From Heterodontus francisci (Eukaryota), in contig NC_090417.1 of assembly GCF_036365525.1 (NCBI RefSeq), positions 310,001 through 374,000 of the forward strand: a stretch of DNA of 64,000 bases, read 5' to 3'. Within the stretch, counting starts at the first letter, position 1, and each line of letters starts with the position of its first letter. The notes under the pieces were generated by a model. The model was not told the DNA's origin. It worked only from the letters and a program-made list of their open reading frames with translations, and searched no databases. Both the position numbers and the translations under genes were made by a program. Below are positions 1-64,000 of the stretch, one piece after another.

Positions 1-600
1 CACCCCCTCTGCCATTTTCCCTGTCCCTCCTGTCAACTTTATAACCAGGTATATTTAGTTCCCAGTCCCGACCGTCCTGCAGCCACCTCTCCGCAATGGC
101 CACCACATCATAATCTTCCATTTGAATTTGCGCCTGCAGTTCATCTAGTTTATTCCTTACACTCCCTGCATTTGTATATAGAACTCTTATTTGGGCAATA
201 CCCCCTAACCTGTCCCTCAGCACTGATGCTTTATTCGCTTTGTTTATTATTTCTCTCTTCTGGTTTAACCAGTATACTTCTTGCAGTTTGGTAACTAACC
301 TGCACTCCTACCTTCTCCTTTAACTTCCTGTTTTTCCATCCTACACCCCCCCCCCCCAATATTTAGTTTAAAGCCCCACCTACAGCCCTAGTTATGCGAT
401 TCGCCAGGACTCTGGTCCCAGTATGATTCAGGTGGAGCCCGTCCCATCGGAACAGCTCCCTCCTTCCGCAGTACTGGTGCCAATGTCCCACGAATTTGAA
501 CCCATTTCTCCCACACCAATCTTTGAGCCATGCATTTACCTCTTTAATCCTATTGACCCTTTGCCAGTTTGCTTGTGGCTCAGGTAGTAATCCGGAGCTC
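1..600 (-). mobile_element. CR1-clade LINE fragment: ORF1 SGNH-esterase end and start of ORF2 AP endonuclease (truncated by window edge)
   Basis: Minus strand about 540-365 reads VNAWLKDWCGRNGFKFVGHWHQYCGRRELFRWDGLHLNHTGTRVLANRITRAVGGALN* (DGLH esterase motif of CR1 ORF1). About 160-1 reads IRNKLDELQAQIQMEDYDVVAIAERWLQDGRDWELNIPGYKVDRRDRENGRGV, an APE N-terminus. Confidence 0.8.
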
Positions 601-1007
601 CCTCGCCATGCAGGTCCAACACATCGCCTGGCCCTGCATCTCTATTTTATTTAATTAGATTTTAATTTGTTTTTTAAATTTCTGACTGGTCTTTAGTTTC
701 CACCTTTAATCTGAAATCAATTTAGAACATGTAATTCAAATTAGCAGTTACTCAACAACCAATCACCTTGCAGCTTTCCTGTGATGTCACTGTTGACTAT
801 ATTTCAAACCTCCGGCGAACTCTCGCTCTCTCTCCCGGTCTCTTTATGCTCCGGCTCCGCTCTCGCTGTTTCCCACTGTCTGATGTGTGTTAGCAGGCTA
901 TTTGACTGCAATGGGCGGCACACCTGAGCTTCAGCCCCGTCCACCCTCGATGGCCACGCCTGCACTTCCTAGCAGGGAGCAACTTTCCAGTTTGTAGACC
1001 AAGTACT

Positions 1008-1360
1008 AGTAGTCGTTTGGTCGTACAAATCTTGAGTATTGCTGAAAACAGAGACATTTTGTCGAAGTTTTTCATCTTGCACTCATCAGGACAATCCGCA
1101 AGAAGACCAAATGTAAGGGAAAGCAACAAATTTAAGCTGTATGAGAAGAGAGTGCTGATTGGTTGGCGAGTGGACTCTGATTGGTAAGGGCATTGCCTTG
1201 GAGAATGAACCAGCGAATGGCTGTCACTATTTTGTTTAGCTGCAATAGGCACAATGTGTGTACATGTTCTTTCTGTCTGTAAAGAACAGGGCCCTGTGTG
1301 TTAATATATGTAGCTTCTAGTACATGCAAATGTGCCACACTGCGAGCCCTGATGAGTGCA
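1008..1360. mobile_element. Penelope-like element terminal fragment with inverted CCTGATGAGTGCAAGA repeat
   Basis: 16-bp inverted repeat at 1075-1090 and 1348-1363. Direct repeat AGACCAAGTACT at 996-1007 and 1361-1372. Contains a hammerhead-like core. Confidence 0.5.
1059..1094 (-). ncRNA. Degenerate minimal type I hammerhead ribozyme motif
   Basis: Minus strand UUGUC-CUGAUGA-G(UGCAAGA)U-GAAA-AACU-UC-GACAA. Stem I UUGUC/GACAA pairs and the CUGAUGA and GAAA core boxes are intact. Stem II is a single G-U pair and stem III is weak. Confidence 0.5.
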
Positions 1361-1952
1361 AGACCAAGTACTGTTATGCAGGACAAGCTGTGTAAACAGT
1401 TTTTGAAATTAATGTTCCTTCATTCAATATTTTTTTGTTTGCTTTTCCATCAACAAGCAGAAAGTCTGGTTGATTTTTGTTCAGTTTAAGCCTGAGTCCA
1501 GTGTTGAGGGCACTGCCATGGTCCTGACAGATCAACTAGCTCATGAGAAATTGAGCCTGGGCACTTCCAGGTCTCTATGACTCTTGGAGCGGTCTCGATT
1601 TTATCTCTGTGATAATGGGTGGGTTTTGACTGAGTTAAAATCGCACACTTCGTTATATTTTGTCATAAACAGTGGAACATGATGGTAGCGAGCAGTTTGG
1701 ACAGAGGACTGAAGGTTGGGTTTAGAATCTGGATGCAACTTGTCCCAGATTTCTAACACACGCCTGGGATCCAATGCTTTGTTTCATGTTGGAATTGCAG
1801 GATTTGCCTCTTCTTCCACCGGAAATCTTTTGGTGTCTTTCTGGTGCTTCTTCACATTTTCTTCCAACTGTGCTAACCCCAAGTTTTTGTTTAAGCCGAG
1901 AAATCCAGGTAAAGATCCACAATACAGGAGGCTGGCAAGTCTGAGACTAGAA

Positions 1953-2330
1953 GGGGAGACGGTGGCATAGTGGGGATGTCATTGGACTAGTAACCCAGAG
2001 GCCCAGGCTAATGCCCTGGGGGGGACACCACAAGTCCCACCATGGCAGCTGGTAGAATTTAAATTCAATTAATTCACAAAAAAAATCTGGAATTGAAAGC
2101 CAGTCTCAGTAATAGTGCCATGAAACTATCGCCGATTGTTGTAAAAACCCATCTCAGGGAAGGAAATCTGCTGTCCTTACCTGGTCTGGCCTACATGTGA
2201 CTCCAGACCCACAGCATGGTGGTTGACTCCTACCTGGCCAATGAAATGGCCGAGCACGCCACTCCGTTCAAGGGCAATTAGGGATGGGCAATAAATGCTG
2301 GCCTTGCCTGTGATGCTTACATTCCAAGAA
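1953..2330 (+). mobile_element. tRNA-derived shark SINE with LINE-type GGGATGGGCAATAAATGCTGGCC tail
   Basis: A-box-like GGTGGCATAGTGG head. The same body (CTGGTCTGGCCTACATGTGACTCCAGACCC) recurs at about 11600-11950 (+), 20750-21050 (-), 30330-30475 (+) and 53880-54130 (-). Confidence 0.7.
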
Positions 2331-3594
2331 AATATTTTTCCAAAAAAAAAGTAGGAGAGTTGATAAAGTGAATTGGGAAGTAGTTGTTGGAAGATGCTAA
2401 ATGTTGGTTTTCAAGACCTGGTCATCAAGAGGGAAGCCTGAGGGAGGTGAGGAGGTTCACTCTAAGGTGCTTTCAGAGGGTGCTTGATGACACTCGAAGT
2501 CTACTTTCCAGCGGATGTCGCTGGACTTTGCATCTCTCTACCCAAGGGAGTTGAAGCCAAATGTAGCGAAAATCTACCAAGCCAACACAAGAATAACATA
2601 AAACCTGGCGCTTCCTGCTATTTATGTCTCAGCGTCTTGCTGCCCTGTACGGAGTCACTGGGAGAATGTGCAGCCGATTTCCTAATCTATAAATCTACTT
2701 GTATTATCATGGGCAGCCTTGATGTTTCTGCTTTTCTTTTCTCTCTTCGCTCTTTGGAACCATCTGCTTCTTGGGCACCTTTCCTCCGCTCACCGGAAGT
2801 TTTCACGTGCTCGGCCTGTGTCTTTTATCCCTCCTTCTCTGCTTGTCAGCTCTTGGCTCGTCCCCCTGCTTTGTCTCCCCCACCCATCCCCCGCCTCCCA
2901 TTTGCACTCTCCCTTCTGTCTTGCTTGCCCTTTAACCCCGTGCCGGCATGCTTCTCAAAGAGCCTGTTTCCATCCTGTGCTATTCAGCACCCATCTCCCC
3001 CCCTCCCCTTCCCCCCTCCCCGCCCCCGTGCTAGCGTGTCCTGTCAGCTGAAAATTGTGCCTGACAATGTGGCATAAAGCAAGTGGGAAGTGCTTTGTCT
3101 TCCTGACAAAGGAGAAGAGCTTCAACAGTGAGACAGCCTGGGCACTTGCCTGTCTTTGAACGGTGCAAGAAAGAGGAAAAAGACAGCACACGGTGATGTT
3201 AGGGCAGAAAGGGGAAGTCTCAGGATCAGCGGCCAACAACCCTCCCCCCCCCCCCGGGCAATGGTGTTTGTCATTTTCTTTCACCTGAGCTGCGGGAGGA
3301 TGCTGTCAAACATTTCCCTTGTCCCCGTGTGCTCCACAACCGGTTCTCTTTCTCAGTTTCAAGGGCAGAGAAATGTTCCTTTATCGCCCCTCTTTATGTG
3401 TGAGCTTGGGGAATGGAAGGGGCTGTTGTGAGCCCCAGGGCAGATGTTTCCTCCGACATTCCCAAGGAAGTGCGCTGCGGTCGGACCTGGGTGGGTGGGA
3501 ATGGGGGCAGTACCTTCCTCGTCCCCCCCCCAAAACATCCTAAAAAGAGAGGTAGAGACAAATGAATTCCGAGCTCCTGAATGTCAATTTCATA

Positions 3595-5025
3595 CAAACA
3601 TACAAACATGCATACGGACAAATGAATTAGGAGCAGGCCACTCGGCCCATCAAGCCTGCTCCGCCATTCAATAAGATCATGGCTGATCTGATTATAATCT
3701 CAACTCCACATTCCCACCTATCCCCAATAACCTTTCCCCCGTCCCCCCACCCCCCACCCTTGCTTATCAAGAATCTATCTACCTCTGCCTTAAAAATATT
3801 CAAAGACTCTGCTTCCACTGCCTTTTGAGGAAGAGAATTCCAAAGGCTCACCACCCCCAGAGAGAGAAAATTTCTCCTCATCTCTGTCTTAAATGGGCAA
3901 CCCCTTATTTTTAAACAGTGACCCCTAGTTCTAGATTCTCCCACAAGGGGAAACATCCTTTCCACATCCGCCCTGTCAAGATCCCTCAGAATATTGTTTC
4001 AATCAAGTCACCTCTTACTCTTCTAAACTCCAGCGGATACAAGTCCAGCCTGTCCAACCTTTCCTCATAAGACAACCTGCCCATTCCAGGTATTCGTCCA
4101 GTAAACCTTTTCTGAACTGCTTCCAACACATTTACATCCTTTCTTAAATAAGGAGACCAGTACTGTCCACAGTACTCCAGATGTAGTCTCACCAATGCCC
4201 TGTATAGCTGAAGCATAACCTCCCTACTTTTATATTCAATTCCCCTCGCAATAAATGATAACATTCTATTAGCTTTCCTCATTACTTGCTGTACCTGCAT
4301 ACTAACCTTTTGCGATTCATGCACTAGGACACCCCAGATCCCTCTGCATCCCAGAGCTCTGCAATCTCTCACCATTTGAGTAGATTAGGATTATTTTCAT
4401 TAGAAAGACGGAGGTTGAGGGGGGACCTGATTGAGGTGTACAAAATCATGAGAGGTATAGACAGGGTGGATAGCAAGAGGCTTTTTCCCAGAGTGGGGGA
4501 TTCAATTACTAGAGGACACGAGTTCAAAGTGAAAGGGGAAAAGTTTAGGGGGGATATGCGTGGAAAGCTCTTTACGCAGAGGGTGGTGGGTGCCTGGAAC
4601 GCGTTGCCAGCGGAGGTGGTAGATGCGGGCACGATGGCGTCTTTTAAGATGTATCTAGACAGATACATGAATGGGCAGGAAGAAAAGAGATACAGACCCT
4701 TAGAAAATAGGCGACATGTTTAGATAGAGGATCTGGATCGGCGCAGGCTTGGAGGGCCGAAGGGCCTGTTCCTGTGCTGTAATTTTCTTTTTCTTTGTTC
4801 ATTTTGATAATATGCTTCTTTTTTACTCTTCCTGCCAAAGTGGGCAATTTCACATTTTCCCGCATTATACTCCATTTGCCAGATCTTTGCCCACTCACTT
4901 AACCTATCCATATCCCTTTGTAGCCTCCTTATGTCCTCTTCACAACTTACTTTCTTACCTAACTTTGCGTCATCAGCAAATTTAGCAAGCATAATCCCTT
5001 AATCCAAGTCATTGATATAAATTAT
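3595..5025 (-). mobile_element. CR1 LINE 3' portion (RT C-terminus and 3' UTR), interrupted by a nested insertion
   Basis: ORF pieces KFADDAKLG, YRALVRLHLEYCGQYWSPYLRKD and SRTRGHCLKIRG are typical CR1 ORF2 C-terminus. Confidence 0.85.
4378..4799 (+). mobile_element. 5'-truncated CR1 copy nested in the opposite-strand CR1
   Basis: Reads RLGLFSLERRRLRGDLIEVYKIMRG, ends with GGGCCGAAGGGCCTGTTCCTGTGCTGT plus a simple tail, and is flanked by CATTT at 4373-4377 and 4800-4804. Confidence 0.8.
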
Positions 5026-6504
5026 TCACTTCTATAATTTCATCTCTCAGGCACCTCCGTTTAAGCCAGCCCTTGCTCAGTCCTCAGTGCTGTGGCAGCA
5101 GCCTGTGGCTCTTCTCTCCAGTACTTCAATCCCCTTGCACCTCGGCGGGCAGGAGTCAAGGCTGTAACAATGCACACGAGGAGTGGCCTGCCTCCCGGCA
5201 GCCAGGCGCGGCTTGGATTTTTAAAAGCCCCGCAGATGTCAGCAGAAATGGCGGACTGAGGGATTTTTGAGGAGCCCCCGGGTTTGACAGCCCTGGGAAG
5301 CAATGAGTTGTCGCACGAGGCGGAGCGAGGGGTTTTGATACCGGTCAGCAGCGGAAATGGGAAAGGTCGCCCCGGCCAGCGCCTGAGGTGGGGGGGGGCT
5401 GGGGGGGGGGGGGGGGGTGGTGGTGCCACCCACCTCCGCTTAATGCTGTGTCCTGTTTACATTGCAAGGATCGGCAAGAGAAATGGGGAGTGGGGGGCAG
5501 TGAGAAACAGGTTTTGTTACCAAGAGAGGGGACCAAAAAAAGAGATGAACCTTGTTACATGACCTTTAACCCCGGAAGGGGGGGGTGGTTAAAGGTCTAA
5601 ATGCCAGCGCCTAATAAAGCTTTATCCACTTGAGCTGCACAATTGTATAAATCAATCGGATAATGAAAAGCTCCGAGTAAACATTGACACTACAATCTGG
5701 TTGTTTTTCAGCTTCCTCTGGGCTTTTTTCTCGTGCTTGACCTGTTCCTAAGATGGTTATTGATTCTGGCCTGTGATACAAGGACTGGGGAAAACACAGG
5801 CCAATTCATCACCGTGTGCTTCTGACTGACCCTCTTTGCAGTGTTAGCCCTTCACAACAAATTCCTTTCGGAAGCTGTTATTAATCTGCGTGGAAAAGTT
5901 AGATACACTTGAACTGTGCTGTGCTCCCTTCTCCCTCCAGTGACACGCTGCTTCCTGACTCGATGCTGATAATTTATGGGATTCGCTGGGTCCACTGACA
6001 AACTATTTACAGCAAAATTAGTTTTTTTTTTTGCTCGCGATTCCTCCTGCGGGAATCAGCGAAGGTAAAGATCCTCGCAGAAGGTCCCCCTGTGCAAGAT
6101 TTCCATTATTCATATCGGTGCTTAAGACAAATGAGCTGAATTAATGCAGTCAGGGACAGGCAGGACGAGCTGCGAGGCAACCATTCAGAACAGAGGAGAG
6201 GTGTATCAGCAACAGCCCTTCCTGCGCCTTCAGGAAGGAGAGAACAGGGATCGCCCTCCCCACTTTCACTTTGTTACACTAAGCCACTGTAACCTTTGTC
6301 AATGTGACTCCTGCCATGGCTGTGATTTAATGCCACATCTTCCACTGGGATTGTCCCCATCCCGTGTAGGATAGTCTCCATTCTGTTTATATTATAACGG
6401 AGTGAAGAGCGACAGGGAATGAGAACATCGTGTTTTCCAGGACGTCGCAGAAGAAAACGAAACCTGGCCTGAGTACGATGCGAAGCAGGGGGTCTGGGTG
6501 GGTG

Positions 6505-6862
6505 GGTGTCGGTTAGCACCGCAGCCTCACAGCTCCGGCCGACACGGGTTCGGTTCTGGGTACTGCCTGTGCGGAGTTCGCAAGTTCTGCCTGGGACCGT
6601 GCGGGTTTCCTCCGGGTGCTCCGGTTTCCTCCCACACGCCAAAGACGTGCAGGTTGATAGGTAAATTGGCCGTTGTCTAAAAAAACAAAATTTGCCTCTA
6701 GTGTAGGTAGGTGGTAGGAGAATTGAAGAAAGGTGGGGATGTGAGAGGGAAATGGGATTAATGCAGGATTGGTATAAATGGGGGGGGGGGCGGGTTTGAT
6801 GGTTAGCATGGATTTGTTGGGCTAAAGGGCCTGTTTCAGTGCTGTATCTCTCTATAAAAAAA
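6505..6862 (+). mobile_element. HE1-like (V-SINE) tRNA-derived SINE
   Basis: GGTTAGCACCGCAGCCTCACAGCTCC head, GGGTGCTCCGGTTTCCTCCCACA core and CR1-type tail. Homologous to 39833-40160 and 55147-55470. Confidence 0.75.
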
Positions 6863-7464
6863 ATGCATAGAGAGAGCAGGACAGAGAGAACATCAATCCT
6901 ACAGGTGGGATGTTGTTGAGCCCCATAGCCTTTGCAGTATGCAGTGCCTTCGGCTGTTTTGTGATAGCACACAGGGTGAATCAAACTGCCTGAAAACTGG
7001 CATCTTGTGATGGTGGGGACCTCAGCAGGAGGCCAAGATGGATCAGTCACTTAGCATCACCGGCTGAAGATGGATGCAAAAGCTTCATCCCTGTCTTTTG
7101 CACTGACAATCTGGGCTCCCCCATCGCTGAGGATTTGTGGAGCCTCCTCCTCCACTTGGTGGTGCTGAGAGCTCGGAGCACCTCATGGATGCTCAGCCGT
7201 GAGCTGCTGGATCCTTTCTGAGTCCATCCCATTTCGCTCAGTTGTTTGACTAGTCTGTGGGACAGCTCTCCCAACTTTGGCACAAGCCCCCAGGTGTTAG
7301 GAAGGAAGACTTTGCAGGGTCAATCGGATGGAGTGTGTCTGTTGTTTTCAGTGCCTAGGTTGAAGCCTGGTGGTCCATCCAGATTCATTCTTATTTAGCT
7401 CATGTTCAAGTTGGGAGGACAGAGAGAAAAGGTTCTCAAAAGGAGTAGCACGTGGTTAGAGCGG

Positions 7465-8371
7465 TGTTATGGTGAGGGGAGTGGGTGGTCCCAATTGTTC
7501 AACTTCCAACTGGCCGCAGCAAGTGTTTACATAACTCGGGTTTTAACCCCCTTTGCGTTTTATTTGTTAAATAAACAAGATAGTGACATGTTTTCTTGTA
7601 AGTTTCAAACAGAAAATTAACTAATTATTGAGCAAATATTCACTCACAAAATGGATTGTAACCACATCCACACACACATTCACTCATGCACGCGCACAAA
7701 CACACACACATACACACACACACACACACAAGAGATAGATAGAGAGCGAAAGAGGTAAGTTTGCAGTGAGGTAGGTTTTTGGCATTTATGGTAACCCTGT
7801 TGGATCTTCTCGGAGGTCAATTTCTCTTTAAAGTTGCAGGCCTGGGATGTTTGTAGATTTCTCTGTTGGTTCAAATTTCAGCCTGAAGACAGGGGATCAC
7901 TTTCAGTTCTCTGATGCACAGGTCGAAGTTCAGAACTCACAGCAGGACACCTTCTTGCTGGATTTCTCCCAGTTCTCGGCTGGACATGCTTTCTACAGAG
8001 AGCTATTTTTAAGGTCAAAATGGCCACACATCTTGCCTCTGTTGAGAGTCAGAGAATTTCCCCCTGTGGTGACCGACAATGGCCCAAGATGTTGCTGCTT
8101 CACATCTTCTTTGTTTCAGAAGAACCCGTTCAATTCAAACATGTCTCTTGATGGGTTTGGGATGGGTATAATTGACACCTCTTAACTTGGAATGTCTCCT
8201 TTTGTTCTTACCAGACAGTAAGACAGTTGAAATGCGCAAGGCCAGGTCTTTTAATCTTCGGCAGCCACTTTTTCCAGCACATTTTCTGCATTTTAAAACA
8301 AAAGTCCATTTTTAGAACTCTTCGGTTTGAGTTCTGTAATTTCAATCACTGCACTTCACATAAGGGTAACA
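7465..8371. mobile_element. Probable solo LTR
   Basis: TGTTA...TAACA inverted termini, flanks GCGG/GCAG (4-bp TSD with one mismatch), internal (CA)n tract, about 0.9 kb, no coding signal. Confidence 0.5.
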
Positions 8372-9974
8372 GCAGAGAGAGGGCAGAGATGGCAAGGGAA
8401 CTGGGGAGCAGAGCATGGAGAGAGGATGTGGTATGGGTGGGAGGGGAGGAGAGGATGGGGAGGGCAGAGGATGAGGAGCCAGCAACAGGGTGAGCAAAGC
8501 ACAGGGAGAGCCCACGGGTCAAGCAGACTCTGGAGGAGCACAGAGTGATACAAATATAATGGGATGCGGGGAATGTGATCCAGGTCTAAATAGTGCGGGA
8601 GAAAATGGATCGCAAACTCCAAATCCCCCACACTGTCTTTCATAAGACAGGGATCGCGTTCTCCCTGTTCCCCCAATCCCGCTTTTAGGAGTGAACGGCA
8701 GGGAGGTGACCCGTCGGAAAACGTCTGGCACTGCAGGTGGCATCATCGGGCTGGATGAATTTGGAACGCTAGCACACTGTCACTGATCACTCTCACTGTT
8801 TACTTTGTGACTCCGCCCCAATATTCCAGCCCATAAACCGGAAAACAATGAAGCAATCCATGATCCACACACACTGTCCATCTGTCTTATATTCCCGATT
8901 TTACTTGGAGATTCTTTATCCTGTGTACGTTACAAAACTCAGTATTCTTGAGATATTCCCTGGCCTGCCTCTACAATAAATAATCCCTGTTTTATTTGGT
9001 CTTCCTATGTCCTACTGGGATCTTGCATCTCGATGTTATCAGTTTGTTTCTCTCCTTCTGCTCGTGCAACAGTTTTTTTTTTAACTTTGCATTTATATAG
9101 CACCTTCCACGACCACCGGACTTCCTTTACGGTCTATGAAGTACTTTTGGAGTGCAGCAAATTTGTGCACAGCAAGCCCCCACGTGATAATGACCAGATT
9201 AAGTGTTTTCGTTATGTCGGTTGAGAAACCCATGCGGTCCGGACACTGAGGAGCTTCGGTGGACAGCCATTTTTTCCCAAAATCTTGTAGAGCCCTGTGC
9301 TGCCGATGGTGTTGAATGCCTTAGTAAGATCAACAAATGTAAGGTAAAGGGGTATAGAGTCCCATTAACCAACCCACGCCCCCACCCCCTGGATTTGGCT
9401 TGGAAACAAGTCTTACTAAAAGGCACCTGTCTGTGCATAATCACCCAGCAGGGGTTGTTTTTGACTTGGGGAGATGTTTACAAAGAAGTGACAGGCCAAG
9501 ATTTATAGAGGTCGGGAGGCTTGACTTCTAAAACGGTTTTAGTTTCAGTTTGAACTGTTACAACAGCCAGGTGGTTTTTGCCTGCCAAAGAAGACCCAGC
9601 TCTATCTCTCTCTTGAGAAGAAATCCTGCATTTCCAGTGTGTCAGATTCCTAATTCCTCCTGTAATTGAAGAAACCCTGCATATTGAATGTGTGGGAACT
9701 GAAACCCTTACTGTTGCATTTCTGCCGGAAGATCTATCTGAAGCCTCTGCAGCTGCATTTCTTGGAAAGCCTACCCAAACCGATCTTCAACATCGCCTGG
9801 AAAGAACTGTTCTCAGAAGATCCCAGTGACAGCCGTCTATACGCATTTGGGACGCCAAACCAAAACAAAGGACATCTTTCCACACCTTCTTTTCAGCCTA
9901 AGTGGGTTTTTTTCTCTCTTCTGTTTTCTTTGTAATAGATTTAAACAAAAATCCCTTTTATTTTCCCGGTTACC

Positions 9975-10572
9975 AATGTGTGTGTGTGTTTGTTTGTGTG
10001 TCTGTTGTGTTGTGTGACTGTATGTGTGTGTGTCTGCATGTATGTGTCTGTTTGTGTGACTGTGTGTGTGTGTCTGCGTGTGTGACTGTGTGTCTGTCAG
10101 TCTGTGTGTGTTGTGTCTGGGTGTGTGTGGCTGTATGTGTGTCTGTGTGTATGTGTGTCTGGGTGCGTGTGTCTGTGTGTGTGAGACTGTGTGTCTGTCA
10201 ATCTGTGTGTGTGTGTCTGTTTGTGTGTCTGTGTGTGAGACTGTGTGTCTGCCAATCTGTGTGTGTCTGTCTATTTGTGTGTATCTGTTTGTATGCCTGC
10301 GTGTGTGTATCTGTTTGTATGTCTGTGTGTGTGTCTGTGTGTGTGTGTCTGTTTGTGTGTGTCTGTTTGTATGTCTGTGTGTGTCTGTTTGTATATCTGT
10401 GTATGTGTATCTGTTTGTATGTCTGTGTCTGTTTGTGTGTGTATCTGTTTGTATGTCTGTGTGTGTGTATCTGTCTGTATGTCTGTTTGTGCGTGCGTGT
10501 GTGGGTCTGTGTCTGTTTGTATGTCTGTGTCTGTTTGTGTGTGTGTCTGTTTGCATGTGTGTGTGTGTGTAT
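9975..10572. repeat. Compound (TG)n/TGTC/TGTA microsatellite
   Basis: About 600 bp of degenerate TG repeats. Generates the spurious CV-rich and HT-rich ORFs. Confidence 0.95.
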
Positions 10573-11597
10573 GTTGCCATCAGGCAGTCCTGTGCTCGAC
10601 CGGCTGAATCCACTCTATAAATAACCTTCTTAATCAAAGTAACGCCGAAACCAGACAATCAGCTACTTGCTCGGAACCGTCGCCAGGGAGAAATCATAAA
10701 GAGCAGCAGCAAAAGGCCGCGTCTGGAAACACCACCGTTCCTGGCTGTTCCACACACGAACAGGCCCATGCCTCTCCGGGACACAGGCGGCTGGTGTTTT
10801 CCTAGTTCCCAATTTTCTGTCCTCTATGGATGAAGATTGCCAAGTTGCTCTAACTGAGCGGCTCGCTGGGCCACTTCCGAGGAGAATCAAACGTCAACTA
10901 CTTTGGTGTGGGATTGGAGTCACACGTAGGCCAGACCGGGTAAGGAAAGCAGATTTCCTTCCCGAATGGGCATCAGTGATGGGTTTTTATGACAATGCCA
11001 CAGCAAGGGCAGGTTTGCTGATCCAAGCTTTTTGTTTCCAGACCGAATTCAACTTCTCAACTTGCTTGCTGGATATTTCTGTATATCTGATTTATCTCAG
11101 AGCAATGCAGAAAAGGCACTAATCCTGAATCAACTAGTTTATTTACAGTACTTTAAAATATCTCAGCACACACCAGATTTCAGTACATTGTATCTCAGAA
11201 CACTCTTTTAATGCCAAAGGGATCAAGGGATATGGGGAGAAAGCAGGAACAGGGTACTGAATTAGACCATCTGCCATGATCTTTTTTGAATGGCGGAGCA
11301 GGCCCAAAGGGCCGAGTGGCCTACTCCTGCTCCTATTTTCTATGTTTCTATGTTACTCGAACATTCCAGCATCTGGTTTCAGTTTCATCAACTCTAGGCT
11401 TGAGCAATTAAGCACAGTGAACATTGTTCAAAGAATAGACGAATACAATCAAACTCAGATCAATCCGCCCACTGAACGTGACACGTGTTCTCTGGATTAC
11501 TAGTCAATAACATAACCCACGCTACATTATCACAAATGTGATAGTGACTGATTTTGGTTGCTGTCCGTGCACTATCTAATCTTATTCACTTCCCTCG

Positions 11598-11950
11598 GGG
11601 GAGGTGGTAACGTCACTGGACTAGTGATCCAGAGGCCTAGGCTAATGCGCTGGGGGCATGGATTCAAATCCCACCACAGCAGCTGGTGAAACTTAATTAA
11701 TAAATCTGGATTTTTTTTTAAAAAACAGCTAGTCTAATGGTGACCATGAAACTATTGTCGATTGTTGTCAAAACTCCATCTGGTTCACTACTGTCCTTTA
11801 GGGGAGGAAATCTGCTGTCCTGACATGGTCTGGCCTACATGTGACTCCAGACCCACTCTGAAATGGCCGAGCAAGCCAATCAATCCAAGGGCAATTCGGG
11901 ATGGGCAATAAATGCTGGCCTAGCCAGCGACGCCCACATCCCATGAATGA
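11598..11950 (+). mobile_element. SINE, same family as 1953-2330
   Basis: GATTCAAATCCC B-box-like motif, shared body and GGGATGGGCAATAAATGCTGGCC tail. Confidence 0.7.
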
Positions 11951-14900
11951 ATGCCTCATTTTTGTTCCTGCTTTTGTAGCGGTCCTGTAACTGGATTCCT
12001 TAATGAAAAGAAAACAAGCCCCTGAATCTCTAGACCGTGGTCTCCATTCTCTGCGGCTCAGTCTGACACATCGCAAAGCAACCCGGGCAGCAATCTATCT
12101 CTGTGTGGTCATCCAGCTCACAGTGACAAGCGCCATCATTAAATAGATTACCTCAATAAAACTCAAGTTACTTGGAGAAGAAAAACGATTGGGATGAAAT
12201 GATTATAGAGACAAGGGGACAATGTACAAGGCATTTACACAGACACATATTGGATTTTCATAGCGAGTTCAGCTTGAGTAAAGGTTGGGGCTGTGGACTG
12301 GACTAGTTTGTAGCGTACCTCCTGCATAATGAACAAGCAAGAAAGATCAAAAACCCTCAGTAATTTATCTTTTTTTTCACATCTCAGAAACAAAAAAACC
12401 GCTGCTTCCCTGCAGTGGATTTCACAGAGAGGTCTGGATGATGAATACAATACCTGGAGAACCGTGTACAGTTCTGACCTCTGTCCCTAAGGAAAAACGT
12501 ACTTGCCTTCGGGGCAGTGCAGAGAAGGTTCACGAGATTGGTTCTTGGGATGAGTGGGTTGCCCTGTGGTGAGAGGGCGGGTAAATTGGGCATATGCTCT
12601 CTGCAGTTTCGAAGAATGGACAAGGAGGGGAGGCTTCCAGCAAACAGGGCTGTGTCGGGACAGAAGGGGGCCATTCAGCCCCTCGAGCTTGTCCCGCGCC
12701 GTTCAGTGAGACCGTGGCTGATCTGTGAGGGAACCCCATATTACCCGCCTTTATCCCTCAATATCTTTGGTTTACAAAAATCGATTGATCTCAGATACAA
12801 AATGAATAATGGATCGCTCATCAAATTGCCGTTTGGGGTAAAGAGTTCCAAACAGCGCAACCTTTTTAGTGGGTGTTTCCTAATCTCACTCCTGAAAGGT
12901 CTGCCTCTGGTTTTTAGACTACGCCCGCACCACCTCCCCCCGCCCTAGCCCTAGACTTCCAAACCAGCAGAAATAGTTGCTCTGTATAATCTTGAAAACT
13001 TCAATCGAGTCACCTCTTAACCGTCCGCATTCCAGGGATCACAAACCTAGTTTAGGTAATCCCGCCTCGTGATTTAACCCTTGCGGTGCGGGTATCATTC
13101 TGGGAAACCTACACTGTACTCCCTCTGAGGCCGACACATCCTTCCGAAGGTGCCCAGAGCTGCCCGCAGTGCTCCAGACGTGGTCCAACCAGGGCTTTGT
13201 ATTGTCATAGCATAACTGTTGTAGCTGTAGTCTAGCTATTGTATAGTCTGAGTTTTAAGTGGAGCTCTGACCCTGATTTATTGCGGAGAGATCAATGGAA
13301 GGGAGACGGAATGGTGACAGCTGTGTGTATTTTTACACACACACACACACACACGCAGGTAAAACCCTGCACAGCAGCAAGCTACCTTGATTTCCCGGGA
13401 TGCCTTGCCAGCCTGGGAACCAGAAGGGAGTCACAGCACAGCTGAAGCCCGAGACTTAATCTTATGCATCATTAAGCACTCAGGAGCAAGGCAGCATCTC
13501 TCATATACATCATCCATGCTTAGTAAACATAATGATGACATTAGATTAGTAATTTGAAATGAATTTTCTTTTTTATAGGGAAACTGAGAATTCTTGCAAA
13601 AAAAAAAAGTCAATTACCTGAGAAGAACAGCATTTATGAGTTTTTTTTTTCCCCTCTCGGATGCAGAGGACCGTTAAAACTGCATCAGAAGGTTGGAGGG
13701 AGTTGATGGACCTGGAATATTTCCGCGCAATTTCAAGCCTGCATCACCGCCATCCATCATCAGCCGTCTTAAGCTTGCAATGACATTCCTTTGCAACACT
13801 TCGGAATTACCATATTACCACTCTGTGTCTATCTAAGATGCAATCTTAAAGCTACAGTGCTTTCTTTTTGATCTCACGGTTAGGATTTCGGAAGCGCGTG
13901 CGTCGGTGGGGGTGCCGCTTAGGAGCACCGTGTCGGGGGAGCCCCCCCGGTGAAGCGACAATTATGCAGTGTTCTTTTCTACTATTCCTTTTGAATCTGT
14001 CCGATTCCCCTGAAGGTCACTGAATCCGACCGGATTGTGAGCCACTACCTCTTGGCTCTTCGCGAGTGAGCCCAGATAATGTGCGTCGGCCGCATATTTA
14101 ACTGGACGTGGGTCCAATCTTGCCCTCGGCTGACATCCACACATGTGCACGTCCAGCAGGAGTCACTGAGCAGCGGTCAGGAGTGGGAACTCCAAAGGGT
14201 TGCCCATTGCTTCGACTGAGAAGCTCGGTGTGGCCCCCTGAAGGCCATTTGGCCCCTCTAGGTAAACGATGTTATGCTGTCAAACAGCTTGATGTTATGG
14301 GGCTCCTGTGCTCAAGGGGGAGCTAACAGGAAAAGCGTTGGGAGGGCCTCAGGCTTGCGTCGCTAGGCCGCTCTCCCTCCCAGCCTGCCTCAGGCCTCCT
14401 GCCGCTCGAAGCAGTATTATGCCGTGGCCTTTGCTCCCTGCGTCCAAAACCGCTGCCTGAAAAATTGGCAGCGAAAGCGAACGTGGAAAGGCCCCGAGCT
14501 GCGTGCGGCTTGTCCTCTTTCTGTCCCAGCTCTGTGTACACAGATCGAGCACAGCCGCAGACAAAAGCCTTTGAAAGCCATGAATCACTGTGTCACCTTA
14601 TCACTCCCTCAGACACAGCTCGCAACCCGATAGCGGGACGGGGGGGGGGGACTAAACAAACTAATTGGAGCCTATTTCCACTCCTCTATCTCTCGGCTCC
14701 ATTACATCACCTTCATTAGGATGCAGCCTGCTGTAGGGAAGGGGACGTCCTCAAGTACTATGTGATCTCTCTATTAAAAATATCAGCAGGGAGCATGGTC
14801 CCTAGGCCCCAGTGTAGACAAACCTACAGTGTACGCCACAGCAGGAGACCTTCACTCAAGATGCACGGCCTTCCGATTATGGCTGATGTTGTGTAACAAC

Positions 14901-16005
14901 TGGAAACGGTTTGATTAACCCTGCCTGCAGGCAAAAGCGACTGAGGGCCCGGGAGGCCTTGAGGGGGCCTGGGCGCGACGTCCTGTTCAATACTGTGTAG
15001 TCAGTGCAAAACGGTTATCTCCTGCGATTCGAGTCAGGTTCTCGCATTACACAGTTTGAGGGGACAGCACTGCTACAGAGAATGCACGAATCAACCTGAA
15101 CCAACACGAAAACAAATCTCATTCTGTGAGGGGCTGCCTCTGAATTGACTTGATGTTTTGCCCACATCTTAATGCTCTCTCTCGCAAATATGCTGTTGTA
15201 ACGCTGGTTTCCCCAGTGCTTTCCTGCTGCACCACCCCCCCCCCCCCCCCCCGCCTCCCTCCAATAACCCTTGATTCCCTCATCTATTAAAAACTGGGGA
15301 ACTGTATCCCGGGGAGAGTCTGTTTACAACCAGTGCAGTGACAACCTTTTATAAGAGCACCTTCCCTAAACCTCTCTGTCTCTCATCAGAGGAATTTCCA
15401 GGTGCTATCTATGTGTAAACACCGGAGCTCGGGCTGCCGTAGCTGGTGACGCTTCCTGCACATGTGGTCGTCCCGACCCCGCGGAGCGCCCAGGACTTAC
15501 CCACGTGGCGTTCCACGGGGCTGAGGTGCCCTGCTATGCCTTTGCTTTCTAGACTATGAAGTCGAAACACCTGCCAGCTACTCTAACCAATCGGCTCCTT
15601 CCCTGGTTGTAAAATCATTTAACAGGGAGTCAGGTTAAGCATTTATAAAGGAAGAATATAAAAGGAAAGGGAAGGGAAACGGGACACTTATATATGGCTC
15701 CAGTCGAACAGCCAACGCAGACATGGACTGCAACGGTATGTAGTTACACAATGGGGCCACTTGGCCACAGAGAGCAGCAAGTGACATGTACAGCAGGACC
15801 AGAGGCAGGGGAAACAGCAAGCATGGAGGAGGACTGGTGTACAAACTCCAAGGTGCCAGCGAAACTCCCGCCAGCATCTTAAACTGATACAAAGCTAGGC
15901 ACTGGCTCGTATACAAAGCTCACTGATACCACCGTGTGGCTAAAGAACAAAGTGCAGTGGATTGTGTGCTGGCACCCAGTAACCCCCCCACCACAATGTG
16001 TAGAG

Positions 16006-16037
16006 GTCACCACCTGGTGGTGAAACGACATATTGCA
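16006..16037 (-). promoter_or_regulatory. Candidate CTCF site (upstream motif plus core)
   Basis: Minus strand TGCAATAT-GTCGTT-TCA-CCACCAGGTGGTG resembles the CTCF upstream (ZF9-11) motif followed by the core. Confidence 0.5.
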
Positions 16038-16419
16038 AGAGCACAGCAGCCTTGAGCATCACTGACACAACTGGCTTCCCAGTGAACAGAATATCAGAGC
16101 TGGGAGGTTATGCTGGAACTGTATCAAACACGCCCTATTCCTCCGTAGTTAAGGGATCCATAAGCCGGGGGCATAGATTTAGGGTAAGAGGTTTAGAGGC
16201 ATTTTGAGGGGGAATGTTTTCACCCAGAGGGAGTCTGGAACTCACTGCTCGAAAGGGTGGTAGAGGCAGAAACCCACATAACATACCCTGTCTACGATTA
16301 GATAGGTAAGAATGGAACCAGGTGGGTGCAGACCCACCCAGCTGGACGACAGTGGAGAGGCATTGGAGGAGGATGGTGTGGTCAACTGTGTCAAAGGGTG
16401 CAGACAGGGCGAGGAGGGT

Positions 16420-19320
16420 TAGTGCAAACGCGTCCAGTGCACACGGTGCACAACACATCCAGTGCAAACTGACCCAGTGCACAGCACACCAAGTGCACAG
16501 CACACCCAGTGAACAAGACACCGAGTGCAAACACACCAAGTGCAAACACATTCAGTGCAAACCGACACAGTGCAAACAGACCCAGCTCACAACACACTCG
16601 GTGCAAATGCACCCAGTGCAAATCACATCCAGTGCCCAACACACCCAGCACTACCACATCCAGTGCAAACACACCCAGTGCACGCATGAAAACTGACCCA
16701 CACACAGTGCACAACACACCTAGTGCACAGTGCACAACACATCCAGTGCAAAACACACCAAGTGCACAACACACCCTAGTGCATAACACACCCAGTGCAA
16801 ATGCATCCCAGTACACAATACAAGGGCACAACACACCCAGTGCAAACACACCCAGTGCACAACACACCCAATGCAAAAACACCCCAGTGCACAGTACACC
16901 CAGTGCAAACACACCCAGTGAACAACACAAGCGCACAACACACCCAGTGCAAACATATACCATGCACAACACAGGGAACAACACACCCAGTCTACAACAC
17001 ATCCCGTGCAAACACACCCAGTGCACAACACACCCAATGTAAAAACACCCCAGTGCACAGTACACCCAGTGCAAACACACCCAGTGAACAACACAAGCGC
17101 ACAACACACCCAGTGCAAACATATACCGTACACAACACAAGGGAACAACACACCCAGTCTACAACACATCCCGTGCAAACACACCCAGTGCTCAACACAC
17201 CCAGAGTAAACACACCCAGCGCACAACACACCCCAGTGCACAATACAACCAGTGCAAACACACCCAGTGCACAACACAAGTGCACAACGCACCCAGTGCA
17301 AACATACCCAGTGCAAACACACCCAGTGCACAATACACCCAGTGCAAACACACCCAGTGCACAACACAAGTGCACAACACACCCAGTGCAAACATACCCA
17401 GTGCACAACACAAGTGCACAACTCATCCAGTGCAAACACACCCCAGTGCACAGTACACCCAGTGCAAACACACCCAGTGCACAACACAAGTGCAAAAACA
17501 CACCCAATGCACAACACATCCAGTGCAAACACACCCCAGTGCACAACACAAGTGCACTATACACCCAGTGCACAACACATCCAGTGTAAACACACCCAGT
17601 GCACAGCACAACCAGTGCAAACACACCCCAGTGCACAATACACCCAGTGCAAACTCACCCAGTGCACAACACACCCAGTGCACAACAGATCCAGTGCAAA
17701 CAGCCAGTGCACAACACAAGAGCACAATACATCCAGTGCGCAACACACTCAGTTCACAACACATCCAGCGCAAACACACACAGCGCAAACACACCCAGTG
17801 AACAACACAAGTGCACAACACACCCAGTGCAAACACACCCAGTGCACAACATACCCAGTGCAAGCACATCCAGTGCACAACATACCCAGTGCAAACACAA
17901 CAAGTGCAAAACACACCAAATGCAAGCACACCCAGTGCACAACACACCAGTGCAAACACACCCCAGTGCACAACATATCCAGTGCAAGCACACCCAGTGC
18001 AGAACACACCCAGTGCAAACACACCCTGTGCACAACACACCCAGTGCAAGCACACCCAGTGCACAACACACCCCAGTGCACAATACACCCATTGCAAACA
18101 CACCCAGTGCACAAAACACCCAGTGCACAACACACCCAGTGCAAGCACACCCAGTGCACAAAATACCCAGTGCAAGCACACCCAGTGCACAACAGACCCA
18201 GTGCACAACACACCCAGTGCAAACACACCCAGTGCACAACACAAGTGCACAACACATCCAGTGCACAACACACCCAGTGCAAACACACCCAGTGCACAAC
18301 ACAAGTGCACAACACACCCAGTGCCAACACTCCCAGTGCACAACACACCCAGTGCACAACACACCCAGTGCAAACACACCCAGTGCACAACACACCCAGT
18401 GCACAACACACCCAGTGCAAACACACCCAGTGCACAACACAAGTGCACAACACATCCAGTGCAAACACACCCAGTGCACAGCACAAGTGCACAACACACC
18501 CAGTGCAAACACACCCGGTGCACAACACACCCAGTGCACAACACACCCAGTGCACACACACCCAGTGCACAACACACCCAGTGTAAGCACACCCAGTGCA
18601 CAACACACCCAGTGCAAGCACACCCAGTACAAACACTCCCCAGTACACACACACCCCAGTACACAACATACCCAGTGCACAACACACCCAGTGCAAACAC
18701 ACCCAGTGCAAACACACCCAGCGCACAACACACCCAGTGCAAATACACCCAGTGCAAGCACACCCAGTGCACTACACACCCAGTGCACAACACACCAAGT
18801 GCAAACACACCTAGTGCACAACACACCCAGTGCAAACACACCCAATGTACAACACACCCAGTGCAAACATACCCAGTGCACAACACACCCAATGCAAACA
18901 TACCCAGTGCAAGCACACCCAATGCACAACACACCCCAGTGCACAATACATCCAGTGCAAACACACCCAGTGCACAACACAAGTGCACAACACATCCAGT
19001 GCAAACACACCCAGTGCAAACACACCCCAGTGCACAACACACCCCACTGCACAACACACCCAGTGCAAGCACACCTAGTGCACAACACACCCAGTGCTAA
19101 CACACCCAGTACACAACATACCCAGTGCACAACACACACAGTGCAAACACACCCCAGTGCACAATACACCCAGTGCAAACACACCCAGTGCACAACACAC
19201 CCAGTGCACAACACACCCAGTGCAAACACATCCAATGTACAACATAAGTGCACAACACACCCAGTGCACAACACATCCAGTGCAAACCGACCCAGTGCAC
19301 AACAAACCCAGTCCAAACAC
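16420..19320. repeat. AC-rich minisatellite, about 15-16 bp unit (CCAGTGCACAACACAC / CCAGTGCAAACACAC)
   Basis: About 2.9 kb degenerate tandem array. Source of all long ORFs between 16.3 and 19.5 kb. Confidence 0.95.
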
Positions 19321-19689
19321 AGCCACGACAGTAATAACTATTCAAACAAAACTGCTAGAAATCTGTTACTGTCAGAACGAAAGACAAACAGTGAAAGTAA
19401 AGTATCCAACTATTCTGCAGTCTAGCTGCTTCATCTTTCTTTATAACACAGCATAGGATAGATTACTAACCCAGAAGCAGAATGTTACAGCACAGAAACA
19501 GCTCTGCACCGCTGTTTCTAACACAGGAGCTAGTCCTGCTATCTCGCTCAAACCCAGCACCCTTTAATATTCCTTTTTCACATGTCTATCTCATTCTCCA
19601 TTAAAAGAGCTAACAAGACTTTACTTCATCAAGGTTTGTGCCAGGAAATTCCACCATCTAACCATCCTTGGAAAGACATGTTTCTTCTG

Positions 19690-20275
19690 CGGCAGCAAGT
19701 TCCAAAGTGACACAACCCTCGGAGAGAAAGGATTTCTCCTCATCTCTGTCCTAAAAGGGCGACCCCTAATTTTAAATCAGTGCCCCCTAGTTCTGGACTC
19801 ACCCACAAGAGGAAACATCCTTTCCACATCCACCTTGTCAAGACCGTTCAGGATCTTATAAACTTCAATCAAGTCTCCCCTCACTCTTCTAAACTGCAGT
19901 GAAAACAAGCCCAGTCTGTCCAACCTTTCCTCATAAGACAACCCGCTCATTCCAGGTATCAATCTAGTAAACCTCCTCTGAACTGCCTCCAACGCATTTA
20001 CATCCTCCCTTAAATAAGGAGACCAGAACCGCGCACAGTATTGGAGATGTGGTCTCACCAATGCCCTGTATAACTGAAGCATAACCTCCTTACTTTTATT
20101 TTCAATTCCTCTCGTAATAAAGGATAGCATTCCATTAGCCTTCTTTATGACTTGCTGTACCTGCATACTAACCGATTGAGACTCATGCACTAAAACACCT
20201 TGATCCCTCTGCACCTTGGAATTCTGCAGTCGTTCTCCGTTTAGGTAATACTCTGCTTTTTTATTCTTCCTGCCT
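19690..20275 (-). mobile_element. CR1 LINE ORF2 3' fragment
   Basis: ORF 19777-20286: LQLYRALVRPHLQYCARFWSPYLRED...RGDLIEVYKIL. Confidence 0.85.
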
Positions 20276-21504
20276 TTTTTGGACAATTATTTTGAATTTA
20301 TGACCTCTGGTTACTGACCAAAACTGTTTCTCCCTCGTTCCTCTATCGAAATCCCTCATAATTTCAAAACCTCTATTAGGTTCCTCATCGCTGGTATCAT
20401 TTTGTTAAACCTCTCTTGCACCCTCTCCAAGATGCAAATATCCTACTGATGCGCGGTGCCCAGATTGTACACAATACTCCAGCTGGAGCCGATCCAGTGA
20501 TTCGTAAAAGTTTAGCATAACTTCCGATGTTTTTGCTTTTAATTAGACTATTGACAAAGCCGAGTATCTCATACACTTTCTTAACTGCCTTCTCAACTTG
20601 CCCTGTCACCTTCAAGGATTTGAGACCATGCGCTCCCAGATCCCAAATCTAGCGATATCTAGCCCCATCCCAGTGCAAACTGTGTGGCTTGTACTGGTCC
20701 CAATGCCCCAGGAATCTGAAGCCCTCTCTTCTGCTACGCATTCACCTTTTTTTTCTTTCATGGGATATGAATGTCGCTGGCGAGGCCAGCATTTGTTGCC
20801 CACGCCCAATTGCCCTTGAACTGAGTGGCTTTCTGGGCCATTTCAGAGGGCAGTTAGGAGTTAGCCACATTGCTGTGGGTCTGGAGTCACATGTAGGCCA
20901 GACCCTAAAGGGAATTGGCGAACCTGATGGGTTTTGACGACAATCGATGATAGTTTCGGGGTACCATTACGGAGAGTAGCTTTCAACTCCGGATTTTTAT
21001 TGATTAATTGAATCTAAATTCCACCGGCTGCCATCATGGGATTTGAACCCACTGCCAAAAGAAAAATCAACAAGTTTTGGAGGGGCACTCTCCGACATCG
21101 ACCGTCGAACCTCTGAGAAGCCAAAGCATTGAATGTTTTCAAGAAGGAGTTGGACCTAGCTCTTGGGTCTAAAGGGATCAAAGGGTATGGGGCGAAAGCG
21201 GGAACAGGAGTTGGATGATCAGCCATGATCATAATGAATGGCGGAGCAGGCTCGAAGGGCCGAATGGCCTACTCCTGCCCCTATTTGCTATGTTTCTATC
21301 AGAATAAGTGCTGACTTATAAGTGCAAGCTTTAACACCACTGCCTCCAAAACAACTCAATCTCAATTCTAATGGTGTGATTGAAAGGCGGTACGGCTTTA
21401 AGAGACAGCAGCCCTGGGGATAAAATGACATCAGCTGCCGGGAATGAAGGCAAGACATCGGTCGCTACTGGACGAGCATTTCCTGTTTTTGCTGCACTCA
21501 CTGT

Positions 21505-21546
21505 GCTGTGATTGGCCGCCGGGCCGGGTTGCTCCGGCTATAACAG
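21505..21546 (+). promoter_or_regulatory. Proximal promoter of the SFTPB-like gene
   Basis: Inverted CCAAT (ATTGG, 21511), a GC-rich stretch and TATAA at about 21539, some 45 bp upstream of the ATG at 21585. TAAGTG NK2-type motifs at 21305 and 21319. Confidence 0.5.
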
Positions 21547-21584
21547 TGAGAGCTGGTGTGTTCTATGCAGTAAAGAAACGAGAG

Positions 21585-24500
21585 ATGGCTGTCTTTGTGA
21601 TCCTTGTCTCCTTGTGCCTCTCCCCAGGTAAGGTGTTAGCTGCTGTGTAATGCTTTACTGCGGGAGCCACACACACACACACTGACAAGAGGGCCTTGTG
21701 CCCATTCACTGCCAGTCAGTGTTTGTGACTTTGTGCTGAAATTGTAATCTCGTGTTTAGTTTTACCTCTATGACTGACTGTGATTGAGCCCCGCCTCTGC
21801 AAAACCAGCTTGCATTATGTACGCCCAAGTGCTTATCCCTGGTCTTGCCCTTGGAGGATGGCTCTGCAGTATGAAGGCCAGGGCAGTTGGAAGACTGTAC
21901 AAGCCACAAGGTTGCATCCCTAATGATTATAATGGGGCAGAGGCAACAGCTCAATGCACTGGTTCTGTGTGTGAGGACAGTGGTCTGAAACTGTGCTCTG
22001 AATGCAAGTATTGGGTTATAAAATTACAGCTGGTTTATTTATTTTTGGCTCCTGCGGCAGTTTCAGTTCTTTTTTTGGGTGGGGGGGGTGGCACAGCCAC
22101 AGGGAGAGCATCCAGCACTCTGGCCTTCAGCCTACATCTAGGGTTTCTCAGCAGTGACAAAGTGTGGACTTCCCGCACTCTGTTATTTAACGGCGCGATT
22201 AAGATGCTAGTTGGAATAATTGGCCTCTTGCTCTGTGGGAGTTCAAGATCCTGAATAGCAAGAGGCTATATCGACGTAATGGCACAGTTCTAAAGAGTGT
22301 GCAGGGAGAGAGGGACCTGGGGGGTGGGGGGGGGGGGGGGTGGGGGGGGGCGCATGTGTATCGATCTTTGAAAGCGGCAGGACGTACTGGAGAGAGTGGT
22401 CAGCGAAGCATTTGGGATCTTGAGCTTGATAAATCATGCTGTTGAACGCAAAAGCAAGGGCAGCCTTTTTATAAAGCTCTGGTTGGGCCCCAACTGGAGT
22501 ATTGCATGCAGTTCTGGTCGCCACACTTTAGGAAGGATGTGAGGGTCCTTGAGAGGGCGCAGAGGAGATTTACCAGAATGGTTCCAGGGATAGCTCCGTG
22601 GAGCTGGAACCCCCACACTGTTCTCATTAAAGCACACTATAATGAGGTACAGTCTCCCTTCTCACTGTACCCTTCAGTTTCACTGTTACAGGAGGGCAGA
22701 GGTCATGGAAAACGAGCTTTCCACTGTGACGGGTCCTACATTATGAAAGAAAATTAAAGCCTCTGTGTCGTGTAGTGCTCACATCTCTGGCCATACGCTA
22801 CTCAGAAAGAAGGCTTGTTTCAGTCTGGCGTCGAAAATAGGTCAGTGCACGCCCTCGGCTCCACATCTCAATGCATCAGTGCATGGGGGAGTGGACTCTC
22901 ACAATCAGTTCAGCGGAAGGGGGAAAATCATCCACTCGTACCAAACTGTTACCCATGCCGACCCTTCCTGTTTCAGTACTAACACTGCAGGAAAGCCACT
23001 CCTGCTTGTAAATTCAACTAGATCATGGCTGATCTTCTATCTCAATGCCTGCACTATCCCTATAATCCCTTGATATCTTTAATATCTCAAAATCTTTTGA
23101 TCTCTGTCTTGAATATGCCCAGTGACTGAGCTTCCACAGCCCTCTGGGGTGGAGAATTCCACAGATTCACCACCCACTGAGTGAAGAAATTCCTCCTCAT
23201 CTGTCTTAAATGGCCTGCCCCTTGTTCTGAGACTGTGTCCCCTGCTTCTAGGCTCCCCCCAACCAGGGGAAACTTCCTTCCTGCATCTACCCTGTCGAGC
23301 CCTGTGAGAATTTTGTCTGCTTCAATGAGATCACCTCTCATTCTATAAAACTCTAGATATTTATCGATTTATATATTTATAAATCTCCCATTATTTGACA
23401 TTAGTGATCCAGATGGGTGTTTACGACAATTGGTATTCATCTCAGTAATCGTGCCACGAAACTAGCTTTCAATTCCACATTACTTATTACCCAAGTGATT
23501 TTATTAAAGAATTGAATTTAAATTCCAGCAGCTGTGGGCGTAGGGAAATCTGTAAGTGGTATGTTTAGGGGCATTTAAAAGCAGCTCAGCCTGCCTTTTG
23601 CCAAGGGATAAAGTCAAGCCCATGGAGTAGTCATGTGGGTCCCAGAACGGTAACTCAGTCCAAGGTGTAATATTACTTGTTCCTTTGCTTTGCTCCATGC
23701 AGTATTGCAAGACTCGCAGGACTACAAGTAATATCCAAAGAAAACTTGGGGTTTTTGTTATAGCTGAACGAGAACTACACCCACAGCTCTCTGGTTATAT
23801 GTGTCGCGCCATCACCTCCTCTGGTGATCTTCACTTATAGCTCTTAGCGGTCAGACTTCTGTTGGAGGGGGGGGAGGATGTTAGCAGTAATACATCACCC
23901 ACATGTTTTCCTCTGTTCTTTATTGTTTCATGTGTATTTAAGCAGGGCAACGTCCACCTTAGAAACAAACACTGCCATTGCAAGGATAACCGGGCCCCTT
24001 CCCCACCTCTGCCAATAAACACCGAGCTCCTCCCACTACCCCTGACCGTCACTGTAAATTCGCAAGCTTTGCCCTGATCATTCTGACCACATGCCGTAGA
24101 CCGACACAGCAACAAGCAGCAACAAACATTAATTCGTCGATTGCATGCTCCGAGGGCCAGCCTGCTTGAAGTGTGGGTTGCAGGTAGAGACACAACATAC
24201 GTGCATGTTCTCCTTTTGAACACTGGGATTGCTAGATTGATGAATTCACGTGAGGGAGAGGTCCATGAGGATTGGTCCCATGAGGGACTTTTCAGGGGTG
24301 GCTTTTACCTGTAAGTCAAAGGGATACAGCGAGAAGGTGCACCAGCTACAAAGGCTGCTCCTTTCCAAGGCCACTTTCACTGCAGCCTCGCTTCTGTGGC
24401 AGTGGGACCAAGATCAATGGAAACCATTTTGATAATGGTCAGCACTTCCCACCCGGCCCCCATTACTTACCTCCTGCACTTTCTATCGAATATCCTGCAC

Positions 24501-27500
24501 ATGTATTGATCTGCAGCGCCATTCTCATGTGGATTTCAACTGTTCATTTTGCCTCAGGGGTTTTTTTTATTATTATTAAAAATGAACGTGGGCCTTACAG
24601 GCAAGGAGGTTCCCCTGATTGGAGATTGGAATCGCACCAGGACTACTGCGCTCCAGCACAAGTTCTCCCCTTTCAGGGCAGGATGGGAGAAAGTTGGCGG
24701 GTCAGTAAAACTGGGCAAGGCAGTGACCATCTCTGTTTTTGGTATCTCTCTCTCTCTCTCTCAGTTCTGGCCAATTTTGACCCGAAGGACAAAGCATGTG
24801 CTGAAGGGCCAGTGTACTGGTGCCAGGACCTGAAGACTGCTACCCAGTGCAGAGCAGTGCAGTATTGTGTGCAGACCATATGGAGCCAGCCTAAAGCGGT
24901 AAGTCGTCTCGTGACAAAGTTAATGTGACATGGGTGCAAGAGAGTTCTCTTCCACACCAAATGGCGCCCCCTTGATATTTAATGTCATTTAGCAGACCCA
25001 TAACTAATAGTTTGACACCAAACTGGGAGGCATTGTGAACTGTGAGGATAGCGATGGACTTTCAGAGGACAGAGACAGGATGGTGGACTGGGCAGACATG
25101 CAGCAGATGGAATTTAATGCATCTCGGCCACGATCTCCTTGAATGGCTCGAGGGGCCGAGTGGCCTACTCCTGCTACGGGGGGAAAGGCGGAGGAGTGGG
25201 GCGAGGCGAATGGCTCTTGCAGAGAGCTGGCACGGACACAATGGGCCGAATGGCTGCCTTTTGTGATGTAACCTTTCTATAATTCTGGTTCGTGCTTCTT
25301 CGTAATGTATTTTTACACGTTCAAATCTGCCATTGATTCCTTTTGGGGGGTCAGTAAGCATTCTACTGCAATATGTCCGGGTGTATGACTTTAACTGGTG
25401 TTGCCTCAAACATCCTTCAAGTATGGTGCCCAGAACTGGACACAATACTCCAGTTGAGGCTGAACCAGTGTTTTATACAGGTGTATCATCACTTCCTCCT
25501 TCATGTACTGAATGCCTCTATTTAGTTCTCAATTTTGAAATGTACTCCCCATTGTAAACACCAGTCTGCGTCCCAGCGGGCCTTCACAGAGATCCAAAGG
25601 ATTTCCGACATAACGGGTGTGAGTGTTTCTCGATTCCCTAAACTAAGCTAATGGATTGTTTATTGTTTAATCTCTGGGGAAAGCAACTGAATTTTACCAT
25701 GTTAATCCCGTCCCATTCCTCCCACACCACCACCAATTACTGTCCGCACGACTACCCACCTCCTAGGAATACACCAGTGCTTTTCATCCTCACCTTTTGA
25801 CTTCTCCAGGTGCTTTGAAAGGGTGCAGAGGAGATTTCTCAGAATGGTTCCAGGGATGAGGGATTTTCGCTACAAGGTTAGGTTGGAGAAGCTGTGATTG
25901 TTCTCCTTGGAGCAAAGGAGATTGAGTGGAGGTTTGATAGAGGTGTACAAGGTTGACGGGTTTCGAGAAGGTAGACAAAAACTGTTCCCATTAGCTGGTA
26001 CAAGGACTAGGGGACACAGATTGAAGGTTTTCGGGCAAGAGATGCCAGGGGGAGATGTGAGGAAGAACTTTTTTTAACACAGCGGGTGGTAATGACCTGG
26101 AACTCGCTGCCCACGAGGGTGGTGGAAGCGGAGACAAACGATATTTCAAAAGGAAACGTTGTACTGGTTTAGTATTTAACATTTCACCTGTGGTTTATGC
26201 TTCCCCCCCCCCCCCCCCCCACCCCACAGAACAAATGTGAGAACAAAGCCCGCATTTGAATATGGTGAACGTAGAGTCAAACTTCCCATCTGCACCTCTT
26301 CTAGACCTGAAACGTTAAGTCTGTTGCTCCCTCCGCAGATGTGGCCAGACTGATGAGTATTTCCAGACTTTTATTTCAGAGTCAAACATCACTTTCGAGG
26401 TTTCACTTCTCCTTTTTACCGGTTTAAGCACTGAAATCGTGCCCAACTCCCACACACACTGACCTCACTCTGACCCCCACCTCCCCACGCACTGACCCTT
26501 TATCCAACTCCAACAACACAGGCAGTAATTTTGCCTTTGGCGTCTTTTCATTTCTGGTGAGGTCAAAGTTAGCCTGACCTCTCACAGGATCATACCAATT
26601 AGGAGCAGGAGTAGGCCATTCAGCCCCTCGAGCCTGCTCCGCCATTCAATAAGATCATGGCTGATCTGATTGTAACCTCAAGTCCACATTCCTGTCTCAC
26701 TCAGCCTTGAATATATTCAATGACCCAGTCTCCACTGCTTTCTGGGGAACAGAATTCCAAAGATTCACGACCCTTCTGCCAGAAGAATTTCCTCCTGATC
26801 TCCGTCTTAAAAGTGAGACACCTTTTTTTGAAACTGTATAAGGACCTGGTATAGTGGACAGTGAAGAAGGTTGTCTGAGGTTACAACAGGATATAGATCA
26901 ACTGGGAAAGTGGGCAAAGGATTGACAAATGGAATTAAACGCAGACAAGTGTGAAGTGATGCATTTTGGGAAGTTAAACCAGGGCAGGACATATACAGTG
27001 AATGGCAGGGCCCTGGGGAGTGTTGTTGAGCAGAGAGACCTTGGGGTGCAAGTACATAGTTCCCTGAAAGTGGCAACACAGGTAGACAGGGTGGCGAAGA
27101 AGGCATATGGCACGCTTGCCTTCATCGGCCGAGGCATTGAGTACAAGAGTTGGGACGTCATGTTACAGTTGTACATAACTGTTGGTTAGGCCGCATTTGG
27201 AGTACTGTGTGCAGTTCTGGTCGCCGCACTACAGGAAAGATGTGATTAAGCTAGAGAGGGTGCAGAAAAGATTCACAAGGATGTTGCCTGGTTTGGAGGG
27301 CTTGAGTTATAAAGAGAGATTGGATAGGCCGGGTCTGTTTTCCCTGGAGCGAAGGAGGCTGAGAGGGGACATGATAGAGGTATATGAAATTATGAGAGGC
27401 ATAGATAGGGTAGATAGCCAGAGTCTGTTTCCCCATGGTAGGGGTGACTAAAACTACAGGGCATAGATTTAAAGTGAGAGGGAGGAGGTTTAAAGGGGAT

Positions 27501-30500
27501 CAAAGGGGTAAATTTTTCACACAAAGAATTGGCTTGGTGAAAAACAGCCAGGGATCCTCACTATCCTGAAAAGTACGTGCGATCCGGTAATGCTACCCGA
27601 GCACATTTGATCACCATGTATTCCCAACTAACAGTGACCGCACTTCAAAACGTAACCCCATTGGTTGCAAAGCACTGAAAGGGCACTGACATGTTGTGGG
27701 ATTGCACAGAAGCACATTCCTCCCTATTCCTTTTTAGTGTTTGGCTGTTCAGAGAGAACAGGATTGGGCTCAGTTGTGATGCCACAACAGTCAAACAGCC
27801 CACTGGCACTCACGGCCTTGGCTCATATGTTAAGGAGCCCAGACACCCGGTGCTCGTAAGGAGAGGAGCTGGGAGATAACTTCGGGGGAGGTGGGGGATT
27901 CATTTAAATGTTTCTTGATCATTTGCAAACCAGGACCACGTCCATCACTAGCCACAACGCCAACAAATCCCTTCTCTGTTTCTTTCTTTTTTCAAGGCAA
28001 GTGACATCTGCGAAGTGTGCAAAAAGGTCATTGGGCAGATCGCGGATATAGTGAAGGACAAATCCATTCAGGTATTGCAGCAATACTCGGGCTCGGGAAT
28101 GAGAGAAATCCATTCGCCAAATGTGGTAACGTGAAATATTCAGCCGTGCCTCGGAGTTGACATTCACGCCCAGGTTGAGCTGGAGACGCTCGAATATGAT
28201 GGATTTCAATCCAACTGCCAGCTAAACCTGAGATGTCGCTTTTGTTTTTTTTTGCGGTGCGGACTGTTTTGTGTATTTTATGCGGTTTGCTTTTTGCACT
28301 GTATGTTCCCCAACGGTCGGTCATCCAATTTCTCTTTCTTTTTGCAGGATGCCGTGAAAGATGCTTTGCACAAAGGCTGTGATTTGATCCCAGTTAAAGA
28401 GCTTTCTGACCAATGCAACAAATACGTTGACTCCTACTTGCCCATAATAATTCAGTTTCTGGAGAACGAATTGGTAAATACTCCGAATGCGGATGGTGCT
28501 GTGTGGGAATTACACAATGGAGTCACAAGGCTGGAACCCAACCTGCATGCTTGTGAGGGGGGGGTGGGGGGGGGGGGGGGAGGGGCAAGCCTGTTACTTT
28601 CACTTCAGCTTCTGCTATTGCCAGAAAGCTGAAATGGGAAGTTGAAGCTAAGCTGTGCTTTTGTGCTGCCACTAATCTCTGCTCTGTGGGCGTGGAGGGT
28701 GGGGGGGGGGGGGGGGGGGCAAGACTATATTTAATACAAATCTCTAAACTGACATCGCTCACATCCCTCCAGGCAAAAAGGTTGTAGATTCAAACCCTCC
28801 TCCCAAGACTTGAGCCTTTAGAGTCTGGGCTGCTACCGCACTGCAGCACTGGGGGAGCCCAGCACTGTTGCAGATGCTGTCTTGTCAAAGCAAAGCCACA
28901 ACTGCCTGTATTAGTCATTCAGTTAGAGGCAAGCGATTTGAAAGGGTCAACGGCCAGCCAGCGTTGCTTGCAAATGCTCCATTCTCCCTTTCCTAGAGTT
29001 ACAGGCTGTCAAAATGCACTGTGCAGACTGAGTCCAACATTAGGCAGCTTCACAAACATCTCCCCATTGACCACTTTGACTCTTGTGTAGCGTAGGCTTC
29101 AGAACGCGGTGTGCTGTCCGTCCGTCCCAAATAGTCACCCTATCTGGCAGCATCTACGGAGAGGAAGAGTTAACACTATTCCCTATTCTGCAAGATCCAT
29201 CTTTTGAACGGACGAGCAAAGATGGAGAAAGGAATCTTGTTTTGTTCTTCCAGCTCTTCTGCACAACTGAGACCATGAACATCACAATTCTATACTTGTC
29301 TCAGCCAAAATAAGATTTTAAAAAACCCAGGCCAATTAGGGAGGGGAAAAAAATATCAATCTTTTCTGAACGTTCCCTTCCCCCCCCCACACCCCACCCA
29401 AACCTCAGGCAATCGCAACTTAAAGAACCGCCCAACTCTTCTCGAAATAGATGATGTTGAGAAGTCGGTCCCAACGGGGAATGGGAGCAACTGCTTGGTG
29501 CAGTCCGGCTTCGCTTGCACCCGTCTCTCTCTCATCCTCCTTGTGCTTTTGGTTTTCCACCAGCAACCAGACGTGGTGTGTGCTGCTCTGGGCCTGTGCA
29601 AGTCCCTACAGCCCATCCTTGCTCAGGAGGTTCTCTCCAATGCCATCCCCGAGGACGAGCCAAGTGTGGTCGACTACTCCCGGCTGAACACTGCAGGCCA
29701 GAAACCTAACCAGGTAAGATCAATTCAAAGACTAGGAACCGGGACTTGCAGCTTTGGGCATTGAGTTTTGATTTGACATTGGGTATTTGGCCATTGTGAA
29801 GTCACCCTTTTCTGGAGTTGTCTGGAAAATCTTGTAAAAAGACTGGTGTGTTAAGGAACTTGAGTGGCTCGGCCTCGTGGAAAATGGTAGGTTTCTTACC
29901 TTAGATAGGCGTGGCAGATACATGCAGCTGGGCACGTACGGTGGAACATAATAAACGGAGCTTTGCCCCAGCTTCTAACTTGTACTGCACTAGACGTGGG
30001 CGTACCTGGATCAAAGCAGTCCATTCCCAGCGCTAACAGTCTTCACCACTTGAGCAGAGGTTTAAAATATACAGTGGTTTGCAATGACCTTTTATTTGTG
30101 CATAGCAGGAGCCGCTTGCTGACAGCCTTCCCCAGTGCACTTTATGTCTGCTTATCGTGAAGAAGCTGCAGGAATACTTGCCCAAGGAAAAAACCGAGGT
30201 GGGTTACAGCATCCGGATAAAACCTAAGTGATTACATACAAGTATGAAATAAAATGCACAGGACAAGACAGAAAGAGGCCAGTTAGTATCCGTAATGGTG
30301 AGCATGTAGCTGCCAGATTGTTCCAAAAAAAACCATCTGGTTGACTAATTTCCTTTTACAGAAGGAAATCTGCCATCCTTACCCGGTCTGGCCTACATGT
30401 GACTCCAGACCCACAGCAATATGGCTGACTCTTAAAATGTCCTTTGAAATGCACGAGCCATATTCCTGTGAATGAATTCTTTTTTTAAAAACTTGCTGAG

Positions 30501-33500
30501 CTCAATCAGCACAGACTGGGAATTCCTGGTTTGTATGGATCACTCGGCTATAATGTCGGAACAAACAGGAACTGAAACCCCGAAGCTGGCACAGACACGA
30601 TGGGCTGAATGGTCTCCTTCTGTGCTGTGACCATTCTATGAAGTGCAACTGTGAAGAATGGATGTTTGTTTGCGATGTTTTTTTTTTCACTTGTCACTCT
30701 ATTTCTTCTCAGGCAGCTATCATCCAACTGCTCAATCAAATCTGCTCCTATCTGCCAGACAAATACTCTTCAAAATGCCACAACTTTGTGGAAACGTATG
30801 GCAAAGCTGCCATTGACATGCTGTTCGAGAAAATCGGACCCAATGCTGTGTGTGCTGCCCTTCACCTCTGCTTCATCAAGGAAGATGGGAGCTCAGGTTC
30901 GTATCCAAACCACCAGGAATCTATAACCCAAAACTGGAGTGCATGTCCACAGGTCCCTGAAGGTGGCAGGACAGGGAGATAGTGGTGAAGAAGGCAAATG
31001 GAATGCTTTCCTTTATTGGCCGAGGTATAGAATCCAAAATTAGGGATGTGATGCTGGAACGGTATAAAACGCTGGTTAGGCCACAGCTGGAGTATTGCCT
31101 ACAGTCCTGGTCACCACATTACAGAAAGGACATATGCTGTGGAGAGAGTACAGAGGAAAATTTGCAAGCATGTTGCCAGGCGGCTATGAGGAAAGCTTGG
31201 ATAGGCGAGAGCAGAGGAGGCTGAGGAGTGACTTAATTGAGGTGTACAAAATTATGAGGGGGCCTAGATAGAGTAGACAGGAAGGACCGGGACCTGTTTC
31301 CCCTAGCGGAGAGGTCAATTACCAGGGGGCATACATTTAAGGTGATTGGAAGAAGGAGTAGAGGGGACATGAAGAAAACCTTTTTCACCCAGATGGTGGT
31401 GGGTGTTTGGAATTCACTGCCTGAATCAGTGGGTCGGGGCCGTCAGTCGTAGGATGCACGACTGGGTGTTGTTCATGCTGGGGTGATAGGTTTAAAAAGA
31501 TCCATTTCTTGTTTTCCAGGATACTTTTATGTTCAAACTCTTTCCACGCTGTTTAATATGAATTTCTCCCACGTCTCCACAATGCAGTGCCGTTGTACGA
31601 ACTGAAGGCTGGAATATCCTGTGGCGCGTGTGAGGACATAGTGCGCCACCTGGGCTCAGCTCGGAGGAACGGCACCGAAGTGGATGCACTGCTGGCAGAT
31701 GGCTGCAAATCCTTGTCCGCGGTCTCCCATTTTGTGGTGAGTGCTCGCAAGAGAGATTTGAAAGGGAGCCCCTGGACTTTGCCAGCAGTGGGATCAGTTG
31801 AAGGGGTGGGGGCAGGTACAACGAGCAATTGGGAAGGCAAATGGCATGTTTGCCTTTATTGTAAGGGGGGGGGGGATTGGAGTACAAGAATAAAGAGGTC
31901 TTGCTACAATTGTACAGGGGTTTGGTGAGACTACACCTGGAGTACTGTGCGCAGATTTGGTCTCCGTATTTAAGAAAGGATACTTGTATTGAAGGCGGTA
32001 CAGCAAGTTTGGTTCCTGCGATGAGAGGGTTGTCCCATAATGGGAGGCTGAGTAAATTGGGCCTGTACTCTCTAGAGTTTAGAAGAATGAGAGGCAATCT
32101 CATTGATGCATATGATTCTGAAAGGGCTCGAGAGGGCAGACACTGAGCAATTGTTTCGGCTGGTCAGGGAATCGAAAACATGGGGGCACGGTCTTGGGAT
32201 GAGGGGTCGATCATTTAGGACTGTGAGTGAAGTCATTCCTCCTCATCTAAGGGTTGCGAATCGTTGGAGTTTTCTACCCCCAGAGTGTTGTCAATGCGCC
32301 ATCTTGAATATATTGGACGCCCAGATCCCTCTGCCTGTCAATACTCCTACGGGTTCTGCCATTTACCGTATACCTCCAAACAGCTGACTTCGGGCTACCA
32401 ATGCACTCAATAAGGTGAGCAAAAACGTGGCACGAGCCAGAGGAATATCTCTCTTGCACTTCATTTATTGAAGCACAACTCTTCCCCCCCTCATGAGCTC
32501 AGCCAAGGTTCAGCAAGAGTACTTCCCAGTTGCTCCATTATGTGCAAAGTGCACCCGGACGATTGAAGGAAGTCCAGGCAAAGGATACAGCCAGGGAACA
32601 GCAGGTGTAGAAAGTGCTATCACATGATGCAGCCACTTTCTCAATTGCAACTGAATGGAGAACAAAGTGGGGAAAAAAAAGGAAGTGAAACCATGTTCGA
32701 GGTAACACTACTAAAAACAGTCAAACGCTCAGGAACTTGCTTCACACTTGCATGACTGTGGTTTAGATTCTCAGCGTGTGACTGTCGCTGGCTAGGCTAA
32801 CATTTATTGTCCATCCCTAATTACCCTTGAGGAGGTGGTGGTGAGATGCCTTCTTGAACCGCTGCAGTCCATGTGGGGTAGGTACACCCACAGTGCTGTT
32901 AGGAAGGGAGTTCCAGGATACTGACCCAGCGACAGTGAAGGAACAGCGATATAGTTCCAAGTCAGGATGGTTTCTCTTCCCACTCCCACACAGTTACCTC
33001 TGGTGCTTTTCCCCCAGGGATCTATCCTTGCACCCCCTCCCCCCCCCCCTCACATTTCTCATCTATACGCTGCCCCTCATCGACATCAACTAAAAACACA
33101 GCATTCACGTGCCTTTACCTCTAGACTTGGTGAATCCAACACGTTCCTGGCTGGTCTCCCACATTCTGCCCTCTGTAAACCTGAGGTCATCCCAAACTGT
33201 GTCCCCCTATGTCCTTACTTGCACTGTGTCCCATTCACCCATGTGTTCTTTGAACAATGTTATCTCCCTGTTAAGTAAAGCCTTTTTTTTCCCCCCAATT
33301 CTCATCCTTGTTTTTCAAATCCCTCCCTGCCTCTGTAATTTCCTCCAACTCCACAACTCGGACATCTGCGCTCCTCTAACTCTAACCGCCAGCATCCCCG
33401 ATTTTTAATTGCTCCACCATTGGTGGCCGTGCCTTCAACCGCCTGGGCCCTAAGCTCTGGAATTCCCTCCCTAAACCCCTGGTCTCTCGTTCCTCCTTTA

Positions 33501-35143
33501 AGACATTCCTTAAAACTTACCTCTTTAACCCAACTTTTAGCCGTGTCCTGATATCCCCTTACGCAGCTCAATGTCAATTTTTGCTTTATAACATTTGTGA
33601 AGCGCCATTTTATTACAGTTGAAGGCGCTATATAAATACAGTATATAATAGTTGTTGTTGCTTTGCTTTTTCTCCCTTGCTTTGTGTTTCCATATCGCCT
33701 CCATTGGGTAAATCATTTAGATGTGACAAACATTGCACCAATGGAAGTGTTCAAATCTATCAGAATGGGATTGCTGATTTTTTTTTTTTCCTTTGTGTTC
33801 TTTTTTTGTTCAATCTGCTTCTTATAGTGTGAAGACTTTGTCCACTCCTATAAACCCCAGCTCGGCTCTCTTCTTCAGAAGTCGCAGGAGGGAAAAGATA
33901 TTTGTGCGGTAAGTGTCTGAAGGAGAGCACACTCGTTCTCTGAGCTGTCTGGGAATTCATGCAAAGAGCTGGCGCAGACTCAATGGGTTCAATAGCCTCC
34001 TTCTGTGCTGTACTGTTCTGTTTAGCTATTCTTTGTTGAGACGAAATTTTTGCAGACACTCTTGGTGACAAATCTCTTCAAGCTCCCATGAAGAATAGGC
34101 ACTTTGTCAGGGCATCGGATAGCAGCCAACTGCCTGGGAGCTGTACGACTGCAAAGAGCCACGAGGGAAGAAAGTTGAGGAAAGCACTGCTTTCCCGTCT
34201 TGTAAAAAGCCTTCTGTTACCCTTTCTCTCAGGGAGCGGCGCAAACATTCAGGAATCGGCCTCAACCTGTGTCCTTGTGTATTTACTTGCAGGAACTGGA
34301 TATCTGTGTAAGAAAAAAGTACGTCCACCTGCTTGGAGTCAATGAGTGCACCTGGGGACCAGCACACTGGTGCAAGGACCTGGAAATTGCCACACGGTGT
34401 AATGTAAGCATGACTTCAACCCTCTGTAATGAATGGAGAGTGGCAGCGGGTAAAGATTTATTGGACAACAGATTGTCATCTGCCGTCAAACCTTATTTCA
34501 AAGCAGTGTGCTAGATTTATTACTGTCTTTTGTACAGGCCACAAAACTGGGTGAAGCTAGAACTACTCTCCCTTTACACTGAGATCATGGTTAACCCCTG
34601 GCATGACACTAAAAGACCACTTTCATATATAACTATTCACACCAGTTATCACAGGTAGCGCAAATGTGCACTTGCTAAATTCTCAACACCAAACAGAACT
34701 TCAGCTTTCTGTTTTTTTCCCCCCCCCACCAAAGTGTGCTGTTTGTCTGGCACCTCAATTAGTTAAGACACTGATTTCTTTTTAAATCTGCAGAACGGTT
34801 GCACCAAGGCAATGACACCAGGTTGCAGCAACTAGCAGTTATGCCGCTGCTAAAACCAGTACCCAATCTGGGCCACGCTCTGGTTTTTTTTGCACCTGGG
34901 GTTCTGCGCAAGGTGAACCATCGCGGTCGAAAAGGGAAGCTGACCGGCTAAATCAGGAAGCGGTCGTTCGCTTCCCTCAAGCTTGAGAAACGATTTGGTT
35001 TCACAAGATTTGTCGGAGAGAGTTATGTCCTCCGAAAGAAATCTGTTCTGTATTTTAGGAATGTAAAGAGTTCTCATGTTTAGTATTTTTGGCTTTTTTT
35101 TTTTTAGGCTGTCGAACACTGTAAGAAGCACGTCTGGAACTAA
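21585..35143 (+). CDS. SFTPB: Surfactant protein B orthologue / prosaposin-like saposin precursor (signal peptide, SapA, three SapB domains, C-terminal SapA), 11 coding exons, about 392 aa
   Basis: Exons 21585-21627, 24765-24898, 27997-28071, 28348-28473, 29564-29713, 30109(or 30106)-30198, 30713-30896, 31588-31736, 33828-33908, 34293-34403, 35108-35143. All introns GT-AG with matching phases. Translation MAVFVILVSLCLSPVLA...CAEGPVYWCQDLKTATQCRAVQYC...CEVCKKV...LPQCTLCLLIVKKLQEYLPK...CGACEDIV...CTWGPAHWC...[11 protein letters not shown]. Three (not four) saposin domains and a tail-to-tail position with USP39 favour SFTPB over PSAP. Confidence 0.85.
26850..27530 (+). mobile_element. CR1 LINE ORF2 fragment in SFTPB intron 2
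   Basis: NADKCEVMHFG...VRPHLEYCVQFWSPHYRKD, with a frameshift near 27181. Confidence 0.85.
30945..31430 (+). mobile_element. Degenerate CR1 fragment in SFTPB intron 7
   Basis: VKKANGMLSFIGRGIE...LVRPQLEYCLQSWSPHYRKD. Confidence 0.75.
32990..33660 (+). mobile_element. Degenerate L2-clade LINE 3' fragment
   Basis: GGTGGCCGTGCCTTCA...CTCTGGAATTCCCTCCC segment and a GGCGCTATATAAAT...GTTGTTGTTG tail typical of L2 3' ends. Confidence 0.55.
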
Positions 35144-36228
35144 AGCCATCCTGCAAGTTAAAGAAAGCATCCCTGGCGGAGTATTGTTTCATTTGGTTTT
35201 TTTTAAGTCGTTGCAGTATCTTTGCTTAGAAATTTAATTTCAGGATTAGCACTAGTATTTCTGTCTTGCTGCATGCCGTGTGTGTGTTTTTTTTCAGTAG
35301 TTTCATGCTCTTACAGTTGTGATAACTACAGGGGGCTGTGCTGTATTAATTGTGAAATGTCCTGCAATGACTGGTTAACCCTTGCTGTCCCTTCCTTACT
35401 AAGTTCTTTTAAATGATGATCCTTCCAGATTAGGATTGTTGACTTGTTGTACGACATGAGCATTTTAATTACATTTATTCCATGAATCAAGAGTTTAAAT
35501 TTAAGTGCTGATTTAATACTTTTTTTAAAAATAAATTCAGCTAAAGATTAGGAATCGAGCATTACCTACAGCTCAAAGTGTCCACTGGATGGAAGAGGCG
35601 AGAGAAATATTCTCCCTGGGTAGTGCGTATGATAGAAGATGGAAGCTTTGTAATATATCTTGGGATTTTTTTTTTCCGTTACCTGTGAAAGTATTTCCCA
35701 TTGTTTGTGTTTAACAGCTACAGTGCTGCCCACAAACAGTAAGAAGGGAGTGAAACAATTCCAAGTGTTGGTTGCTGCAAGTGTTGAGGGTCTGTGAGCG
35801 GGAAATGTTAACATTTTCAGTTAAAACAGGTTTGCCGACATAAAAATCAGTGCAGTTTAAAAAGCAATTCACTGCATGTGAGCAACTTGGAGAAGTATCT
35901 GAGATGGGACAAGGCCGAGCCTTTCTTTTCTACATAATACTGCAGCCCGTGACATCTGTCAACTTCTATCCAGACACGGTCAAGCAACCACATTATTAGG
36001 ACCAGTTACAAGTTTGCAGATTTCAAGAGGGGGAAAAAAAAAACACTTCTTTTTTAATAAAGCGATCGAGACAGAATTTTAACCATTGAGTTCGATCTGA
36101 ATTCACTCACTAACTTTTATGATCAATCATCCTTTCCTTGCTTTCTAATCTGCCGTAGCTCATGTGTGGAGTCAGTTTGGCCTGTATTCATCAGATTAAA
36201 GTGCTTTAAAACCATGCTTTGTTTGCTT

Positions 36229-36234
36229 AATAAA
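36229..36234 (+). terminator. Candidate distal polyadenylation signal of the SFTPB-like gene
   Basis: AATAAA followed by TG/T-rich sequence. Alternative AATAAA at 35530 and 36056. Confidence 0.4.
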
Positions 36235-36486
36235 CTTTGACCAACATACTTATGTGAATTGATGTGATTCATTGTCACGTCTTTTGATACTTCTTGAATG
36301 GCTACTGAAGTGAGCTATCATGTGCAAGGCTCAACACTGAGCATCAGCAGGCTATTCGATTCAGCTGTGGTGAGCATCCCACTACACCCACTCCCGTACA
36401 TAGTTGATGTACACACCTCACTAGACAGTGAGTGGGAGGAACACGAAAGTTAGCATTTTAAAAACCAAAGGGTGCAACATTTTGTG

Positions 36487-36492
36487 TTTATT
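36487..36492 (-). terminator. Candidate polyadenylation signal of USP39
   Basis: TTTATT on + (AATAAA on -), about 1.1 kb downstream of the USP39 stop codon. Confidence 0.45.
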
Positions 36493-37602
36493 CCTCTAAG
36501 GTAGTTCATGACAAACCCTCAATTAACATGACGCATGTCCTATTCTCAGGCTGAAGAGGGAGCCTCACACACGCCGATCAAAAGCAGTAACACCGTAAAA
36601 CCAACACATAACGTTAACACCAGTTGCCTGATACCAGCCACAATCGTTCAATGAGAATTATATTTACCCCGAACTGACACGCAATGCTGAAAATAATTGG
36701 GGAAGCTGTTCAGAAGTGAAATATTTTACTTATACAATTTTCTAAAATAAAAACGGAACAGGAAGAATTATTTCAAACTCTAATCCGAATAAAACTGAAC
36801 CCTGAGACTGCCCTCCTTCGATGTTGCAACATTCAGGAAACAGACGGGTTATTCCAAAAGTCAAATCCCACTTCATCATTGTTCTACAGGACATGTCAAA
36901 GAGTATGGCCGACGGATTTTACACACGCACACCAACATTCCTAGTCTATGACAAAACTGTTTGGCCAGTTGTTGCAATCTGGAGGAGCAAAGCCCCTCTG
37001 TAGTGATACAGAGTCAAGCGGCTCCCAGCTTTGCAGCAATCTGAATGAACGGCAGCCGAAACGTCACAGGCGGTTTTTACACTTGGACAAAAAAAGAAGC
37101 AAGGTAAGAGAAACACAATGCGATTTGTAACATCCTGGGGGAATAATGCCCCCAAGGGTCCCACAAACAGAATGCACAGATAAAGCTGAGAACGGGGGAG
37201 TGGAGGGGGGGGGGAATGATGTTTAAATGAGTCGGTGACATCCCCAAGCACATCAGAGAATTGCATTCTTTCAAACGAGTCATTTCCATGAAAATATTCC
37301 TGGCAACACACACCCCTCCCCACCCACCCCCCCGCCGGAGTCAGTTGGCTGAGAAGTTACTGTAAACTTTTTCAAGTCAGCATTGGAGATCTTGCGGCCT
37401 GCGGACCCATCGAGACAGCTGGCTAATCAGTCTGAATACATTGTGATATCAGTGTGATCCGCACTTCCCAAACAGTTCAGCTTACAGGCTACTGTCAGAC
37501 TTAGCTTTAAATATTGCCGAGATCTTTCAGGTCGACCCGAGTAAGTCCCCGCTAACAATGGGCAAAGTGCCTATCTTTCGCGAATTTTCCCCCTGCCCCG
37601 GT

Positions 37603-40600
37603 TCATGCTCCTTTCTGACTGGGCAGACTTTCATCACTGTCTTCGCGTCTCTTCCAGATCTGTTGGTGAAACCAAAGAGTTTTTTTTTTAAAAAGAGCCA
37701 GGAGATATTTGGCTTACTCACTCTAACATTAACAGAGGAGTCACATTATTAACCTCCCGCATTATTCAACTTATAAATGTGGGTTCAAGCAACAGCAGCA
37801 CACATGATAATCCCACCGCCACTGGTGCATCAGTCCAGTTTCAGTAGCCTTTTAGACAAGGTGTATATAGTTGCAAGAACTGATGGGTTAGGTGAGAAAC
37901 TTGTAAATGTTGATGTTCAGACTGACTTGGGTGTACTTGTACAAGGAACACAGGGTGTTAGCATGTAGGTACTGCAAGCAATTCGGAAGGCAAACGGCCT
38001 GCTGTCCTTTATTGCAAGGGGACTGGAGTGCAAGAATTAAAAAACAAGGTCTTTCTACAATTGTTACAGGGCTTTGGTGAGACTACACCTGGAATACTGT
38101 GTACAGTTTTGGTCTCCAGATTTAAGGAAGCAGAGCGTGCTTGTTAATATTTCCTCACTGCCAATTTGATATCGGACAAAATGTTTGCATCTCACGCAGT
38201 AGCAGGAAAGCATTATGTATCTCACACTGCCACTGGTAATACCAACCTGAATGTAGGCCTCGGACAGGGTGATCATTTGTGGCAAGATGTCAGATACTTG
38301 TAGATCCTGAAGCTCATACCACTTCCCTGTGCCCTGAAAGAATTACACCAGAGGCTGTAACAGATTCAAGTCAACAGTATAGGGTAATTATCTACAGAAA
38401 CACGCAGCTATGAGTTTAATGGTCCAGAAACATTCCCGACTGCTAGCTATTGTTATTCCCTTCGCTTTGCTGAGTGCTCTACAAGGTCAAAGGGTCCCAA
38501 CAAAACATCAGCTTCCCTCTTACAGAGACTGGCTAAAAGGGAGAAAGCAGAGATTAGTAACAATCAAGACTTTGACATCAAATTACTAAATCTGCGGACG
38601 ACACCAAATTGGGAGGGATAGTCGACACCGAGGAGGACTGCATCACATTTCAAGACATTTGTAAACTTGAAGAATATGCACACAACTGGCAAGTGAATTT
38701 CAACATAGATAAGAATGGGCGATTGCATTTTGGTCAGAAAAACAGATCGTAGAGTACTTGGGAAATATGCCAAGTGGGGTGGAGGAGCAAAGGGATCATG
38801 AAATGCAAAACACTAACAGTTGTGAGACAAGTCCACAGGTCATGTATATTTCAAGCAATTCTATGTAAGATATGGTAGTCTAGGTGTCCAAGCTTCAGAC
38901 CTCAGCAAATCGCGTAATGAAACAAGTGAAAAGAAAAGGCCTGGTAATTTGTGAGCTGACACTGGGATGAACAACCACGAAAACTGTCAGATCGTCACAA
39001 AACCAGTCTGGGTCACAAACACTCTTCAGGAAGGAACTAGCCACTGCGACTCCAGCCCCTACAATCTGTGGTTGACTTAGGGCAACTCGGGACGGGCAAT
39101 AAGTAACACCAGGTCAAGTGTGACCCTCATTCGGAGAAGAAATAGAAAAACAAGGACGAAAGCTCAGCAATCCTGTCAATTATTGCACGATGCTCATAAA
39201 CAAACAATGGCAACTGATAAAGTACTGGATATCAGCAGCCCAAGAAAAAGGAGGAAAGAAAATTTGGAAGTGAGATGAATGATTAGAATTATGCAAATTA
39301 ACGCGAGACTTTTATTGTGCGGTGGTGTGTGGCTTTTATGGATTGTGTTTTGTCGAATTACGATCCACCTTCCTCTCACTGTGTCTGTGCGACGATTATT
39401 TGTCGAAATCACATTTTTACGTCTCCTCGGGCCAGTCAAACTCAATACTGCGGCTGCTGGCAATCTGAAATAAAAGGCCACCAAACCGAAATGTTAACTC
39501 TGTTGCTCTCTCCGCAGATGCTGCCAGACCCTGCGGAGCCATCGCTGGCATTTTTAGAAATGCCAGGAACTGTCAGAGCCTCATTCTCTGCATACTCACA
39601 TGATGTAGCACGTGGACCCGATACGCTCCCTCGCCCGGCTTCCCATCATGCACCACATTACCGATCAGGTCATAGGTTGTGTGTTTGTGTGTGGCCTGAA
39701 CCTCCTCAGACAGGTATTCCCTCAGATCAACATTCCTGAAGCACACATTTCAACAAACAAGTCAATTTTATCACTACGTTTCCACCCCTTGGGCTGGGGT
39801 GGAAGCAGACTGTTTCAGTCTGGCTCCATTACTAGATACAGCATTGAAACAGGCCCTTCAGCCCACCGAGTCTGTGCCGACCATCAACCACCCATTTATA
39901 CTAATCCTACATTGATCCCATATTCCTTACCATATCCCCACCTTCCCTCAATTCCCCTACCACCTACCTACACTAGGGGCAATTTACAATGGCCAATTGA
40001 CCTAACAACCTGCAAGTCTTTGGCTGTGGGGAGGAAACCGGAGCACCCGGCAGAAACCCACGCGGTCACAGGGAGAACTTGCAAACTCCGCACAGGCAGT
40101 ACCCAGAACTGAACCCGGGTCGCTGGAGCTGTGAGGCTGCGGTGCTAACCACTGTGCCACCCTGGGAACATTCCTTTAGAATGAGCACATAGCCAAGTGC
40201 TGCCGGTGGAACTGCACCCAGTAAAGCTGTAAACAGTAAAGGTTAAGTGTACACAGCTTACGTGATCGGGAAGTTGACAATGGTGGGATTCTTCTCGATG
40301 AAGAAGTTGTTCTTTGTGAATCTCTTGATGTAGAAAATGAGGTAAGGTGGGAGTTTCGTCAGCTGGAACCTCTTCAGGAAATTCTCCTTGTAGGTTTTAT
40401 ACTCCTGTAGAAAACAGGAAGAATGTTTACTGCAGTACCTGAACAGCCAGGAGGAGTTTGCATTTGTAGAGTCCTTCAAAATAAAATCAGGATTTTTGAG
40501 GAATGTCCTTGAAAGAAGGAAACCCACCTCCATCCTTACTCAGCAAGGGAACATTCTGCCCTTTGCAAACTGAGCAATGGATTCTTTCATAGCCACCTGA

Positions 40601-43600
40601 GACGGCAGACAGAGCCTCAGTTTAATGTGTCATCTGAAAGGCGGCACCTCTGACCAGTGCAGTACTCCCTCAGTATCGGCCTAGACTATGGGGTCAATTT
40701 TAAACAAGTATATAGGATCCTGGGCTTTATAAATAGAGGTATCGAGTACAAAAGCAAGGACATTATAGTAAACCTTTACAAATCACTGCTTAGGACTCAG
40801 CTGGTGTATTTTGCTCAGTTCCGGGGATAACATTTTGGGAAGGGTGTCAGGACCTTGGAGGAGATTGACCAAATTGGAACCAGGGATGAGACTTCAGTTA
40901 TGTGGAGAGTCTGGAGTTAGCTAGGTTTGTCCTCCTTAGAGCACAGCGGGTTAAGGGGAGATTTAGTAGAGACGTTCAAAATTATAAGGGATTTTAAGAG
41001 AGCAGCTAGGGAGAAACTGTTTCCATTGGCACAAAGTTTAGTCATCAGAGGACGCATATATAAGATAATTGGTAAAAATCCAGGGGGAAAATGAGTTTTT
41101 TTAAAATTAAAAACGCAGCAAGTTGTTGTGATCTGGAATAAAGATGAAAGCAGATTCAACAGTCAATTTCAAGAGGGAACTGTATGTGCACTTAAAAAAA
41201 AAAATAGAGAAACTGGCAGGGCTATGGGGAAAGAGCAGGGGAGTGAAACTAATGGGATAGCTCTTTCAAAAGTGCTATCACGAACACAAAGGGCCGTATG
41301 GCTTGCTTCTGTGCTGTCTCTGAATGGGGCTTGAACCCATGATCTCCTAACTCAGAGCCAAGCCTGACACCTAATAAATGGATACAACTCAAGTATGCAG
41401 CAGCACTGAAACAGCATGGTCACCGAATGCTTTTTTTTTTAAACACATGGTTAGCACAGTAAACTGCGAGAAGTAGACATTTGTTCAATCCTTTGATAGA
41501 AATGGCAATCTCTGCTGCGCAGGTAGAGTCGTACAGCATAGAAACAGGCTCTTCGGCCCATCGCGTCCATGCTGACCATAATGTCTATCTATACGAATCC
41601 CACCTGCCTGCATTAATTCCACCCCCCTCTATGCTTTGCTCATTCAAGTACCTGTCCAGATGCCTCTTAAATGTCGCTACTGTTCCTGCCTCCACCACCT
41701 CCTCAGGCAGCTCATTCCAGATACCCACTATTCTTAGTGTGAAACATTTACCCCTCTGATCCCCTTTAAACCTCCTCCCTCTCACTTTAAATCTATGCCC
41801 TCGAGTTTTAGTCACCCCTACCATGGGAAACAGACTCTGGCTATCTACCCTATCTATGCCTCTCATAATTTTATATACCTCTAACATGTCCCCTCTCAGT
41901 TTCCTTCGCTCCAGGGAAAACAGACCCAGCCTATCCAATCTCTCTTTATAACTCAAGCCCTCCAAACCAGGCAACATCCTTGTGAATCTCTTCTGCACCC
42001 TCTCTAGCTTAATCACATCTTTCCTGTAGTGCGACGACCAGAACTGCAAACAGTACTCCAAGTGCGGCCTAACCAACGTTATGTACAACTGTAACATGAC
42101 GTCCCAACTTGTACTCAATGCCTCGGCCGATGAAGGCAAGCATGCCATATGCCTTCTTCCCCACCCTGTCTACCTGTGTTGCCACTTTCAGGGAACTATG
42201 TACTTGCACCCCAAGGTCCCTCTGCTCAACAACAGTCCCCAGGGCCCTGCCATTCACTGTATATTTCCTGCCCTGGTTTAACATTCCCAAAATGCATCAC
42301 TTTGCACTTGTCTGCGTTAAATTCCATTTGCCACTCCCTTGCCCACTTTCCCAGTTGATCTATATCCTGTTGTAACCTTAGACAACCTTCTTCACTGTTT
42401 ACTATACCACCAATTTTAGTGTCATCTGCAAACTTAACAATCATGCCCCCTACATTCGCATCCAAGTCATTAATATATATGACAAACAACAGAGGGCCCA
42501 GCACCGATCCCTGCGGCACACCACTGGTCACCGGCCTCCAATCTGAAAAACAACCCTCCACTACCACCCTCCGCCTATCAGCAAGCCAATTTTGTATCCA
42601 ATTTGCTAGCTCACCCTGGATCCCATGAGTGAGTAGTTCAACTAATTCGGCTCCGTTTGCTAAGAATATTCAGTCATGACTCATTTTCCTGCACACCTTC
42701 TCTGTAATGCCATTGAACTTTGCCAAGATGTTGAAAAGCGGGACTTGTGGAATGATCAATTGCTCCTTCTCGTCTTTGTAGAGAGGGGCTGTGGGAAGGT
42801 CGAGGGTCAAGTACAAGAAGGTGGACTCTGTCATGGCTTCCTTGAACTCCTCCATTTCCAACAGTTGCTCTTTCTCCTCCGGCGTCTGTGTAAAGGATAT
42901 AAGCACAGTTAAAAGGGAAGCTTGGAACTAGAAATTTCATGAAAGTTTTGAAGAGCAGGGCAGGCCTACTGGCAGATGACTAATCTCCTTGCTCACTGCA
43001 TGACCGCAGGCTGAACAGTCGCAGGTGGAACCTTTGTTCCACCCATCCATCAATCCTGACAGGACGCAAGCTCAGCTTTCAAGGTGATGGGCAGGTTTTT
43101 AAATCATTCCCTCAGGCTTGCTGGAATCGCTCGGATCCCCTTTAAAAGGTGCGCCTGCCTCATTGCCATCTTCCTGACTCCGAAAAATCAATCAAATGCA
43201 AGCCACTTGTCCACTACTTCTCAACACATAACTTTCGATCATTAGGAAAAGGCCACTCGGCCTGTCTTTGTGATGTCAGCCCCACCGACCCACCTTTCCA
43301 AACCATCCATCAGTTCCTTTTCTGTCCATCTAACTCGTTCATCAGGGCATCCATAATGACCTTCCCTTGTAATTTATTCCACAATCCCAAAGTCCTCTGG
43401 CTAAGTAAGTTCTGCCTGACTATAAACAATGACCTGAGAGTTAAATCTGAATAAATGCTAATGAAATCTTGCAGAACGAGTCTCTGAACTTACTCCTTTT
43501 GGAGCTCTACACTGCATCAAACCCGTGCTGCACTTGACCCGAGAGAGATTAATAGGGCAGTGAAGAGGGATCCTTACTCTGCAATTGTACCTGCACTGGG

Positions 43601-46600
43601 AGTGTTTTGATGGGCCAGTGTAGAGGGAGCTTTACTCTGTATCTAACCCCGTGCTGTACCTGACCTGGAAGTATTTGATGCTAACCGGAGACGTTCTCCA
43701 TTCCCAGCATTAACCTTCAGGAGGTTTGAATTTTTAAAAGTGTTTAAAAAGCGGAAGTTTTAAACTAGAACCAGTTCAATTTATGAAACTGGCAGAACCA
43801 GTCGGGATTTAAATTACTGGCGACTTGATGCCACCATGTGGTTAGAAGGGGAACTGCACCTGAAAACATCAAACTAATGGTGGCCAGGGGTGAAAACCAG
43901 GAGAAGCCTGTGAGCTTAACCCCCGCAACGACTGCAAAGACAACACCACCATCTGCGATGCTGTGTTCTTGCAGCACTCAGCTTTGCCACTGCTCCTGCC
44001 AAGAGGAGCCTGTGAACTCCTGAACCACACCTCCCGGGGATCCGTCCACAGCTCACCAGAGTCACAATCTGTCCTGTCCTGTTGACCAGAGGAAAAGAGA
44101 AGGAAAAGCAAAAAACACAATAGAGAGAGCAGCAATGACAACGAAGGGAACTAACCAGGTCTGGCGGAGGCAGCTTCTTTGTAAATATCCGCATGGATCC
44201 CTGAAACACACAGTTGATAATGGCTGCAAACAAGGAATACGTTTCAACATTAAGGAACCACGTAGAATGAGAGAAAGACCACAGTAAGACCAGAGTCACC
44301 AGGGGCTCTGCACTACAAAAGGACCCTGGATCATTTTTCCCCTCCCTCGCCCGAAGGCGGCTCCATCGAGATGAGCTGAAACTCAGCACAGGTCACGGAA
44401 TTGAACCCAGGACCTTGGTCATCAGTTGTTGCATTAACCACTGAGACATGGCCATCTGGCAGCGCTTCCAGAACTAGGCGGTAAGCTTATCGCCGTCTAC
44501 GCGACCGGGTTGTGTTAACCTCTCGAGACTCCGAAAGTGATATATATTTCCACAGGAGTGACGCCGGCATTGCAGTGAAGTGAGGCGGTGGGCATGGGTG
44601 AAATTTTCACAGCGTGCCCCTCTGAACTGTGGGGGAACGCGACGATTGTGTACACGGTTAGGAGTGCCCAGCTCCTGTTGCTACTCACTCTTCTTCTTCT
44701 TGTTCCCTCCGAGTGCCATGTGGAGTGCATTTAGGAACCAGGAGAGGAAGTCGACAGCATCACCTGCGACAGCAAAAATTCCACTGTGACCATCGGCTGC
44801 TAACATTTCTGGGAATTACTGAAGTAACTGTCTAATTCGAGAACATTGAAATTAAAACAGAAACACTCGGACAGCTGGAAGTGAGAAGAGAGCTCAAGAC
44901 AAACACTGCCCTTCAAAGAGGAATCCATTATGTGCTATGTCCGGTTTCCAGACATTTGCACATGAAAGACCCTCTTATTATTCTGAAACTTCGAACACTG
45001 GAGTGTGAGTGAGGAGCTTTTAAAGCTGATTTAAACTGCTCCTAACGTGCACCGAGTTCGTACTTGAACCCACATCCTTGAGACTCAGAGGCAAGAGTGG
45101 TGCCAACCGAAGCATGACTAGAAAGAAAAGTCCAGCACTCAGGAGTGAATGACTTCTGTGCAGCAGCTGATTTAAACTCCCCAGAGGATCAGACTCACTA
45201 ACCCTTCTCTCTAGGCCCGAAGGCAGCCCACCTTTGAAGTCGAGCAATAATGGAGGTAATCCCGAAAAAGGTTCCACTTGAATACTTACCCCATTCCAGT
45301 AAATAAGTAACACCACCCCCACAATTCAGAAATAAGCGTCTCCTTAACACAAAGCTTGGTCAAGCCGAACTGACTGGAAAACGTTGACTTCATCACTAAT
45401 GGCTCACTAGCTCACCCTGTTTAGTAATCTGGAACCGCTTCTTGCTGCACAGGACCACAGCCTGCAACATCTCATGTGGGGAAACGTGAGCCTTGAAGTT
45501 CCGGGGATTCCTCAGTTTTCTCATCAACTCGCCAAATCTTTGCACCAGCAGGAACATGATGTCGCCTGGAGGCCGCTTGATATCCTTGTAGTTCTCTTCC
45601 TCCAAGAAATAGTTCCGTAGAGGAGGCACGTTAGACAGAGTCTGAAAGAGAAGCAGGGACAGTGAAGGAGACACATTAGACAGAGTCTGAAAGAGAAGCA
45701 GGGACAGTGAAGGAGACACATTAGACAGAGTCTGAAAGAGAAGCAGGGACAGTGAAGGAGGCACGTTAGACAGAGTCTGAAAGAGAAGCAGGGACAGTGA
45801 AGGAGATACATTAGACAGAGTCTGAAAGAGAAGCAGGGACAGTGAAGGAGGCACGTTAGACAGAGTCTGAAACAGAAGCAGGGACAGTGAAGGAGGCACA
45901 TTAGACAGAGTCTGAAACAGAAGCAGGGACAGTGAAGGAGATACATTAGACAGAGTCTGAAAGAGATGCAGGGACAGTGAAGGAGACACATTAGACAGAG
46001 TCTGAAAGAGAAGCAGGGACAGTGAAGGAGACACATTAGACAGAGTCTGAAAGAGAAGCAGGGACAGTGAAGGAGACACATGAGACAGAGTCTGAAAGAG
46101 AAGCAGGGACAGTGAAGGAGATACATTAGACAGAGTCTGAAAGAGAAGCAGGGACAGTGAAGGAGACACATTAGACAGAGTCTGAAACAGAAGCAGGGAC
46201 AGTGAAGGAGACACATTAGACAGAGTCTGAAAGAGAAGCAGGGACAGTGAAGGAGACACATTAGACAGAGTCTGAAAGAGAAGCAGGGACAGTGAAGGAG
46301 ACACATTAGACAGAGTCTGAAAGAGAAGCAGGGACAGTGAAGGAGACACATTAGACAGAGTCTGAAAGAGAAGCAGGGACAGTGAAGGAGACACATTAGA
46401 CAGAGTCTGAAAGAGAAGCAGGGACAGTGAAGGAGACACATTAGACAGAGTCTGAAAGAGAAGCAGGGACAGTGAAGGAGACACATTAGACAGAGTCTGA
46501 AAGAGAAGCAGGGACAGTGAAGGAGACACATTAGACAGAGTCTGAAAGAGAAGCAGGGACAGTGAAGGAGACACATTAGACAGAGTCTGAAAGAGAAGCA

Positions 46601-49600
46601 GGGACAGTGAAGGAGACACATTAGACAGAGTCTGAAACAGAAGCAGGGACAGTGAAGGAGACACATTAGACAGAGTCTGAAACAGAAGCAGGGACAGTGA
46701 AGGAGACACATTAGACAGAGTCTGAAAGAGAAGCAGGGACAGTGAAGGAGACACATTAGACAGAGTCTGAAACAGAAGCAGGGACAGTGAAGGAGACACA
46801 TTAGACAGAGTCTGAAACAGAAGCAGGGACAGTGAAGGAGACACATTAGACAGAGTCTGAAAGAGAAGCAGGGACAGTGAAGGAGATACATTAGACAGAG
46901 TCTGAAAGAGAAACAGGGACAGTGAAGGAGACACATTAGACAGAGTCTGAAAGAGAAACAGGGACAGTGAAGGAGACACATTAGACAGAGTCTGAAACAG
47001 AAGCAGGGACAGTGAAGGAGACACATTAGACAGAGTCTGAAAGAGAAGCAGGGACAGTGAAGGAGATACATTAGACAGAGTCTGAAACAGAAGCAGGGAC
47101 AGTGAAGGAGATACATTAGACAGAGTCTGAAAGAGAAGCAGGGACAGTGAAGGAGACACATTAGACAGAGTCTGAAAGAGAAGCAGGGACAGTGAAGGAG
47201 ACACATTAGACAGAGTCTGAAACAGAAGCAGGGACAGTGAAGGAGACACGTTAGACAGAGTCTGAAAGAGAAGCAGGGACAGTGAAGAAGACACATTAGA
47301 CAGAGTCTGAAAGAGAAGCAGGGACAGTGAAGGAGACACATCAGACAGAGTCTGAAAGAGAAGCAGGGACAGTGAAGGAGACACATTAGACAGAGTCTGA
47401 AACAGAAGCAGGGACAGTGAAGGAGATACATTAGACAGAGTCTGAAAGAGAAGCAGGGACAGTGAAGGAGATACATTAGATAGAGTCTGAAACAGAAGCA
47501 GGGACAGTGAAGGAGACACATTAGACAGAGTCTGAAAGAGAAGCAGGGACAGTGAAGGAGACACATTAGACAGAGTCTGAAAGAGAAGCAGGGACAGTGA
47601 AGGAGACACATTAGACAGAGTCTGAAACAAAAGCTGGGACAGTGAAGGAGATACATTAGACAGAGCCTGAAACAGAAGCAGGGACAGTGAAGGAGATACA
47701 TCAGACAGAGTCTGAAAGAGAAGCAGGGACAGTGAAGGAGACACATTAGACAGAGTCTGAAACAGAAGCAGGGACAGTGAAGGAGACACATTCGACAGAG
47801 TCTGAAAGAGAAGCAGGGACAGTGAAGGAGACACATTAGACAGAGTCTGAAAGAGAAGCAGGGACAGTGAAGGAGACACATTAGACAGAGTCTGAAAGAG
47901 AAGCAGGGACAGTGAAGGAGGCACATTAGACAGAGTCTGAAACAGAAGCAGGGACAGTGAAGGAGACACATTAGACAGAGTCTGAAACAGAAGCAGGGAC
48001 AGGTGAAGTCCTTGAGATGTCTAAGAGAGCATGGAAAAGAAAGTCGTAGCAGGTTAATTGCCCAATTAGAGGCAGAACAAGCTCTAAAATTTAACGCAAA
48101 CCCTCAAGCATGTCCCACTCATCTTTCTGCCATATTGCCGACATGCACAGCAGCTGCAATTTACTCTTCCCTTTTCCACCCCGTTCTACACCTTCCTCTC
48201 CATTATATCCTGATTCCTCGGCAGAGTACATTTCCACATCCATTTGTCATAGCTGAACGCAGGCAGGCTCTCTGAATGGGGAGGACATCACCTAATTTGA
48301 ACCTTTCCTCGTCCTACCTCCTTATACTTGCACTGGCCAGTGGGTTCAACATTATAATCAGGTGTAAGGGTCCAGGTCGATTTTTCTGAAGGCATACTGA
48401 TGGTATTTGTCGCATTCCCAGATAACAGCCAACTCAACACAGGCCAGGTATCAAACCTGGAACCAACTGTTCTCACGGCTCAGCGGATCACTGCCTTGAG
48501 CAGCCAAGAGCAGGCATCATTCATAATGTCCATCTCCTTACCTGCAGCACCACATTAGCATAGTCGTTGGCCTTGATGTTGTTGAGTCCTACAATTCCTG
48601 GCAGATAGGTGGTCCCGTCGTAGGCCCGAGACAGTTTGGACTGTTTGTCCAGGTTTGCAATGTGCTGCTTCATGAAGGTTGGTTTCAGTACGTACTGGAA
48701 AACAGAGGAGACTATTACACTCCTCACTCACTAAAACAGGGAGCAATTCAAGCACCAGACGCAATGAAAAACACAACACAGCGCTGTTCAATATTACTGA
48801 AAGGGATGGCCCTCAAATAGCACAGCCAAATGTGAAGGGCCATCATCTAATGCGAGTTCACAACAGCAGGAGTGAGGGCTTGCTGAGGGTTTCCTGAAAA
48901 CTAGCACAGGAAGCACCACTAGTGCAAGGCCGCAACAGGATCTGCTTATCCGCTATGATTGATGCTTGTATCTTCTCAGTCAAGGCGTTCCCAGAAAACT
49001 GGAGATTTCTTGAGTGAAAGAACCAACTTCCATTTCACAGAGACCTTTATAGCCCTTTGGGCCAATGAAAAACTTGTCATGTAGCCCTCACCACCTGCCT
49101 GTATACTTACTGAAACCTGATATACTCTCCGGTAACACAAGAACTAGCTGCACATAGATAGAAAGAGCGAAACATCAGTCATTTTGCCTCCCACAGTGGC
49201 TCCGTGAGTAACAGAAGCACACAGATAAAGAGCTTGGCGTATTTGCCGAGTTAACTGATTTCAGTTTGAGCAGGATTAGGGACTCTTGAACTGCTCTCGG
49301 TGCCAGTCAGCTGAGGGGGAATCAGTTCGGGATGCCTGTCCGCTGACCAGAACCTAGCAGTCATGAGGTGAGGACAGGGTCAAGTGGTCAGCACTCTGCG
49401 AGCGGGGCGTAACCCGCGAGGATTGGTTACTTGGGCAAGATCCTGGCTGGCTATTCCACCTGTGGAGCTGTAACCCCAAGCATGTCACAAGCTTCACAGA
49501 AAGGGAGAAACTATAAAAAAAGAAGAAAGAAAGTCTTGCAAAATTCGCACTCCGGCTCACACAGATGTCGTACTGAAGAACATCCAGGGCCAAAGTAACT

Positions 49601-52600
49601 GTATCGCAGCAATAGTCAAAGTCTTCAGATAAAGAGTGGGAGGGGAAGAAAGTGGGAAGCCACTTTCACAGACCCCTGCTCTCTGGTGCCAGACACTTAC
49701 CGTGATGTCCTCAAGGGAGGAGTCAATGATTTCGTAATTGTCTGGTAGGCAGTAGAACTTTAATGTGTGTAGATTCAGAAAGACGTGGTGCCCAACCTGA
49801 ACACTATGAATGTTTGCATACGACTTCAGGCCTCGTCCTAAGAAAAAAACAAATCACTTCCAGTCAAGCGTACATCATTGTTATTCTCCCCACCGACTCA
49901 CTCTAGGGTGCGGTACCATGGGCACCAGCCTTGCCCACGAGACCACCCCTCACCTGTGAGCCCAGAAAGCAAAGGTTGAACGGCAGTTCAACCACAAAGA
50001 GCATCTCAGCCAAACTAGACATTGCCTGTCGAGCAAACATCCATCAAAAAATCCCACTACAACGGATAGACCTGATCAATTTAAACCCCCTTCCCAACTG
50101 CTGCGTGCCAGGATTAAATCCAGCGGCCAATTTGCGCACAGCAAGCTCCCACAGAGAGCAATGACACCCTCCTTACAAAAATCTCTACAACCAATGCTCA
50201 GTCTGACAGAGTCAGTAAAAGGATGCTTGCAGACTCAAGTCAAACGACAAGAGACCAACAGCGTCAGCTCCTGAAATCCTGTCCGTAACCATGCTGTCGC
50301 TACCAGAAGGTGGGTCACGGAACTGTAATCTGTGAAACTGTCAAAGCTTTGGAGAGTAACCTTACCTTGGAAGTATTTGCCACACACTAGGCAGGCATAG
50401 ACATTGATGTGGGATAGGGAGACGGAGCACAGCTTTTCAAAGTCAAAATCCAGCACGCTCCTGTTTACAGAAATCGACAAACGGCTGTCAGACCTTGAAT
50501 GTCATCCAATCAGTAAATAAGATCTCAGTACCCCCTAAAGGGGCTCCCTCTACGCTGCCCCCATGAACACACGCAGATTACGACAGTACAATTAAATAGC
50601 TTAGTTGTAGCAATCCCGCCTCTGAATCAGGTTCGAAGCTGCTCGATGATCGGAAACGGGAGCTCCGACTCTAAATTCTGGACTGACGTCCAGCGGGCAT
50701 ACTTGGAACTTTCAAGGCGCAGACAACGACATCACGGTATGTGGGAACCAAGGTCCAGCTTAGCCGTAATCTAACTGAAAAGCAGGGCAGTCGTCTCCTG
50801 GTCCATGTACACTTAGTCTGAGCCATAGAACAGCTTTGCTTGCTGCAGCGGTGAGACTTTTCCATTCACCACATCAGCCATCCTGCAGCTTCTCTCTCAG
50901 GGGGCAGGGAGTACAAGAAGGAGGAAGTTATGATACACCTGTATAAAACATTGGTTCAGCCTCAACTGGAGTATGACACCCAGTAGCTGTTTTTAAAAAG
51001 TATAGGAGACTCTAAGGAGACAAAGATGGCTCACGCTCACCGATTAATAGTGTCCAGATAGGGGCAGTGTCTGCTTCGATCATCCTCCTCCTCCTGATCA
51101 TGAATTCTCGCAATCTTTGAAGCTACTGGGTAGAAGAATGTACATTAATAGAGCATTTTGAGATATCCTGATGCATATCACAGCCAATTAGATTACTTCC
51201 CAAGTGTAGTCACTGTTGTAATGTAAGAAAACCTGGCAGCCAATTTACAAACTGCAAGGTGGGGTGAGATTTACAACAAGCAGATGTGAATCCTTGTTCA
51301 CTAACTTCCAATTATAAGGCAAAGAAACCAGCCAAACGGGTTTTCTTAGGTTTAAAGAAAAAAGGTTGAACTTTATTAAACTTAAACTCGTATTTGGTTA
51401 ACGCCTATGGATATGCGATGCGCCCACACTAGCATGCATAGAGGACACACACGTGCAGATAGAGACAGAAAAGAGCAGAAGAAATAAAGTGGAAAAGTTT
51501 CAGGCAATATCTGAAGATGGTTTTGGTTACTGTTCTTCGAACTCGCTGTAGAGTCCTTGATTGTAGGTAGGTCTTGCTTTTCGTTGGGGCCCATTATTCT
51601 TCTTAAACCTTGTTCAATGTAGGAGACTTTTCTCTCTTGAAGTTCATGTGTCCTCAGTGGGTTCAGAGGCTTGCGAGAAAGAGATGGGAGCAGACAGGAG
51701 AGGTCTTCTCACTCCAGGAGCAAACAGTCTTTTCTAGTTCAAAACTCTTTGTACAATTCAGAAAAACCCAGGTTGCCAAGCAGGTTAGTCATGTGACTAG
51801 CTGGTCTGACCACATGTGTTTGTGGATTCTCTTGTCTTAGCCTCTACTTACACACAATACCTGGTGCTCAAAGTCCATTGTGGGTTAAATTTTTTGTCCC
51901 TCCAAGCATTGAGTGTTAGCTTACAAGTGTTTTTTCCACCCACGGCTGATCTGTTTAACAAGTCATTTCCTCACACCTGCAACAGTTTAAAATCAATATT
52001 CACATGACAAAATTAATATGCCTCATTCTGGGCAGGTCGCGGCGGGGTTGGAGGGGTGCGGTCTGTATGACATTCGTTGAAGTCCCTGACTGGGGCTTGA
52101 ACTCACAACACGCTGACTCAGAGATAAGAGCACCATCATTGAGTGCACCCTGCACCCACTTGAAAATTGCACCATTTAATTCATATTACCTCTGCTCATT
52201 CTTCCCAGCAAAATGTGTCACCCCACACCGCGCTGCATTAAACTTCATCTGCCATGTGTCCGCCTATTTCACCAGTTTATGTCCTCCTAAAGTCTTACTA
52301 TCCTCCTCATTGCTTATGACATTCCTGAAGTCTGTGTTATCTGCAAACTTTGAGCTTATGCCCTGTATACCCAAATCCAGGTCTTCAATATAGATTGAAA
52401 AGAGCAGTGTACCGACCGCAGGGAAACACCAGCGTATACACCCCTCCAGTCTGAAAAACCTCCTCTGCATTTTGTTGTATTTAGCTTGGTTCTCAACTGT
52501 ATTAAAACCTTACATGAATCGCAAATCTTCTTCAGTTTCATTTTAATCTCTACATCCTTAGTCATCCAAGATGCTATTGCTTTGGATGCTCTTCCTTTCC

Positions 52601-53698
52601 CCCACTTGGGATTGTAACTGAACAATCGCCTCTTTGAAAGCCTCCCATTGTTCAATTACAGATTTTCCGACAAATGTTTGATTCCAATCCACCTGGGATA
52701 GATCTGTTTTTAACTAACTGAAATTACCCCTCCTCCAGTTAAGTATTTTTACACTTGATTTTTTGTTTCCTTCTCCCTTTCCACAACTACTCGAAACCTG
52801 ATGTCTACTGTGATCGCTATTCCCCAAATGCTCCCCCAATGAAACATGCTCCATTTGCCCCATCTCATCTCTTATTAGAAGATCGCATGGCATTTATCAA
52901 AGAGAAGGGCAGGGGGTTTGGGACTCCTGGTCAACATTAATGAGCTTGTGCTACAGATTACAGCTTCGCCAAGCAAACACTATATCGGCTGGGTAAACCG
53001 GCTGCTACCGGTCAGGGACCGAAGAAGGGAAACACAGAACTGGTTTCTGAGTCACAGCTTACCACACCTCGCAAAAGCATCACACACAGTGAGTTAATGT
53101 GATGGCACTGCACCAGTGCGACCGCAGGCCCCCTCCCCAAGCCAGGTGGCACTGCGCCAGCAAGGGTGCACCCTGAGCCAGGTGTGCAAGACTCCCGGAG
53201 CCAGGTGGCACTGCACCAATGCAACCTCCCCCACCCAGAGCCAGGTGGCACTGCGCCGGCGCATGTCCCTTCCAACCGCCCCCCGCACCCCCCCCCAGGC
53301 GCAAGGTGGCACTGCGCCGGCGCAAGTCCCGTTCCCCCCCAGGCGCAAGGTGGCACTGCGCCGGCGCAAGTCCCGTTTCCCCCCCCCAGGCCAGGTGGTA
53401 CTGCGCCGGCGCAAGTCCCGTCCCGTTCCCCCCAGGCCAGGTGGCACTGCGCCGGCGCGCCGGGAGTTGCAGCGAACCCGGTGCTGGGGCCCCGGATCGG
53501 AAAACATTCTGGAACAAGGGCCGACCGGGGGCGGGGAGGGGGAGATACTGCCCGGCGCCCAGGTCCCGGCAACCGCTGACCCGGCGCTCACGACCCCCTT
53601 TCTCCCTGGTACCGGCGAGTCCGCCTCCCGCTCCCAGTACCTGGCTCCAGGTCCGCCTCATCCCCGCTATCCAGCTCCCGCTTCAACGCCGCCATCAT
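37603..53698 (-). CDS. USP39: U4/U6.U5 tri-snRNP-associated protein 2 (USP39, inactive USP with ZnF-UBP), 13 exons, about 502 aa using the proximal exon 6 acceptor
   Basis: Exons in transcript order: 53698-53641, 51125-51041, 50460-50366, 49837-49701, 48694-48542, 45641-45416, 44763-44689, 44223-44156, 42885-42697, 40404-40262, 39735-39600, 38333-38247, 37659-37603. Phases consistent. Peptides RHCPYLDTINRSVLDFDFEKLCS, GLNNIKANDYANVVLQ, LDLPTAPLYKDEKEQLIIPQVPL, EKNPTIVNFP and LPQMITLSEAYIQIWKRR match vertebrate USP39. Confidence 0.95.
39833..40160 (-). mobile_element. HE1-like SINE in USP39 intron 10
   Basis: Reverse complement of the 55147-55470 element. Confidence 0.8.
40560..40690 (-). mobile_element. 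Deu-domain SINE-like fragment
   Basis: Minus strand CTGAGGGAGTACTGCACTGGTCAGAGGTGCCGCCTTTCAGATGACACATTAAACTGAGGC resembles the DeuSINE core. A related fragment lies at about 28780-28900 (+). Confidence 0.5.
41523..42626 (-). mobile_element. Young 5'-truncated CR1 LINE (RT to 3' tail) in USP39 intron 9
   Basis: [22 protein letters not shown]...KFADDTKIG RT motifs, ORF2 C-terminus and 3' tail. Few frameshifts. Confidence 0.9.
43520..43685 (+). repeat. Short degenerate tandem repeat (GGGAGTGTTTGATGG...GTGTAGAGGGAGCTTTACTCTGTATCTAACCCCGTGCTGTACC)
   Basis: Two to three diverged units of about 60-70 bp visible. Confidence 0.5.
45621..48001 (-). repeat. 45-bp minisatellite, about 53 copies, spanning the USP39 intron5/exon6 junction
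   Basis: Minus-strand unit TCACTGTCCCTGCTTCTCTTTCAG|ACTCTGTCTAATGTGTCTCCT. CAG acceptors every 45 bp from 45642-45644 to 47982-47984, with no indels. Confidence 0.98.
51285..52072. mobile_element. LTR-like interspersed repeat in USP39 intron 1
   Basis: Layout resembles 7465-8371 and 57914-58999 (TTTATT, CA tract, AG-rich tract) and ends in TGACA. No TSD identified and boundaries are uncertain. Confidence 0.35.
53098..53462. repeat. GC-rich minisatellite (about 8 units with core AGGTGGCACTGCGCCGGCGCA) in USP39 intron 1
   Basis: Cores near 53103, 53143, 53201, 53241, 53303, 53348, 53391 and 53437. Confidence 0.85.
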
Positions 53699-53800
53699 TG
53701 GCCGTCAGGGTGGCCGACCGCCTGCTTCCCCGGCGTTTCTGCGCAGGCGCCCTGAACTCGCAATCACTGCGGTCATTCACAAAAAAATAGTCCACGGGTC
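53440..53800 (-). promoter_or_regulatory. CpG-island promoter of USP39
   Basis: High CpG density around exon 1, NRF1-like TGCGCAGGCGC at about 53740, GC box GGGGCGGG at about 53528, and ATGGCGGCG start context. Confidence 0.6.
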
Positions 53801-54429
53801 ATGTGAGTGGCAGCCTGGGAGAGGCGACACATTTCAACTCTGCTTTCATCCTGTACTCCTCGTAATAATATTCTTCAGTTTTGAAATATGTTTTTATTGG
53901 AGTCACGTGTAGGCCAGACCGTGTAAGGATGGCAGATTTCCAGCTGGGTTTTTATAAGAATCGATGAAAGTTTCATGGCACCATTGCCGGGACTAGCCTT
54001 TCGATTCTCGTTTTTCTGTTATGGATGAATTGAATTTTTTAATTCATTGAATTTACCATGGCGGGATTTGAACCCGTGACCTCTGGGCATTGGCTTAAGT
54101 CTCTGGATGACTAGTTCACCACTACGTCACCATCTCCCCTACCTCCACCTCTGTAACATCATCTCTCTCTCTCCGTCCCGCCTTTCGTTACTTCCAGACT
54201 CGACTATTCCAACACTATTCCACCTTCCACCCTCCATAAACTGAAGTTCATCCAAACTCTGCTTCCCCTATTCTAACTCACAAGTCCCACTCATTCATTG
54301 CCCCCGTGTTCACTGCCCTCCATTGACTCCCGGTCCACGATGCCTCGATCTTAAAATTCTTATCTGCGTGTTCGAAACCCTCCCAAGCTCGGGAACCTCC
54401 TCCAGGAACTCTGCACTCTTCCAGAGGGG

Positions 54430-54850
54430 CTCAGTGGGGGGAGGGTGGCTCAGTGAGCTGGAAGGGGAAGGGGGCAGGCTCAGTGAGGGGGAGGGGCAGG
54501 AAGGCAGTCTCGGTGAGGGGCAGGGGCAGGCTGGGGGCGGGGGGGGAGGGGGCCAGTGAGGTGGCTGGGGTAGTGCCCCCAGAGTGGATGGGTGGGTGCC
54601 CCCCCCAGAGCGAGTGGTACCCTGCCCCCCAGGGCGAGCGGGTGGGTGCCCTGTCTCCCAGAGCGAGTGGATGCCCCCCCCCCCGAGTGAGTGGATGGGT
54701 TGGTGCCCCCCCCCCCCAGAGCAAGTGCATGAGTGGGTGCCCCCCCAGAGTGAGTGGATGGGTTGTTGCCCCCCCCCCCCGAGAGCGAGTGAGTGGGTGA
54801 CCCAGAGAGAGTGAGTGAGTGGGTGGGGTGGCCCAGAGTGAGAGGGGAGC
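54430..54850. repeat. G/C-run low-complexity repeat (AGAGTGAGTGGATGGGTGCCCCCC-like)
   Basis: Degenerate tandem units with C and G runs. Confidence 0.7.
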
Positions 54851-55146
54851 TGAATGAGGGGTTGGCCCTCAGAGGGGAAGGGAGAAAAGTAGGGGCTTCC
54901 GAAAGGGTGGTAGGGCTAGAGCGGTCGGGACGTCTGTTAGGGGAGGAGTCAGTATTTGGGGGGCACGGGATGGATCGCAAGGAGAAGGGGACTCAATGAG
55001 AGTAGGAGCCTCAATGCAGGGGTCACACAATGAGGAAGGGAGGTGCCACAGGGTGAGGGGGGAGGTTACTGAATGAGTGATGTGGCCTCTAAGGGCAGGT
55101 GTCAGTGATGAAGTGAGGGAGGGTAACAGATTGAGGGAGAAGATTG

Positions 55147-55470
55147 CGGCACAGTGGTGCAGTGGTTAGCACCGCAGCCTCACAGCTCCAGGGACCCGGG
55201 TTCAATTCCGGGTACTGCCTGTGTGGAGTTTGCAAGTTCTCCCTGTGACCACGTTGGTTTTCGCCGGGTGCTCCGGTTTCCTCCCACAGCCAAAAGACTT
55301 GCAGGTGATAGGTAAATTGGCCATTGTAAATTGCCCCTAGTGTAGGTAGGTGGTAGGGAATATGGGATTACTGTAAGGTTAGTATAAATGGGTGGTTCTT
55401 GGTCGGCACAGACTCGGTGGGCCGAAGGGCCTGTTTCAGTGCTGTATCTCTAAATAAATAAATAAATAAA
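55147..55470 (+). mobile_element. Full-length HE1-like SINE
   Basis: Pol III A box TGGTGCAGTGG, B box GGTTCAATTCC, V-domain-like core, CR1-type 3' end and (TAAA)n tail. Confidence 0.85.
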
Positions 55471-56234
55471 ACCTGGCCCTTGCCATCCCGCACTCCTCTC
55501 GTCCCACGTTTGGCGGCCGTGCTTTCAGCCGCTGAGCTCCAGAATTCCCTCCCTCCAGCTCTTTGCCTCTCCCTCCTTCTTTAAAATGCTCCCGAAAATC
55601 TAACTCTTTGATCATGCTTTTGGTCACCTCGCTTATATCTCCTTCTTTGACTTTGTCAATTTTTGGCTGCTTACACTCCTGCGAAACACCTTTGGATGTG
55701 AAAGGGTGCTAGATGAATGCAAGTCGTTCAAACATAAACAGCGTTTACACATTTAAATGGGTCTAAAATCTGTCTCAGCATAAAAGTCTAACTCCGAAAT
55801 CTTCCTTCCTGCCGATGCAGACCAAGGGTCTGTTTAAGTTGCAAATGGAATTTGACACTGGCTCATTTTGGTCACTGTTACTCTAACAAGCAGCCCACGA
55901 ACCCGGGATCCTCTTTAAACCCCAAACCAGTCCAATTATTGGCAGGACAGACACTCTAGAGTTCTAGCCCCCTTATGTTGAACCCTGTAACAGGCTCTGT
56001 ATATCCATATTACAGAATAATGTGTTAGCAATTGGAGAAGAGCTTGGGAGTGGAAGAAGAATCCAGTCGTCGTGGTCGGTGTCAGAAGCAAGGACATAGC
56101 TAGAACGAAGCAGTGTGAGTCCAAGTTAATAAGCAGAACCTCAGGGGGAATAATCTCTGGATTACGACCTGAACTGATGGATTTTCTGTGTGTTCCAGCA
56201 TTTTCTGTGTTCTGCTAAATTTGTGGGGTTTTAG

Positions 56235-56402
56235 ATGGGATGTTTCCCCTGGCTGGTGAGCCTGGCTAGGCGTCACAGTCTCAGGACAAGGGGAAGGCCA
56301 TTTAAGACAGAGGTGAGGAGGAATTTCTTCACTGAGGGTGGTGAATCTGTGGAATTGTCTACCCCAGAGGGCTGTGGAAGCTCAGTCACTGAGCATGTTC
56401 AA
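56235..56402 (+). mobile_element. CR1 3' fragment directly upstream of C2orf68 exon 1
   Basis: GAGGAGGAATTTCTTCACT...GTGGTGAATCTGTGGAATT...CAGAGGGCTGTGGAAGCTCAGTCA. Confidence 0.75.
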
Positions 56403-56465
56403 CACACTCCGGGCTAGCGGCTGGTCGTCCATCCCCTCCGCTCCCAGAGGCGGACGCCGGCCTGG

Positions 56466-59400
56466 ATGGAGCTCGAGGACGAGAGCTCCGGTTCCCGGGA
56501 CAAAACGGCGGCGAAATCCGCCCGGCTCGACATGAGCCACGGCTTCGTCCACCACATCCGCCGCAACCAGATCGCCAGGTTGGTGTCCACGACTTCGCCG
56601 GTACGGCCGGGCCAACCGGTACGGAGAAACCGGAAAGCGGCGGGGTGATTGACAGGTAGAGTAGCCTATGAGGAAGCAAGAGGCCCACCCAGGGGGCGGT
56701 TGCCAGGTTGCCTGATTGACAGCGTTGTCAACCAATGAGGAATGAGAGCTCCCCGCAGTGACCAATCAGCGATGAGTAGGGGTGGGAGTTGTGCATGAGG
56801 GTCAATATTGGGTGTTTGACAATAAATGCCCATCAGATCTACAAGGACGAGGGGACACAGATTGATAGTTTTGAGCAAGAGATAGGGAGGAATGTGAGAA
56901 AGAACTTTTTTACGCAGTGATCGGTAATGACCTGGAACTCGCTGCCTACGGAGGGCGGTGGGTGGTGGAAGCAGAGACGATCAATGATTTCAAGAGGAAA
57001 CTGAATGGGCACTCAAGGGAAATAAACTTGCAGGACTACAAGGATAGAGCAAGGAATGGGACTGACTGGCTTGCTCGACAGAGAGCCTCATGGAGTTGAT
57101 GGGCCGAATTGCCTCCTTCTGTACCGTAATGAGTGAATATCCTGCGTTTTATACCCACCTTGTTACCAGTTCACCATTAGTGCCCATCTTGTCAGCCTGA
57201 AAGTTTGGGCAGGGCCCCTATTCCTTTATTGTGGCGAAATCCTTAATCTTAACACCACGATCTGTTAATATCGGGAGCTGGAGATATATGCAAATCAGCG
57301 GGGGACATGGATGAAGCATTGAATGTGGTTCCCAAGCCTTCACAGTCTGCGATTATTTTGCAGCTTTACCACTATTTTAAAGATTGGTAATGTAGATTCA
57401 GTAAGACTGTATCGGAGAGTCAGGAGGTTAACTGGCCTTGAATTTGTTGACAGTAGGAGCGTCATTTTGTTACTTCCCTGGGGCTTTGCACAGCATTGTG
57501 GGCGCACGTGACCTGGTTTCCTATCCGGTGACATTACGGACGGAAAATCGCAATGCCCCCCCCACCGTTAACCTGATAAGCTCACCGCTGATTGTGTGGC
57601 TGTGCCAGTGGCAAAGGGAGCTCGTCCCTCACTGGGTTGCACTCGTAATTATTCTGTCACAGTCCGGACCTGCTGCCAGAAGACGTGGTATCAGATTGAG
57701 TGCTACAGCAGAACTGTATAACAGAAGCAAAGTGGTGGAGAGAGGACTAAATTAAGAGCTTTCTGACTGTCTCTTTTAGAGATGATTATGACAAGGAGGT
57801 GAGACAGGCAAAGGAGAGGCAGAAGAAGAGACAGACCCCTGCCCCAATCCGCCCTCGCAAACCTGACCTGCAGGTGTACCATCCGCGACGCAGGAGTAAG
57901 TACAGATTCTTAGTGTCACCACCGAGGCTGGAGGAGAGCATACATCACAACATACATTTAAATGTTTTACCCAGTTACTGATACGGCCAATTCTATACTT
58001 GTTTCAGTTTAAGAATAAAATCAGCCAATCCACAGCAAAGGTATTAATTTATTATAAAACAAGACTTATTTGATAAAGATGCAAGGATTATGAACACACA
58101 GGTTGAAATATGAAAGTGCCCTTCTAAATAAACCCAACACACATACACTGGTTAAAGGAAAAATGAAGTAGTTTTCTCTGCAGAGATCACTTTACAAAAG
58201 GACAAAAAAAATTACTTTGGTCAAATCCTTGAAGAGAAAGAATAAGATTTTTTTTTAATTTCCAAAATATACTTTATTCATAAAAATCTGTAAAAATTAC
58301 ATTGCCAAACAGTTTCAAACAGCACCAAAAAATACAAACATTGCAAGGGAGATCAGTTTCCTTCAATACCTACTATCATGAGTTTCTTCACAACCCTTCC
58401 ATTTCGCAATTGTCATGCCAATTACAGTGAAGAGAAAGAATAAGATGTGGAATGTTCCCAGCTGGCTTTTTTATCCGGCCTCTAGGTATACATGTAGCTG
58501 GCTGTCACCGGGACCTTTCAGGAGCAGTTCTCTTCAGGTGATGCTGAGGATTAGTCTGGCAGGCTTTTCAGGAGAAGTGCTGCGTCTGTTTCTCCGGTCC
58601 TCACACTGGATTTGCAGGGTTTCTCAAAGAGATGGAAAAGGATGAGCTGTGGTGGTTCTCTATCTTAGCAGGTTTACACCCCAACTGACATTCAAAACAG
58701 TCCACGCCCCAAGTCAGAAAGCCCAAAGCTCCTGACCACCATAAACCTAGGCATGTGACTTCTCTGTAAACTACTGCAACGGCCAACAAGGCTCCTTATG
58801 TTTATTTAGTCTTCATTGTCTCTTCCAGTAAGTGTTTGTTTTGAAACAAATTCCCAAGTGTCCTTCCAGTGACCCTTTTTTAAAAAAAAAATACAAGTCC
58901 CAGCGTCTATGGAATCGCTTCAGTCTCTCAAATGAACCAATTTCCACAATCTTTTGAACACGGATCCTCAAAAAACAAATGGAATCACCTTTCATAACAT
59001 CAGTTACAGGCAACACTCCACAGAGGGAATTATAACGTAGGATATTAATGCAAAGGGAAATGTCAGTTAGAAGGTAATCTAGCGGAGGCAGCCTCCGGGT
59101 TACTGAATGGATAAAATAGCGAAGGATTTTCTCTCCTGGTCACTGCCCACCGACCCCTGGTATGAATTGCATGAGCATGAATGTCAGGCGAATGGCTTCG
59201 TGGTTAAGTAGGTCACGTGGGAGCAAGGCTGCTGATGGATCTGTACCTCAGTCAGGAGGGAAGGGAAGGCGAGGAAACGGGAGAAACAGATTTGAAGGAG
59301 TGGCGTTTTGTCGAGACGGGATCAATCCAACCTCGCCTGTGGTTTCCTTTGCAGACGGAGCGGAGAATTCCTCGGGGTTTGAGGGTGAGGAGTCAAATGA

Positions 59401-59954
59401 AAGTAGCTCCGGCACCGATCCCGAGCCCCAGAATCCCGTGATGGAGCCAGAGAACACGGAACTCTTCTGTCTGGATTACCAAGCCGATGACAACATTGTC
59501 ACGTCAGTCGTTATTCATCAAGTAAGTTCGCCAAATGGGGCGCAAGCGCTGGCACTGCCCAGTGTACCGAGTTGTGCCAAGCACATACCTGCCAGGCCTG
59601 ATCTCTGCCGGGGCAACGGTTAGAGATCAGCAGCTGGCCTGAGTTGAGGAGGGGAAGGATAAGCCCGGACCCCCTGACCTGATGGTGACTGCTGTCCCAT
59701 GCCTGCTAGAAAGTGCCTGTGCACAAAGCCATGATGGGCCGAATGGCCTTCTCCCAAAGCTGGCGCGAGAAGCACGGGAGGCAGGAACAAGAAGTGTCTG
59801 ACGTTAAGTTTTGCTCTCACTACAGGGCGATGACCCCAAGACAGTGGCAGAGAAAATTGGGACTAAAAACAGCCTGGAGCCTTTAATGCAGGAAGCACTG
59901 AGACTGCGGATCCAGGAGGAGATCGAAAAGAGGATCTCAAAACCTTGTGTGTGA
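56466..59954 (+). CDS. C2orf68: UPF0561 protein C2orf68 homologue, 4 exons, about 174 aa
   Basis: Exons 56466-56578, 57780-57895, 59355-59521, 59826-59954, phases consistent. RLDMSHGFVHHIRRNQIARDDYDKEV...PIRPRKPDLQVYHPR...LFCLDYQADD...VTSVVIHQGDDP...EALRLRIQEEIEKR matches human C2orf68. Head-to-head with USP39 as in human. Confidence 0.92.
56646..56766. promoter_or_regulatory. PBX-PREP decamer / NF-Y / GC-box cluster in C2orf68 intron 1
   Basis: TGATTGACAG at 56646-56655 and 56713-56722, GGGGGCGG at about 56692, CCAAT at 56732 and 56762. Confidence 0.55.
57914..58999. mobile_element. Probable solo LTR in C2orf68 intron 2
   Basis: TGT...ACA termini, flanks TTAG/TCAG (4-bp TSD with one mismatch). 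Starts 18 bp after the exon 2 donor. Confidence 0.45.
58249..58427 (-). mobile_element. Short poly(A)-tailed retro-insertion with a 19-bp TSD
   Basis: TGAAGAGAAAGAATAAGAT at 58230-58248 and 58428-58446. T-tract at the left edge and AATAAA (minus strand) at 58273-58278. Confidence 0.8.
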
Positions 59955-61674
59955 CTGCAGCTTCATTGGGCGATCCAGTTTTGCTTTTTTGTGTTGTGTT
60001 GTTTTTTTTCCCCCCATTTCCAGTGTGGAGAGATTCGAGGTCCTGGAGCCACACCTGCTGTTGCAGGGACCTTGGTCAAGAAAGAGGGAAGCAAAACAGG
60101 AAAGAGAGTTGGCCATAACTTAACATCCTGAAGGAAACAACACAATGTTCAACAAACTGCCAAATACCGTGGTATATATTTAAGACAATTGACTGTGCAC
60201 AGTTTTAAACAAACATAAACGTGGCCATGCAATATTGGAAATCAATTAAGGACGCAAAAGTGTTAGGGTTTCATTTTACGTCGAGTTTGTTCACAATCTT
60301 GGCCGGTGCCAGTATTCCTGAGCAAGATTCCCACTTTCGCAGAGAAAGCACGAGCTGGACTTCTACGCTATTCCGTTCTGCAATTCGGTCTGGTGTCGGA
60401 GAGAAAGGATGATGATGTAGTTAGAGTCCGGGTACTTTTCGTTGAACGGCTGACTGCTAGCGTCAGCAACACGGAGGCTGTCCCCTTGAATAACGCGTCG
60501 AAACGGTGCAGCGTAAGGGGGCGGTTTTATGGTCACTGTGTGTGGTTAAATCCAGCTACCACGTTTGGAATAGCTCTGCCTGGTGTTTGCTTGTTTAAAT
60601 TTTTAACAGTGTTTCAAAGTCGATGCGAAAGCTGGTCCCGAGCGAACTGCCCTCACCCACAAGGGGAGGCCGTCTCACTCACTTCAGTTTCTGCCACTCC
60701 CCAAGAAATAGGAGCTGATAGGAAGCAGAATTTCGGGCAGCAGCAGCTATTAAAGGGCTGCGTGCCACGTGTCAAATACTGAGAGAGGAGGATGGGGCTA
60801 GGCATTGTACAGAGGTATTGAGGTGGCAGTGGGGACAGGCTGGAGAACCTTTTTTTGGAAAAGCTGCAACACGGGAAGATCCATCATTTAAAAAATTCTC
60901 GCAAATTTACTGAGCCTTATGCAGTTTGTGTGCAGGCTCGCAGCTATGTTGGGGTGCACGCCACCCGTCAGGCGTGCTTAGTTCCCCATGCTCAACAATA
61001 CAAAGAATGGGCTCCCGCCATTAGATTATCAGCCCTGACAATTTGAGGAGGTCACAATGAGAAATAAGCTCATCCATTCATATCGTACAAACACTGAAGA
61101 TGTGAAGAATGCAAAGAGTGTTTCTCAGAGTGGAATAATGTATATAGCCCATTGGGGGACACAATTAGTTTGTGACAGGCGCCATACATCCACAAAGACC
61201 CAGTGTCTTCTATCCTCCTTGCCATTGTATCAAACTTTGTTTTTAATTTTGGGCGGAATTGGTTATGGTGGATTTTGAGCCGATAGAAAACTGTTCTGGT
61301 ATACATTTGTTTGGTAACCCCAGCGCTCTGCCGTACGTTAAATAAACTTTGTATGTTTCTAAAAGGTTCGCATATTGTGCCCGTCTGTAGAACGGTCAAC
61401 ACTCCTCCATATGCACTGTCTGACACACTCTCCCGCTCCTGCATTGTCACTCTGTTGAAGTTCATCTCCTGTGTGCCAAATCAGGCAATGTTATGGAGGT
61501 GGAAATGGGCAGCCGCAGTGATGTGGGTCGAAGCCCCTCTTCGGGTCAAATATGCCCCAAAGTTCTGAACACCTAACCACTTGGTCCTGTTTTGTGTGTC
61601 TTCCTTGCTGCTCGTTTCAGTCTTGGTGCTGTTCTTCACTGGTGGCACCAGGCATACCGAAAAACGAGGTGCTA

Positions 61675-62978
61675 ACCTGGTGAAGCTACAACACAGGCAA
61701 TGTGGAAAATTGCCCAGGTATGTCCCGTCCACAAAAAGGAGGACAAATCCGATCAGGACAATTACCGCCCCATCAGTCTCCCAATTTCAGCAAAGTGATA
61801 GAAGGTGTCGCTGAAGGTATCAAGCAGCACTTACTCACCAATAACCTGCTCACTCACTCTCAGTTTGGGTTCCGCCAGGGCCACTCAGCTCCTGACCTCA
61901 TTACAGCCTTGGTCCAAACGTGGACAAAAGAGCTGAATTCCAGAGGTGAGGTGAGAGTGACTGCCCTTGACATCAAGGCAGCATCTGACTGAGTGTGGCA
62001 TCAAGGAGCCCTAGCAAAACTGAGGTCAATGGCAATCAGGGGGAAAACTCTCCACTGGTTGGAGTTATACCAAGCACAAAGGAAGATGGTTGTGGTTGTT
62101 GGAGGCCAATCATCTCAGCTCCAGGACATTACTGCAGGAGTTCCTCAGGGTAGTGTCCTAGGCCCAACCATCTTCAGCTGCCTCATCAATGACCTTCCAT
62201 CCAACATGAGGTCAGAAGTGGGGATGCTCGCAGATGATTTTCGCAACTTCTCAGATACTGAAGCAGTCCGTGTCCGCATGCAGCAAGACTTAGACAACAC
62301 TATGGCTTGGGCTAATAAGTGGAAAGTAACATTCGCGCCACATAAGTGCCAGGCAATGACCATCTCCAATAAGAGAGAATCTAATCATCTCCCCTTGACA
62401 TTCAATGGCATTATCATTGCTGAATCCCCCCCCATCTCTAACATCCTGAGGTGTTATCATTGACCAGAAACTTAACTGGACCAGCCATATAAATACTATG
62501 GTTACAAGAGCAGGTCAGAGGCTGGGAATCCTGAGGCGAGTAACCCACCTCCTGTCTCCCCAATACCTCTCCATCATCTACAAGGCACAAGTCAGGAGTG
62601 TGATGGAATACTCTCCACTTGCCTGGATGGGTGCAGCTCCAACAACACTCAAGCAGCTCGACACCCTCCAGTACTTGATCGGCACCCCATCCACCACCTT
62701 CAACATTCACTCCCTCCATCACCGACGCACAGATGCAGCAGTGTGTACCATCTACAAGATGCACTGCAGCAACTCACCAAGTCTCCTTCGACAGCGCCTT
62801 CCAAACCCGCGGCCTCTACCACCTAGAAGGACAAGTGCAGCAGACGCAAGGGAACACCGCCACCTGCAGGTTCCCCTCCAAGTCACACACCATCCTGACT
62901 TGGAACTATATCGCCGTTCCTTCACTGTCACTGGGTCAAATTCCTGGAACTCCCTTCCAAACAGCACTGTGGGTGTAC
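61675..62978 (+). mobile_element. Disrupted CR1/L2-group LINE reverse-transcriptase region
   Basis: QFGFRQGHS, ALDIKAA, GVPQGSVLGPTIFSCLINDLP and MLADD motifs. Stop at 61990-61992 and frameshifts. Confidence 0.85.
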
Positions 62979-64000
62979 TGAGTACTGTTCTAGTCGCCTT
63001 ATCGTAAAGATAGGAAGATAGGAACAGAAATGAATCCAGATATCAGGAATTTAACTTCTAGGAAAATATTGACGGTTCGTTTTCTTTGGAAAAAGAAAGA
63101 CTTTAAGATGACCGAATTTACATTTTTAAGATTAGGAAAGGAAATTCACCAAACTGATCCAGACAGATGATTTACTCTGATGAAGGTTTAAATCCCAGAG
63201 GAGTAGGTAAGTTGGCTGTAACTTGCTCAGCCTAAGAGTGATTGAGTTGTGGAATAAGTTACCAGGAAAAGATAGTCAAATGCACGGTAGACCACTCAGT
63301 CTATTAATAAAATACAAGGAATTCCATGCTACACCTTTACAATCCCCGGTTCGGTTTCAGCTGGAGTATTGGTGTACAATTCTGTGCACCACACTTTAGG
63401 AAGGCTATCAAGGCCCTGGAGAGAGTACAGAGGAGGTTTACCAGGATGTCTCTTCTGTGGGAGGCCCGCCCTATCTAGTGCCAATCGGTCTTCCACAGGA
63501 TCAAGGAGCCCGGCAGCTCTTTAGCTGAGCCACTGCGGAGTTGCCCAGTTAAGGGGCTCAATTGGTGGCAGGGCGGGAAGGCCCGTTCGCAGGTCGGGAA
63601 GGCCCATTCACATGGCTTCCTGCCCCGGACTTCATTTTGGCAGGAGCGGGAAGGTGGCAGGCTCCCCCCTCCCCAGCACCCTCCCGCCCGCTTATATGCT
63701 CTCCCTGCCTCCAAACCCACTGTTCCTATTTCATTTTAAACAGACTGAACCTGCTGATACTTTCATGTGCACCAGATGGCATGTTTCAGCCACTGGGAGC
63801 CTGAGTCCATCTAGCAGCACTCTGTATGACAAGCACTTCCAAACCTCAGTCATCGGTGCTCAGTTCTTAGCCATGGTGGTGATAGCAGGGGGTTCCTGGG
63901 TTAGAAAATACACTGGGGGGCTCTCCCTCCTAATCGCCATACAGTGTGGAGCTCACCAGGTGGTAAGAACATGGAGGCAAAGGACATCGGAACAAAGGGA

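What the first reader, a model, noticed from the sequence alone, without database searches (positions are those of the whole stretch)
45621..48001. Array of 53 in-frame 3' splice sites in USP39, a core splicing-factor gene
Seen: the 45-bp unit is the last 24 nt of intron 5 (pyrimidine tract plus CAG) joined to the first 21 nt of exon 6. The typical unit has only one AG, and the exon-derived CTAAT/CTAAC lies about 35 nt upstream of the next AG (TTCAC about 22 nt), so each unit looks like a complete branch point, tract and acceptor. 45 is a multiple of 3 and the USP39 frame has no stop across the array, so any acceptor gives an in-frame mRNA with 0-52 extra (TLSNVSPSLSLLLFQ) repeats, up to 780 aa, just after the pseudo-Cys box of the USP domain. 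Only the last acceptor (exon start 45641) gives the normal 226-nt exon. Known: USP39/Sad1 is an essential tri-snRNP protein, and many splicing factors autoregulate through unproductive splicing. Inference: the spliceosome must skip 52 near-identical decoys, or the array works as a copy-number-dependent dial on USP39 dosage that NMD would not catch.
Basis: partly seen in the sequence, partly recalled or inferred. Interest (0 to 1): 0.9.

Follow-up and report, generated by a model that had tools for sequence, protein, structure and literature searches.

The report
Splice-acceptor minisatellite in shark USP39
In a cartilaginous-fish splicing-factor gene, one intron-exon boundary is copied head-to-tail 53 times, yet the main RNA likely still uses only the true last copy, so this is likely a tolerated repeat of a kind already described in lancelets and humans, not a regulatory dial.

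Summary
There are 53 TTTCAG acceptors exactly 45 nt apart in front of exon 6 of an intact, single-copy USP39. Each unit has branch-point-like motifs and is stop-free in frame.

The dosage-dial idea is not supported. In two RNA runs one contig passes exon 5 and continues 838 nt, which equals exons 6-11 plus one shared base, so no extra unit. No exon 5-to-unit joint was listed in 4 of 4 runs. Contigs cannot exclude minor leakage. The in-frame, stop-free and AG-intact features are what chance gives.

This is an acceptor-side "mirage" minisatellite, as described in amphioxus (PMC3087553) and echoed by human CBS 844ins68 and the F7 VNTR. This scan found the same kind on other DNA (annelids, sea urchin, an elephant-shark-type genome).

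One twist: the coding copy starts with Thr where 132 of 132 homologues with the motif have Ala. 51 of the other 52 units share that base and one keeps the ancestral G. Repeat turnover may therefore have overwritten the first codon of exon 6 (about 35% likely). Interest is low to modest.

The parts
48542..48694 (-). USP39 exon 5 (153 nt, ends on a whole codon ...VLQ); donor CAG|GTAAGG at 48541
   Evidence: covered by spliced contigs in 4 of 4 runs
48009..48541 (-). unique part of intron 5; with the first tract copy the donor-to-first-acceptor distance is 560 nt (2900 nt to the last acceptor)
45621..48008 (-). 45-bp x 53 minisatellite: 24-nt intron-end tract with CAG plus 21 nt of exon-6 start; 53 acceptors at 47981-45n; found only at this locus in G000
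47622..47666 (-). unit 8: the only copy with G at exon position +1 (Ala codon, the state in all homologues with the motif)
45642..45686 (-). unit 52: nearest upstream acceptor; it would give a 271-nt exon (+15 aa) and is the predicted site of any leak; it also supplies the branch-point-like motifs and tract for the real acceptor
   Evidence: role inferred
45416..45641 (-). USP39 exon 6 (226 nt), starting TLSNVPPLR; purine-rich; donor AGG|GTGAGC at 45415; its acceptor is the one used in the dominant contigs
37600..53695 (-). whole USP39 coding span, 13 exons, 501 aa, one match in the genome for exon 6

Best explanation
The array is a minisatellite made of 53 copies of the intron 5/exon 6 junction of USP39, likely grown by slippage and unequal exchange and likely tolerated because exon definition would pick the last acceptor, so the main mRNA is likely normal in length. 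Origin (inferred): a short duplication at a 2-nt CT microhomology copied the end of intron 5 and the start of exon 6, and ordinary tandem-repeat turnover amplified it. Choice of acceptor (inferred from the established exon-definition model): the acceptors are near-identical, so sequence strength cannot decide. Only the last one is followed by purine-rich exon sequence and a donor 226 nt away; the others would define exons of 271 to 2566 nt that begin with pyrimidine-rich repeat, and the first acceptor is 560 nt from the exon-5 donor. Any leak is predicted mainly at unit 52 (+15 aa, in frame, not an NMD target) and is predicted to be noise. Possible side effect (about 35%): an exchange with its breakpoint between +2 and +11 of the last copy put the array's +1 A into the coding exon (Ala to Thr, position 176; human A242).
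For: Shown: 53 acceptors, exact period; unit pattern only here, 43 of 43 exact hits inside the array. X6 record 9 and X7 record 14 are single contigs through exons 2-5 that go on for 838 nt past exon 5; exons 6-11 sum to 837 nt, and exon 12 and intron 11 both start with G. Table 5 lists three ordinary GT-AG joints and no exon 5-to-unit-1 joint in any of the 4 runs, although 45 nt of unit 1 lay in the stretch. First 100 nt after an acceptor: purine 0.48 at the last, 0.37 at unit 52, 0.25-0.26 at two upstream units. No strong donor inside the array: best 5 of 9 consensus matches. Variants show no frame selection. Literature passages: amphioxus mirages do not disturb splicing (PMC3087553; PMC3902484); the CBS 68-bp intron 7/exon 8 duplication is spliced at the distal copy (PMC2630376); the F7 VNTR uses only the exon-adjacent donor (PMC1557585). 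For overwriting: 132 of 132 homologues with the motif have Ala; organism B's contig extends one base further into G whereas organism A's three do not; unit 8 keeps G with the array-type bases at +12 and +16.
Against: The 838 nt were identified by length only; their letters were not shown. Contigs drop rare variants (tool statement), and 1230 pieces and 142 loose ends were not displayed. The three organism-A runs are one sample, possibly the source of the assembly, and their RNA status is the tool's guess, though they skip introns. Three real donors of this gene also match only 5 of 9 plus one more, so the donor count is crude (4 of 12 real donors score 5). Local folding does not favour the last acceptor: tract unpaired probability 0.30 against 0.90 at unit 52. 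X5 depth over the first unit (3566) is above my simulated pre-mRNA-only range (2170-2890), while X7 is below its range (206 against 370-490). Against overwriting as special: this lineage has other private changes (T136M, S284C), the column varies in distant homologues (Ala 79, Thr 4 of 143 aligned, 150 examined), and one A-to-G reversion in unit 8 explains the pattern almost as well.
Confidence: 0.8

Rival explanations
1. Dosage dial: a regulated or copy-number-dependent share of transcripts uses upstream acceptors and makes in-frame, NMD-resistant, defective USP39, tuning the level of working protein.
For: All 53 AGs are intact and in frame, with branch-point-like motifs; 48 of 53 acceptors score like the real one. 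The junction lies at the end of helix 172-181 in the P0125 model, pLDDT about 98, so long insertions would likely harm the fold. A weak hint that organism B also carries the repeat would make it older than one species.
Against: Dominant contigs carry no unit and no joint to a unit is listed. AG retention (P about 0.53), lack of stops (P about 0.73) and the synonymous share (p=0.45) fit chance; a 3n period has a 1-in-3 prior. The 15 listed of 116 papers from the autoregulation search (listing only) showed no USP39 case by title; only 1 of the 15 mentions USP39.
Confidence: 0.07
2. Active silencing: the units are kept off by a repressor (for example a PTB-type protein on the CU-rich repeat) rather than simply losing out in exon definition.
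For: 7-9 TCTT/CTCT/TTCT motifs per 100 nt after three upstream acceptors against 4 after the last (motif choice recalled, crude).
Against: The same tract precedes the real acceptor. The F7 study excluded intronic auxiliary elements for its donor array (PMC1557585 discussion). No binding data here.
Confidence: 0.1
3. Assembly artefact: the array is inflated or invented by the assembler.
For: No spanning long read was seen; only one haplotype is in G000.
Against: 20 distinct unit types with 14 distinct variants. Summed contig depth over the first unit is 3566 (X5) and 206 (X7), where my simulation gives 13 and 2 for a single copy, 190-240 and 32-40 for 10 copies, and 2170-2890 and 370-490 for 53 copies. 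X6 shows 0 there, which does not fit, but its intron cover is patchy.
Confidence: 0.03

Closest known systems
Amphioxus 'mirage' minisatellites (globins BflGb6/BflGb9, Adh3, troponin C, PGBD5; PMC3087553 and PMC3902484, passages read)
   Same: Tandem copies of an intron/exon boundary; BflGb6 has the same polarity (3' end of intron plus 5' part of next exon); many units keep splice signals; normal splicing reported; concerted evolution within the cluster.
   Different: Here a jawed vertebrate, 53 copies (6 and 3 in BflGb6), every acceptor intact and in frame, in a core splicing gene. PMC3087553 describes boundary units as left out of homogenisation, whereas here the coding copy shares a derived base with 51 of 52 other units.
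Human CBS 844ins68 (PMC2630376, passage read; the primary papers Romano 2002 and Tsai 1996 were seen only as references)
   Same: Duplication of an intron/exon acceptor junction; the distal copy is used and normal mRNA results.
   Different: Two copies, 68 bp, out of frame; not a long array.
Human F7 intron-7 37-bp VNTR (PMC1557585, abstract and discussion read)
   Same: VNTR whose end unit spans the exon boundary; identical pseudo-sites stay silent; only the exon-adjacent site is used.
   Different: Donor side, 5-9 copies, tested by minigenes; explained by oriented scanning.
Unproductive-splicing autoregulation of splicing factors (poison exons; search listing only)
   Same: Host is a splicing factor.
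   Different: Those events add premature stops and are deeply conserved (abstract starts). This array is in frame, adds no stop, and no use of it was seen.

Membership tests
Mirage minisatellite | Head-to-tail repeat whose unit spans an exon-intron boundary of the host gene | tested here: met
Mirage minisatellite | Units keep splice signals | tested here: met
   53 of 53 keep TTTCAG
Mirage minisatellite | Host mRNA is spliced normally | tested here: met
Mirage minisatellite | Locus-specific origin, not a dispersed satellite | tested here: met
   43 of 43 exact pattern hits in G000 lie in this array
Mirage minisatellite / VNTR | Length varies between alleles or cells | not testable with these tools
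   One haplotype in G000; no long reads listed
USP39/Sad1 | zf-UBP plus UCH domain, pseudo-catalytic box, high identity to named orthologues | tested here: met
   Pfam zf-UBP E=5e-8 and UCH E=7e-5 on single exons, UCH just under its cut-off; exon 6 99% identical to a named shark USP39; 10 substitutions against Heptranchias P0125
Autoregulatory unproductive splicing | The alternative event is used at a measurable level | tested here: inconclusive
   Not listed in contigs; contigs cannot show absence
Autoregulatory unproductive splicing | Event adds a premature stop | tested here: not met
   All upstream acceptors are in frame and stop-free
Autoregulatory unproductive splicing | Element conserved across species and responsive to the factor's level | not testable with these tools

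The most novel reading that the evidence does not exclude
The array acts back on its own essential gene: repeat turnover has overwritten the first codon of exon 6 (Ala to Thr), and a share of transcripts that depends on copy number uses upstream acceptors to make in-frame, NMD-invisible USP39 forms, giving a heritable dial on a core splicing factor. The codon-overwriting half alone is about 0.35 likely (interest about 0.45); the probability given is for the functional dial.
Probability: 0.07. Interest if true: 0.7.

Novelty: new member of a known kind. Interest (0 to 1): 0.27.

Why it matters
As it stands it is a clean, large natural test of acceptor choice: 53 near-identical, in-frame 3' splice sites, where NMD cannot hide mis-splicing, so any leak could be measured directly from RNA. 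It extends acceptor-side mirages to a jawed vertebrate and an essential gene. If the Ala-to-Thr change came from the array, it would show that such repeats can rewrite the coding edge of the exon they copy. Neither point makes it a new kind of system.

Tried and rejected

Sequencing runs: no holder is on record as RNA; X5-X11 are guessed RNA and no long-read run was listed. 4 of 20 runs were laid, on 47937-51200, which holds only unit 1 and one more tract. X6 has no cover over the first unit, which is no evidence either way.

W-to-R in KLRNP as a sign of decay: rejected; 17 of 134 stored proteins have R, and all cartilaginous fish in the alignment do. Pseudogene or second copy: rejected.

Frame or AG conservation as selection: not significant. 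RNA structure favouring the last acceptor: not seen. An out-of-frame TTAG 40 nt upstream of acceptor 1 scores 0.2 against 6.3 in a crude 11-site matrix.

Neighbouring arrays as further mirages: the 16-bp array at 16446-19325 shows no acceptor or donor pattern; the 47-bp array at C47:238561-244139 belongs to a dispersed family.

Literature: 10 searches. None listed this USP39 array (one irrelevant hit) or a mirage that changed a codon (0 hits). The library lacks most subscription papers. A 2023 Cell paper on VNTRs and splicing (recalled) and Tsai 1996 were not held. PMC10078293 passages gave no acceptor-array case. No supplements were read; alignments in the supplements of PMC3087553 may bear on whether boundary units share derived bases. 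Earlier scan notes on this genome or look-alike stretches: none.
Full report
Observation. The array is there as described. TRF reports 45621-48008, period 45, 53.0 copies, 96% matches, no indels. On the minus strand there are 53 TTTCAG acceptors, all 52 spacings exactly 45 nt, with first exon bases from 47981 to 45641; 52 of 53 units have a single AG. Branch-point-like yTnAy motifs sit at -35 and -22 of acceptors 52 and 53. The USP39 frame is open across the array. A 27-nt unit pattern has 43 exact hits in the 6.0-Gb genome, all inside this array, so it is a locus-born repeat. The locus lies 0.36 Mb from the start of a 20-Mb contig. In 464 kb around it TRF found 11 arrays with period of 10 or more and at least 3 copies, three of them over 2 kb.

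Host gene. Thirteen exons give an open 501-aa USP39 with 10 substitutions against the Heptranchias protein P0125. Exon 6 has one match in the genome and is 99% identical to a named shark USP39. The genome is thus a cartilaginous fish; I did not identify it further. In an AlphaFold model of P0125 (mean pLDDT 90) the exon 5/6 junction falls near the end of helix 172-181, the pseudo-catalytic-box helix. Because a unit begins with TLSNV like the exon, one extra unit would in effect insert 15 residues in the following loop; its effect is untested.

Is the array real DNA? It has 20 unit types and 14 distinct variants. I laid 4 of 20 listed runs on 47937-51200, which holds exons 2-5, the unique intron and the first unit. 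Summed contig depth in the bin with the first unit was 3566 (X5), 0 (X6), 206 (X7) and 597 (X9), against intron depths of about 14-18 in X5 and 2-3 in X7. My k=31 unitig simulation, with my own placing rule and so good to an order of magnitude, gives 13 and 2 for one copy and 2170-2890 and 370-490 for 53 copies. A many-copy array is therefore present in the X5 and X7 data. X6 does not show it. Exact copy number and allele variation are untested.

Which acceptor is used? The runs are guessed RNA, but their contigs skip introns 2-4 at GT-AG joints. In X6 (record 9, 1297 nt) and X7 (record 14, 1599 nt) one contig passes exon 5 and continues for 838 nt that lie outside the stretch. Exons 6-11 from the last acceptor sum to 837 nt, and the next base is G in both exon 12 and intron 11. 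That matches a contig with no extra unit ending at the exon 11 branch. This is inferred from length; the letters were not shown. No joint from exon 5 to unit 1 was listed in any of the 4 runs, although X5 joints with 27-30 letters a side were listed elsewhere. Limits: contigs drop rare variants; from recall of such assemblers a +45-nt side path could be removed even at substantial frequency; 1230 pieces were not displayed; X5-X7 are one sample that may be the assembly's source. So the dominant mRNA is likely normal and minor leakage is open.

Signs of design? None found. Of 14 distinct variants 5 are synonymous in the USP39 frame (31% expected, p=0.45); no stop arising has P about 0.73 and the AG staying intact P about 0.53. 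Two of three frames of the array are open, and a 3n period has a 1-in-3 prior. One detail could matter: the unique intron end has one more C than the repeated tracts, so the first duplication may have been 46 nt and trimmed to 45. Without an outgroup intron this cannot be polarised.

Mechanism. 48 of 53 acceptors score the same as the real one in a crude matrix from the gene's 11 other acceptors, and local folding does not favour the last one. What differs is downstream context: purine share 0.48 in the first 100 nt after the last acceptor, 0.37 after unit 52 and 0.25-0.26 after two upstream units; the exon defined would be 226 nt, 271 nt, or up to 2566 nt. No strong donor lies in the array. 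Exon definition (established model, recalled; discussed in PMC1557585) predicts the last acceptor, with any leak at unit 52. This step is inferred, not shown. Active silencing of the CU-rich units is a rival I cannot exclude.

The Thr codon. All 132 of 134 stored proteins that contain the motif have Ala at the first exon-6 residue; this gene has Thr. In one search the organism-B contig, about 2% divergent in the exons, matches one base beyond exon 5 (G), while the three organism-A contigs stop at the exon end, so the mRNA of A carries a non-G base as in the genome and B keeps the ancestral G. In the array 52 of 53 units have A at +1; unit 8 has G together with the array-type bases at +12 and +16, while the coding copy has A with the exon-type bases. 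The simplest history without reversion is that A arose in the array, spread, and entered the coding copy by an exchange between +2 and +11. It needs the array to be older than the Thr change. The only support is a hint: X9 has depth 597 over the first unit and one record running over an end of the stretch, which must be this end because the last bin is fully explained by the mRNA contig. The alternative, Thr first and one reversion in unit 8, is nearly as simple. The change is probably mild: among 150 distant representatives, 143 aligned, with Ala in 79 and Thr in 4, and this lineage has other private substitutions.

What is known. Tandem repeats spanning exon-intron boundaries are named mirages in amphioxus; BflGb6 has the same acceptor-side layout, and RT-PCR suggested normal splicing (PMC3087553 passages; PMC3902484 passage). 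The human CBS 68-bp junction duplication is spliced at the distal copy (PMC2630376 passage, which calls the sites donors while its cited source is about 3' splice site selection). The F7 37-bp VNTR is the donor-side mirror (PMC1557585 abstract and discussion). I took the term mirage from earlier notes of this scan, which list several such arrays in other genomes, and checked it in the papers. Ten searches found no report of this locus or of a mirage changing a codon (most directly), in a library that lacks most subscription papers.

Verdict. A real, large, in-frame acceptor-side mirage in an essential gene; new member of a known kind; probably tolerated. Interest 0.27. The functional dial is about 7% likely, codon overwriting about 35%.

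Noticed in passing
G000:C47:238561-244139 (L024:8561 to L025:4139): A 47-bp x about 116 array whose minus-strand unit reads like an acceptor (branch-point-like ACTGAC, pyrimidine tract, CAG then G). A 34-nt pattern from it has 81,501 exact hits across the genome, so it is a dispersed satellite family that scatters acceptor-like runs widely. Its 3' flank looks like a CR1-type LINE fragment (recalled resemblance). Whether such arrays sit at exon edges elsewhere was not checked.
   Followed up: partly
window 47982-48010 against 47937-47960: The unique intron end has TCACC where the repeated tracts have TCAC; a 46-nt, frame-shifting first duplication may have been trimmed to 45 nt, or the first copy gained a base.
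   Followed up: partly
USP39 coding exons 5, 8, 9: Private substitutions against listed cartilaginous-fish proteins: T136M, S284C and T/S319A in P0125 numbering, besides A180T. W-to-R in KLRNP is shared by the cartilaginous fish aligned.
   Followed up: partly
proteins such as P0003: 5 of 134 stored USP39 proteins join exon 4 directly to exon 6 (in-frame loss of the 51-residue exon 5 with the pseudo-catalytic box).
   Followed up: no
window 16446-19325: Degenerate 16-bp x about 187 GT-rich array (79% matches), with no acceptor or donor pattern in the unit and no exon seen at its edges by eye.
   Followed up: partly
window 50116-50225 and 50880-50988: Short high-copy repeat pieces inside USP39 introns 3 and 2 draw very high contig depth in all four runs.
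   Followed up: no
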